Shown in pieces: positions 1-64,000 of a stretch of 64,000 bases of DNA. Both the position numbers and the translations under genes were made by a program. Each line of letters opens with the position of its first letter. Position 1 is the first letter of the stretch. A model generated the notes under the pieces. It saw only the letters and a list, made by a program, of their open reading frames with translations. It searched no databases and had not been told where the DNA came from. The stretch spans positions 1,736,001 through 1,800,000 of the forward strand of contig BQFW01000014.1 in NCBI GenBank assembly GCA_020891255.1, read 5' to 3'. This DNA comes from Entomortierella parvispora E1425. Lineage: Eukaryota > Fungi > Mortierellomycota.

Positions 1-3000
1 GTTTGAATAATAAGGCCACCTTGAGAAAAGGGATGCTCCAAGCCATTGAAATTGACGCAGTTCTGGCAGACAAGCCGAACATCGTCGGCAAAGTCGTCTA
101 GTGTTGGGTATTTACTGGCGGTCAACTTTTCGCGAATTGTCCTGAAATCCATCGGTTTCTTGATCAAGTCTGGATAGTTTGGCAAATTCAAGGCCACATA
201 GTCCACCTGCGTAATGCGCAAACAAAGGATGGTCAGAATACATTACAACTTCTAGCCAAAAAAAAAAAAAAAAAAAAAACTCGACCAAAAATAAAATACA
301 CGTACCGGCTTCTGGAAGGGCGTAGCATGCTTGTGGGCCACAATCTTCTTTAAGATTTTGTCCATGAACTTTTCAAGATCTGCGCGGGAGGGTTCGACTG
401 CTTTGCCAGCCTTTGGCTTGGAACTCACTGAGGGTCGTCGAGCTCCACCTCCACTGGATGCTGCTGCATCGACAGACTTGGACTTGGAACTGGTCTCCTC
501 CACCTTTCCAGCTTTGCTCTTTGCCTTTGCTGGCGCCTCGTTGACGACCACACCGGACTTTGAGTGACTTCCTCGACCAAATGCTGCATCCCACTCTGTC
601 ACCATCAGTGCTTCGAGCGCGTCCGCTTGGTTCACTACGTATGTACCCCTGGGATTAAACTTGCGGCAGTTGAAGATAACCAGCTCAATGTCTGCTCGCA
701 CCTCCTGTGCATTATGGTATTCATCTCCCTTCAGCTTTTTGGTAATTGTACCAAGATCCATGGGGTGGGTGATGATCTTGGGGTACAGAGGGATTCCCTG
801 CCTCTCTGGATCGACGGGCTGCAAGAACTCGAATGCACAGGGAGCACTCATGAGCTTTTTCAAGACATCCTTACATTTTGAAACGTCCGATGACTTGAAT
901 TTTGCAGCCGGAACGTCAGCACCATTGTGTCCATGAGGCGCAGACTTCTCTTTGGTGGTATGAGCAATAACAGGTGAGGAGACTGGGCCCAAGGATACCA
1001 GAGGTGGAACGTGAGTACCAGCTGGCACGGGTTTTGATACTGAGGATTTCCGGGGTGCTGGCGGCAATGCTCCTGCATCCACCCTGGGCACAGATGACTT
1101 TGATGAGACCTGCGCGAGAGGGAGTGGGGCTGAGGATGAAGATATGCTTGCTTTCTTCGGTGTCTCCACAATGGTGATGTTCAGCTCAGGCACGGTGGCG
1201 CCAGCGCTGACCAAAATATCGGTCCACTCTTTCTCAAAAACCGTCTCCAACTCTTGGCCTTCGTTGTAAACATATGTGCCAATTTGGTTGAACTTGAAGC
1301 AGTTGTTGATCATGAGCCGCACATCCTCCTCAAACGACAGCAAGCTGCCATAATTTCCACCGTCAAGCTTGCTCTTGATGGTTCCGAGATCCATTGGATG
1401 CTTCACGATGTCAGGATACGTTGGGATATTTTCGGCGATGGGATCCACTGGCGAACGGAAATGAAGAGATGACTTATGGGCCACCATCTTCTTCCAAACT
1501 CTGCGACATTGTCGAACATGCTCCGGAGGCATAGTCTGTACTGCCTTCTTAGGTCGATCCTCGGATTGGACTTTAGGCAGTACCGGTGCGGCGACGCTTT
1601 TCTCAACCACTGGAGGAGGAAGCGAGACATCCTTAGGGACTGGAAGCGGCTTAGGCTTGATGTCCGTCTTCTTTGTGGGGGATTTCACGAATTTGAACTC
1701 TGATGGCGCCTTGGGTACAAGCTTGGGTGAGGTCAGGGGTTCCTCCTTAACCTGTGGTAGCGAAACAGGCAAAGGCTCCGCTTCCTTTGGAGGTGGCGCC
1801 AATGTAACTTTTCCTGCAAGGGCTATTTTTGATCAACAAAGATATATTAGTGGCGGCGACGTTAAAAAAAATCGATGAAATCCATAGACAACTTTCGTAC
1901 CTGGTTCATAAACTGGAACTGCAGCAGGAGCCTTCGCTTTTACAGCCTTTGGTGCTTTGGGTACATCTGGCTTTGTTTTTGGCGGCTTTGGAGTCACAGG
2001 AGGAGCAGGAGCGGTGACGATCGGGGGATGGATTACAGCTGGGGCCTGCACATGCTCACGCGACTGCTGCATCATGGGTGAAGATGCGACAGCGGCGAGA
2101 AGGGCTGGGGCCATAGCAGGAATTGGTACCGAATGCGTCACAATGTGCACGGGGTTGGGCATGGAACCAGCCAGAGAGATTGGCAACTGCGATGGCAAGC
2201 TTGAAGCAGGGGAGACCGGTGGATATGAGATAGTGGGCATCGCCAGCGGATAACTAACGGGTGCCATTGGTTCAGGGATCGACAATGGGACAGGGGCAGT
2301 ATCAACAGGTGGCTCCTCCATGACCGCGTCTGGCTTCTGTACAGGTTTGAAAGCAAGCTTTGGCAGAATTGACTCGCCTGGAGGGTAGAGAATGTCACAG
2401 AACAGCAGCAGGTACTTCAATATCCGGTGCTCAAGGTATGGTAGACTCGTCAAAATCCTCCACACCTCGGTGCGCAAGACCGCTTGATGGCCATAGAGCT
2501 TTCGAATCATATCAAGTCCTTGCAGCGTACTCGCGTCTGCGCGCTGACTGGCAAGGTCGTGTCCGCTTTGAATCCCGTCTTCTTCAAGAAGACTTTCCTG
2601 CAAATCACGATGGCTATCGAAATCATCGCGTGCCATGAGGACCCCCAGGAGTTCCGTCATGCCCTGTGCCAGATGGAATCGAACATAAGGAGATGGGTCC
2701 TGTTCGATGATGTTACAAAGATATTCCGATGCCTTGTAGTGATCCAAGGCGCCCAGCAGAAGCAATGAGTCGAGTGAAGTCAGACGGACATTCAGGAAGT
2801 TGCCAAATCTCGAGTGCATCATGAACGGCTTCAGATCGCGAGGAATGATTCCTGCCAACATCAACCGCATGGTCGCTTGAAGACAACCGACTGTAACCGT
2901 ATTATGGTACGTGGGAATTAGGTAGTCCAAAGTTCGGTATCGGTCAATTTCTCGGATAGCCTGGGCAAGGATCTCTGCACCTTCGGCCTCATCCATTTGC

Positions 3001-6000
3001 TCGAAATCATCCTCATCAGCTTCGTCGCCGTCCTGTTTTCGTGCAAGTGAATGATCTGGGATAAGAGCGTGTCCCAATGCTGAAATAAGAGTGCTCACGT
3101 AGTAGTTATCGGAGAACACGTTGCCCGTGTTGTCATTGAAGCGCAAAAGGTCCAAAAGGAACTGGCGGACCTTGATAGGACAGTGGCCTCTTTCGTCTCT
3201 GATGTTGGCCAACGCAACAGGAATAGCCTATAGCAAGGAGCGGAATTGAATGTAAGCGGCCCAGTTTTCAATGTATATCGCCTGTAACTTTAAAATAAGT
3301 CATCCTACCTTTTGAACATAGTACTCCGCCAGACTGCTAAAGTCGTTGGGCTTGGGCATGCATGGAATAGTACTGTTGGGATCCTGGAAAGTTGTGATAT
3401 GCATCGAGGGATAACAATATCGCTGTTGAAAGGTCTTGATAAGGTGTAACAAGCCGACCCACTCCGTTGCTGCCCCAGCGCACTTCGCTACCGCATAGGC
3501 TGCCTCCATGCGGACTCGGAAAAAGCAACGGGTATCCAACAGAGTCTTGAGCAGGGATGTTGAAGCGGCTGGCGATGGGAGAGATCCTAACGCCAGGATA
3601 GCTTCATACTGGGCGACAACATCACGATCCTTCTGCAATTGAGCTGCCCACATAAAATCTGGCTGCTCAAATCGCAATTCGCACAACCATTCGAATTCGG
3701 CATCCAATCGAATCCATTCGAATGTGGCGCTGATCGCACCAAGCTCATCGTCCTGACCCCACTCGACAACTTGCCACTCTTCTTTCTCCTTTTCGTCTTC
3801 CCAGAGTCCAGCTCCGAATCCTAAAGCCCCAAGTCCTTCTTCAACATCGCCTTCTTCTTCTGCTTCCCTTGCAGCAGCGGCTGCTGCTGCTTGTTTGGCT
3901 TGGAACCGCTTTGTGTTTCGTCGAATACGTTTGTACTTTGTGTTGAACTGAACCTCGAATCGCTTCCCAACATCTTGAATGTCGAGGACGTGCTCGTATG
4001 GTGTACCGTCGGCCTCATGAATACGGGCTGTCATAGTTCCTGTGAAAAGTGTTGGTGGATGTTCGCCATTCGCCGCGTTCCGGGATCGGTCATTGATGTG
4101 TCCGTTAGTTGACGACTGGCGCATATTGATTTCGACCACCATCTTTTTGCGGTTAAAGTGGTACGAAAAGAAAAAGATGGGGCAGCCACTGTTATAAATC
4201 CACTGGTCCGAGAAGCCCTTTGTTTCCAATCCGCTCACTTTCCGACAAGTTTTCAAGAACCAGTGGGTTCCAATCGCATTATGAGCAAGCTCCCCGCTCA
4301 TCACCGAGACAAGGATCTTGGGAATGACACGAGATAGACCAAGAGAGGAACCACCCTTGGACATTCGCTTGTCCAGCATGTGTAAGACAAGAGGCGCCTT
4401 TAGTCCAATGAACTCCAGGTCGTCCAAGTCAATCGGATACGCAATATTCGGGTTGTAAAGCGGAGGGCGATCCCTGTCAATGGAGCAACATCGCTCAACG
4501 TCCTTTTTCATCCTGAATCGATACTCGTTTGTGCCAAACATTTTCTTTAGGAACAGAGACGAGACGTAGTTGGTCAGTCCCACGATAATCCAGATGTCTG
4601 GCCATGACTTTGGGACGATATGAATTCCAAACCACTGCTGCGCCAAGGATTGTGTGAGCAGCTTCCTGGACTCATACACCTGGTCGATTACATCCTCTGG
4701 ATGAAGCAGCGATGTACTGCACACCGCCATCGTCGCCGAGGTGAACGTTGGAGCCCAAGAGTCCTCCACGAATACCATCTTGTATGATGAGAATGGATAG
4801 GATCCGATTTCGTGCATGAAAAACTCCATCGCTTTCACCATGAAAGCACACGTATGTCGTAGCTCGGCAAGGCGTCGTGGGGGACAAAATGCAAACATAT
4901 CTGGGATTTCTCCTCGGAGATGTGCAGGCGTCTTTGCTGGCTTCTCATTTTCCTCATCGTCATCGTCTCCAGCGTCGTCGTCCTCTCCGTCGCCATGTCC
5001 CTGCATGGTGTAATCCTGAAGACTCAGTTTTATCACCTCGAATACTCCTGCCACGAAAGAAATGGATGCCGCTGGCGTTGGTACTTGGATGCTGTAATGA
5101 AACACGCTCTTTCCTGGTATGGACTGGTGTGTGGTTTGTTGAATGAGGTCTCCACTGCAGATAACCTGCACTTTCTCGTCGTCATCGTAATCATCCGCCG
5201 TCCAATCCTCGTCATCTGGATCATACTCCTCGTCCGGTGCGTAAGATGGCACAATGAAGTCGATATCCCAAGTACACCGCTCAGCCAATCGATCCAGACA
5301 GGGAAGCCACAGTCGCGTCGCTCCGGGTAGAGGCTGATTGATAGTATATACAGTGTGCGCTCTCTAGAGTCCAGGATGTTTTTAAATAAAATAAAATGCT
5401 GTGAGTGGCATGTTCCTGGTTTTGCTCCAATGCTCCACTGTTCCATTGTTCCATTGTTCCACCAGGGATCGTAATTTACATTTGGGGCATTAACGGGGTC
5501 TGGTCCTGCGAAAAATACACCAGCTGTCGGCCCTTCCAGTTTGAACTCGATTCGAACAGTCAGGGTTGCAAATGTCACTCCACTAGCCAGTACTGGGGCG
5601 GCGGCAGGCGTTTGCGGCGTCGAAGGCTCAGGTGTCGACACATCTAAAGATACAAAAAATACGTGAGAAAAACTATACATATTTAGATGCAATGAGAGAC
5701 ACACTGAACACTGACTTACCTCTGGAGGTATCCACGACATTTGAAGCCCTGTTGATAGTTTCCTCATCGAGCTATTGGAGATAAATTGTGAGATTCTATG
5801 ACTTCCGTGAGCAACGTTCGGATAAATCAGAGACATACCATGCTTGGCACAACCAGCCCTTTAGGAACCATGACAGCTAGCTCTCCCTCGTCATCTTCGG
5901 CCGTTGCCATAGACCATCGTTGCTTTAGGTCAGGGTGATTATTTACGGTGCCCTCCTTCAGCAACGCCAATGAATCCTTGATCGAGTCCTGATATGTGAA

Positions 6001-6485
6001 GTTGCATGCGACTGAGTTGATCGACACAGAGGTCACGACTAGCAGGTTGAAGAGAGAGGTATTCCTGATCAGTAGAGTTCTCGAGTTCGCATAAGATCCT
6101 CCTGTCAGAGGGCTTACCACTTTGACGGCAATTAATGTAAATAGTCGAAAGGTCCTCGATCAACGGCAGGATGTACAGTTCAGTCGTGCCCTATTAAACC
6201 ATTTACGACGAATGTTAGTTTCTTTACAATATTGGGGAATTCTGACCGCTACTGCCGTGTTTTCAATCAGGGGGCATGTCTAGGCCTTCTTACCAGAAGG
6301 GTCTCGTTACAGAAGTCCACATCGATGACCGCCTTTTGGTGACTTGTGGAGACGCGCAGCAGAAAAGAAAAGATCATGTTAGTCCAGGACCACTCATGTA
6401 CAATACATTCTTTTGTTCCAGTTTGCATGCACAGCGATTAGACTTATAATGTATATGGCTTGCGGTTCGTTTCGCTCTTTTGCAT
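1..6485 (-). CDS. TAF2: TFIID subunit 2 (M1 aminopeptidase-like fold) with three C-terminal bromodomains; multi-exon, 3' end beyond window start
   Basis: Spliced translation gives the TAF2 motifs SHQKAVIDVDF, NCRQ, LWLPCLD..ERCTW, LAQQWFG, KAPLVLHMLDKRM, EWIRLDAEFEW and FLLDLLRFNDN. In-frame GT-AG joins link the ORFs 3300-5288, 1833-3212 and 252-1802. Bromodomain motifs (YP..I..PMD, NC..FN) occur three times. Confidence 0.93.
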
Positions 6486-7154
6486 GATGGATGCTGGTTT
6501 GTCGTTAAGTTTGTCGGCTGTGAAAGCTTTAATGTGATTGAATGAAAAGATGCCGGTCCCTGGCTCTGGTCTCCTCTTAAGCGAGCTCCTTCAGAAGAAA
6601 GGGTTCAACAAGAGATGACTGAGGCGCTCCTGGACGTCGATTAGTGGTAGCGAAGCGACACTGGCGTACTATCTCTCGACGATAGCAGTTCCTGTCGAGA
6701 AAGGGACACGCGTAGGGAGACTAGGAAGAAGTTGGATTGATTGATGACCCGAGCCGTAGGATAAATGAACGACTGGCGGGCTAGATTAAGGATGGCTGTG
6801 CAGGGTAGAAAGAAGTAAGGATGGAGCGCAAGAGTGGGAGGGTGATGAGGACAGGGCGCAAGGTAGAGAGGGAGGCCGAATGCAAGATGCAAAGAGAATT
6901 GAATGCAGACAGGACGATGGAGGCAGGAGAATCAACGCCCCTCTTTTATACCTCGGTGGCTTGGCTCAACAACAAGCATTGTTCATTCAGCTCTTTTTTT
7001 TTCTTTTCCTCTTGCCCATTGCATTCATCTCCCTCATTCTCTTTGTTCTCTCTCGACTACACCACAGGCACGCTACGGATACAACTCCATCCACACTTAT
7101 ATTCATACAGGACCATCAGGACGCCACCCCCCCCCCACAGACACAGATTTAGAA

Positions 7155-8063
7155 ATGGCATCAACATTGTCAGAAGAATCACGCGACAGTCTACAGATCG
7201 TCCTTCCAGGAGACTTGCTTCCTGCAACAGAGTCCAGCTTCAATGAAGACTCTGCCTCTGCTCCTATTATCAAATTGGGTCCTGGACTCCAGCCCCTACA
7301 GGATGACACCATTTCAGCAGTCAAGGCTGGTGTATTAAAGCATGCCGAGGTTGGAAACCGCTGGTGGGTTGAAAGCAATCAGAGGAGGGTAAGGCTCTTT
7401 TTTCATGGTTTCCTGTGCCTGCAGCTGGACCTTGCCCGTCTTGACACTAACGTTTTCCTCTGTGCTTTAGTATGTGGCCGCTCCAGGAGAGTCCGTTATC
7501 GGCGTTGTTGTCGGAAAGACGGTAGAGCATTACAAGGTTGATATTGGAGCTGCACAAACAGCCCTCCTGGGAGTTCTTGCCTTTGAGGGTGCCTCCAAGC
7601 GCAATAAGCCCAACCATGAGGTATGTAATTTGGTGTCAGGCGTATGATTTTTTCGCTACGACCCGTCCGATACTAATCACTCCCTTGACCTGATCTCCAT
7701 ATATAGATTGGCACACTTTTGTACTGCCGAATCTCGCTCGCCAACAAGGACATGGAGGCCGAGCTTGAGTGCATGAACCCAACTACAGGAAAGTCAGACG
7801 GTTATGGTGATCTCAAGGGAGGATTTGTCTTCAAGACGTCTCTAGGCCTTGCACGCCGGCTACTGGACCCCAAAACCTTGATTCTCAGGATTCTTGGTCA
7901 ACACATCCCTTTTGAGACAGCAGTGGGCATGAACGGCAAGGTCTGGATCAACTCTGCGAACGCAAAGCACACTATTCTCATTTGCAATGCCATCAAGAAC
8001 TCTGAATTTTTGAGCCAAGAGGAATGCGTAACGATGGTCAAAGGCCTTGTCGACAGACTTTAA
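7155..8063 (+). CDS. RRP40: Exosome complex component Rrp40 (2 introns)
   Basis: VLPGD, KLGPGL, WWVESNQRR|YVAAPGESVIG, LAFEGASKRNKP and FETAVGMNGKVWI are present; canonical GT-AG introns keep the frame. Confidence 0.95.
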
Positions 8064-8476
8064 ACTACAAGGGTACAGACATTTCAATAAACACTTTTTG
8101 CATTGACAGCAAATAATGTTGCACAGACTCAGTCTGTCAACAGTCGACAATGGTGACTCGTTGAAATCGCAAACACAGCCCAAATCAAGGAAGCGTGCTT
8201 GCAGCGGCAATTCGCGCATACCCAGTAATCAATTGAAGGTCAATTCGCGCATAAGTCTGTAATCAATTGACAGTCTCTTAACTCGCTCTGTTTCACCAAG
8301 AACCAGGGACAGGTGGAAGAATTTTTTTATTACAGATGGTCTATCGACAGCACGTAGATCCTGTGCTCTGACGAAGTCTAGTGTCAGTTATTGCAACAGG
8401 CGACTGTCCATGTTATTGATGAATTGATGCAAAGAACAGTTGGAGAGGAAGAGCAAGAAGGCTTGCTAAAAAGCAT

Positions 8477-9210
8477 TTAGCAAGTCTCCTTGAGGTAGGC
8501 AATAACATCGTTGCGCTCCTTGGGCTTCTTGAAGCCGGCGAAGGCCATCTTGGTGCCGGGAATGTATTTCTATAGGACAACAATGAGGCAATAAGAGTTA
8601 GGACACACCGCATCGGAACCAAGAATAAAAGTGACGTCAAAGCGATTTCATGCATGTGTTTAACAACAGCAACGACGACAACAATAGAAAATTGATTTTT
8701 GGAGCCTTACCTTGGGGTTCTCCAAGTAGTCGAAGAGGGTCTGATCGGACCAGATAACTCCCTTGTTCTTGTTGGCCTCAGTGTAAGAGAAACCAGCGGC
8801 CTTGCCAGAAGCACGGCCCATCAAACCGTGAAGGTTGGGTCCGACCTTGTTGGCACCACCCTATTGTTTTCAATCAAAAGACAGAATCATCATGGTGAGC
8901 GGAGCAATTCGGGAAGAAGCGGGTGATCGATAAAGAATCCAAAGGCAAGCAGCCTTACCTGCTCGACAGTGTGGCACTGGGCACAGCGGGTCTTGAAGAG
9001 CTTAGCTCCTAAAAAACGATTTCACAAAAGGAAGGGAAGAGATGAGTACAGTTGAACTTGAAAAGATCTGATCTCCGAGGAGTGGAGAGATGCTCCAATT
9101 CGCGCGATTCCTCTGCTGATTGCAGGAAGCAATGAACAGAAGAGGGTAGACTTTGCGAGAAAAGACTTGTGCGTTCCGTTCTTACCGTTGACGGCATCTC
9201 CGGCTTCCAT
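8477..9210 (-). CDS. CYC1: Cytochrome c (3 introns)
   Basis: Spliced product is [37 protein letters not shown]...[19 protein letters not shown]...ETC, with the CxxCH heme motif and axial Met. Confidence 0.97.
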
Positions 9211-9924
9211 TGTGAATGTATGTGTTGTGGGTGGGGTGAGTGAGGGGAAAGGATGAAGAGAACGGAAAAGTAGCGAAGTCGGTCTTTTGCTTCTTCCGAA
9301 AGTCGCAGCTAAGCCACCCGAAAGTCTATCTTCAGTTTCCCTGTGTTTCCCAAAAGGAACCTCCGAGAATCACCAAAACTCCGCCCAGGATGATGCACAC
9401 GGCGGCTAGCTCAGGGGGGCCGGGCCACGTTCCGTACAGCTGTAAGCTGTGATCACCTACAGAATTGCTGTCGATAGGGGGTAAAAGAAGGTGGTCCTGA
9501 TTTTTAGCAACCGTTGGTGCGCTGCGATCATTGTTTGTGCAGGACCTTGCATGGTGGGTACACCGATCCACCCCAAGTGACGTTCTGTCAGGTTTCATTC
9601 GCGCTGTCTATCTGGGAAGGGGCCCGCAGCTCCTGCGATAATTAAACTTGCCGTCACGTGTGGGAAAACAAAAAAAAACACATCAAACGCGTCGAGAACA
9701 GTCACGCCCTTTTTTTTTTTTTTTTTTTTTTTTTGGGCCCCTCTTTAGCCTCCTTCGAGTCAAACTCAAGTCTTTCCCTCTCTTTTGGAGGGTTGTTTTT
9801 TTTCTCACTTTTTGCCAGTCATCCCCATATCCGTTTGCCTGGTAACCAGCCTCTCTTCTTGCTCCTTCTCTTTCCCCACTACTCTCTGTCTCTCTCGCTC
9901 TCGCTCTCTCTACATTCATACAAC

Positions 9925-11751
9925 ATGGTCAAGAAGTACGTTCTCGTCTCCGGAGGTGTCATCTCGGGCATCGGCAAGGGCATCATTGCCTCTTCCACTG
10001 GACTCTTGCTCAAGACCATGGGTCTCAAGGTCACCTCGATCAAGATTGACCCCTACCTCAACATTGACGCTGGAACCCTTTCGCCTCTTGATCACGGTAC
10101 ATTACTTCATGCATGGCATTCTTGAAAGAAGGGTAAAAAAAAGGTTGATATAGACAGTCCTTTGTTGCTGACGACTTTTTTCTATCAAATACCAATTCTT
10201 TCTACAGGTGAGGTTTTCGTCTTGAACGATGGCGGAGAGGTCGATCTCGATCTTGGAAACTACGAGCGTTACTTGGACGTCACCTTGACTCGCTCCAACA
10301 ACATCACCACCGGCAAGATCTACAGGGACGTTATTGAGCGTGAGCGCAAGGGAGACTACCTCGGCAAGACTGTCCAGGTTGTTCCCCACATCACGGATGC
10401 TATTCAGGACTGGGTTGAGCGTGTTGCCACCATCCCCGTCGATGACTCTGGTGAGGAGCCCGATGTCTGCATCATTGAGCTTGGAGGTACCGTTGGTGAT
10501 ATCGAGTCTGCTCCTTTCGTTGAGGCCATGCGTCAGTTCCAGTTCCGCGTTGGTCACGAGAACTTTGCTTTGATCCACGTCTCCTTGGTTCCCACCATTG
10601 GATCCGTTGGAGAGCAAAAGACCAAGCCCACCCAGGCTTCTATCCGTGATCTCCGTGGTTTGGGCCTCACTCCCGATCTTATTGCTTGCCGTTGTGAAAA
10701 GACTGGATTGGATGAAGGTATCCAGGCCAAGATCTCCATGTTCTGCCACGTTCAGCCCAACCAGGTTCTTGCCGTCCGCGACTGCAACTCTGTTTACCAC
10801 GTCCCTGAGCTCTTGAAGGACCAGGGCCTCGTTGATTTCTTGTGGAAGCGCTTGAACATTGACCAGACCATCACCATCTCGGCACCATTGAAGCAGAAGG
10901 GATCTGACATGTGGAAGAAGTGGAACCAGTTGACCTCTGCTCAGGAACGTCTTCACGACACTGTTACTATTGTCTTGGTCGGAAAGTACACCAACCTCCA
11001 GGACTCTTATGCCTCCGTCGTCAAGGCCTTGGAGCACGCCAGTTTGAACTGCCGCAAGAAGTTGATCATGAAGTGGGTTGAGGCCTCTGACCTTGAGCCC
11101 GAGACTCGTTCTGCCAACCCCGTCAAGTACCACGAGGCATGGCAGGATCTTTGCTCTGCCCAGGGTATCCTTGTCCCCGGTGGATTCGGTAACCGTGGTG
11201 TTGAGGGCAAGATTGCTGCCGCCAAGTGGGCTCGCGAGCAGAAGGTTCCTTACCTCGGTATCTGCTTGGGTCTCCAAATTGCCGTTATTGAGTTTGCTCG
11301 TAACGTCTGCGGCATGCCCGAGGCCAACTCGATCGAGTTGGACGAGAACACGACTACCCCCGTTGTCGTTTACATGCCCGAGATCAGCAAGACCCATCTC
11401 GGAGGCACCATGCGCCTCGGCGCCCGTCCTACAGAGTTCCAGGCCGGCACTGAAAACTCGACCATCCGCAAGTTGTACGGAGGCGGATCGACCGTTTTGG
11501 AGCGTCATCGTCATCGCTATGAGATTAACCCTGAGCTCATTGAGAAGTTCGAGGCCAAGGGTCTCAAGTTTGTTGGCAAGGACGAGACTGGTGAGCGTAT
11601 GGAGATTGTCGAGTTGGCGGATCACCCTTACTTTTTGGGTGTCCAGTACCACCCCGAGTACTTGACCCGCCCCTTGAAGCCCTCTGCCCCCTTCATGGGT
11701 CTCATCCTCGCTGCCACTGGCGATCTCAAGAGCCACCTCGCGACTTTGTAA
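9925..11751 (+). CDS. URA7: CTP synthase (1 intron)
   Basis: [31 protein letters not shown]|[21 protein letters not shown], and the glutaminase motifs GICLG and YHPE. Confidence 0.98.
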
Positions 11752-12406
11752 ATGCAGTCTTGGGCAATCCGGTTATTTCTTCCTTTCAGTCGTTCATTTT
11801 CTCTTTTTTTTCCAAAGGTCGTTTCCAACTTGTACATTACTCTTCGTTTTTTCTTTCTTTCATACACAACTACACCCATATCACACCTCCATCATCATAT
11901 CCAGCATCCAGGGCACAAAGAGACCGAGCCTACAACCTACGGGAAAACAGCAATTGCAGATCACCGTAGATTTTTGGGCAACGCAGAGAGTCCCGTCGTA
12001 AAACAATAAAAAAAACCCCAAAAAACAATAATGCTCACCACTTGTGCCCTTGAGCCACTCTTGTGCAAGGTTGAAGATTTCCCTTTTTTGTCCTCTAGCT
12101 TGTTTCTCCCTTTTCTTTCCCACCAATCCACCTCCACCTCCAGGACAATACGAACAAACACATACACACACGTCCGCAAGAAAGAACCCGCAGGAACGAA
12201 AGGAAAGAAGGACCCCTCGACTTCGCCTCCTTCTCTTTCTCCTTTCTCTTCACTTCACTCCTCTCCACTCCAATCCACTCTACTTTCTTCACCCACAGAC
12301 GTACACGCAACGCAGTCAGTTAGTCAGTCAGACAAGACAAGACAGTCCAAGGCAACCTAGTCCGTCCGTCCGTCCGTCTAACCTGGCCATCCCTTTAAGT
12401 AATCCC

Positions 12407-14628
12407 ATGTCACTCCGGCTCTCAACCCTTCGGCCCCTGGTGCGCCATCCAGCCCTCGGTTCCCGAGGCGGATTGTCCTTCTTTTCCACTTCGACTCCTC
12501 AACATACCCGCATCCGATCGACCTTGACCACCAGTCGTCCCAAACGCACTCAACCATCTGTCCAACATCCCAAACAAGAGGTTTTGCCACCAACCCAGCC
12601 CACCCCAGACGCCGCCTCCTCCACCCCAGTCAGTCGCATCACCCCACTTCGGCCTTCAGAGACTCAGACGCACGGCAGCAACGCTTTCAAGGGCGAGACA
12701 ACTCGGCATAGACAATCGAATCAGCATCATCAAAACCAAAAGGGTCAGAGTCAGGGCAGATTCAATCCTTGGCTGCATCACATCTACGAGTCCCGTCGTG
12801 CAGCCATTCGAGCCTTCTTCTTGGGCTCCATCGTTTCTGCGGGTGCCCTGGGTATCTACAACTACGCCTCTGGTCCGATCACTGGTCAGTGGGCACAGCT
12901 CCAGCAGGATTTCTTTTCTCTTGCAAAGGCATCCTTAACACAGTCCCTGGGCAACTCTTCGACGGACCCTACCGCCCCATTACCCGGTCTCAGCAACGGC
13001 GCACCTCGAGCCTTTTCTGGCGCACCTGCAGAGAAGCCATTGACAGTAGGACGGTTCGAAAAGAAGATCAGGATGTTATCGTCTGAACAAGTAGAGGAAC
13101 GCTTGGCTCAGAACCAGAGGTCCTACAGGATCGCACCGACCGCAGTCGCTGAACGCAAGGACAAATCAAAACAGGACCTCGTTCTTGGCTATTGCATCAA
13201 TCAGGTAGCATCCAATAACCCTGTGGAGGATGATCTCTCGGGCCATGTGGTCCGAGGTAAGGATGGATCAATTGAGAAGGTATTCTTTGGAATCTTTGAT
13301 GGCCATGGAGGATGGTGCTGTTCGCAAAAGGTCGCTCAGGAGCTGGCACCCACCGTGGCGACGGAGCTCGAGTCTGTCAAGGATCGCCATGATATTATGG
13401 CCACGATGGAGGCCATTGAGAACGGATTTTTGAAATTGGATGACAAGATTGTGAATCAGACTGTTCAAACCGTTCTTGAGTTTCCTTCGAGACCTTTGGC
13501 CTGTTCCAGTCTTTTGCCGGCCATTGCGGGATCTTGCGCACTGCTGGCCTATGTGGATACAAAGGAGAAGGACCTTTACGTGGCGTGCACAGGCGACAGT
13601 CGAGCCGTCATGGGAGTCTACGAGCCCTCTGCAAATGGTGGTCATAGATGGAAGGCTGTGCCTTTGTCGTTTGACCAAACGGGCAGGAACCGATGGGAGG
13701 TTCGCAGACTTCAGGAGGAGCACCCTGGTGAAGAGAACACTGTTGTTATGAGAGGTCGTGTTCTTGGTGGACTTGGTAAGTCTTGAGAATCGCTTTTGTG
13801 AGCTTTTCTTTTTCTTTTTCTTTTTTCTTATTACCTTGCTGTTGACTCGAGGACTTACGATCTGATTGCCTGTATAGAACCAACTCGTGCTTTTGGAGAT
13901 GCGCGGTACAAGTGGACCGCAGAGATTCAGGAACGCGTTTTCCAGCTCTTCCCGTCCTATCGCCAACCTCATCGCAACTTTCACACACCACCCTATGTCA
14001 CTGCCAAGCCAGTAGTCAAGCACCACAAGATTCGACCGGAGGACCGATTCTTGGTCATGGCCACGGACGGTCTCTGGGACAAATTGACCTCTGAGGAAGT
14101 TGTCCAGTTGGTGGGAGATTTGCTTGATGGAAAGAAGGGTGAGGAACAGGTTGTCCTGGACCGTGAAGAACTGGGCCTGATCAAGAGTAAAATTCAGAGT
14201 CTCAAGGGTGTCATCACGGGCAAGAAGGAGGACCAGAATGAGGAATCCGAGGAACTGACGCCTGCCAACTTGCCACGCAAGGGACCAGCGAGCCAAATTC
14301 GTCAGTTTACGTTCAAGGACACGACCAACGCCTCGACCCACTTGGTCCGCAATGCTCTTGGAGGCGGCAATGATGAGAAATTGGCGGCCACCCTTTCCAT
14401 CCCTGCTCCAATGAGCAGAGTCTACCGTGACGACATTACAGGTAAGCTTGATATATATAATTTTTGTGCCCGCAGAAACCTCAAAGGCGACTGGAATGGA
14501 ACCGTGTACTGACCCACTGCCTTCATTTTCTCTTTGAACTAGTTACGGTCATCTTTTTTGGCCAACAAGATACCAAGGAGGCGTTGTCTGGTGCCCAACA
14601 TAACGACGGCCTTGTAGATATTATCTAG
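12407..14628 (+). CDS. PTC5: PP2C-family phosphatase, mitochondrial pyruvate dehydrogenase phosphatase-like (2 introns)
   Basis: Arg/Ser-rich presequence, plus the motifs FGIFDGHGG, ACTGDSRAV, GRVLGGL|EPTRAFGD, MATDGLWD and RDDIT|VTVIFF. Confidence 0.88.
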
Positions 14629-14789
14629 AGAATTGTTCTTTTTTTTTTGTTTTTTGTCCTTTGTGCAAAATATATCCAAAGATGTTTGCTTTATCATCAA
14701 AAATCTGAATTGCTTTTTTGCTATGATTTGAAAGTTTGGTCCGCGACTCCCATCCAGGTTGGATGGCCTCTTCTTTTTTTTTTTTTTCA

Positions 14790-15776
14790 TCACGCAGTAG
14801 GATAAAGGCGCCGATTGATATCAAACTCCCGGACCCAGCCTCCACCGCGTTCAATGGTCTCTCCTTCATCCAAGGTGTCCAACATGTCATCGATGGTTTG
14901 CCAGAGAGAATTCGGGGGTCGCTTCCCGACTTCCAGGGCCACGTACTCGGTTTTGGCCTTCTCCCCATCCTTTTTGCTTCGCTCATACAGCATCGTCACC
15001 CATCGTTTCAACGACGTGAATTTGGCGTCCGCCGTGGGAGTGGTCCTGGCCAATGCAGAATAGCCCGTGTTCTTGAAGTACCAGTCCATCTCGTGCATGA
15101 TGTCCGCCAACGCTAGCACGTCCATCTTGACGCCACCGCTGAGGTATTGTTCACAGAGACGGGAATCTCCTCGAAGCACAAGACCTCTTTCCTTCAAAAG
15201 CGCCTTGAGAACGGTGCTTCGTCCCTCTCGAGTCTTGATGGAAGGCAGGGGTTTGGGGAGCTCCTCCTCTTTCAAAGGCAAAGGCGCCTTGTGAACGGCA
15301 TCTTGTCCCTCTGGAGCATCGGTGGAAGGCAGGGTTTTGGAGGGTTCTCCCTCCTTCAAAGGCGCCTTGGGAACGGCACCTTGTCCCCCTGGAGTATCGG
15401 TGGAAGGCAGAGGTTTTGGGGGTTCCAAGGCAGTCTTGGGGTTGCGCTTTCGTTTGACAGCTTTCTTCTCCGTTGCCATCTTTGGGGGGTTTGCTTGCAC
15501 CTCTTCTTCTTTTGTTTTCGCCTCCACTTTCTCCTCCTCTTCTTTTTCTTCTTTTTTGACGTCGTCATCCGAGCCAAGAGGAGAAACGATCTTGTCCAGT
15601 CGAATCTTCCTATAGGAGAGGTCAACGACAAGAACACAAAACATGGGGATTTTTTTTTTTATTAGGAAAAACGCCTTGTTTGCTTTGTTGCAACCACCGT
15701 TCCCTGTTTGATTGGGATACCACGGCGATGAAAAGCAAACCACCAACAAGACGACACGTTACTTTGAGCGAGGCAT
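14790..15776 (-). CDS. Hypothetical protein with three ~24-26 aa repeats and a C-terminal RGLVLRGDSRLC..Y motif
   Basis: Short exon MPRSK (15776), GTAACG...TAG intron, then in frame into ORF 14790-15749. Confidence 0.65.
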
Positions 15777-15983
15777 AGCGTTGAGAAACAAGGGTACAAG
15801 ACGGTACGATGGAAGGGACAGGAAGGAACAATAAAGGGTGTATGTAGGAAGGAACGAAGGAGAGATGAAGAAAGCTTGCTTCTTTGTGAGAAAAGGAAAC
15901 AAAAGGGCTTTGACCCATTACAGCATCACGTGCAGTATCATGGCAGTGGGCCAAAGCATTTTATTAAGCTACATTGTTCATGT

Positions 15984-18900
15984 TCAGACACACTTCCAAG
16001 AAGCAATCACGACTCCTCCGGTACCCTCGCGTGCCACCCGGCCCTTGCCGCCGTCATCCATGCGCACACATTCCCAGATGCCGCGCTCCTTGACCTCCAC
16101 CTGCGCCTCATGGCACTGTCGGACAGGATCATACACCAACTTGTAAAGTCGATTCGTCTGTGTCCTCAACACCAGTCGCTCTGGTCGAGGCACCGCAAAT
16201 GTGGATCCCAAAGTGCCGCCATAGCTGTTGGAGGAACAACTCACGTCGACCTGACTGAGAATAGAATTGGTGCTGTTGCTGGCCGCTACGGCATGCTGAC
16301 CACGCGAGACGCTGAGCGATGAAGTCGATGCCATCGAAACTGAAGAGTTCATCTTTTGATGGTGCTGCAGAGGGGGGCGCGTTGAGGCCGATTGGGCGTA
16401 CGGGTTGTTTCGATTCAAGGTGCTGCTGGTGCTAGACATGGTCATAGGGGGTGGAGGTGGGGTGCCTGAATTGCCGCCACGCGCATGGTAAAGGTTGTTG
16501 TTGTACAAGGGGGCCATCGACACAGTTCCTACCATCCCGATACCAGCCAAGGCAGAATGAGCCGTTGTGGCTGTCACCGCAAAGGTTGCTGTCGTGGCTG
16601 AGGCCAAGGCCGTGTTTGTAATAATACCGTCGTTATCGGCCATGGCAACAGAAACCGCTGTTGCAGATGCGGCGGCAGCCTGGGCTTGTGCAGCCAAGGA
16701 GAGGACACTGAACTTGTAAGTGTGTGGGTAGTACAGCAGTTCCGACTGTGGTGCCTTGATATAAAACTCGTATGGTGAGAAATGAGGAAGCACAAAATTA
16801 AACGGCGTCTTGGGCATGGTGCCTGTGTGCTGGATCGGAAGGGTAAGTGCCAACGAGTAAGGTGTGGCATCGCTTGGGGCCTAGACAAAAAAAAAAGAAT
16901 TACTTTGTCAGGTTGGGAAAAAAACAGCTAGGTGGCAAGCCGGCAACGTGGTTGAACTATGTAGAACTTACATTTTCAACCTTGCGTCCAGCATAGATAT
17001 GCACGACACCCTTGCGGACACCATTTGGACCTTCAACAGTCTCGGGCGGGAGGACAGCCTTAATCTTGGCCACTTTAACACCAGAGCAGTGGTGAGACTG
17101 CATGCCGACTGACAATCCTTGCTGTCCTCTCCCTCCTGTTGCATATCCCCCGATAAGTGTTGCAGTTTTAGAGGGTCCTGACACTGGCATGACCAATGTG
17201 CTACCGTTGTTGAGATGCGGCTGCAATTGTAATTGATGATACGGGTTCCAGATCATAACTTGGGCCAACGCTCGCTTCCGGATCACCTTTCCTTCTAAAG
17301 ACATGGCCTCGACTTCAGCTCGAAGCTCTACCCCTTCGCCACATCCAAGGCCAAGACACTCGCCTCCATAAGTTCCATGCATGCCGCTGCCTGTCCTTGT
17401 ACAGGCTGCAGATCCACCAGTGTTGCCGCCCATCCCGTTACCACCAGGAACGCCATCTCCCGGCACACCTTGAGGTCCAAATCGTCCAGAACTTGGTCCG
17501 CCACCACAGCCGTCAATCCGGATCACGATTTCGACATTTTCGTCATCCTTGATGTCCAAACGCGACCTTCTCTTAAAGTCGACCAGATTCATCCCCAATT
17601 CAAAGAAGGCGGGCCTCACGAATGGCATCTTCAAAAATATCTGTGGCGGGATCGACGGTGTGACATACTGGTAGGTCAAAAAGGTTGGGAAATGAGACAT
17701 GACCAAGTCCATGGGGGATGTCAGGAAATAAAACGAAGCTGCTTGCTGAGGTCGATTCGGGTAATGGGCAGGATGAAATGGCGAGGCAAGGCAGCAATCA
17801 ATAAAGCGGTACTGTCCATCGATTCGAACGACATTCCAGGCGTGATTCGCTGGAGCGATCTCTTTTGAAAAGACGTCCATCGGTCCTTTGATAAATCCTT
17901 TGACGACGCCAATGTCCTCAATACCTGCTGCAAGAGCCATCTCTGCAAACAAGTTTGCGAACCCTTCTCCGGTCTTGCTGGTCCTTGTGGTCAATACCTC
18001 CTGCGCCAGTTCAGGAGCATCATCCTGTAAAAATCCTCGGGCAAACTCTTCCATGCCTGTGGTGAAAGCAGGGTCAGAGTACTGAATGGGCGATCCCACT
18101 GCCGTCGAGGCCATTGTGGGTGCCAAGATGGAAGAACCGGTGCCAGAGGAGCGATGCATGTTGGGAGATCCAAGGCCGGCGGCTACAGCAGCAGCAGAGA
18201 GAGCTGACATATGGTCACCAGCAGGACCTAGCTTGTATCGACCGCCAGAAACATCACGGACGGGCCCACCTTCCAATCGAATGTTTTCACTGACCCAGAC
18301 AAAGAGTACACGAAGTTTCGACAGTGGAGATTTAGAGTATGGCCGTGTCAGGTACTTTTGAGAGAGCAGCTGGGGTGTCATGTGTGGGCTCCGTTGGTTC
18401 ACGTTCCGGGCTACCTTGTCCACCTGGGCAAACATGTTGGGTCCAATATCCAACGACGTGATGCTGGCTCCTGATGTGGCTACAACTCCTGGATCTTTGA
18501 TGACTTGACATTGGTGTAAAGCGAAAAAGGGGTCCGTATCCTGAACTGGACTTTCGACGTTCGAGCTTTCCATGGTAGGAGCTGTTGCACCGTTCAAAAA
18601 TGGTGCTCGCTCCTTCCCAGGCTCTGGAGAGTTGACTCTCTTTAGACTCTTTTGCATCTCGATCCAGGCAAAGTGCTCATTCTTGTTCTTGATTGCATCC
18701 TTCTCAGCAACCTTGCGAGGGTTAATGATCTGCTTGAAAGCCCTGATCAAGGTAGCCTTGGGCTTTTTGGCAGTGTATGTTCCTAGCTGTGAAATATCTT
18801 CGTCTTGTCCGCTTTCGTTTCCTCGATCATGTTTTTGATCTGCTTCTTCGCCTGCCATCTGGAGTGACGATATGTTGGCCATGGTCACTGAGCCTTCCCG

Positions 18901-21354
18901 TGCCAGCCGGTTACGATTTGGCAATTGGGATGCACTTTCAGCGCGTAGATTAGATAGGGCTCCTCGAGCATCAACTGAGAACTTGCGCACGGCGAAATTA
19001 GCCATAGTCATTGATGTGCTGATGGGCATGCGAGCTGTTTTGCTCTTTTGTCGGAAGTCGCCTCTTGGCGGCTGGTACTGAGAGTAAGAGGCCGAAGTAG
19101 CGGACATAGTGGTGCCGGCGCTGGTGGGAGTTTCTCCTTTTGGAGTACCAGTTGTTGGGGCAGGCGATGTAAGTCCCGAGCTATTTGCTTCACTATCCGT
19201 TGGAGATGAAACGAACGACTGTCCAAAAGCTGCGTGCGACGATTGTGGGCGAGTCTTTGTCGGTTGAGGGATGACGATGCTGCCTGGACTTGGAACTCTG
19301 CTCCCCTTGGGTTGCATCCGGCCTAGAGGTGCTGTGTGATGCCCCGCCTTACGTCTTTGCAGTTGTTGCTCCTGTTGAGTTTGCTGGTCAAAACTCTTAC
19401 TCCTCTCTGATCGCAAATTAACTTGACTCAAGCTGCGGCCATGACCGGCCGCACCAGCTTCAGCAGGATGTTGATAAAGGGAACTCTGACGATCTTGGGT
19501 CCCAGCCATTCCAAGTGAACCCTGTGATCTGTTGTGCTTTGCCAGATTCTCCAGCGAAAGTTCCGACCGACGGACCGATGATCCTGTACAGCCATCACTG
19601 TAAAGTTCTTGGAGCTGGTGCAGATGCAATTGATGTAAACGGTCATCCACAGCAGACTGTGGCTGGACACCAAAACTGGCAATACTATGTCGATAACGAG
19701 GATCGTATTGCTCTTGTTGAGCGCCATTAGGGTACGGTCCTGATTGCTGCTGTTGATGCTCTTGATGCTGTTGATGGTGCATTTGCACGGGCATGAACTG
19801 CTGGGAGTAGTAATTGGTGGGTACCGTTGATCGAGGCATTATTCCGGGCAGCTGAGGATCTTCGGCATGCGACAGGTTCCGACCGCCTGTCATATCGTCA
19901 TCGCTCATGTCCAGCTGCTGCTTCTGTGGTGGTGGGATTTCGCCAACCAAGTTCGGCATTGAATATCGGTTCCCGACTTGATGGCCTCCAACATTCTGAG
20001 TTGGTGACAGTACATTGTTGTTAACTTTGTTCCTCACGCCTGGACGAGAGGGATTCATCGTGCTTGTAGATTCAACAGCAGAGCTCCTTCGTTTATCTGC
20101 ATAGTGGGGATTGTACATGGCCTCGTTTGAAACCAGGACTGACACTTTGGTGGAAGCTGTCGGGGATGCTTCTACACCTGGAAAAGAACCAGTCATGATG
20201 CTGGTGCTATCACTTTTCTTCAGAACTTCCTCTTTGGAGCTAGGAGAGGCTGGGGCATCTGGCGTACTTTCCTGATTCAACGAAGGTGGTTTATCCACAC
20301 TCTGGCCGAACAAGCTTCGACCTGATGCAGGCGATCCCAATAGCTGACTGATATGTGAAGTCAGTTGGCCGAATCTACTTTGCGCTGCAGCTCCAGACGG
20401 TTGAGTCGTGTCAGAGTTGTGTTGCTCGTTTGGTACAGGCTGCGCCAGAATAGCCTCCTTGCCGCCCGGTGCAGTGGAAGGTGAGGAAGGCGAAAGCGTA
20501 TCCTGAAGATCTGTCATATCTCCGATAATTGCCTGCGGGTTTTTTCGTTGTTGAGCTATAAAAATTGAAATCGAATCCAAAATGTAAGGCGGCGACTCTG
20601 AAGTGAAGGTCCATGGGTGCGGTGTGCGTTGAGTTCGAATGGCATAGAACATTCAACGTTCACTTTGCACCTACCTGCTGCCGGGGGTACGTTAATGTTG
20701 CCATTGCTGCTCAGCGATGAGGCGACAGGTTTGCGCTTTGTAAACTTTGAGCTGTCGACAGACGATTGTCGCGAGTGAGGTCGCGATTGTTGTTGTTGCA
20801 AATGTGGCTGAGGGGGCCTTGCCGACGGGATGATGTTTTGTGGGGATTCGTTACTATCGAATGAAAACAGGTAGATCAGTCTCCTGTCTGTATAGAATGA
20901 ATATGTTTTTTGGGGCAATGACAGCCTCCTTACACAATCTCGACAAAGTTGGAGGGGAAACTGCCATAAGTCTGACTCGAGAGCAAGGTTCCCTTCCACC
21001 ATCCACCCTCTACGATGAATAAGAGATTCGAAATAAAGAAGATGCGAGTTGATCAGTCGATATGCTGAGATTGTCCAGTTGGTTGAGACTGGCCTGTTAT
21101 AATGCAGGGTCTAATATGCAGCGGCTCACTCCTTGCGCATGCAAGTCTGTTTACCATTGTCGTGCACCTTGATGATGTCGCCTGTGTAGCAGGAGGTCAA
21201 AGAGCTGTTAGCCATCGGCCATCTCTGGTTGGTTGCACAAGCCAACTGACGCGTTTGTGATACCTTTATTCAAATTCAGGTCGCCATCCTCTTTGGCTAG
21301 GAACGCGTAGACGACTCGGACCGTGCAGAGGACAGGAAGGCCGTGGTTCTGCAT
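15984..21354 (-). CDS. CYK3: SH3 plus transglutaminase-like domain protein (Cyk3-like cytokinesis protein)
   Basis: Split SH3 domain (VRVVYAFLAKEDGDLNLNKG|DIIKV..|GGWWEG..GSFPSNFVE). Transglutaminase-like core EGFANLFAEM..HAWNVV..FIDCC, with the catalytic Cys position replaced. ORF 15984-16853 joins as the last exon through a GTAAGT...CTAG intron. Confidence 0.8.
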
Positions 21355-22461
21355 AAAAAGGGGGGGGGGGGGTATGGTGGTTGTGTTTGCGTTGTTCGAA
21401 GAGCGGTGTGTGGGGCGGCACGGGTTAAAATGCTGAAAGGAAGGGTATGCAGTCAGCTCTATAGAGGCGCGTGGAATTTGAGAATGGCGTGAGCGAGGGG
21501 CCAGGACAAAGGGGGAATGAACGGATGAATGTTTCAATGCAGAGATGAAGAGAGTAAATGAGTCAAGTGATGGAAATGAAGAGAACAAGAGGCGAAAAAA
21601 AGACATAAAGACATGAGAAGAAAAGAAAAAAAGGCCCATGCCCATTCCTTTGCCTCTTTCATTCTTCTCATCCACATCTCGAATCCACACCTGCCATGCA
21701 TGAACAATAAAAAAAAAAAAAAAAAAAGTCTCCGACTCGAGACCTCGACACTCGACATGGCTCTTTGTGCAGCACGCCTTCCTTTCCTCTCACTTCCCTC
21801 TCTTCATTCCTCCATGCGTAAGCAACCATGCCTCCCATTCGTTCACCATGCAGCCATGGATCATGCCCCATGTTACCCATGCCACTCGCTCCCCCATTCT
21901 CTTTGCAATAAAACAGAGTGCCTGTTCTCGTTCGTCCCAACATGCGTACTATCTGTATCTGGTCTGGTCTCGCTATCGATGTGCTGGGCGCTGGATTTAT
22001 TCTTCCCTCTGGCCTCTCTTTCCCTTTCCCCTCATATTCCTCCTCATCCCCCCCTCCCCATTCCCACCTGGTCTGATCCGGCCCGCAGCCTCCGTCTGCG
22101 CTTTTCCGATAACTGCTGTCCAATATCTGATATTGTCATCGATTACACAGTATACCCTTTCTCTCTCTCTCCAGTGTGACTATCGCGCGAATCTCGAGCG
22201 CAAGAAAAATATCTGTCATTGGTGCCAGCGTACGCGTTTGCGCTGAAGCTGCGCCCAAAACCCCATATCCAACACGTGACCATGGCCTGATGCCCAACGG
22301 GTCCCCATTGCAACAAAAAAAAAGGAGGGCTCAACGATGGGAAATGAACGGCTTTTGAATTTGAAAAAGAGCAGACAAGCTGCGAAAACCAGGATTAAGC
22401 GGGTAAGGATTAGAGGGGATGTGGGTGAGTGGGTATCTAAGCTGCATGGTGGTGGACGCAA

Positions 22462-23217
22462 TTACGACTGGTTGCTTGTCCGGGCCTTCCACTGGGACAA
22501 AATGTTTTGGAACCGAGACTTGAACCGGGGGTCAGCAACGGGGCGCATCGAGTCGTAGGTGCCGGTCGAGTAACGCTGATTGCTGATGACGATCTCTTTT
22601 GAATTGAAGAAACTGCTTTTTCGGCGCAGATCCTGACGACTCGAGACTCGACTCAATGCGGGCGAAGGGGCGGGTGAAGGAGAAGGCGAGGGAGAGCTGC
22701 AAGAGTAGGCGGGGGAGAAAGATCTCGGCGGGAGAGTATCCTCTCCCTTCTCAGTCATATGTTCGTCAGTGGGCGCTTGCTCCGATGGCGACGGGAGGAT
22801 GGGTTCTGTCTTTGTTTGTGTGTCAGCGGCAAGAACGGGAAGAATATCTTCGACAGCTTCCTGTGCGACCACGGCAAAAATCTCGCCGCTGGCTGAAGAG
22901 ACTGCGGCCTCGAGGAGGTTGGTAGTGGGCGACAGCGGCTCTGATTCCGGCTTGGGTTCGTTCTGGTCACTCTCGAGAGCAGACTCTTTGGAGGATTCTT
23001 CTTCTACTTCTGTTTGATCGCTGAATGTGGAGTCTTGGTTCGCGGCGTTGGTGTCTGTGCAGTCATCATCTCGCTTGTGTTCGGGTTGTTGATCGAAAGT
23101 AGACAATGATTTGGTTAGGACGTTAGCCTTTTGAATCATAGGCGATTCGGTTGCCATGGCGAGAGTAGACGATGACGGGTGTTCAGTGTCGATTGTGTTA
23201 TCAATGGCTTGAGTCAT
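22462..23217 (-). CDS. Hypothetical acidic/Ser-rich protein with short C-terminal motif ADPRFKSRFQNILSQWKAR
   Basis: Open ORF of about 250 aa with coding-like composition; no recognised domain. Confidence 0.55.
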   Translation of the reverse strand: MTQAIDNTIDTEHPSSSTLAMATESPMIQKANVLTKSLSTFDQQPEHKRDDDCTDTNAANQDSTFSDQTEVEEESSKESALESDQNEPKPESEPLSPTTNLLEAAVSSASGEIFAVVAQEAVEDILPVLAADTQTKTEPILPSPSEQAPTDEHMTEKGEDTLPPRSFSPAYSCSSPSPSPSPAPSPALSRVSSRQDLRRKSSFFNSKEIVISNQRYSTGTYDSMRPVADPRFKSRFQNILSQWKARTSNQS

Positions 23218-23853
23218 GGCTTGGGGTTTTGGGGGGAGGGGCAAGGTTACAAAGTATGGTGAGAGAGAAAGAGAAAGAGAAAGTGAGTGATTTTGGGGCA
23301 GAAAGACAAAAAGAGTAAAAAAAGAAAAGAGTGAGCGCCATGGTATTTATATCCCTGTTGCGTAGCTGGTATGCGTGGCATTGCTGGAGGGCAGTATCGT
23401 CTTGATCCCTCTCCTCTGCTGTGTTTACACGTGTAGGTGCAGGGGATCGAGCGAGTCCACTCAACTATTCGCGTTTTTAGTACTTCCTTGAGGGTATGCT
23501 GCGACAGCAAGAGAGATGGGCAGACAAACAGACCGACAGAAACGAAAGAACCCTTGACAAGGACATTCCACTCCCTATTCATCTTGCTATGTCTCTCTCT
23601 CTCCTCTCTTTGTGTCCAAATGAAACGAATCTCTCTTTCTCTCTCTCTCTCCCTCTTGCTCGCTCGCTCGTGAAGAGAGGCAAGGCGACGACAGAGGCGA
23701 GAGTTGTTTCCTCACTCTCGCCTCTTCGCCCCTTTTTCACCCTCCAACCTTCTCCTTTTAAGACCTTCCCAACAGCCAACCGCTTCGCAGTCACATAAGC
23801 TCTTTTTCTTTGTCCCACTTCATTCCTTCCCTAATCTACCATGTTGACGCTAC

Positions 23854-25515
23854 ATGTACAATACTCCACATCTACTCCTCACTTTTTGTCGTGTTGCATC
23901 CCCCGCTGTCCCCATGGTCTCCTTTTCCCTGGTCCATCTTCGTGTCCTAAGGAGTCGACTACAGCTCCTCACCGTTTCAGCTCAAGTCTCCTCTCCTCAT
24001 TCCTGTCCCCGGATCCATCGTCTGTCCAGTGATGGTCGATCGTCCACTCTCTCCCCTTCTTTTTGTCGGCGCCTCTCTAGTAGCGCTCGCGCCAGCCAGG
24101 GGTCTTCACCTTCCTCTCCCGAAACAAGCGCTCCAGTACCACCGCTTGAAGGAACCCGTCGGATAGCAGGACCCGCTGTGGAGGCTCGAAGAATCGCGAG
24201 GACAACCTATGGAGGTCGAGTCGAGACCCCAAAAATCTCAAAATATAGAGTCGATTGCAACTCACCAAAGGTCATCAAGCGGAAGAAGAAACCTGCGGCG
24301 GTTCAGGAAGCAGGGAACCCCCCGGGATCTGCGCCTGACTCTGCATCTGCATCTGGCCCTGAAGATGAGCCTGCTCCTGCAGTAAAACCGACCAGAAACC
24401 CCTCCAAGACGGAGATTCTGCGTGCAAGGGAAATAAAAGCGGCGGAAAAGGCAGCAGAAAAGGCGGCAAAGGCGGCGGCAAAGGCTGCAGAAAAGGAAGC
24501 AGAAAAAGCTGCAGAAATGGCGGCAGAAATGATGGCAGCAGCAGAGTCAAGGAAGTCCCTTACCCGTACACCATCCAAGGCTACAGAGACCCTTACAAAA
24601 AAATCGACAATGAGACTGTCAGGACCACATCCCTCAGGAATGCAAAGTTCAGCGCCGTCAACTCCACCCGCTGCGACTGTTCGAAAAAATAGTTTGGCAG
24701 GATTGCCTCGACCACCGTCCTTTACAGAGCCACCTGCAGAGATTGGATTAGACGCGTTAATGGCAACCCTGACTAATGTCCCGAAAGAATCAGCCCCAAC
24801 CACAGCAAGTCGAGTGTTTGAGAGAGAAAAGGCCAATTGGCCTTCTCAGCCGCCACCAAAGGTGGGCCGCACAGTGTACAGAACGATCTTGGATTGGAGC
24901 ATCCACCCCACCGTACAACCTGGAGACTTTGGCTCTGAGCAACTCACTTCTCCATCGTCGTCCTCTTTCCGGTCGCTGGAGACCCCCAGAAGGAAGCCTT
25001 CACTTGCTGTATCCAGTTTTGTACAGTCAATTACAAACACCGAGATCTCACCGACCAAAAATACCAGCTCGACAACGCCAACCAAAGCCGACAGTGGCTT
25101 CACAGCAGCAGGAACAAGGAGTACAAGACGGATAGGCTTTGGTGCCTTGGATGAGGCTGAAGAGTTGGAACGCAAAGGCAGCACCAACTCCAAGTCAAAT
25201 TCTGGCAGATCTAATTCCAGGTCCAGCCCCAAGTTCGACTCTAAGTTTGACTCCAAGTTTGACGTTAGGCCAAACTCCAGATGTAATTCCAACATAGACA
25301 GGCCCCGCAGCCAAGAGCCAAGAGATCTTCCTCGCGCAACGAACAGTAAGCGACACCAGGAGACCGAACACGAAGTAGATTCACCAAAGCTAGAGAGCGC
25401 TGCTTCCAAGAGGACTACAAGACCTCGTAGGGTTGGCTTTGACAGTCTTGAAGAGGACAGCAAGGCGCCACCTAAGAGCACAATCAGGAAAAGCAACAAT
25501 AGATTCTTATTCTGA
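23854..25515 (+). CDS. Hypothetical low-complexity protein (AAEK repeats, Ser/Pro-rich); start uncertain
   Basis: 553-aa ORF; no recognisable domain. Confidence 0.55.
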   Translation: MYNTPHLLLTFCRVASPAVPMVSFSLVHLRVLRSRLQLLTVSAQVSSPHSCPRIHRLSSDGRSSTLSPSFCRRLSSSARASQGSSPSSPETSAPVPPLEGTRRIAGPAVEARRIARTTYGGRVETPKISKYRVDCNSPKVIKRKKKPAAVQEAGNPPGSAPDSASASGPEDEPAPAVKPTRNPSKTEILRAREIKAAEKAAEKAAKAAAKAAEKEAEKAAEMAAEMMAAAESRKSLTRTPSKATETLTKKSTMRLSGPHPSGMQSSAPSTPPAATVRKNSLAGLPRPPSFTEPPAEIGLDALMATLTNVPKESAPTTASRVFEREKANWPSQPPPKVGRTVYRTILDWSIHPTVQPGDFGSEQLTSPSSSSFRSLETPRRKPSLAVSSFVQSITNTEISPTKNTSSTTPTKADSGFTAAGTRSTRRIGFGALDEAEELERKGSTNSKSNSGRSNSRSSPKFDSKFDSKFDVRPNSRCNSNIDRPRSQEPRDLPRATNSKRHQETEHEVDSPKLESAASKRTTRPRRVGFDSLEEDSKAPPKSTIRKSNNRFLF

Positions 25516-25813
25516 AATACCAATAGACAGAACGCAAATAATAAAACGATTTGTCCAAACCCAAGTCGCGTCAACCGTCCACACTTATGTTACATTGCCA
25601 ATGTTCACAGCCTGCTATCCCCACTGCAAAAAACCCTTCTTCTGTTGATTTGGCTCTTCTCTCACAACTATTATTGAGAAAACAGGAACACGATGCTCTA
25701 AGATGGCAAACTAGATGGCAAACTAGATTATGGAGATGGTGGGGTTGAATATAAAAGGACGTGCTCCCTTTTTGGAGGGTCACACTACTGTATACAAAAC
25801 AAATGAAAACAGC

Positions 25814-27335
25814 CTAGAGCATGGCCAATCCTCCAGCGACCGCTGCGATGAATGCAAGGCCAGAAGCCACTGAGAGCTGAGCAGCAGCGCTGTGACCACC
25901 TGTGGTCGAGCTACCACCGGCGGCTCCATTGGTGCCTGTGGGGGCGATGGCCGTGTCCGTGAAGGAGCAGTTGGAGCTGGTGCAGAGACACTCGGCTTTA
26001 ATGGGATCCCACCAGGCGGAGGCACAAGTGGCCGGCACGGGGGTTCTGGCACCGGGTCCAGAGGCCACCACACGTTCGGGCACAGGGTCAGAGGTGGTAG
26101 GGACAGTCTTGGGGCAACCATAGCAAGTGGACCAAGGACCCGCCACAAAGTTACAGGTCTCCAAGACACCCTTGTCAGGCGTTCCCTGTTTGGTATCATC
26201 CAATCCGTTGCAGATCTCCTTGCCGACCGCGGGCAGGTTGCATTTCATGTACGGTTGATCGGCCATTTGACTGTTGGGCACTGGGTTCTGCATCCACTGA
26301 AGCAACTGTTGGTTGGTCACGAACCAAACATCGGGCTTGGCGATGGATGCCATGAATTCATTGTAGAGATCGGTCGCGTTACCGACATGAACAGGGTGAA
26401 GATAGATACCAAAAGGAGCACGGTCGCCATTGTAATGACGGTTAAAGTTGGCTTGGAGCCATCCCCTCACGGCATCGGGTGAACCATCGAGCTGGGCGTC
26501 CATGGTGTGGGGGATGGCCGTGGCCGAATCACTGTCCATGATGGCGTGCATGGGGATCTCCCACATGCCCGGGATCGAAATAGCCTCGTTACAAATTCCA
26601 TTCCAGCAGTCGTTAGCCAGACCATGGTCCAACGTATAGGGCCAGAAAGCATCCGTCGGCACCGCGGCCGTCGAGGAATCGTACAAGAACTTTTCTTGAC
26701 CCAAAATTTGAAAAGTACCCGCGGAATAGTTGAGGAAGGGCGCTCGGAAACCGGACAACTGACTGAAAGGAATTCCAGAGAACGCGTTGATCGCCTTGCG
26801 GCATCCAGTAATCTCATCTAACGATTAGGAGTAGTTCAACGCGGTCAGAAAATGATACTCTTTGGTATTTGTTGTTTTTTCTTTTTTTTTTTTTTTTTCG
26901 TCACATCTTTTGGCTATGCAGGGGAAAGAGTCGAAGACACTGGTTTTTTTTACCTGCTGGTGGAGTTCCGAGATGGTTCATGGTGTGGTCTGCAACCTCA
27001 TTTCCAGCGGCATACCATTGTTGGATAAGCGAAAAGTCAGAGTAAAGTGTTTGTGCAAACCAAGTAGCTTTGATGGGGCATCCGTTCGGGTTGACATGAG
27101 GCGTCATCAACGAATGGGCCACTGGAACAGTGGGTGCTTGTACAGCATCGTCAAAGGTGAGGGTAAAGAACTGGGGTACATCCTTGGGGTTCATGCCCTT
27201 TGGAGGTTTGGTCGAAGGACATACACATTTTGGGTGTACACAAGTGGCGGGATCGCAAGATGCCACCGCCTCAGAGAACCGAGCGAGAAGAAGAGATGAG
27301 GCTACTACAGCCAGTGAGAGTGTGAAAAGGCGCAT
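25814..27335 (-). CDS. Secreted CE4 polysaccharide/chitin deacetylase, probable GPI anchor (1 intron)
   Basis: Signal peptide, motifs TFDDA, DHTMNH, GFRAPFL, YDSS and YLHP, a Cys-rich C-terminal region and a hydrophobic tail. Confidence 0.88.
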
Positions 27336-28017
27336 GGTGGTCGTTGTGATCGAGTAGAAATGCAATAGGCAAGAGCCGGGAGTCCAATGACGATCGGTGG
27401 TGGGAGTATAGAGATGAGCGGACGGAAAGAGAGAGAGGAGGGCGAAAGGAGGAGGGGAAAGAGTGAGGGAATGCGGGGTGAGCGAGCCAAGATTTTTTAA
27501 CCGGGAGATGAAGCGGTGGCGGGCGACGACGGCGCGCCGGTTTTTGGATGATAGAGTGCACCCGCCCGCCTTTACCGAAAGGAGAGAGGGGTTCACTTTC
27601 CCAGGTCAAGGGCAGCGAGGAAGACGGGGAAAAGCATTGTCTTGGATACCGCACAGAGGCTTTGCTTTTGCACGTCTAGGATCAAGGAGCTCAAGGAGGC
27701 GGTGAAGTTTAGCCCTTGGAGTCAAAGACACTGTCTCTCCAAGGGGCTCAAGGGGCTCAAGATTTGTGCCCTCTCAAGGCTCCTCGTGTATTGATGCTGC
27801 ATACTACGGAGCGCAGCAGAGGGGTTCTCAGGGCCAAACGCTGACTCGATCTGGGTTGGTACACCGAACTGGAAGGCGTAGCACTTCTTGTAGGCGACGC
27901 GTTAACTTTGCTTTTTGCAGGTTCGTGCACGTGTGCAAGGTATCATGCAATTGGGGATCATTCCAGGACTGGAGGGCCAGCTGCCCGCACAACCTGCCTT
28001 TTTTCTAGAAACCTTCA

Positions 28018-28288
28018 TAGATGGCCCTCTCTTGGCCCACAGAAATTAAAAAAGAAGTCCCTGGAGCAGCGCTTGGGCCTCTCAACGCCTGAGTCGTTCA
28101 GTTTTTGAAGAATTCGCGTGTTGCGGCCATGAGGCCCGACTTTTGCGCTGGCCCCAAAATTGTCCACACAGACCCGCTAGAGCGGCCCACAACCAAGCCT
28201 GACTGCTCCCCAGATTTTCTTTTATTTGCGAATTTTCAGCAAGCCCAGAGTGCGGCCTGACTCTGCCAGACCCAGAACAACCCCCTTC
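28018..28288. repeat. Direct repeat copy 1 (~270 bp)
   Basis: Aligns by eye with 31897-32151, which lacks a 19-nt internal segment. Confidence 0.9.
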
Positions 28289-28367
28289 TTGTGCCGCAAC
28301 GAGGCATTTGCCTGCTTCTGTAAGAGGCATTTGCCTGCTTCTGTAAGAGACATTGCGCACGGGCCAT

Positions 28368-28419
28368 GGGGTCAGAAGGCAGAGGTCTTTTCTTAGAGGC
28401 TACTCTGCCTTCTGACCCC
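28368..28419. repeat. Perfect 17-bp inverted repeat with 18-nt spacer
   Basis: GGGGTCAGAAGGCAGAG (28368-28384) and CTCTGCCTTCTGACCCC (28403-28419). Confidence 0.9.
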
Positions 28420-29312
28420 GGCTAAGGTTGGCCCTTGTTGAACCTGAAGTAGGTCGATTCGAACTTGTTGTCCATGTGTATTCAAATGGGTGGGGTGGTT
28501 GGCAAGGTGGGATGGTTGAAAGTCTTCTGGGGCTGTGGAGCGATCGTGTGTGTGTGTGTGTGTGGCAGTGCGTATTTACGAGAACTCTCGCAGATGGCCA
28601 ACGGTGCTCACCAATGGCGCGAAAAAAACATGCTGTCGATCGATCCCCTCCCACAATATACCATAGGCCCCGTGTTCTTGACGAGTGCTACGCTTTTGGG
28701 GGAGACAAGGGCGCCATCTATGTGCGCAAGGCATGGCTCACAGCCTGCTCTTGGGTGAATCTACAGAGACGGCAGTATGGAGGCTGCTGGCGCTTTGAGC
28801 TGGCCGCTGCACACCGACGGGCCGCCAGCCCCTGGACGCCGGCTGCTTGCAGCCAGCCCACGTGCTGAGTAGCTCGACGCACCGCTGGTGGCAGCGGCAG
28901 GCGTGTGTGGCGCTTCTCCGAGACGTTCGCAGGGCGGCGCCTCCACGGCACTGTGCCACGGCCACGATGCACAGGCTTGTTGCCAACACGTCTGCGTGGC
29001 GACGAGCGCAAAGCATACCAGCGCACCACTAAGAGTGCTTCGGAGGCCCGTGCCGTGCGGTGCGATGTGTACAGTAGCAACGGTACAGCACCCGCCGTAG
29101 CGCCTCTCGTAGCCTTGTTGCATATGGCCAGCCATGCTGCGGCCAACACTGGAACAGTGAAGCCGCAGCCTCAGACTTGTGCTTGACACGTGACTTCTGA
29201 ATATGATTGCACGTTACCATCAACAAACGGAATGGAAATGTCCTCTCCTTCACCATCCACCCACCTCCATTCCATTTCACACACCCCGTCTTTTCTCTAC
29301 AATCAATCCTCC

Positions 29313-31016
29313 ATGGCGACAGACACACTCACACTCTTCTGTATCATCAGTGGCGATCCACTGTCATTCGCATTCCCAGTCAAGGTGCAGTCCTCTGCCT
29401 CCGTCGACGAACTCAAGAAAGCCATCAAGGAGACGCAAAAGGATGCACCTCATTTTACAATCCCTGCCAACGAACTGGTGCTCTGGCAAGCTACGGTCCC
29501 CACTGACAAGAATACAGGAGGCGAACGCATCATCGAGCTTGATAGTCTGGACGACAAGACGAAGCTTGACAACCCAAGGACAAGCCTTTCCAAGCTGATT
29601 GTTGATGACAGCACATACATCATTGTCGAGCGACCCAAAGGTATGCGAAAAGGTTTTCCTGATGGTGGTGTGTGAGTTTTGCCGGTTAGAGAGAGCTCTT
29701 TTCTACTCTGCTTTCTAGCTCATGGTCTGTGCACGGCTTACTAATCTGGTCTCCCCACATTTTCTTGTTGCCTCCTGTAGCCCATGCAGGCAGGCCTCTT
29801 GGTGAAATATACTCTCCAATGCATTGGGATGAATGTTTCATTGAATGAATATTTCATTGGACTGAAAGCTGATGATAACATCTTTTTCTTTCTAACCATT
29901 TACTGATGCATAATTCACAGGCTTAAAGCGCGATTTCGACACTGCAATGTTGGAAGGACTAGAAAAAATCATGACGATTCTACATGGTAGGTGGAGCTGT
30001 GTCGTGTTGTCTATGATGTGGCAGCTGTGTCATCTATTCGACCTTTTTATGAATTTAAATTAGAACTGAAAGAGGAAAAAAAATCCGTGATTTCGTTGTC
30101 AAGAGTCACAGAGCGCGAGTTCAGAGATATCATGAACGAGAACGGACTTGCGCAACGAGCTATTAGCTTTGCTGTAGACCCTACTACTCTCCCCGCCGCC
30201 ATTCCAGGAAGGCACATCGAGCCTTTTGCCTGGGGTCCTGAAAGTGAGGCTGCTCAGGCGGACGATTGTAAGGAATGGCTGGAAAACAACACCCGCCTTC
30301 CTGAAGGCATTTTATTTTGCATCACTTCAAGAAACGCCAACCTCCTCCGTACCATGTCAGCAAGTACCAAATACGAGCTCAATGGAACCACTGATATGGT
30401 GATTTTACCAGAAGAGTACCTCAATACCACACTTCTGGTTCCTGGACTTCAAATTGGCATTGAATTGAAGAAGTCTGATGTCGGCTATCAAAAGCACACC
30501 TTCGAAGCCACTCTGCAACTCCTATCAGCAAGCCTGTCGTCAAATTTCTGTCCCGTGATAGTTCTCACAGACTTGAAGGAGTATTGGCGTTTTTTCTGGC
30601 TTGAACCACGTGTGATTGTGACCTGCGAGTTTGGTCTTCAGGATGGCGTAGCCTTACTTGAGAAAATCGCGCACGAACCTCGACCGACTCCGATCGTCGA
30701 TACTGCCTTCCAGAGCATCCCGGCCACTGATGCCACCCCATATAGGAGAAGATGCCAATTCACAGAAGCTGTTCGAAGAACCCCCGTGGAAGATGTCGTG
30801 TTACCAGAAGGATCCTCATCAGCACATCAGGTGAGGAAACTTCAAAGGACTGTAACAGACATCACAGATTCTCTTCCGGGGGGGGATGTTGCAGATATGA
30901 GAGATTTTTTTGATGTCATGACCGAGGAGGAGAAAAGCAAGTGGTGGACGAAATGTGCCCTTGAGGTTATGAAGAATAGTCCAGCACTTCAGGCACTTAT
31001 ACCTGACGGTTACTGA
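29313..31016 (+). CDS. Crinkler (CRN) family protein: ubiquitin-like CRN header plus probable restriction-endonuclease-fold C-terminus
   Basis: Header LTLFCIISGD..AFPVKV....VDELKKAIK....A.ELVLW...YIIVERP ends at an intron. The C-terminal exon has IGIELKK..QLLSAS..PVIVLTDL..WRFFWL. Confidence 0.85.
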
Positions 31017-31896
31017 TATATTTCTTTACTCCGTTTCCTTCGGTGTTTTGTCGACATTCAATTTTGTTCTCGATTTTCACACATACACAACATAAAGTAA
31101 GCTGTACCCTCGTCCAAGACGCAGCAAAGCTCAATACTAGTCACTTCTGCACCCTTCGTCCAAGACACGGCATATCTCAATACTAGTCACTTGCATTTCA
31201 ATAAGGAAGAAAACTATCAGCATTTGTAAAACAAATGCCATCCCTTCGCTTTCTCCTTGCAATAAACTTGGATCAAATTTATCAGAGGAAGAGGTCGCTA
31301 TATGGATCGTAGAGCATACTAAGGTGATACTGTACTTTCATTGATTGCTCCGTGTTGGTTACGCGGGAATCAGCTGTGCGGTCTTTGGCTACCGTGCAAT
31401 CCTCATCCACAGAAAAGATATTTTGGTGTGCGGTCTAAATCCACCGACATTTGGCTTTGGATTGCCATACACTCTCACTCTTTGGTGATATCTCAAATGG
31501 CTATCGCTGCTGTCGCATGTGGCGAGCTCGGTATGCGTGCTTCTCCCTTTTCACTCTACCTGTGGCCTGGTAAAGAGCATAGATATAGTCCAACCTCCTC
31601 CCATCAAAAAGACCCACTGCTAACAATGCCCAGGCGGTTTACTACCACTATTATAGTGCAACAGTCTGGTTTTGATGAAAAGAGAGGAAGAATTAAAAGA
31701 ATTGACTCTGAGGACGAATGCTGGCTTCCCCGGGAAAGCGGCTCTATGTTGTTTTATACCCTCAATGAGCTTTTGCAGCTCGCTCTCGTTGATAAATTCG
31801 CCTCTGTGCACGTAAATGCTGGACAGTCGTTACCAGATGTGTCACATACTCGTGATTGTAGTACATCAAAAGGCATGTCAGGGAGCTTCATACATG

Positions 31897-32151
31897 TAGA
31901 TGGCCCTCTCCTGGCCCACAGAAATAAAAAAAAAAAAGGTCCCTGGAGCAGCGCCTGGGCCTCCCAACGCCTGAGTCGTTCAGTTTTTGAAGAATTCGCG
32001 TGTTGCGGCCATGAGGCCCGACTTTTGCGCCGGCCCCAAAATTGTCGGCCCACAACCGAGCCTGACTGCTCTCCAGATTTTTTTTCTATTTGCGAATTTT
32101 CAGCAAGCCCAGAGCGCGGCCTGACTCTTCCAGACCCAGAACAATCCCCTA
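31897..32151. repeat. Direct repeat copy 2 (~255 bp)
   Basis: Same orientation as 28018-28288; ends about 55 bp from the YIP1 stop codon. Confidence 0.9.
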
Positions 32152-32206
32152 AGGAGATGCAGGTTTTTATTTTGAAGGTGCAGGCCCTGTATACAATGTG
32201 GCTGAA

Positions 32207-33287
<1,081 letters not shown>

Positions 33288-33804
33288 TGGCTAATGTGCA
33301 AAAAACGCGAGATGACGACTTGATTGAAGGTTTGTCTGGGTGAGCGTGGGTCGAGTTAGACTATAGTTCCAAGGTCAGAGAATTGAAATATCCTTGAGTG
33401 TATTGATTCCAGAGATGTTGATGCGACAGGGGATGAAAGATGAGACGAGATGAAAGAGAAGGAGGTGGGTGTACTGTATGCTTGTGGGTGAGCATCGAGA
33501 CGATGTGAAGGTGCATGAACTTGCCACGATGATGACTTACGGGGCGCATAATGGTCACGTGATGATTGACATGTGCAGACAGACAGACTGACAGACAGAC
33601 GAACAAAAGAAGCGGCGATCGCCTTCCTGGGAGAGCAGACCGACCAAGAGAGGACACAAAAAGGAACCAATTTTTCGTTCAGTCATTTGTTCTTCAGCCC
33701 CTTCTCTCCTCTCTATTTGCTGCATCGCACCCATCTCCTTCCGCAGCCTCCATCTGCGCGACCCCTTGCCCTCCATCATCCCCTCGACCATCCTGTCCGC
33801 TGCA

Positions 33805-35807
33805 ATGACAAGGGTCATCCCCACCATTGACCCGACCTCCTCCTTCCAGGCTGGACCCACTGAAGAGCCGGAGACCGTTGGCCTAATCTGTAAAGTGTCA
33901 AAGCGCAGCCGTCTCAGTCCATGGCGCCTTATGTCCGTAGCGTCCGTGCTAACCTTTTGTTTGCTCTCTTTTTCATCTACACAAAAGTGGTGTCTTCATC
34001 CCCTGACAAGACCCGTCCTCCTCAACAGCAACCGGCCCATTTCACATTCTCACAAACCAGAGTTGTTTCTTCGGCTCTGGACATCACCCGGGCCACGGCC
34101 GAGTTCTCTCGAGACTGCTCGCTCGTCTTTGTTCTGAACCTGGAATATGCACACAAGGACGAAAGCGCGACCTTGCAACAGCAGGAAATGATCCTTGGAG
34201 CTATTGCGGATGCTTTCGGTCAGGATCTGTGGCAGAACAAAAATGACCGGACAACTCACTGCCCTTGCGACCGATCGCAGGACGCCACCCACGCCCAGGG
34301 CGCAACAGTACGGACGAATGGATCTGTGGCAAGGAAGCAGTTGTACTCTGGGCGCACACCTTGCAAAGCAGAGACGCATTATATCTCTGTTTCGGGGACC
34401 TCGACTCTTCAGCCTGTGATCTCGGTGCACAATGTTCACACCCTGATCCAGCCCCTCGACCAATATACCCTGGACGACAACAGCATTTCAATCGTCCCTT
34501 TGCTGGACTCTCTTTACTTGAGTCGACCCTCTTTTGTTTCTCCCGTTGACAGTCTTCAGGTCATGAGGGACGTGTATCGTCTTGTAGACCTAGCTCGCCA
34601 AGCAGACGAAGAAAATTCTCAAGAGGAGCAATTGAAATCAAACTTGAACAGAGACGGTCCCTCGGCAGTAACGGCGTCAGACTCGGATCTACTGTGCAAA
34701 CGGGATCAAGAGTGCTGGAAGAGCGTTCGACATGCTGTTGAAGTCATAGAGGATGCAGTCAAGCGCTACGGGTAACAACAGGGGAAACGGCGGTCTCTTT
34801 TTTGTGCTCCGTAGTTTTTTTTTAGCCAGCGCCTAACCAGATTGATTTTGTTTTGCCACGCTTTTTAGACCTGGTGGCACCTCTCTTTCGTTCAATGGAG
34901 GCAAGGATTGCACCGTCATCCTGCATCTTTACGTTGCTGTACTCTACAAGATCTATGGTTCTCAACTTCAACCCACCTCTGAAACCCCGCAATCGACAGA
35001 AGGACAAAGACAACAACATCCTCAACAATTTGCGATCCCTTCGATCTATGTTACACACAGGAATCCATTTGGACAGGTTGAGCGTTTTGTGGATGACGAG
35101 ATTCAACGGTACAACCTGGATCTCCTCAGGATACCTGGACCTATGAAGAAGGCGCTCGAAGATTACAACGCGCTAAAGGGCGAATCCATCAAGGCCATCA
35201 TGGTTGGAACCAGACGCGACGACCCCCATGGAGGTATCTTGTTCATTTTCATCGATCCACTCCAATAGTTATTCTTTTTTTGTGTATTCCGTCGTACTTA
35301 CGAAGTAATTGTGTCCATTGATTACACATAGCCAAGCTGCAGGCCTTCACTCCCTGTGATCCATCTTGGCCACCATTTATGAGAATCCACCCTATCCTAG
35401 ACTGGACATACCATGACATTTGGACATTCTTGCGGGCCATCAATGTCCCCTATTGTGGGCTGTACGACCTTGGCTATACCTCTTTGGGCGGACGCGATGA
35501 TACCTTCCCCAACCCGCAACTCAGGCGTCTAAGCATCGGACCGTTCTTTGACAGCGCGGCCATCTCAGCCCTTCAGGAGCATGGACCCCATGCCGGCATT
35601 GAACTGGTTTGCGATCACGACTGCAAAACCGGCACTGCCACTTCCGCCACCACTACCACCGATGCACGCTCTCAAAACAAAAGTTCCAACCTGCTTGAAA
35701 AGCTGGAAAAAGTCGACAAGCGACTGGATCGGTTAGAGGAGTCCTTTTTATTTGGCCCTGCTTGGAAGCTCTCTGGAGGCGAGAGCGAGCGCTGTGGACG
35801 AGCATAG
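33805..35807 (+). CDS. FAD1: FAD synthase (PAPS-reductase fold) with long N-terminal extension
   Basis: [42 protein letters not shown] and YDLGYTSLG are present; GT-AG joins are in frame. Confidence 0.9.
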
Positions 35808-36015
35808 ACGACAAGCAAGAAAATATCAAATAAATAAACCCAAAAGAAAAAAGAGACATTGCTTTTTTCGTGCAACTACTCCCTCCTCGCTCATGCCCGC
35901 TTTCTGTTCGAAAGAAAAAGACCAGATCGACACGCCAAGTGCCAAGTCGTCTACTTGACGCCAGGTGGCAAAAGTACACTCAAAAACGAAAAAAATGCTT
36001 GGGAAGCAAAAGAAG

Positions 36016-36087
36016 CTCCTCGACCGGGAATTGAACCCGGGTCTTCCGCGTGACAGGCGGAGATACTCACCACTATACTATCGGGGA
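36016..36087 (-). tRNA. tRNA-Asp(GTC)
   Basis: 72 nt, TCCCCGATAGTATAGTGGT...CTGTCAC...GGTTCAATTCCCGGTCGAGGAG; folds as a cloverleaf with GTC anticodon and intact A/B boxes. Confidence 0.95.
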
Positions 36088-36571
36088 TTTTCAGATATTG
36101 ACTAGCATCCAAAATCATTTTTGATTGTCCAGGTCGTTGTGTCACGTGATGCATACACGTGACTGATTTCCTGGTCTTGCGCCACCAAAAAAACGCGCGC
36201 TTTTTTCGTTGTCTGCGGGAACCGGGGAACCGGGTGCCCCAAGGAAAGCGCGTGCTGAACGTCATGGAAAGAACAGGGGGAGTGAAGTACTTCTTGGAAA
36301 AGGATCTCGGAAACTAGTGACGAACGAGTATGAAAGGCCACAGAGGGGACTGGGCCTGGCCTTGCTCCCGTCCTTTGGTCGCATTGTTACGAAACCAGGT
36401 TGCATGGGCCGGCATGGACGGGTTGTGCAATGCAAAAGCATTTTATTTAGTCCGTCTCCCTTGGGTGGAGCAGGCGCGCCTGCGTATTTGTACTTACAAT
36501 TAGCAGACAATAAACCACCATACCGCGAGGGACCCTTTGACAAGAAAAAAAAAAGAAAAAAAAAGCGGGAT

Positions 36572-37350
36572 TTATTGTCTGCGTTCAGCACACGCAGAGA
36601 CCCTTGACGATATTCCTGCCGGTTTACTTCCATCGGAGATGGACGTAATGCAGTCATAATAGTGGGCCAATTGGAAATGTTCCCGCAGATCCACAAGTTC
36701 GTCCTGGTAGTCCTTGATCTTCCTTTCTCGCTGAAATCTCAAAGCTTTCAATGCCGGTGTCTCGTTGATGAACGTGGTGGATGACTTGGGCGGCACGATC
36801 CTTCAACACTGACGTGACAGCACTCTTAGTGTCTGAGCTCAGCCGGTAATCAGTCCGAGTCGTTGGTCGCGGAATGCCTTTTCGGCCGCAGTCCTCGATA
36901 CCTTTGATAAACCTGATGCTCGCGGTCTCTTGGGTCGGGCAGAACAACGTCTTGATCTTGTCTTTCAGGAAAAGTGGCGTCAATCCGTGGTAGGCGTCGA
37001 TGACCGTCCATTGTCGCCATGCGAGTGATTTATTCTTAGTATAGGACCTTGCTAGAATCCTTACGGATCCTAGGTGCCAGGTCTGATGCTCTGGAGAGGC
37101 AGACCTGTTTCGGTGCTTGGTCGGATCATCACTCTTCTTGGATTTGTGCGACCCTTCAAGGCTACAGACAATCTTCACTAGAAAAAAAGGAAGAAAAAAA
37201 ACAGCCAAAGTTAGACATCAGGACAGGACATAGAGATTGAGGTGGTCATCCAACATACCTGCTGATTCTTCGGACCTTCCCACCCTCGTCTTGAATCCGA
37301 ACTGGGCAGCCCATGTCTTGATGTGCTCTTCTACCCTCTTCCGACCTTTA
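36572..37350 (-). pseudogene. Degenerate FAR1/WRKY-like (Mutator-type) DNA-binding gene remnant
   Basis: VEEHIKTWAAQFGFKTRVGRS, then an intron, then IVCSLEG.HKSKK....HRNRSAS resembles the FAR1 N-terminal pattern; the downstream frames break. Confidence 0.45.
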
Positions 37351-39696
37351 AAGACTGAGTTGATTATTAGCATGCTGTAGGTTAGGTGGACAGGCGACCT
37401 TTGGTTGTCTTATTTGGAGAGTGATTATTGCCAGTGAAGAAGGCAACCATGATACGCAAAAGGACCCCGTAAGACGATTCACTAGACTGTTTAGACTGAG
37501 GATGATAAGCAGGCGCAAAAACGCTCGTGAAAAAGATCTATGGCTTGACGTGAATATAGAGATTAGGGACGAGGGAGGTGGGTAGAAAAAGTGAACAGAT
37601 GTAGGTTATTATCAACTGAATGATGAGGGTCGAATTGGAGGAAAAGGATGAAATGGGCGAAGTCGAAAATCAGGAAGACTGTAGTTGTTGTGCTTCAATT
37701 TGCATCGACGCGTTAGCGGGGAGGGGCAGACGGTCGTGAAACTCATCCACCGCGCCAGACTGCGATTGTCAAGAGTAGTTGCCAGCGGAAAGGGTGGGCC
37801 TAGAAATTTGCTATACAGACTCCAAGATGGTACTCACATAGTTTTGGTTTCCCGCTCAATGGGATGAAGAGCAGAATCTTTCGGCGAGGGAAGACACTGG
37901 CAAAATCCGCCCACGTGAACAGAAGCATGGATATTGAGGATCATAGGGAAAGGGTAGTTATATATCTCTCCCCATGTCCTCGAACGCGTGCGACTCTGTT
38001 CTTTGGAACAGTGGAGATGCCTGTGCTCCGAGGAAGGTCATGGGCGGAATAAAGCTGACATGGGAAGAGAGGAGAAATGAACTTCCCCTTACACGACTCA
38101 TCATTCACGCGCCAACTTTTGCATGAAGCATGGTCGTGTTTCCACGCAATGATGCAAACAAAAGCTGACGCGTGCGTGTGTGATGAGAAGTGCGATGCGT
38201 GGAGTAAAGAGATGAATGTTCCAGTTGTTTTTTTTTTTTTTTTTTTTTTTTGCATGCTTGCATGCGTTCGTCATGCAAGACCAAGCCACCTGCCTTGACG
38301 TTTGCCGTTGAGACAAAATCATCTTAATCTGCGCCAACCCTCGGATCTTGGCTCGTTCCATCGAATTACGGGTCGTCATCGTTAGGTAAATCTTGACCCT
38401 GCGGTGCGCCGTGTGTGTTTGCTTTCAGCACTTATCGAGGACGACCATATTCACTGTGTTGGTATGAGTCCAGCTGTAGACGAGCACATCTCTTGTTGTG
38501 AGGCAGGTGATCATCATATGCGAATCAAGGAAGCCAAGGCAACTGGAATGAACGGGATAGAACTCCACTCCTCATATGATCTCGTTACTTGTTGGCAACC
38601 TGGAAACGGAAGGGAGGCATTGGAGGCGTTGGCATTTTTGTAGAATCTCACCGAGTGCTTTACTGTCAACCCGAATGGGTGAGGTTGGGTGTCTGACCGC
38701 AATGATATCGTTCTTCGTGATTTGTGAAGCAAGATCACTCATTTTGCGATGCTGTTCTTGTGCCAGGCTGTTCATTTACCTGTTGTGGTTGGTGCAACCA
38801 AAAAAAAAAAAAAAAAAAAAAAAAAGTCCAAAGATTCAAATGATCGTCAGGGTGCATTGCCAGTTCTATTCTCAGCGAAAGACCCATCTCCACGCCGTTT
38901 CGAATGTTGGATGGCGGAAGATACTTTGACCGGACCTGGCGTTGGTTAGCGCTGTGGACATAGACGATGGTCGGCTCTCTGACCATAGTCGATCCAACGG
39001 GAAAGGTCGACGGACCCTGCTGCTGTAAGGAAATTAGATAGTGTACATGTACCTGACCAACATCATACAGCACAGTACATGTACGTGTCGACGTTTTTGT
39101 CTTCCTGAACGATGTTCAAACTTCATAAAGGGTTCACCACAATCTCCTTGGGGGTTGCTGGGATCATTGCCTGTCCTCTTCAAGCAGAAAATAATAATTT
39201 GAGAGGGCCGGGCACAATCTTTTAATTTCATCACCGAGAATCAAGGCACGGGCACGTTTCAAACCCTGGGCCCTGGCAGAATTTTCTCTTTACTGGGGGG
39301 TCCTCAAATGGTAGCCGACTATTGGTCTCCATGGGAGTCAAGGTTGCTGTCGGGTTATGTCCCCTGTGAAACAGCTTGCCGCAGTTTATGCACAGCCCTT
39401 CTACGGTACCTTTAGGTGACTATGGTACAGGCGGTTTGTAGCATATTATTGAGACGCTTCCTGGACATTGACGGTCCATAAAGTCACGTGACCAAGTCGG
39501 CCAATCGTCGTCGCGCCTGCAGTCCATTATTGGCCCGATGAACCAGCCCATGAAATTGAACAAGGGCCAAAAAACAGATATTTTCTTTTTGTCCACGGGA
39601 ATAAAGGGGGGTTGTCAGGCGCCTGGGCCCGTTCATGCATGCGGCACATTTGCTACATCATTCTTTTACATTCTTTCATTGGCGCACCTTCTCCAA

Positions 39697-42600
39697 ATGC
39701 CCAAGCATCAATTGTCTCAACAGGACCAGGAACCGCCCCAGGAACCCAAGCAGCAACAACAGCAACAACAGCGGACGCGAAAACGACAGAAACGAGAGCC
39801 TCCGACAACTGGCCAGCAACCATGCTCCCAGCAAGTCGATTCATCTCAACGTGAATCTAATGTAATGCTCGACTCGACTACGTCAGCTCTACGCATGCTG
39901 CGGAATGAACAGTGCCATCTGTGTGCCTCTATGCCATTCTGTTTGCCTATATACTCATGCTCCATCTCTCTGGGCTTCGTTGTACCTGCAGGATTCACTC
40001 GACGCGTCCGAGCTCGCGGCGTCACGACAACACGACAACACGCAAGGAATCTCGTCTAGTACTTCTATTGTCGCGCAGTTCCATGCGGACAAGAAGGCGC
40101 GTCAAGCTCATGAGCTTGACTTGAGACAAAAGGAGTTGGCCTGTATGCAACTTGTCCGCGAACAGCGAAGGGAAAGTATCAAGACGTCGACGCGTGCACT
40201 CTATGACCGATATCAAGCCGTATTCTCTGTAAGTTGGGCCAAGTGTACGATCGTGGCTGATCATGGCTGACAGTGCCCTTTATCCTTTTTTTTTTTTTTT
40301 TTTTTTCTAATTCGTCTACTACAAACACCCATAAACTCATTAATGACTAGAAATGGTGCACGGAAGCTGGATACTCAGACGCCAACGTCATCGAAGAGAA
40401 AGTCTTGCGTTACTGGACTTGTTTAACTGCATCGAAAGAGGACCCAAGCAAGGGTAAGAACCGATAATCACATTTTGTATCTCCATTGTCTACGTATTCT
40501 CATCAGAATGACCTCTATGTCAACTTCCATGTTAACAGGTATCATCATTTTACCTACTGGAATGCGCGGGAAAAGAAAAAGCAATTGAAGACGAGAGAGA
40601 AAGAGGCGACGACAACAGTGACAGTGACAGCGATGGTCATGATAGCGACGACACTGATGATGACAACGATAGTGACAGCGATAGTGTCAATGACGACCTC
40701 GGTGAGAATGTATGTCATTCCGACAGGGGATTACCGGCCAATGCACCGTCTCTCTCAACGGTAAAATTACACGCATCCGCCATCGGAGAACTCTACCGTC
40801 AGCAACGTGTGGACCCAGACAACAAAGTCATGTTCAGGTGTCTCGAGAGAAAGCCGATGGATTACCTGAGGGACCTGATTACGAGTTACGAAAGAAGAGT
40901 GGCGGTCACGAAGAGAGCGACAGATACCGATCAAGGCTCAGCAAACTTTGTCGAGGAGGACCCTTTGGAGAATGTCAAGATGGTAATGGTGCACTTTTGG
41001 CACCATAATATACAGGGCGAACAGAGCAAATGGACACGAGTGATAACTGGTCTTCGCCATCGAGCTGACGCCGCCCTTCGATTTTTTATGATGTGCCGCA
41101 GTGAAACCACACGCAGGATGAGATTGATCGACCTCTTTGGCCAGAATGTTGCACGTCCAGTGCGGAAAGATCGGGAGCAGGAGAGAAAATTCGTCCTTGG
41201 TGTGGTTTTGATGACAAGACAAGGAAAAATGAACAATAATGGCAAGATCCGATATAATGTCGTGGTACGAAACCCAGACGTGGAAGCGTGTCCTGTCGGT
41301 GCTCTAGCCTTTTATCTGCTTGAGTACTGGTTGGTAAGTTTGAACTTTTTGATTATGACGTACATTTTATGAGCTGGGTGAGGCTCTACCCCTTTCTAAT
41401 CTGAATTATCTAGCCTACTTCCTCATCGGCTGCCCCTCCGCCTAGAGTAGAAGATCACGACTGGGTCAACTATCACTTGTTGTCAAAGTCCACCACACGA
41501 ACATCAGAGATACGATATGCCACACAGTACAAGCAGACACGCGAGGTCCAGGATTATCTCAACATTGGTGTCAAAGGCAAAGCAACCCATCTCAGTAGAC
41601 GACTGGGTGCTTTTTTGGCGCGGCTGACTGGAGCCACGCACGAAGATATATCGAAACACGGCGGCTGGGGGACAAACCGACTCATCACCCATTACCTCGA
41701 CGGCGTCGATGCATCTGTGGCGTTGCAAATGGCCGGATTTGAGAATGGCCGTACGGAAAACTTTTGGCTGGAGCGTAATGTCATTCCAGACCTCGAGCTA
41801 CAGCGCATGGTCTTCCCATTCATTGAACGTGCATGCTCAAATCCTGAGGACAAAAAAGCACTACGACCCTTTCTGGATCCAGACCATCGACAACATCATG
41901 CTGGATCGGAGCATATTCTACGGACGTCAAGAGGAAAATATTAAGATCAAAAAAATCAAGAAAAGGGCTGCACGGAAAGTTCTCTCTGATGAGGCAATCT
42001 CGCGTCGACGGCATCTTTGTCTGCTTGCCCACTTGCGGAAAGTCATTCTGCAGGACGCCGCCGTCTTTTTTATTGGCCGAGAACAAATCTTCCCGGCACC
42101 CTATTTTCAAGCGTGAAGTATTCAGGTCTCCGGAATTTTTGGCCTTTAAGAAGTTGATGGCAGAAACGTTAGCCCACACTTCCCTTCGCCCTAGCAACCT
42201 AACGTCCGTGGCACCTGTTATTCAGCGGCAACTGGAGGCCGCCAATGCCCTCATATCACAGCAAACTTCCCGACAACAAACAATGAGCACTGCGATCTCC
42301 AAGATCTCGGATAACATTGAGAGGCTCCAAGTCTACCAGGACCGCCGAGCCTTGCATGCAGAGCAGCGTAATCAGTATGTCCTTGAGGGTGTCGTTCAAG
42401 GTATGGGCAAGGTGAATGACAAGATTGATGCCCTAGTGAAGTCATTAGCGGCCTCTCTGTCAGATGCTGCTGGTCGGATGACCTCTATAACCCAAGAACA
42501 AGAACAAGGAGGCTTGAGTATCACTGAAGGGTCCGTTCTACCTCGTTTGGGTCTGCTGTCAAAAGAGCAGGAAGCCCCAGGTGCCCCGATTCTCAGCCTG

Positions 42601-43200
42601 CAATTATCGAGGGTAGAAGAATCGAGCTTAGTCGCTCCTCCTCCTTCCATTATCCATCCACGTTGTCATGATGACAGCGGCCATTCTGTCAAAACTCAAG
42701 ATAAAATCCAAGCTGTGGCTGTAGTAATTGCGCACTACAGAAGAGAGAGAGGCGAGGTTGACCCTCCTATGCCCAGGCACATGCCTTTGTGCACGTTGGT
42801 CCCTCGGCCAAACACGCTAGAGGGGGTTTGGCAAGAGTGGTTCTATGGTGTCAATGGTAGCCCCTCAGTCGTGACGATGGATTCATGGTATTCAAATCTA
42901 TGGCGCAGTGAAAAGAATTCGGCTAACCCTGATGGGAAAAACGGGTTTGCAGGTCTCTACTTATTCAAGAAGACGATTGTTCAATCGGTCTTGCGCTACA
43001 TCCCGGATAACACACCAATTGACATGGCTATGATTGCACAAGCTCTTCAAGACTTTCAGGACATGCTGAAGGAAGATTGCAACTCTTGCTCAATTGCAGC
43101 ATACTACAAGCTTTTGCCCAAAAAGGTTTCCAAGAGGTTTGGAAGCTCAGAAGAAAAAGAGCAAGGAAAAGGAAAGGTGAAAGCAAAAGAGCAACCATAG
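39697..43200 (+). mobile_element. Crypton (tyrosine recombinase, Ndc10-II-like plus GCR1_C domain) gene with probable frameshifts
   Basis: STVKLHASAIGELYRQQ, MCRSE, QGKMN, CPVGALAFY, THLSRRLGA, KHGGW, HYL, LRKVILQDAA and the GCR1_C-like VWQEWFYG. The frame shifts +1 at homopolymers ~40576, ~41852 and ~42066. Confidence 0.88.
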
Positions 43201-43631
43201 TTTTTTTTTTTTTCCTTTTTTTTTTTTTTTTAATAAAATACACATGCGCGTGCGCACACACGCTCTCACACACGCAGACATGAAAAATACGACAGAGAAA
43301 CAGTGAGTGAGAGGAAAGGGAAGAGAGGGAGGAGAGGGAGGAGGGAGAGGGGAGGGGAGGGAGGGAGGGAGGAGAGAAGTACGTACGGAGATTCGACAGG
43401 CAGTCGTTGATCAAAGACGATGCCAGACCGTCAGGGGGGACTGTGGCTCATCATCTCATAATGGATAAAAAGGGGCGAAAACAAAATTTCATTGGTTTTG
43501 ACGGTCCATTGGCAATGGCCCTGACTATGTTACACACGCCCTCATAGGCCGTCCATAAAAATCCATTCAACAAAAATGAACCGTGAATTTTATGGAAATG
43601 TGCCTTTCGAGAAAAAGTACAAAGAGAAATA

Positions 43632-46600
43632 TTAGATATTCTGTGGCCAATTTTGATTTGATGTGAGCAGCAATGCATTTGAGCTTAGAATACTTACATA
43701 ATTTGAGCTGAGACTCAATTCCTGCATGGCACCTGCTTCGGTGCACGAGGACTGTGATGGTTCCCCAGTCGAAGTCGATCTGGTGTTGGAAGAAAGCGAC
43801 CAGGTGGGTCGCTTTGGGTCAAAGGGTGGCAGCGTGGCTCGGTCCTCTGGGTCCGATGTGACGAGAACATAGCCCGCCAATGCAATGTTGACCGCGGCAT
43901 TTATGTCGCGTCCTCGTTGGGTGTATCCCACCTTGTATGATTCGCAGTCAGGGTTGGTGCATTCGATAGCACCGTGGACACGAACCAATCTCATCTCCCC
44001 ATCCTTCTTTCTCCGTGCTCGCGCTAAACGGACCAACTGGAAACAAAATGGGCAAGTTTGTGACGACTTGTGCTCGGGGGTCTTCGCGACTGGGGTGTAC
44101 CTCATGTGCCTCTCCGGCACCTTATTCCCCCCCATTTTCGAGTGCCCCTTCAATCGTGACCCTACACCCATACCTGCATCACCGTGTAGCATGAGCGGAA
44201 TCACAACTGGTCTCGACTTTGGGCAAGTTTCGAGGTGTTGGAGGGACATCCGTGGCCTCTCCGGGCTTGTTCGATCTAGCGTAGGTTCAGGTCGGTGATG
44301 TATACCACACTTGAGGCAAAATCCGTTGGTCTCAAGTCGGGGCGGGGCCGTTATCAGCAAAGGAGGTATTAGCGGAGACTGCAATGATGATGGTAGCGAG
44401 GATGCATCTGCAGTAACTAGACGGGCGAAGAAAAAAAAATCCAATCAATCTACAGCTGTGTGACATTTGACTAGCCCCTTTTCATTTTCTGTCAACTTAC
44501 TGTTGGCCTGTCGGCTGAACGCTTTCCTCTCCTTCGCCGCAATACGATCATAGGCGCGCCTTAGTCGTAGTTCTTTGTAGTGTCGTAGATTCTGCATCTT
44601 CTTGCTGTTTTCGAATATTCGAAGGTCTTTCCGTACCCTTCGTCGCAACTCCTGGGCCTCCTCAATGGCATGTGAGGTGCTTGCTCGTGTGATGGAAGTA
44701 TCAGCAAGCTTGGTGTATACTTCGGATATCGTCTCCGGCCCGGCCGTCCCTGGGATTGTCGTTTCGGTGACCATCTTTGATCGTACTTGGGACTGTCTAG
44801 TCAACCCTCCATGATGTCGGATATTTGACACTTTGGTCTGATGTGCCGCGGGAAACCTCATCTGCTGAAGAGTAGCAGGAACATAGTCGGGCGGCTCAGG
44901 TTCAATACCCGCCAAGACATCAAACCTGTTCTTCATAGAGATGAGGGTGCTCTCGGGAACGGGGACAGTGTTGAAGAGGATGTGTGCCCCTGGATCCGTG
45001 CCTCCTGGCATCAATACCATCTGTCTCTTGGTGGGATCCAAGTTGTTGTCCTCAATTTCTGCCACCAACCCCTTGATATTTATCGACTCTGCCTTGTCGA
45101 GGCAACCAAGTCGACGGATTGTGGGATTTGAGGAGAATGGGCCGGCAGGAACAGAGGAGGATGAATTGACAGGGGCCGAGGAGGAAGAGCCGGCAGGGAC
45201 CGCGGAAGACGAGCTGGCAGGGGAGCTGGCAGGTGCTGAAGAGGCCGATGACGACGAGGATGTTGTGGAGGAGTAGTATTTGTTATGATCATACTTCTTT
45301 TGTCGTAGGTCTTTGATTTCCGCCCGCATGCGCAATATTTCACGTTGAACATCATGAAAATCATTACGCATTTTCTGCATGTTGGTCTTGAATTGGTCGG
45401 TCACCGATACTCGAGCATCCTGAAAATTGGACTTCAGGGTCTTGAGTTGCTTCTCAAGATTAGCTGCTTTCCTGTTTCGTCCTTGAAGGGCCTTTTCCTT
45501 TACTTTGATAGTATCGGTAAGGTCGTCTGCGATCTTTTTTGCCCGCGGTTTCGTCATTCCCTTCTTTTCGAGTTCCTGCTGCCTCAGTTGGTTGTAAGAA
45601 GGCTCCCGCTGCTTTTTCAATTTCTTCGTCTTAAGCCTCTTTTCCTTGAACAGGTTCTTTGGGGCATCTTTTCGAATCCCATGTCCCATAATTCGTACAG
45701 TGTTTTTGTCGACAAACAGAAGCCTGTCGTGCACAAAATGAAATGTTAAGGTCATGTTCTTGGTAATGTTCGAATACAATGTCGTTCACTCTTGGCACAT
45801 TCCCTCTTACCGATCAGCAAATACAAGCCCGTATTTTTGGCAGATGGAATGGATAACACTCATATCGAAGAAGGCCCCGAATATGACGGGAGCGTTTTTT
45901 ACTCCAAGTGCCTGAGTTGAACACAAGGTTCCTTCGGCATCGAAAACATCAAAATGCTCCTTCTTTGATGAACAAAGCGCCTCCCGAATCCCAGTTGAGC
46001 CCAATGGGAGTGGATGAAGTTTTCCTGCAGACGATATCGGATAGAGCTTCCTCGTAAAATCGCCAAACCCCATCGCATGCAGTAGATGATTCGCCAAGTA
46101 AGCAAACGGCCCTGTCGCTAGGACATGTCGCGGGATGGTGCCTGATGTGGGCTTTGGTGTAAAGGGTCTCAGTGCATTGATGATTTTCACCGCGGCATCG
46201 ACCTCGTTCTCCTTAAACGTGTGGCTGTCGAAGAGATGTTGTCGTACAATGTCCTTTGTGACCAACCCCGACAACTCGCCGATATCAAGTAATTTGCAGA
46301 TCACTGTTTCCAAACCGCGTAGGTGTTTCGAGGTTGGCTCCGCTTTCCGCATTAACTCTAAAACAGGAATCATGTACAAGTCAGACACCACATAGTTTAA
46401 ATACACAATGTCGGGGATGGGTATGACCTTACCTTTTTCAGCGGCCACTGCATCGCAAGGGTCAGAGGTCGCATTCTCGCTATCCCCTTCCACCTCCTCC
46501 TCTTTGGCCTCTTCCTCCAGAGCCTCTCGGAACCCGTCGTCCTCATCCATCCCCTCATCGTCATAGTCGCTATCGTCATCCAACATAACCTCCTGGTGAT

Positions 46601-49058
46601 CGACATCATCAGTAGAGCCCTGAGACTGTGTGCTGGCTATGTTGATGAGACGGAGCAATCTTTGGACACGGTCGACACGCGAATACAATGGTTCATTGTC
46701 GGTCGGATCCGTGAGAATCAAAGTTGATCCAGACCACTCGTTGGTGCATTTGCGAACGGTCCGATCCAACTGATCCAATAAAGAGAAAAGTTTTTTCCTT
46801 CTTCTTGACTCCACCCGATTTCTGGGCTTTCGAGCGGCCTTACTGTGCATTTTTTTTCAGCCCATTTCTTTTTGTTTTGGCGGTATCGCTCTTCGCCAAG
46901 GGGTCGCAAGTGAATTCTCACGAGACATCGAACCACTGCCCTTTTTATATCGCCGTAGATATTTCCGTTCCAGATATTGGCAATGTCGGTTGCGGCCGTT
47001 CTCAGCAAAGTGTTTAGTGTCTGCGATAGTCCTGCTGGACATTCGGCGTTTTCTCGAAAGTTGTCGTCGTCACTAGCTGTCTTTTGGATACACTCGACCA
47101 ACGTTGTCCAATCCGCATGATTGTTCTCCTTCTCCGTCTTTCGCTTTTTCTCTACTGGCTCCGAGTCCCTGTCTGGAGGAAGAAGCTTCTTGGCGAGGAA
47201 ACCTAAGAAGTTCTGGCTGAAAAGATCGCGTAGATCAGGCACCACGTCGGCGTTCTTGTCCTCGGACTTCGTGATTTTCTTCAAGAGGTCGTGTGAGACC
47301 TTGGCAACCCTGACCACGGGGTCTTTCTGAAGTTTAGGATCGCGGATCTGGAAGCCGGCAGGTAGAATGCCTGTGATATCTACATCCTCCCAGTCGTCAC
47401 TCAAACAGCCCCGAAATACCTGTAGTGGAAAAAATGCTCAAAATGTTAGCAAGAGATTGATCGTGATATTGAAAACAAACCCCTTCGTCACAGAGCCTCA
47501 GCGCTTACCTCCACATGTGCCTTCATACATGCCGCCTGCACCTCTTCCATGTGGTCCGATAGAAGCGTCTGACTCTCACCGAGTAGATCGATAATTGTTT
47601 CCTTCGTATCGGCGTCAAACTCTTTGCGTAGGATCCTCTTTATAGGCAGATCACACACACGAATCAGGGTCTCCTTGTCTCGGTCGTCCTCTTTCATTCT
47701 AGGCTCGACCTCGTTGGCACTCCATTTCTCCTTCTTTTCGACAGCGTCACCCCAAAACACCTCGAAGCTGTCTTTTACAAACACCTTGAAGATCTCCAAC
47801 TGTCGATCGTCAAGTTTGTCCACAAAGTCCCTGACTGATATGCTGCCTTGTGGTCTTTTCAGATTTTGCTCCAAATCTCTAATGGCGTCTTGAAGAACAT
47901 TCTGTGGTAATCGGGTTCGAGTAGATTCCTTTTCCAGCAGGCTGGCTCGGGCGGCTTCCATTATATCTGCATCACCGACTTTCTTTTTTCTCTTGCTGGT
48001 CTTCCGGTCATCAATTTTTTTGACGGCCACCTCAACACCACCTTTCACCACTTTCCTCAAGTGCCATGTACTATATGCATGACAAATATGATGTTAGGGG
48101 CCTGGGAATCGTTCAATAGGTTCATTTGCCTATGCCAGTAATACTTACCACTTTCCGAGGAAGCACCTTTCTGCATCCTCAAGATCAAATCCAATCTTGT
48201 CTTTTCTGCAGATTAGGTGTCTTGCTCCAGGACAATACTTTGCAAGTGGTGTTCCTTGCGTCGACGGTAGGCCCGCTGACAGCGCGGTGACTGGTGGTGC
48301 GACAACCGGGGGCACAAATAAGGATAGCGTGGAGACTGATGGAGCGGAGGTTTCTGGTGCAAGGATTGATGGCATAGAGACCGATGGCAGTAGCGATTGG
48401 ATTACCTGCGGCGCAACATTTGAGACAGCCAGTGGGCAGTAGGTCCGCATATGTTCAAAGGAATCAGCGACGTGCACTAGTGCGACGACAGGCGCGAGAA
48501 ATGGCTCTATGACAAGAGTAGAGGCGCGCGTGGAGACGACAACGATTTTGACTTGCAAAAGATGAGCGAGCCTGCGCAAAAGGAGCGGTGAAGGCATAAG
48601 GCTGATAACGTCATCGGCAGCAGAGTCTTTGAAGCCAAAAGCAGTTTGTCGGGTGCGGTTCATAATATCAGCAATGAGGGCGGAGAGGGTCTTATTGCAC
48701 TCATCGATGACGAGCCCAAAACTCTGTTGAAGGACCTTCAGAGTCTTTTGAACATTTTCCGCCCCTGGAAGAGCGTTGCTTTGATCACGTAAGAGAAAGT
48801 CCATACGTTGCTGCAACATCAGTGCTCCCTCTGAGTCTGCTCAGACAATCGGCTATTTGCCTCCTCTACAAAATCATCATCATCGATGAACGAAATTGTC
48901 GTCTGAAAAGGGGAAAATGAGTATTGTGTGGGCTTGTTGACGATAAGAGCAGACAGTCCAAAGTAAGAGGCATCCAGTACCTTTTTCGAAGAGGCGCCAG
49001 AAACATCCAGCAAGTGAATCTCCATGTCCAAGTCCATGGAATCTTGGCTGCTCGACAT
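43632..49058 (-). CDS. Fanzor1 (eukaryotic TnpB-like RuvC nuclease), intron-rich, roughly 1,550-1,650 aa by manual exon joining; 5' end uncertain
   Basis: RuvC-I GTDPG (D ~44995), HGDAGMGVGSRLKGH..GG, RuvC-II PEHKSSQTCPFC (E ~44074), Zn-finger C..C/C...C, and RuvC-III RDINAAVNIA (D ~43906). In-frame GT-AG joins link ORFs 48145-48819, 47488-48060, 46718-47404, 45807-46850, 44445-45779 and 43632-44444. Confidence 0.88.
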
Positions 49059-49104
49059 TGCTTCTTAGCCAATGTCCATAAACTTGGAGATTAGGGACGG
49101 GTAT

Positions 49105-49208
49105 GGAGAGGATGTCAGAATGCAGAGAGGATGTTAGGGGTGTAGAAAGGATGTTAGGGTGCAGAGGGGATGTTAGGGGCGCAGAGAGGATGTTAGAGGA
49201 TGTTGAGG
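49105..49208. repeat. Degenerate ~20-bp tandem repeat (AGAGGATGTTAGGGG core, about 5 copies)
   Basis: Directly visible just upstream of the putative Fanzor start. Confidence 0.75.
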
Positions 49209-49449
49209 TGGGCGAAGAGAGGAAAGAGACGCGCGACTGCGGTTCGTGGCGTTTACCTGCTGGCCAATCATCTACTCGCATCCTTCACGTACTTCGCGTT
49301 GTCACGTGGATTTAACCGAGACTCGGCAGAGAGATGGTGATGGTCTTCCAGGGAACATCACCATTCAATTGAATCTTCGGAAGCTACCCTCTCTTGCTGT
49401 TCACAATCGGAAAATCGGCGATTTATCTGACCCGCCACCATGGCAGCAC

Positions 49450-50170
49450 AAATGCATGTGAGATTCCTACCATCAAATTTGTGCGCGCATTCGAAGTCCG
49501 ACTCATCTACCTGGTGTGCGCTGGCCGGCCGATGCCAAACCATATGTCAAACCGTCCAAGCACTCCTCAGCTAATCTCTTCCAGATCTTGGAGGAGGACA
49601 ACTATGAATAAGCTATTGAAAGAGCACGGCACATGGAGCGGAAGCGTGGAGTAAGTCTACAGTTTTGTCCTCCTGTTCGCTTATTTGACTTACCCCGAAA
49701 CTCGTGCCTCAGGAAACAGCGCGGAGGTTCAGGATCGACAATCCAGCGAGCAACAGCATCACGGAAAGCGGCAGCGGTTCAGAGGATTTAACAGACAGTT
49801 GAGGATAGACAGATACAACCTCCAGGACCAATTACAAAGATTTTATTTACGCAGAGACCTGCCCAATATGCTCGATTGCCTGATCCAGAGAGATCCCAAC
49901 AACCGCCACTTTCGTTCAAGCACAGCACTTGGTTCACAAATAGCGCAGGAAGATAGACGGCGATGGACTCAAGAAGAAACAGATGGAGCTCAATTCAAAC
50001 GGATTCGATTAAAGCCAGAGGACTTATCTCTTCTTGTGGATGTGGAGAGCCTACGGATGGCTCTTAAGCTCCTACAGCTTGGCTTGAATGGCCTTGTCCA
50101 TCTACAACAGGCCGCCCTCCCTCGCCCGCGAGAGAATATGGAGGATATCAATCATGTAGATTCTGATTGA
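49450..50170 (+). pseudogene. Unknown spliced accessory ORF with an in-frame stop in an upstream exon
   Basis: 161-aa ORF 49685-50170, preceded by exon ILEEDNYE*AIERARHMERKRG that ends at GTAAGT. Its stop lies 5 nt from the reconstituted Tc1 stop codon. Confidence 0.4.
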
Positions 50171-50216
50171 CACGTTTATTGCTGGACCAAGTATAAATAA
50201 AGTCTATGCTCCAATC

Positions 50217-50896
50217 CAGCCTCGACAACTGGGCCACTTTTTCGAAAAAAGTGACCATCCTTCGTTGCACAGAAACGGTGGCTTCACTCAATTTTTTGGT
50301 GGCCACCACTTGGTCGCCACTCAAAATAAAGGAGTGGTGCAAAGGTGTCAACAAACCTGCAGCTCCACTCTTTTTCACTCTTTTTCACTCTTTTTCACTC
50401 TTTTTCACTCTTTTTGAGTGATTCCTGCAGGAAAATGGTGATTTGTCCCAAAAAGGATCGCATCCACCAAAAAAAAAGTGGTCGCCAGTAGTCCCACCAA
50501 AAAAAAGTGGACCTCACTTGGGAAAGGAGTGGTCGGAACATTTTGTGCGACCCAAAAGCAGAGACAAAAAGCGCGTGTGCGGTGCGGTCCAGCGTCTCTC
50601 CTCTCGAGCAGCATGCGCATGCCCATACCATGGGCCACACTAGCTTCAAGCGTGCCGTGGTCTATCTGTTCACGCCTGTTTGTCCACGGATGTTTAATTG
50701 CTTGTCTGCCCTTTTTTTTTTTTTTGTTTCCCGTCTTTTTCCAATCCTGGCCCAAGTCGACATTCTCTCCCAGTGAAATCGTATCATGGACGCGCAAGAG
50801 CAAGCCCTACCTCCTCAACAACCCGAGGCTGATCCTGAACTCGTTCCCCAACCTCCACAAAACTTATGGCACCCACTGGTAGCGGGACTTGAAGAC
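50217..50896 (+). repeat. Left TIR of hAT (680 bp)
   Basis: Reverse complement of 54912-55592 apart from one base in a poly(T) run; contains (CACTCTTTTT)x5 and recurrent AGTGGYC motifs. Confidence 0.95.
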
Positions 50897-51018
50897 TATT
50901 TTTTATGCATCGCTGTGCAGTACATATTCAACTAATGTTAAGGAAGGACTTCTCGTCATTTTTCTCCTAATGTTTACTCAGCTAAGTCTTATATCTTGAG
51001 AGCTCTCACCCAATGTTG

Positions 51019-54000
51019 CTATCCAAATTTTTGGAATATGTCGATATCGTCATCGCCATCATTATAGTAATCGTCCAGTTTTATCTTGTAGCCGGTGTCC
51101 CAGGTAGCCAGCAAAACCAATGCCTTAAGCTTGAGGATACCAAGACGCGTTCTTTTTGCTGTAAGAACGCATCCAGAGACGCTAAAGAGCCTTTCACTTG
51201 CCGCTGAGGAGGCTTGTATACTAAAGAAGATGACAACAAACTGGGACAGGTACTTGAACATGCCTCCATGCACTGCCCACCACTCATGAGGTTTGTTGTA
51301 ATCTTTCAACGGTTCCGATTGGGCAAGTTCGATATAACTCTGCAGCTCCATCGACAGGAGCGTGGTGAGATCCTCAGTAGACTTATCCCCAAAGTCGATT
51401 CCTGTGCGCAGTGGACTTTCAGGATCAGCCGTTGCAAGAATAAGGTCCTCTGCAAGCTGTTTCAGTCTTTCTCCTTCCAATCCAGTGAAAAATCCATCAT
51501 TCTTAATATTGGTAGGGTGGAGGTATGTGGCAATGAGGACTTCATCGGCCATATCAGCTGTGGAGAAGAGGCCTGCGAGCTGCCTTACAAACTTTTCTTG
51601 GAACCGCTCCACAATAGGAATCGTCAACAGAGGGTCGGAACTCAGGACCTTGCGGATCTTGGGGTATAAGCCTGTGATGACAGGGTCGTTGGAGGACATT
51701 GCTACTGTCAATTCTGCGGTGGGTCGCAGGACAGTAAGAAGCTCCTTGAGAACATCGAACTCTTCGTTACTCAGAAGCTGACTACCATATTCTCGCCAAA
51801 ATGTCTTCTCCATTTGCGTGGCAGTAGGCATCTGCGCTCGCGCCTTGACCAGGTCTGTTGCTTCACGTAGCTCCAGAAGGCGCTCTATCATCATGAATCT
51901 GCTGTTCCATCGCGTAACAGTGAATGTGAGAGCCTTTAGTTCCTTTTGTTTTAAGTCGGATCGCGCTTTGCATAGGAGAGTTGATCCTCCGCTTGATAGG
52001 AACGCCTTGTTGTGTTCTTCAGCCTTGCGGACAATAGTCTTTATATCACCCGTTGCTTCGATGATGTTGCGGATAAACAGTTGAAGTTTATGACAGGCAC
52101 AGGGAAACCACGGACCAAAAGTTTCGTCATCGTTGATTAAAAAGTCGAGTTGTTGCTTTCATGACATTGGCGGAGTCGGTAGTACTGCAAAAGGCCTTGC
52201 CTTTTAGCCCCCAAAATAAAAGGGTTCGCTCTAGAAGTTGTGATTTGTATTAGATCAAGCTGCAGCCAGGGCCAAAGACGACGGCAAGCAGAGCTACCAT
52301 CCACACTTACCTACTATATCCTGGATGTCAACAGCCGTCCCAGAACCAAAGTATTCCTCAAAACCAATCGCCAGAGATTTGGGTTTGTAGGTCTTTTTCT
52401 CGATGTAATGGAACGTGATCCCGATGAATTTCCGGCCAAATCTCTTCCAACCGTCGTAGGTAAAGCAGCCTCGAACGACTCCTGCAGCAAATATTTTGTC
52501 CAGTCGTGCGCGAGCATTTCCGTAAAGCTTGAATACACACTTTCCGACGGTTTGAGGAGAAGGCGACGGGTATGAAAATCCGAGAATTCTAGCGACGCCC
52601 GAGGCATACGGGCCAGTAACCACTGAGAACGGGAGTCTCTGTTGAATCGCGCTGTGAGTAGTGAATAGCTGTATAGCTTCTTGAGTACTCGGCAATATCT
52701 TGGTCAGCTGCGAGGACTTTGGCATTGTCTGGTCATAGAATACTGAATACCCTTCCGCGTTTCCTGCTTCCACATCTACATGAATTGACGTTTGATAGGT
52801 TAAAAATGTGATAGTGTACACCTATGAGTAATTCATTGAGATAGATTACCTTCGAATCCTTGATTTTTTCGGAATGTTGTCAATGCTGAGAGTATTTCTG
52901 GATGGTTCCTTGTAACATGTGCCGTACGCATGCCTGTACCTTGAGATCCTGGCTTATGGTAGTGACATCTGCGGTTCTCACTAGTCTTGACTCGGCAAAA
53001 GAACCATGCCTTTGGAATGTCAGAGACATAAGGAAACTTTTTCCCTGTGTATGGATCAACGGTTGGGGCGTTGATGGTGGGCTGGAGATCAACCTGGTTG
53101 ATTGTGGCAGGATTTGTTGTTGACACCTTCTCAAAGAAATGACGGTGCCATGCCCCTGGAATCGTAAGATCGATCTGCCTTATGGGTATATGTGCGAGCA
53201 TAGACTTGGCCTCCTTGCACACACTATATGGTGGGAGCTGGCCCACTTTCAGTGTTTTCTCGTAGTCTGCTATAGTCATGGATATACCTCCGCCATTTGG
53301 TGGAGGTTCGGAAAAGGCTGGGGTTGACCGAAGGAGTACAGGTGACGATGTACTATCGCCCGTTTGTTCCTGAGTGTACATTTCCACTTCGGACATCATT
53401 GATGGCTCTCGTGAAATGGACGCCACCGATGAAGTTCTACTCAGATTCCTTTGTCGAGCATTCCAAAGTTCCATTGGAGTTGTCTCAACTTCAGCCTCTC
53501 GGGCAGTTGGTGATACGGCTCGGGACGAAGCCCCAAGGTGTATATCTGCAATTGCCCTCGGTGCACCTGGAGTTGGACCACGGATTTGATCCGCAGGACG
53601 TTTCTTTGGAATAGTTGGAGGTACTCTGTAGTGCTCATAGGGCATTCCGGGAGGAGGGCGATACTGTGGATGAATGGGAAGAGTAGAATACTGCATAGTA
53701 TGGTGTGATTCGGTGTGATGCATCCCTGGGTAAGGACTGTATGGTACATCTGAATATGGATGGAAGTGGCCTGGTGGGTGGTAGACAGGTTGATTTGGGT
53801 CTTGAGAGTGATATTGAGGAAATTGATACTGTCCAGGGATATGGTATGCATGGTGAAGCTCATGAGGTTGGGAGTATGGGTACTGAGGACCTCGAGGTTG
53901 GGATGGAACTAGTGGGTTATATTGATGGTGGGAAGGTAGATAGGGATGAGGACGAGTCTGTGGTGCTTGAACAGCCTCATTATCGGTGTGGGAAGGAGGA

Positions 54001-54311
54001 CGAGGATGAGGATGAGGATGAAGGCGAGGAGGAGGATGAGTCCGGGGTGCTTGGATGGTCTCATTATCGATGTTGGAAGGAGGATGAGGACGAGGACGAG
54101 GACCAGTCTGTGGCTCTTGGACATCTTCAGTATCGATGCTGGAAGGAGGATAAGGACGGAGACGTGGACCAGTCTGTGGCTCTTGGGTAGCCTCAGTTTC
54201 GATGTTGGAAGGAGGGTGAGGAGGAGGATGAGGAGGAGGAGGATCGGTCTGTACTGTCTGGACAGCATCATCATCATCGTTGAAATGATGACTATATGGG
54301 TCGTAGTCCAT
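51019..54311 (-). CDS. hAT transposase (Pro/His repeats, BED finger, DDE, dimerisation domain); one probable +1 frameshift near 52140
   Basis: BED finger WFFC..C..H..H, TYDGW, TTDSANVM, CACH, TRWNS, WWAVH and SSAASERLFS; two GT-AG introns. Confidence 0.9.
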
Positions 54312-54572
54312 CGTGAGAGAAATGGTAGTACTATAGATGTTATAGAGAAAAGAAAAAGGTAGAAAATAAGGAGGAAAAAAAAGGAAAGAGGAAGAGGAAA
54401 GGAAAATTCAAGACAAGAGCATTGGAAGAAGTCAAGAGTTCCCACAGCATGGAGGAAACGGGAAGGTTCACAGTGCTTGCGATAAGCTTGGGCGATTTTC
54501 TTAATCTGGGGCATGCATGCACACCATGGCCACAAAAACATCGAGGAAAAAATGTGAAGGGCTTCACATGGT

Positions 54573-55022
54573 TTATTGATCAGGTAAGAGATGTGTTTGA
54601 TCCAAAGCTGGGTCACCTTGAGCGATTCGGAAGGCAACAACTGCATCGATCAAATCTCTGTGGGTGTTCCTGATGTGACGCAGTCGAATGTTCAAGCCAA
54701 AATCAGAGCGAATTCTGTAAGGACAGTTCTGAACTTGACATTTAGAGAAGCGAGGACCAGTGTCTCCAGTGGCCCTGTCCTCCAATGCAAAAAAATTGTT
54801 GTCAATCGATTGATTCCTAGCAACTCTGATAGGAACTGCGGCGAGGGCAAGCCTGTTTGCAGCGATGCATGCTTGAACTGGAGGGAGCTCACCAATTGGC
54901 AATTGAAAGTGGTCTTCAAGTCCCGCTACCAGTGGGTGCCATAAGTTTTGTGGAGGTTGGGGAACGAGTTCAGGATCAGCCTCGGGTTGTTGAGGAGGTA
55001 GGGCTTGCTCTTGCGCGTCCAT
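54573..55022 (-). CDS. Stand-alone BED-type zinc-finger ORF inside the hAT element, starting within the right TIR
   Basis: 149 aa; KCQVQNCPY...RLRHIRNTHRDLIDAVVAFRIAQG resembles the transposase BED region. Confidence 0.65.
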   Translation of the reverse strand: MDAQEQALPPQQPEADPELVPQPPQNLWHPLVAGLEDHFQLPIGELPPVQACIAANRLALAAVPIRVARNQSIDNNFFALEDRATGDTGPRFSKCQVQNCPYRIRSDFGLNIRLRHIRNTHRDLIDAVVAFRIAQGDPALDQTHLLPDQ

Positions 55023-55592
55023 GATACGATTTCACTGGGAGAGAATGTCGACTTGGGCCAGGATTGGAAAAAGACGGGAAACAAAAAAAAAAAAAAAGGG
55101 CAGACAAGCAATTAAACATCCGTGGACAAACAGGCGTGAACAGATAGACCACGGCACGCTTGAAGCTAGTGTGGCCCATGGTATGGGCATGCGCATGCTG
55201 CTCGAGAGGAGAGACGCTGGACCGCACCGCACACGCGCTTTTTGTCTCTGCTTTTGGGTCGCACAAAATGTTCCGACCACTCCTTTCCCAAGTGAGGTCC
55301 ACTTTTTTTTGGTGGGACTACTGGCGACCACTTTTTTTTTGGTGGATGCGATCCTTTTTGGGACAAATCACCATTTTCCTGCAGGAATCACTCAAAAAGA
55401 GTGAAAAAGAGTGAAAAAGAGTGAAAAAGAGTGAAAAAGAGTGGAGCTGCAGGTTTGTTGACACCTTTGCACCACTCCTTTATTTTGAGTGGCGACCAAG
55501 TGGTGGCCACCAAAAAATTGAGTGAAGCCACCGTTTCTGTGCAACGAAGGATGGTCACTTTTTTCGAAAAAGTGGCCCAGTTGTCGAGGCTG
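54912..55592 (-). repeat. Right TIR of hAT (681 bp)
   Basis: Reverse complement of 50217-50896. Confidence 0.95.
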
Positions 55593-56486
55593 CTCCAATC
55601 CAAAAAAATTCTCCTTCAGGCCATCGGCGTCATAGCCACAGCCACAGTGCGAAAACAAATTGATGGCTATAGGCCCTGTTTTGCACATGCCCTGAATGCA
55701 AGGTCTAGAACGATTTTCGGTGCCTTGGCATAAACAATATTTGCATTCTTTTCAATGAAGCGTTTGGTTAGAGAGAAACCAGCCTTAATTGGGTTCAATC
55801 GGGGAGAATAGGGAGGAAGAAAAACGAGAAATGCCCTCCTACTCTCAATTGCTTCCCGGAATTCGCTATACATATGAATGCGAGCATTGTCTATAGCTAC
55901 AAAGGAGTTTGGTAGAGGGTAAGGTTGAAGGTGGGGTAGAATCTTGTCGACAAATGCATCATGAAACGACTCCCGTGTGAATGTTCCAGTAGTGAATTCC
56001 CAGGCAAGAGAACCTCTGTAGTTAAAAGCAGCCAGTGCAGAGACAGGAACCCCCCGTGAGAAAGGAACGTTTATAATAGCTACCGTATTGACTGTGGAAT
56101 AGGCGTACGATCTCAAAGCCGCTCGTCCGTCCTTGCTCGTCTCATCAATAAACACAAGCTGCTCTGGAAAGAGGTACAGTTCCTTCATGTTTTGTCGAAA
56201 CCACTCGATTTCCTGTGGATTTGACTCGCGTGCTCGCTTCTGCAACTTTTTTCTTGTGAGATTCAGATTATTTCGTAAAGCACGGCAAATTGTGGAGACG
56301 GATGTATTCTGCAGATCTGGAAATTCACGCCAAAATTCCTCTTGCAGCTCCTCAAGGAAGAAGCAAGGGTGGTTTTTAGTATATGACTCGGCGAAAGTCA
56401 ACACATCTGGTGGCCATCGAGAAGAGCTTTTGCGCGTATGTTCAATGTGAACGTTCCCTGTGTTGTTGAAATGACCTGTCCTTGTC

Positions 56487-56521
<35 letters not shown>

Positions 56522-59013
56522 ATAAGAAAAAAAACGCGAAGGCGACGCGACTCAATAACGCGGACTTACGATACCATTTCGTGATCGTATGTTGCGAAAT
56601 GCCTAGCAACACTGCCACAGCAGATCTGGGCAGGCCCATTATATTGTAGAGCTTAATGGCGCACCAGCGAATATCGTCTGAAAAGGTCATTGGGATGTGG
56701 GGTGATGTTTGAGAAGCAACACGCACGTTGCAGTTTAAATACTGCGGTTTGAAAGCAGTTTCTCATCTTTTTACCCTTTCTGGATGCGTAAAAAGTTCGC
56801 AATTATACTACAAATAAACGGATGCCAGGTAAAATACGAACATACCCATGCTTTTTCGAACCACACGCAGAAACGTCTGATATTTTATTTATCCTGCGCC
56901 CATGTTCACGTGCCCGTCTTGTCACGTGCATTTAGCCCACCAAATTTCTAAGTTAACCGGAGTGACTGTTCATTGATATATTTTAATCATGATATCTGCA
57001 AGTTTATTTTTTTTTAGGTGCAAAGCATATTAAAAATGGGTTTGATCATCCTCATTATTTTGTAGAGAGTTAGCTTTGGCTGCAATGGTGTGGTACGAAC
57101 AATAAAAGATATATTGCTGGGTTGGAGGCGAAGACTCAATGAAAGAGGAGGGGGGCGCGCAATTGTGTGGCGTCTCGGCCAGGAGTCCACAGGCTGTGTC
57201 CGCCCCGAGTCGAAGCTAAAAAAGATATGAATGCCTGGAGATAACCTCTTTTCTGAATGAACAGCTCTCATTTTTTTTGCGCGGCGTTCGAGTTGGATGA
57301 ATTATCTACAATAGTTGCACCGGATCAGCCTATCTCCGGTACTCGTGGATGGGTGGGGATGTGAGCATCTGTTCCTAATTCGGCAGATTTTCTCCCTGCG
57401 GACAACATTTATTTTGAAATTTAGGAGGAAAAGGCAAGGGAGCAAGAGCCCGACCCTCAAAAAGAGGGCGAGCATTCTTTAGCCTCGAGGGTCAGAGAGG
57501 CGAGCTTCAACAATATTACAATATTACTGAGGACCTAAAACCGTACACGGGTGGTCGTGGAAAGTTTGGAAACCAACCTTCTCGCTTATTCTCTTTTTGG
57601 AGAAAGGTTTCTGCTTGCCTACTGCTGTTGGTTCACTGGGAGGGCATTGTGTTTTTTATCTTTTCTCATCGATGTAGTTCAGAGGTAGCAGCTGTCGTAA
57701 GAGGCTTACGGAGCAGAGACATGAGGGTTTCCACGAAAGAACAAGAGCGAGAGAGACTTGACATCTATTTTGGTCACTGGTGGGCATGACCGTCTCAGCT
57801 GGGGCGATGACGGATGATTTTGCGGCGTCAGTTTCTTGCTTTGTGCCGAAAGCATAGCTTGGAGTGTCATCTGGACCTTTCTTCTTTTTCTTTGGCAAGG
57901 GGTCTCAAAATAGCAAACCGCCGTGGTCAGCCACAAGACCATTCCTTAGTTCTAAAAAAGAACACACGGTCCTGGCCACAGGGCAGTCCGGTTGCATCTC
58001 TCATTCTTCATCCTTTGCCACTGATTCACTGCTGGGAAAAAAAAGGAGGGGAGGGGCACGGAAGAATCTTGGCCCAGAGTTTCTGTGAGTTTTTGTCAGG
58101 CAGGGGTTAAAAATATTTTGGGCAGTCGACTCACAAGCTAACCTCTTTGTGCAACAACAGAGAGCAGAAAGAGTATGGCTCGTCAACAACTGTCCAGATG
58201 GCTATCAAAATATTGGAGCTCTCTCAGGAAAATAAGCACGTTTTGCTGTTAATGTCGCGGCACAAGCTCCAGGTCTGGCCCTGGCCCTGGTCGCTTGGGT
58301 CAGGTCAGGTCAGGTCAAAGCTGTTGAGCGGAAGGAGGTTTGCACTGCTTTGACAGTGGTTCTCCAACGTGCGCAACGCGGCTTTTGTGTGCGTGTGTTT
58401 ATTTATTTTTTGTCGCAGCAAGGGGTTTCCTAATTCCCGCACAATCTGTTGAGAGTCAGGACGAATCACCTGGACGCTTTTACGAGCAGGGGCAGTCCCT
58501 CACCCTTTTTCTGAACGATAACGGCCTGATGATGACAGATGATGGACCTCATTGTGACGGACAAGACTGTCGTTCCTCCACAAACAATTGCAATTGCAAT
58601 CGCTGTCGTCCCTCCTTCTCTGTCTCCTGAGTGTCATTGCAATTCAATCGTCCCCATGCCATCGATCATCAGGCAAACCAATCCAAACAAACAAACCAAC
58701 CAAAAAGAAAAAAAATTATTGTCCACCAACCTTCCTCTATATCTAAATTTACAATTTCCCGTCCAACAGACCTCGCACACACATCATATTCAACCGAACA
58801 AAACTCTCTTTTTTTACTTCCAGTCCATTCCGCTCCTTCTTCCATGTTTCCGGTTGCTATATAAGCGGTGACCGTTTGATTCTTTTCTCTCGTCTTTCTT
58901 TTCCCTTTCTCCCTTGTCTCTCGCGCCCCCTGTCTTCCTCTTTTTACCCTCCACCCTTCTACTCCTTACGTCCTCACATCCACCTTCCTACATCCATACC
59001 CACACTTCCTACG

Positions 59014-60028
59014 ATGTTCTTTAAAACCATCGCCGCCTTTGCTACCATGGCCACTACTGTAATGGCCGTCACTGGTACCGTAGACCCGGAGCAGGTTACT
59101 TGCGGAATACCTAACGCCACCCGGAGTATCATCACCTCCATCGAGAGTGCAGATCAGTTCTGCACGATGTTGACTGGATATGGTGTCTACCCTGTCGCTA
59201 CCAACGAAGGATGCGCTGGCGTTTACTGCTACGGAGAAGTCGAGAACGGAGGACTGCCAATGCCTCCCGGATACATCGTCTCTTCTCACTATGTCAGAAA
59301 CGACTCTGCTCAATATGTTCAGATTACAGGATGCATTGACAGCACCGTTTGGGCCCAAAACCCTACTGACGAGGGTGGTCAGATGGACTCCCACGGCTGG
59401 GCTTACACCTGCGCCGGATATGGAAAGTTCTTGTCCTTGCTGGAGCCTGCTACGAACACTTTCTGTATCCGCTGCTGCAATGGCACCACCCAAGCCGAGT
59501 TGAACGACAACTGTGATACCAGTAAGTTGGAGACATAGATGCGCTTTATTAGCTCCTTCCTCTTGTTCCTGTTCTTCCATCAAGAGAACCCACGCCGTGT
59601 TCTCTTTTTTTTTTTGCTCATTTATCTGAGGAAAAATTACCGGAAAGGTGGTGGGGCACCCTTTTTTCGTTTCTAAATCTCTAACCGATGTGTTTCCCAC
59701 TCTTCGTTTAGGCCACTCTACCAGCGGCTGCTGGAACCTCATCCCTGGTAACTACACTTTTGGCAATAACGTTCCTTGCACTCCCCCTGCTGGTGCCCCC
59801 AACTCGACCACTATCGTCACCAGCGGTGTTCCTCCCAGCGGCTCTTCCACCGCTACTGGTTCCGGTGCTGCTGCTACCGGTGCTGCTGCTACCGGTACCG
59901 GTACCGCTGCCGGTGCTGGATCCACCGCTCTTCCCGCAGCCCGCACCTCGGCTGCTGCCGGTATTTTCTCGACTGGTTCCGCCATCGCTGCCTCTTTGGC
60001 TTTGGCCGTTATGATCGCTTCTTTTTAA
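59014..60028 (+). CDS. Secreted Cys-rich protein with Ser/Thr/Ala stalk and probable GPI signal (1 intron)
   Basis: Signal peptide; YVQITGCID..DEGGQMDSHG..C.GY..F.SLLEP...FCIRCC..C|..GC..LIPGNY; hydrophobic C-terminus. Confidence 0.8.
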
Positions 60029-62659
60029 GAAAACAGGCACTGGTTGCCGATTCTTAGGATGCTCACCTCCATACACTATTTAAAAGCAAAATAATCCCCA
60101 TTTACAAAAAAAAAAAAAATACATTTTTTTCTTTGCTCCCTTGTTCAGGTGAATGTCAGATTTTTTTTGCTCGATAGTTGACCGATAATGCAAGGGAAAA
60201 AGAAGAAAGAACAAGGACGAGAAGCCTACCGGATTTTGCCCGAGAATGTATGAAGAGACAGTTACAGTGTTACAGTCCAATAATCTAGCAAAACAAGACA
60301 ATTATGTTTGTACGAGATGGTTGTAGGAGACACCTTTGCTAAGCTGTCTTGCAGTCAGTCCCTTGCCGCCACTTCGGATGTCTTGTCACCCCCCTTGCTT
60401 CCCCTCTGAACGTTTTGTTCTTCCCCTGTCCCGCCACTCTGGACACCGTGAGGGCTCTCATCTTTCATTTTTGTATCTTTTATCGCCTCCACATGCTCAG
60501 ACAGGAACCAGGATGGCAAAAGCACTGTACATACGACGTGTTCAATTTTTCATATACTAGGGCATGTGCAACTAGCGTAGTGATACAAATCGATCGGGAA
60601 ACATTGCTTTCATAATACAGGTTTGAACATGCATGATCCACAGAAAGAGGGGGGGGGGGGGGTTTCTTGTCAAAAGTTCAGACCGAAGGTTATTCTCATG
60701 GTTTCAATTGAATGGAACTTCTAGGTCCCCAATGCCACAAAGCTCCATGTTCTTTTTTTCACCCCCTCCAACGATAGAAAAAGGAAAGAGTTACAACTCC
60801 CCATCTCTTTCTCTCTTTCTAGGAACACATTGAGTTTTCAGTTGGAGCAACACGCTGGGTTGATGATAGAGAGGCACACAGTCGTGGGTTGAGGACTCCA
60901 GCCTTCAAAGTGTTGACGCATGCTACTCTAAACCGCTTCCAGAGAAACCCTTCTTCAATCACTCCAAGCTCTATCACAAACGTTCATATAGGAGGTGCAT
61001 GCATTGAAAGAAGATCGAAAGTGACCCAGCGATCTCGTCATTGTCACAAGCCGAGAATAGGTTGGGTCTACCACCCCCTGTCGTCAAGTGTTTGCCCTGT
61101 TCACCGTCATTGTTCCTTCTTCCAAACGCATGCATGGATGAACCATTTCGAGCAAGGGCGGTATGAGAATGGTTGGCAAAGGTTGACATCCCTCTGAGTT
61201 TGTTGGTGGTGGAGAGAGCTTCCAACGAGAAAAAGATCAATATTGGTGGCAAATTTGCCACCAATTTTTTGGATGCTTTTTTTTCCTGTTGTCAAAGACT
61301 CGAGGCGGGGTCCTCCAGGGCGAAATCATTTTAGACACCCCACTCGTCCTCTCTGCCTTCTGCGAGGGGTCTCCACTCAATTCTCCACAGGCCCCGCTGG
61401 TTTTTTTGTGGCTACTGTTCCTGATTTTTTTTTTTTTTTTTTTGCTAGAGTCCAGCTTCAAACGATAAAAGCTCAAGCCCGTCTGTTCAGGGTCCGCGGC
61501 TCCAGAGATCTGTGAATCAGCCAATGATGGGTCCTGAATGGGGTCCAGACCAAAGGAGAACAAAAAAGGGATGGTCGGGTTCCCACCCACCCCCCCCCCC
61601 CCCCCCCCCCACCATGCCTGACTTCCTGGCTTTGCTGTCCCGGGTCCTGTCCTGCCAGAGAGTACCAAGGGACGATCCTTTTTTTGGCGAGAAAAGCTCG
61701 TGCTTTTTTCCTGAAAGAGGTTGCTTGTTCTTGTGGCGCACATCAGATCAGACATGTTTTGCATGGTGGAAGACTCTATGGTTGTGGGCAAAAGAGCAAG
61801 AGCAAGAGAGAGAGAGAAAGAGAGAGAGAAGAGGAAAGACTGAGATTTCATTTCATGGGATGCGGCAGGAGAAGAGAAGGGGGGAGTGCGAGCGCACAAA
61901 CAAAAAAACAAAACAAACAAGCAATAATAAGCAACCCAATCCCACCTCATAGCATCGCTGTCCACCCACCGCTTTGCGCCCAAGCGCGTGCTACCGCTGC
62001 TCTCATCGTTGCTTCAGTTCTGTCTTTTTTGCTATCCGAGAGCGAGCGAGCGAGAGAGAGGAGAAGGGAAGGAGGCAGAGAGAAAGTCAGAAGGAAAGAG
62101 AGCGAGAAAACAAGAAGCCAACGAGCCAACGAACGAACGCGCCCTCTGCTCTGCCCTTCCACACCGCACACTTTCACACCACACACTTTCACACTCTCAC
62201 ACCGCACACCTGCCCACTGACTGCACACTCACACTCTCTCTTGCTTGCCCACCCCTGTCTGTCTATCCCTTCCTCTGTTTTCCTCCTCTCTCTCTCTTCT
62301 CCCCATCCTTCCATCTCTTCATCCTTCTCCCTTCACCGGACAGCAGGTAATCATTCAAGTGTACATGTACTCTACCTTCTTCGTGTGCATACATGTACCC
62401 TTCTCTTCTAATCATCATCATCACTCCTCCACCTGTCTTATCATTACCGATACTGTAGTCCCCCAAGCAAGCAACACTGGCAGGCATCGTTCATCCCCCG
62501 GCTTCTTCCTCCCTCCCCTCCTCCTCCTCCTCCTCCGCCATCCCCCCCTCGCCCTCGCCCTCCTCCTCCTGCTCCTCATTCGAGGTCGTCGACCATCCCT
62601 CCCAGGTTCCTGCTCCGTCGCTCCCCGCTCTACGCCTGTCATTCTCGCCCCTCTTTGAA

Positions 62660-64000
62660 ATGGCCACTCCTCCTCCTTCCTCCTCGCCTGCGGCCACAAC
62701 ACCTCCAGCCAACGGCATCAGCAACAGCAATAGCAGCAGCAGCATCAACAGCAATAGCAATACTGTCAGCAACGGCCCTGCTCCTTCTGGCCCTGCGAGC
62801 AAGCACTCGTCCATTTCTAGCAGCAAGCACTCGTCCATCTCTAGTAATAAGCACTCGTCTATCGGCAGCGCAAAACACACGTCCAGTAGCAGCAACGGTA
62901 GTCTTGGTTACGCCAACTCGAACCTTCACCACCTCACGCCTTCCAACGGCAGTAGCAACAGCAGCAGCCACAACGCCTCTCTTCCCCGCAACCTCGTTCC
63001 TTCCTCTTCTTCGTCTTCAAGACCTACACAGATGCCAGGTAGGAGTATTCTTCATGTCTGAGAACGCGTCTCGTTTGGATATGTTATTGTTGTTTTTATT
63101 ACGCTCCTGCGTGGAGGGGTTACTGCCTGGATGGAGCAGACAAGAGTAGAAGAGACGGGACGGACAGAGCAGACAGAACAGAACAGACAGGCGTACACAC
63201 AGGGAGATGGATAAATGATGCATGAATGGACAGAATGACAGGACGAAGGACGTCGGTCATCAGACAAGGATGGATGGATGGAGTCTCCATCCCCTCAGTC
63301 GTCCTTCCTCCTCTCTCTCCTCTCTTTTCCCTGTTCCCCTTTTTCATATATATGTGTGTGTTGCACTCGCTTGTTGCTCCATCATCTCATCTTGACCAGC
63401 ATCATCTATTTCTGTCATTGTTCCTGTCCTTCCTTCCTTTCTTCTTTCTTCCCCGTCTATCCTTTTGTCTTTCCCTCTTCCTTTCTTTGCTCACTCCCCA
63501 TCTTTGCATTGGTTCCATCTCTCAATCTCCTCTTTTGTACTTTTACCCCTCTTGAATCCAAACAAAACACTCTTCTCATTACATCCACATCTGACCTCAA
63601 ACATCATCCGAATGGCTGCAATAGATGGCCTCGTACCCCAGCGTCAGGCACCTCCTCCTCCTCGACCTTCGACTAGCAGCAACAAGTCCCTTTCACTCCA
63701 ATTGACAGCAGGATCCGCAGCTCACTCGACAGTCTCCTCCTTTGGTGCCAGTACAGCTTCAGCAGCAACGACAATGGTTGAGCAGGACTCTGCTCCAGCG
63801 CCTCCTCGGGTGCCTCCTTCCAAGAAGGGTCCTCCTCCTCCTCAAAAGCCCTCCCGCCAGAACAACCACCGCAGCTCGCCGCACGACACTCTTCGATCCA
63901 ACCATTCTGATATCACCCACCAGCACTCACACTCGTCGTCTTCGTCAAAGTCATCAGGCCGCTCGCATCACCATTACGACTCAGAATACTCGTCCAACCG
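62660..64000 (+). CDS. 5' part of a gene with Ser/Asn/His low-complexity N-terminus; continues beyond window
   Basis: ATG at 62660, donor GTAGGA at ~63040, and a second exon from ~63710 that is open to the window end. Confidence 0.55.

Follow-up and report, generated by a model that had tools for sequence, protein, structure and literature searches.

A probable long-form Fanzor1 gene in a decaying Tc1/mariner-like element of Entomortierella parvispora

We analysed a 64,000-nucleotide stretch of Entomortierella parvispora DNA (contig BQFW01000014.1), called the window here, and found that it probably carries one decaying copy of a transposon-borne, long-form Fanzor1 gene, in which a ~980-aa extension is spliced to a canonical core. 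The last ~670 aa are predicted to make up this core, with WED, REC, a split RuvC whose Glu is relocated, and a TNB finger of the CCCC type; a conserved phase-2 intron would join the ~980 aa to its front, and the gene appears to be a passenger in a ~8.1-kb Tc1/mariner-like element. We infer RNA guidance, DNA cleavage and the role of the extension as follows. By analogy with characterised Fanzor1, the core would bind an omega-RNA that stems from the 3' end of the Fanzor gene together with the right end of the element, and would cut matching DNA adjoining a short motif. As a working guess, the extension would serve as an accessory or regulatory module that binds nucleic acid or a partner, and would not be a second enzyme. 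To our knowledge, Fanzors are the sole known eukaryotic RNA-guided DNA nucleases. The literature that we searched contained no paper naming Fanzor together with Mortierella-type fungi, and the family members we saw were all annotated merely as hypothetical proteins.

Table 1. Positions in the window of the gene, its parts and the elements around it.
Feature	Position	Strand	Evidence or comment
Long-form Fanzor1 gene	43632..49058	-	Split between two public gene models, EMPS_10540 and EMPS_10539
Exons per uninterrupted-paralog model, first four of seven	49058-48981, 48905-48149, 48070-47509, 47419-46432	-	
Exons per uninterrupted-paralog model, last three	46356-45811, 45723-44501, 44416-about 43698	-	3' terminal exon uncertain
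Frame break 1	48832..48833	-	CTCAG here vs CTCAAG in paralogs; one base lost
Frame break 2	46850..46857	-	A8 here vs A9 in paralogs
Conserved ~180-aa domain, model aa ~800-982	45811..46356	-	Directly ahead of core; most widely conserved part of extension
Phase-2 intron joining extension (…VFADR) to first WED strand of core (LLFVDKNTVRIMG)	45724..45810	-	Splice signals
RuvC-I Asp, GTDPG motif	44994..44996	-	Invariant in family alignment A1
Relocated catalytic Glu, PEHKSS motif	44073..44075	-	Aligned to Glu of DEYKTSS in SpuFz1
TNB zinc finger, CPFC … CTNPDC	43944..44054	-	Pfam Cas12f1-like_TNB and alignment to SpuFz1 zinc finger
RuvC-III Asp, RGRDINAAVNI motif	43905..43907	-	SpuFz1 comparison and family alignment
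3' end of Fanzor ORF plus 33 nt to element end	43599..43860	-	Element boundary from copy alignment and ends
Composite Tc1/mariner-like element	43599..57027	-	~8.06-8.1 kb without nested hAT; transposase gene and long Fanzor1 gene
Transposase HTH part	56442..56726	-	Pfam HTH_23, E 5.8e-8
Transposase DDE_3 (Tc1/IS630-type) catalytic part	55667..56404	-	Pfam DDE_3, E 1.7e-20
Nested hAT element, between transposase gene and Fanzor gene	50217..55592	.	Inverted arms, ORF, 8-bp duplication

A first-pass annotation, made from the sequence alone, had described a TnpB/Fanzor motif layout in the C-terminal region. All of the quoted motifs were present in the window ORFs (GGTDPG, RRAYDRIAAKERK, HGDAGMGVGSRLKGH, PEHKSSQTCPFC, ECTNPDC and RGRDINAAVNI), with the Asp codon at 44996-44994, where that annotation had placed it. 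The same annotation had called the protein a Fanzor1 with a complete D-E-D triad and a zinc finger, a call that both fold and alignment uphold. The triad and the four cysteines of the CCCC finger are kept across the family, while no conservation is seen at the canonical RuvC-II position, G(D/A/T)(A/S)G. The Glu of PEHKSS is conserved wherever the region is annotated, and its counterpart in SpuFz1 is, by tag offset, E541, a residue that coordinates Mg2+ (PMC10432273).

The closest folds to the C-terminal ~670 aa were the solved Fanzor1 structures. Foldseek with the core model (mean pLDDT 64 only) placed PpFz, SpuFz and GtFz on top, followed by Cas12 proteins. The structure search that had been proposed for this region thus matched the Fanzor1 RuvC-TNB: VIA aligned residues 427-843 of P0154 with residues 357-633 of SpuFz at Z 14.4. 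By sequence, SpuFz1 was the only PDB match for the core, a PDB profile search with the core alignment returning coiled-coil matches only, plus SpuFz1 at the zinc finger. The proposed HMM search gave a mixed answer. Pfam Cas12f1-like_TNB hit the zinc finger (E 1.2e-4), but its 22.6 bits lie under the 26.3 cut-off, and no TnpB/Fanzor model of Pfam or NCBIfam passed its curated threshold (NCBIfam guided_TnpB, 11.8 bits vs 100). The putative Fanzor1 membership of the core rests on its modelled fold and its motifs.

Fz1 proteins are usually 600-700 aa long (PMC11423790), and SpuFz1 has 638 aa (PMC10432273). The long-form gene is about 2.5x the usual size (1,626 aa in the paralog EMPS_03070, 1,000-1,900 aa in relatives). 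Because this size falls outside the usual range, we class the gene as a variant Fanzor1. The suggestion of a new Fanzor subtype with added domains is thus supported, the gene representing a distinct long form.

Seven minus-strand ORFs lie between 49058 and 43632, and joining them at six GT-AG sites gave an open frame of 1,648 aa. The six joins and a size of ~1,550-1,650 aa had been proposed earlier; each holds in part. We told true introns from frameshifts by alignment with two paralogous copies, L003 and L004. Four of the joins (48148-48071, 47508-47420, 45810-45724 and 44500-44417) are introns, three of which contain indels among the paralogs that are not multiples of three. The other two (near 48832 and in the A-run 46850-46857) are one-base deletions across which both paralogs read without interruption, and the six-join model was dropped there. 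The first break, which may be an assembly error in a short A-run, terminates the first ORF at TGA 48821-48819; the second divides the gene into its two public models. The two deletions thus explain the public annotation of the window copy as two genes. The public model of EMPS_03070 is a single uninterrupted protein, from which three further in-frame introns are removed (48980-48906, 46431-46357 and one near the 3' end). The proposed size holds for the family, EMPS_03070 being annotated at 1,626 aa, but not for the window copy as assembled.

Both frame breaks might be homopolymer assembly errors, the window copy being really an intact gene of ~1,670 codons like its paralog. We regard this as possible but rather unlikely. 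Both breaks do lie in A-runs (AA to A; A9 to A8), the 2-4 Mb contigs suggest a long-read assembly, and the frame is open once both bases are restored, a T-to-A change near 48820 then turning Leu into Met and not into a stop. Every read contig over 46849 carries the extra base, but the contigs over the second break have the L003/L004 alleles at all 22 differing places; they therefore come from the paralogs and are uninformative on the window copy. Other marks of decay also speak against an intact copy: the nested hAT, the changed termini of the element and, in the transposase, a Glu that has become Lys.

We then considered whether extension and core form one gene. The junction intron has a GTAAGA donor, a CTTAAC branch site and a CAG acceptor, and contains a 7-nt indel among the paralogs. 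It occupies the identical position in L002, L006, L007 and L008; the window gene and L002 have intron positions in common at an exon protein identity of 31-53%. There is no in-frame ATG for the core in L002, L003 or L004, and many predicted proteins of 1,000-1,900 aa align over the junction without interruption. Between the window copy and L003, dN/dS was 0.25 overall, 0.25 in the N-terminal part, 0.11 in the conserved domain and 0.33 in the core. The conserved intron position, a core without a start codon of its own and the dN/dS of 0.25 argue, from comparative sequence, that the ~980-aa extension belongs to the Fanzor gene.

Improbably, the locus could hold two separate genes, for a ~980-aa protein and an ordinary ~670-aa Fanzor1, or intron retention could give the N-terminal protein alone. 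A TAA stop does follow the intron donor directly in every copy examined, and many predicted proteins stop exactly at the junction. Only 87-94 nt separate the two parts, however, with consensus donor, branch site and acceptor, and relatives at 32-38% identity keep the intron phase. An ATG at 45757, inside the intron of the window copy, was considered as a separate core start and rejected, since L003 and L004 have it in another frame and L002 lacks it. L001 is a core-only copy that lacks the intron. It was likewise rejected as a sign of separate genes, since it encodes the residues either side of the join continuously (MFADFSLLYMD), as a spliced message would, and it thereby favours the join.

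Reads bear on the gene in the paralogous copies. Two introns, 48148-48071 and 47508-47420, are precisely missing, with GT..AG ends, from contigs of run X1 that bear the L003/L004 alleles; the shorter side of these joints measures 23-26 letters, under the tool's 31-letter bridging rule. The tool guessed 'DNA?' as the kind of this run; its joints, together with a gap in read depth at the intron, led us to treat it as RNA. In run X2, made from the same sample, the intron is covered. One read contig with paralog alleles, carrying the extra base, is unspliced through 46702-46979, and a search of RNA runs with the whole gene as query listed nothing. The X1 joints suggest that the family is expressed, two N-terminal introns being spliced in paralog transcripts; we infer expression of a single 1,626-aa product.

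The extension that precedes the core consists of an alpha/beta domain, a basic NLS-like KRKKK patch, two mainly helical domains, an acidic linker and the ~180-aa domain. It occurs in proteins of 1,000-1,900 aa across Mortierellomycota and in one Mucorales protein. A search returned 236 cluster representatives at E<=0.001, most of them aligned to query residues ~140-319, which marks the ~180-aa domain as the most widely conserved part; the profile of this domain had no Pfam and no PDB sequence match. That several hundred N-terminal residues resemble no recognised family had already been noticed, and by sequence this is so: when every ORF piece was scanned, together with long relatives, Pfam and NCBIfam gave no named family for the N-terminal part, only coiled-coil noise, and in the window gene pieces no XPG or PIN domain. 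A HAD hydrolase identity for the protein, obtained at 0.88-0.90 in an atlas feature search, was rejected as chance because few features were shared.

Modelling and Foldseek of the N-terminal half, which had also been advised, were informative on folding but yielded only a weak OTU-like match. The N-terminal model has a mean pLDDT of 73.5, with 542 of 800 residues at >=70, and predicts a folded extension. The OTU-like matches concern the first domain (Foldseek E about 1; VIA Z 3-4.2 over ~100 aa; TM 0.44 to the OTU cluster of the Atlas). The OTU catalytic dyad is not conserved: its His is not kept, and its Cys is limited to the closest paralogs. A separate, true OTU domain does occur in one relative, P0021 (Pfam E 8e-5, DGNCFFRA).

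On another reading, the extension would be a second WED-REC module, TnpB/Fanzor-like but degenerate, which would make the protein a fused pseudo-dimer or give it an enlarged, Cas12-like REC lobe. A structure search independent of Foldseek, run over 48,161 chains, placed residues 16-178 of Cas12m2 (Z 7.2) and residues 2-168 of GtFz (Z 7.1, 160 aligned) among its top rows, with REC parts of Cas12f and Cas12a further down. A best Z of 7-8 is nevertheless typical of models without a true match, helical bundles score high by chance, and no similarity emerged when the N-terminal and core alignments were compared profile to profile. We thus hold a second module to be improbable. More readily, if still tentatively, we picture the extension as a functional module that makes a multi-domain effector of a minimal Fanzor1. 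One option is an added lobe for nucleic-acid binding, like the Cas12 REC expansion, another an OTU-derived platform for binding a partner or ubiquitin. If so, the Mortierellomycota/Mucorales clade would have properties missing from Fanzors of 600-700 aa, for example guides of greater length, different requirements on the target or a connection to chromatin.

The long form shares with Fanzor1 (SpuFz1, PpFz1, GtFz1; PDB 8GKH, 9CEU-9CF1, 9CER) the RuvC-TNB fold at the Z given above, the WED-REC-WED-RuvC order, the D/E/D triad with its Glu moved beside the CCCC finger, eukaryotic introns and a place at the right end of a DNA transposon. It differs from them in the ~980 folded, conserved residues before the first WED strand, which in SpuFz1 begins near residue 20, in a long coiled-coil REC with a Ser-rich insert, and in a CxxC…HH insert in RuvC. 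Like Cas12 effectors, it is a TnpB-derived RuvC nuclease grown well past 1,000 aa. In Cas12, however, the growth is a REC insertion inside WED, used with CRISPR arrays, whereas here the addition is N-terminal to the entire core and the gene is transposon-borne. Fanzors are described as compact; a selected, conserved clade at 2-3x their usual size would be a natural case of a TnpB-type nuclease gaining accessory domains inside eukaryotes. Its members form a concrete test set in which the full-length protein can be compared with the bare core to learn what such domains contribute.

The element that carries the gene is present in at least three sequenced copies (window, L003 and L004). The window matches the other two at 96% over 43599-50218 and at 90% over 55591-57037 (90-96% for the element), with unrelated flanks. 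EMPS_07617 is a fourth protein, 98% identical, and L005 is 100% identical to window 33451-56586. The ends of L003 and L004 read TA|TTGTGC...GGCACAA|TA, a TA duplication with a short inverted repeat of ~9-10 nt that runs TTGTGC(C)TTT… inward from either end; the window copy differs in its terminal 2-3 bases. The right end lies 33 nt past the Fanzor stop codon, which fits the placement of an omega-RNA, and the interval given in Table 1 would, by analogy with other Fanzors, be a candidate site for its scaffold. No omega-RNA was found at the 3' end, where the RNA fold z-score is an unremarkable -1.98; the protein tail is disordered in the model. Crypton-like genes downstream (40809-43200) were rejected as partners since they lie outside the repeated unit.

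The nested hAT, absent from L003 and L004, has inverted arms at 50217-50902 and 54906-55592 (98-99% complementary), a Dimer_Tnp_hAT ORF at 51019-51894 and a flanking 8-bp duplication, CTCCAATC, at 50209-50216 and 55593-55600. At the third catalytic position, the window transposase reads LNPIK, its Glu changed to Lys; L003 and L004 retain LNPIE but are split over three frames. The transposase gene is defective in all three copies. With the nested hAT, the Glu-to-Lys change and the two one-base breaks in the Fanzor frame, the window copy as assembled is decaying. It is very unlikely that Fanzor has here been domesticated into a host gene, a role raised in the first-pass annotation: although purifying selection, conserved introns and the position of L008, L007 and L001 next to host genes with no transposase nearby would suit it, there are at least four near-identical copies at unrelated places, the element has sharp ends, with TA duplications in L003 and L004, and copies are frame-broken, the window copy being also interrupted by another transposon.

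Fanzor1 genes in Mariner/Tc1 elements have been described before, according to the citation of Bao and Jurka 2013 in PMC10530073. Like those carriers, the element examined here combines an HTH and DDE_3 transposase, a TA duplication and short inverted ends with a passenger Fanzor. Unlike them, it spans ~8.1 kb, its transposase is defective in every copy examined, and its 1,626-aa passenger is much larger than the transposase.

We chained seven minus-strand ORFs across window 49058-43632, which left six joins, and splicing them at GT-AG sites gave an open frame of 1,648 aa for the window copy. The motifs listed by the first-pass annotation were all found (GGTDPG, RRAYDRIAAKERK, HGDAGMGVGSRLKGH, PEHKSSQTCPFC, ECTNPDC and RGRDINAAVNI). 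Alignment with L003 and L004, two other E. parvispora copies of the Fanzor-carrying element, amended this first model. Instead of the six introns first proposed, four joins are introns and two are one-base deletions relative to the paralogs. A GTAAG donor is present in all four introns and a CTAAC-like branch site in three. Within three of the introns the paralogs differ by indels of 1, 8 and 7 nt; none of these lengths is divisible by three, and coding sequence would not tolerate such changes. The public model of the L003 gene, EMPS_03070, is concordant and additionally splices out three in-frame introns that are invisible to any ORF map. Read with this exon model, the coding sequence of L003 has an open frame of 1,625 codons.

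Coordinates of the gene model, public annotation and neighboring elements (window positions unless a locus is named)
Feature	Position	Strand	Size or context	Basis
Intron	48148-48071	-		Paralog alignment
Intron	47508-47420	-		Paralog alignment
Intron (junction)	45810-45724	-		Paralog alignment
Intron	44500-44417	-		Paralog alignment
One-base deletion in window copy	near 48832	-		Paralogs uninterrupted there
One-base deletion in window copy	A-run 46850-46857	-		Paralogs uninterrupted there
EMPS_10540	48375-46718		496 aa	Public annotation
EMPS_10539	46586-43451		931 aa	Public annotation
Nested hAT element	50217-55592		Between transposase and Fanzor genes, window copy
Crypton-like unit	40809-43200	+	Tail to tail with Fanzor gene; outside repeated Fanzor element
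Core-only Fanzor copy EMPS_08825	L001:8001-10130 (E. parvispora BQFW01000012.1)		Between photolyase and topoisomerase II genes

Both frame breaks lie within A-runs, so an assembly error is a possible source. Read contigs over the second break carry the paralog alleles at 22 of 22 differing places and therefore cannot decide between a real deletion and an error. The window copy is probably decaying, and the domesticated role once proposed for it was not borne out. Read run X1 spoke to splicing: its contigs omit exactly 78 and 89 bases, with GT..AG ends, at both predicted N-terminal introns. A tool guess labels this run 'DNA?'; we infer that it is RNA because it skips introns while in X2, a second run on that sample, read depth over the intron is full. 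The intron-skipping contigs bear L003/L004 alleles, so the spliced transcripts are those of the paralogs and not of the window copy. Thus, paralog transcripts are spliced at the two N-terminal introns.

The C-terminal core was compared with known families by profile and by structure. The last ORF matched the Pfam family Cas12f1-like_TNB below threshold (E 1.2e-4, 22.6 bits; cut-off 26.3); for the upstream ORFs Pfam had no meaningful match, and an NCBIfam scan of the ORFs did no better. The sole PDB sequence match of the last exon was SpuFz1, over DEYKTSSVCPRC…VHG..CTNPNC…RD. EMPS_10539 was modelled with AlphaFold using 24 family sequences; the mean pLDDT was 64, and the core blocks were confident. 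Foldseek ranked PpFz, SpuFz and GtFz on top, followed by Cas12 proteins and Fanzor2, and the VIA structure comparison aligned model residues 427-843 with SpuFz 357-633 (Z 14.4). The RuvC relationship was recovered by fold, the profile match remaining sub-threshold, and the Fanzor1 identity holds at the family level. So does the D-E-D triad: every relative with that region annotated keeps both Asp residues, the relocated Glu and the cysteines. A conserved G-x-C-x-x-C-x-x-H-H (NGFCLKCGIHH, window 44295-44327, minus strand), followed by HLETC, lies in an insert that separates the RuvC helices from the RuvC-II strand. The motif may be a second metal-binding knuckle within RuvC; its position is roughly that of the FRI insertion of PpFz1.

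The core model runs from a beta hairpin through long REC helices and beta strands to RuvC, an order that places the first WED strand directly after the junction intron. In SpuFz1, WED residues begin near position 20 of 638 (PMC10432273), and everything before aa ~983 of the long form is thus additional. Fz1 proteins are mostly 600-700 aa (PMC11423790), whereas the long form has 1,626 aa in EMPS_03070, a single annotated gene; for the family, the unusual size first noted is therefore confirmed.

In the public annotation the window gene is divided at the second frame break into EMPS_10540 and EMPS_10539. Extension and core meet at the junction intron (45810-45724), which connects …VFADR with LLFVDKNTVRIMG. 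L002, a soil-metagenome relative with 31-53% identity over the exons, has an intron in the same codon phase at the junction, of unrelated sequence, and lacks an ATG in frame with the core part. An R-then-stop donor occurs at the identical place in Actinomortierella (L006), Mortierella alpina (L007) and a diverged paralog (L008). The ATG that lies inside the window's junction intron is not in frame in L003 or L004. Colinear alignment over the join is seen for predicted proteins of 1,000-1,900 aa in many Mortierellomycota. Between the window copy and L003, dN/dS was 0.25 overall, with 0.25 in the N-terminal 780 codons, 0.11 in the domain preceding the core and 0.33 in the core. In the core-only copy L001, the junction intron is absent and MFADFSLLYMD reads through the join. 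This copy begins MFAD…, precisely where the two parts of the long form join, and its public model of 494 aa ends ahead of the RuvC-II and zinc-finger region; the copy may be either a retrocopy truncated at its 5' end or a short form of older origin.

The N-terminal part, described at first as matching no recognised family, indeed matched none in Pfam and NCBIfam scans at the family level. A model of EMPS_03070 residues 1-800 (mean pLDDT 73.5) had confident blocks of alpha/beta structure (25-190), of helices (265-395) and of helices with small sheets (420-730), with disordered linkers at 195-260 and 732-800. Block 25-190 weakly matched OTU domains in three libraries, and its putative OTU Cys and His are not conserved across the family. 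A separate canonical OTU protease domain (residues 282-400, DGNCFFRA … HYYS) is present in a relative from Gryganskiella cystojenkinii (KAG0050570.1, 1,902 aa), where it follows the first family domain and precedes the helical part. Against REC parts of Cas12m2, GtFz, Cas12f and Cas12a the helical blocks scored Z about 6-7, within the noise range, and profile-profile comparison of extension and core alignments found no similarity. The most conserved part of the extension is a ~180-aa domain preceding the core (236 cluster representatives, E<=0.001), whose profile had no match in Pfam or PDB. AlphaFold DB clusters matching residues ~200-740 were uncharacterised proteins throughout. One sequence match came from Halteromyces radiatus (Mucorales).

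A protein search found relatives in E. parvispora and on a soil-metagenome contig. The E. parvispora locus L005 (BQFW01000014.1) shows 100% identity to window 33451-56586 and is therefore the source. Identity of L003 and L004 to the window is 96% over 43599-50218 and 90% over 55591-57037; EMPS_07617 is a fourth near-identical protein. The unit common to the copies spans window 57027 to 43599. Its ends in L003 and L004 read TA|TTGTGC…GCACAA|TA, and it begins with HTH_23 and DDE_3 ORFs (Pfam) encoding a transposase that is defective in all three copies. Fanzor1 within Mariner/Tc1 elements is already known (PMC10530073); we found no paper pairing Fanzor with Mortierella-type fungi. The element ends 33 nt 3' of the Fanzor stop codon, where a Fanzor right end and omega-RNA scaffold would be expected; no RNA was detected. 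Beyond 43599 each copy has a different sequence, which is thus flank, not scaffold. Divergence between copies is about 5-7% upstream and about 1% in the core. Against L003 (43599-50200) it drops steadily 3'-ward: segments of 300 nt hold 14-21 differences upstream of the gene and 3-6 in the core. This gradient suggests that the nuclease and right-end part is under stronger constraint or undergoes gene conversion.

The hAT element nested in the window copy has unusually long inverted arms (~686 nt, matching 98-99%), which include 10-nt tandem repeats (CACTCTTTTT), and an 8-bp duplication, CTCCAATC. Two 39-nt tandem units rich in GGATGTTAG lie at window 49099-49176, 40 nt 5' of the Fanzor start codon. 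In Actinomortierella ambigua, the long Fanzor gene is followed closely, on the other strand, by a DDE_3-like ORF (L006:12997-13554) that is 29% identical to the transposase of the window, so the transposase link recurs in another arrangement. In the Crypton-like unit of the window, two ORFs match NDC10_II (tyrosine-recombinase-like) and a 403-aa ORF carries a GCR1_C DNA-binding domain.
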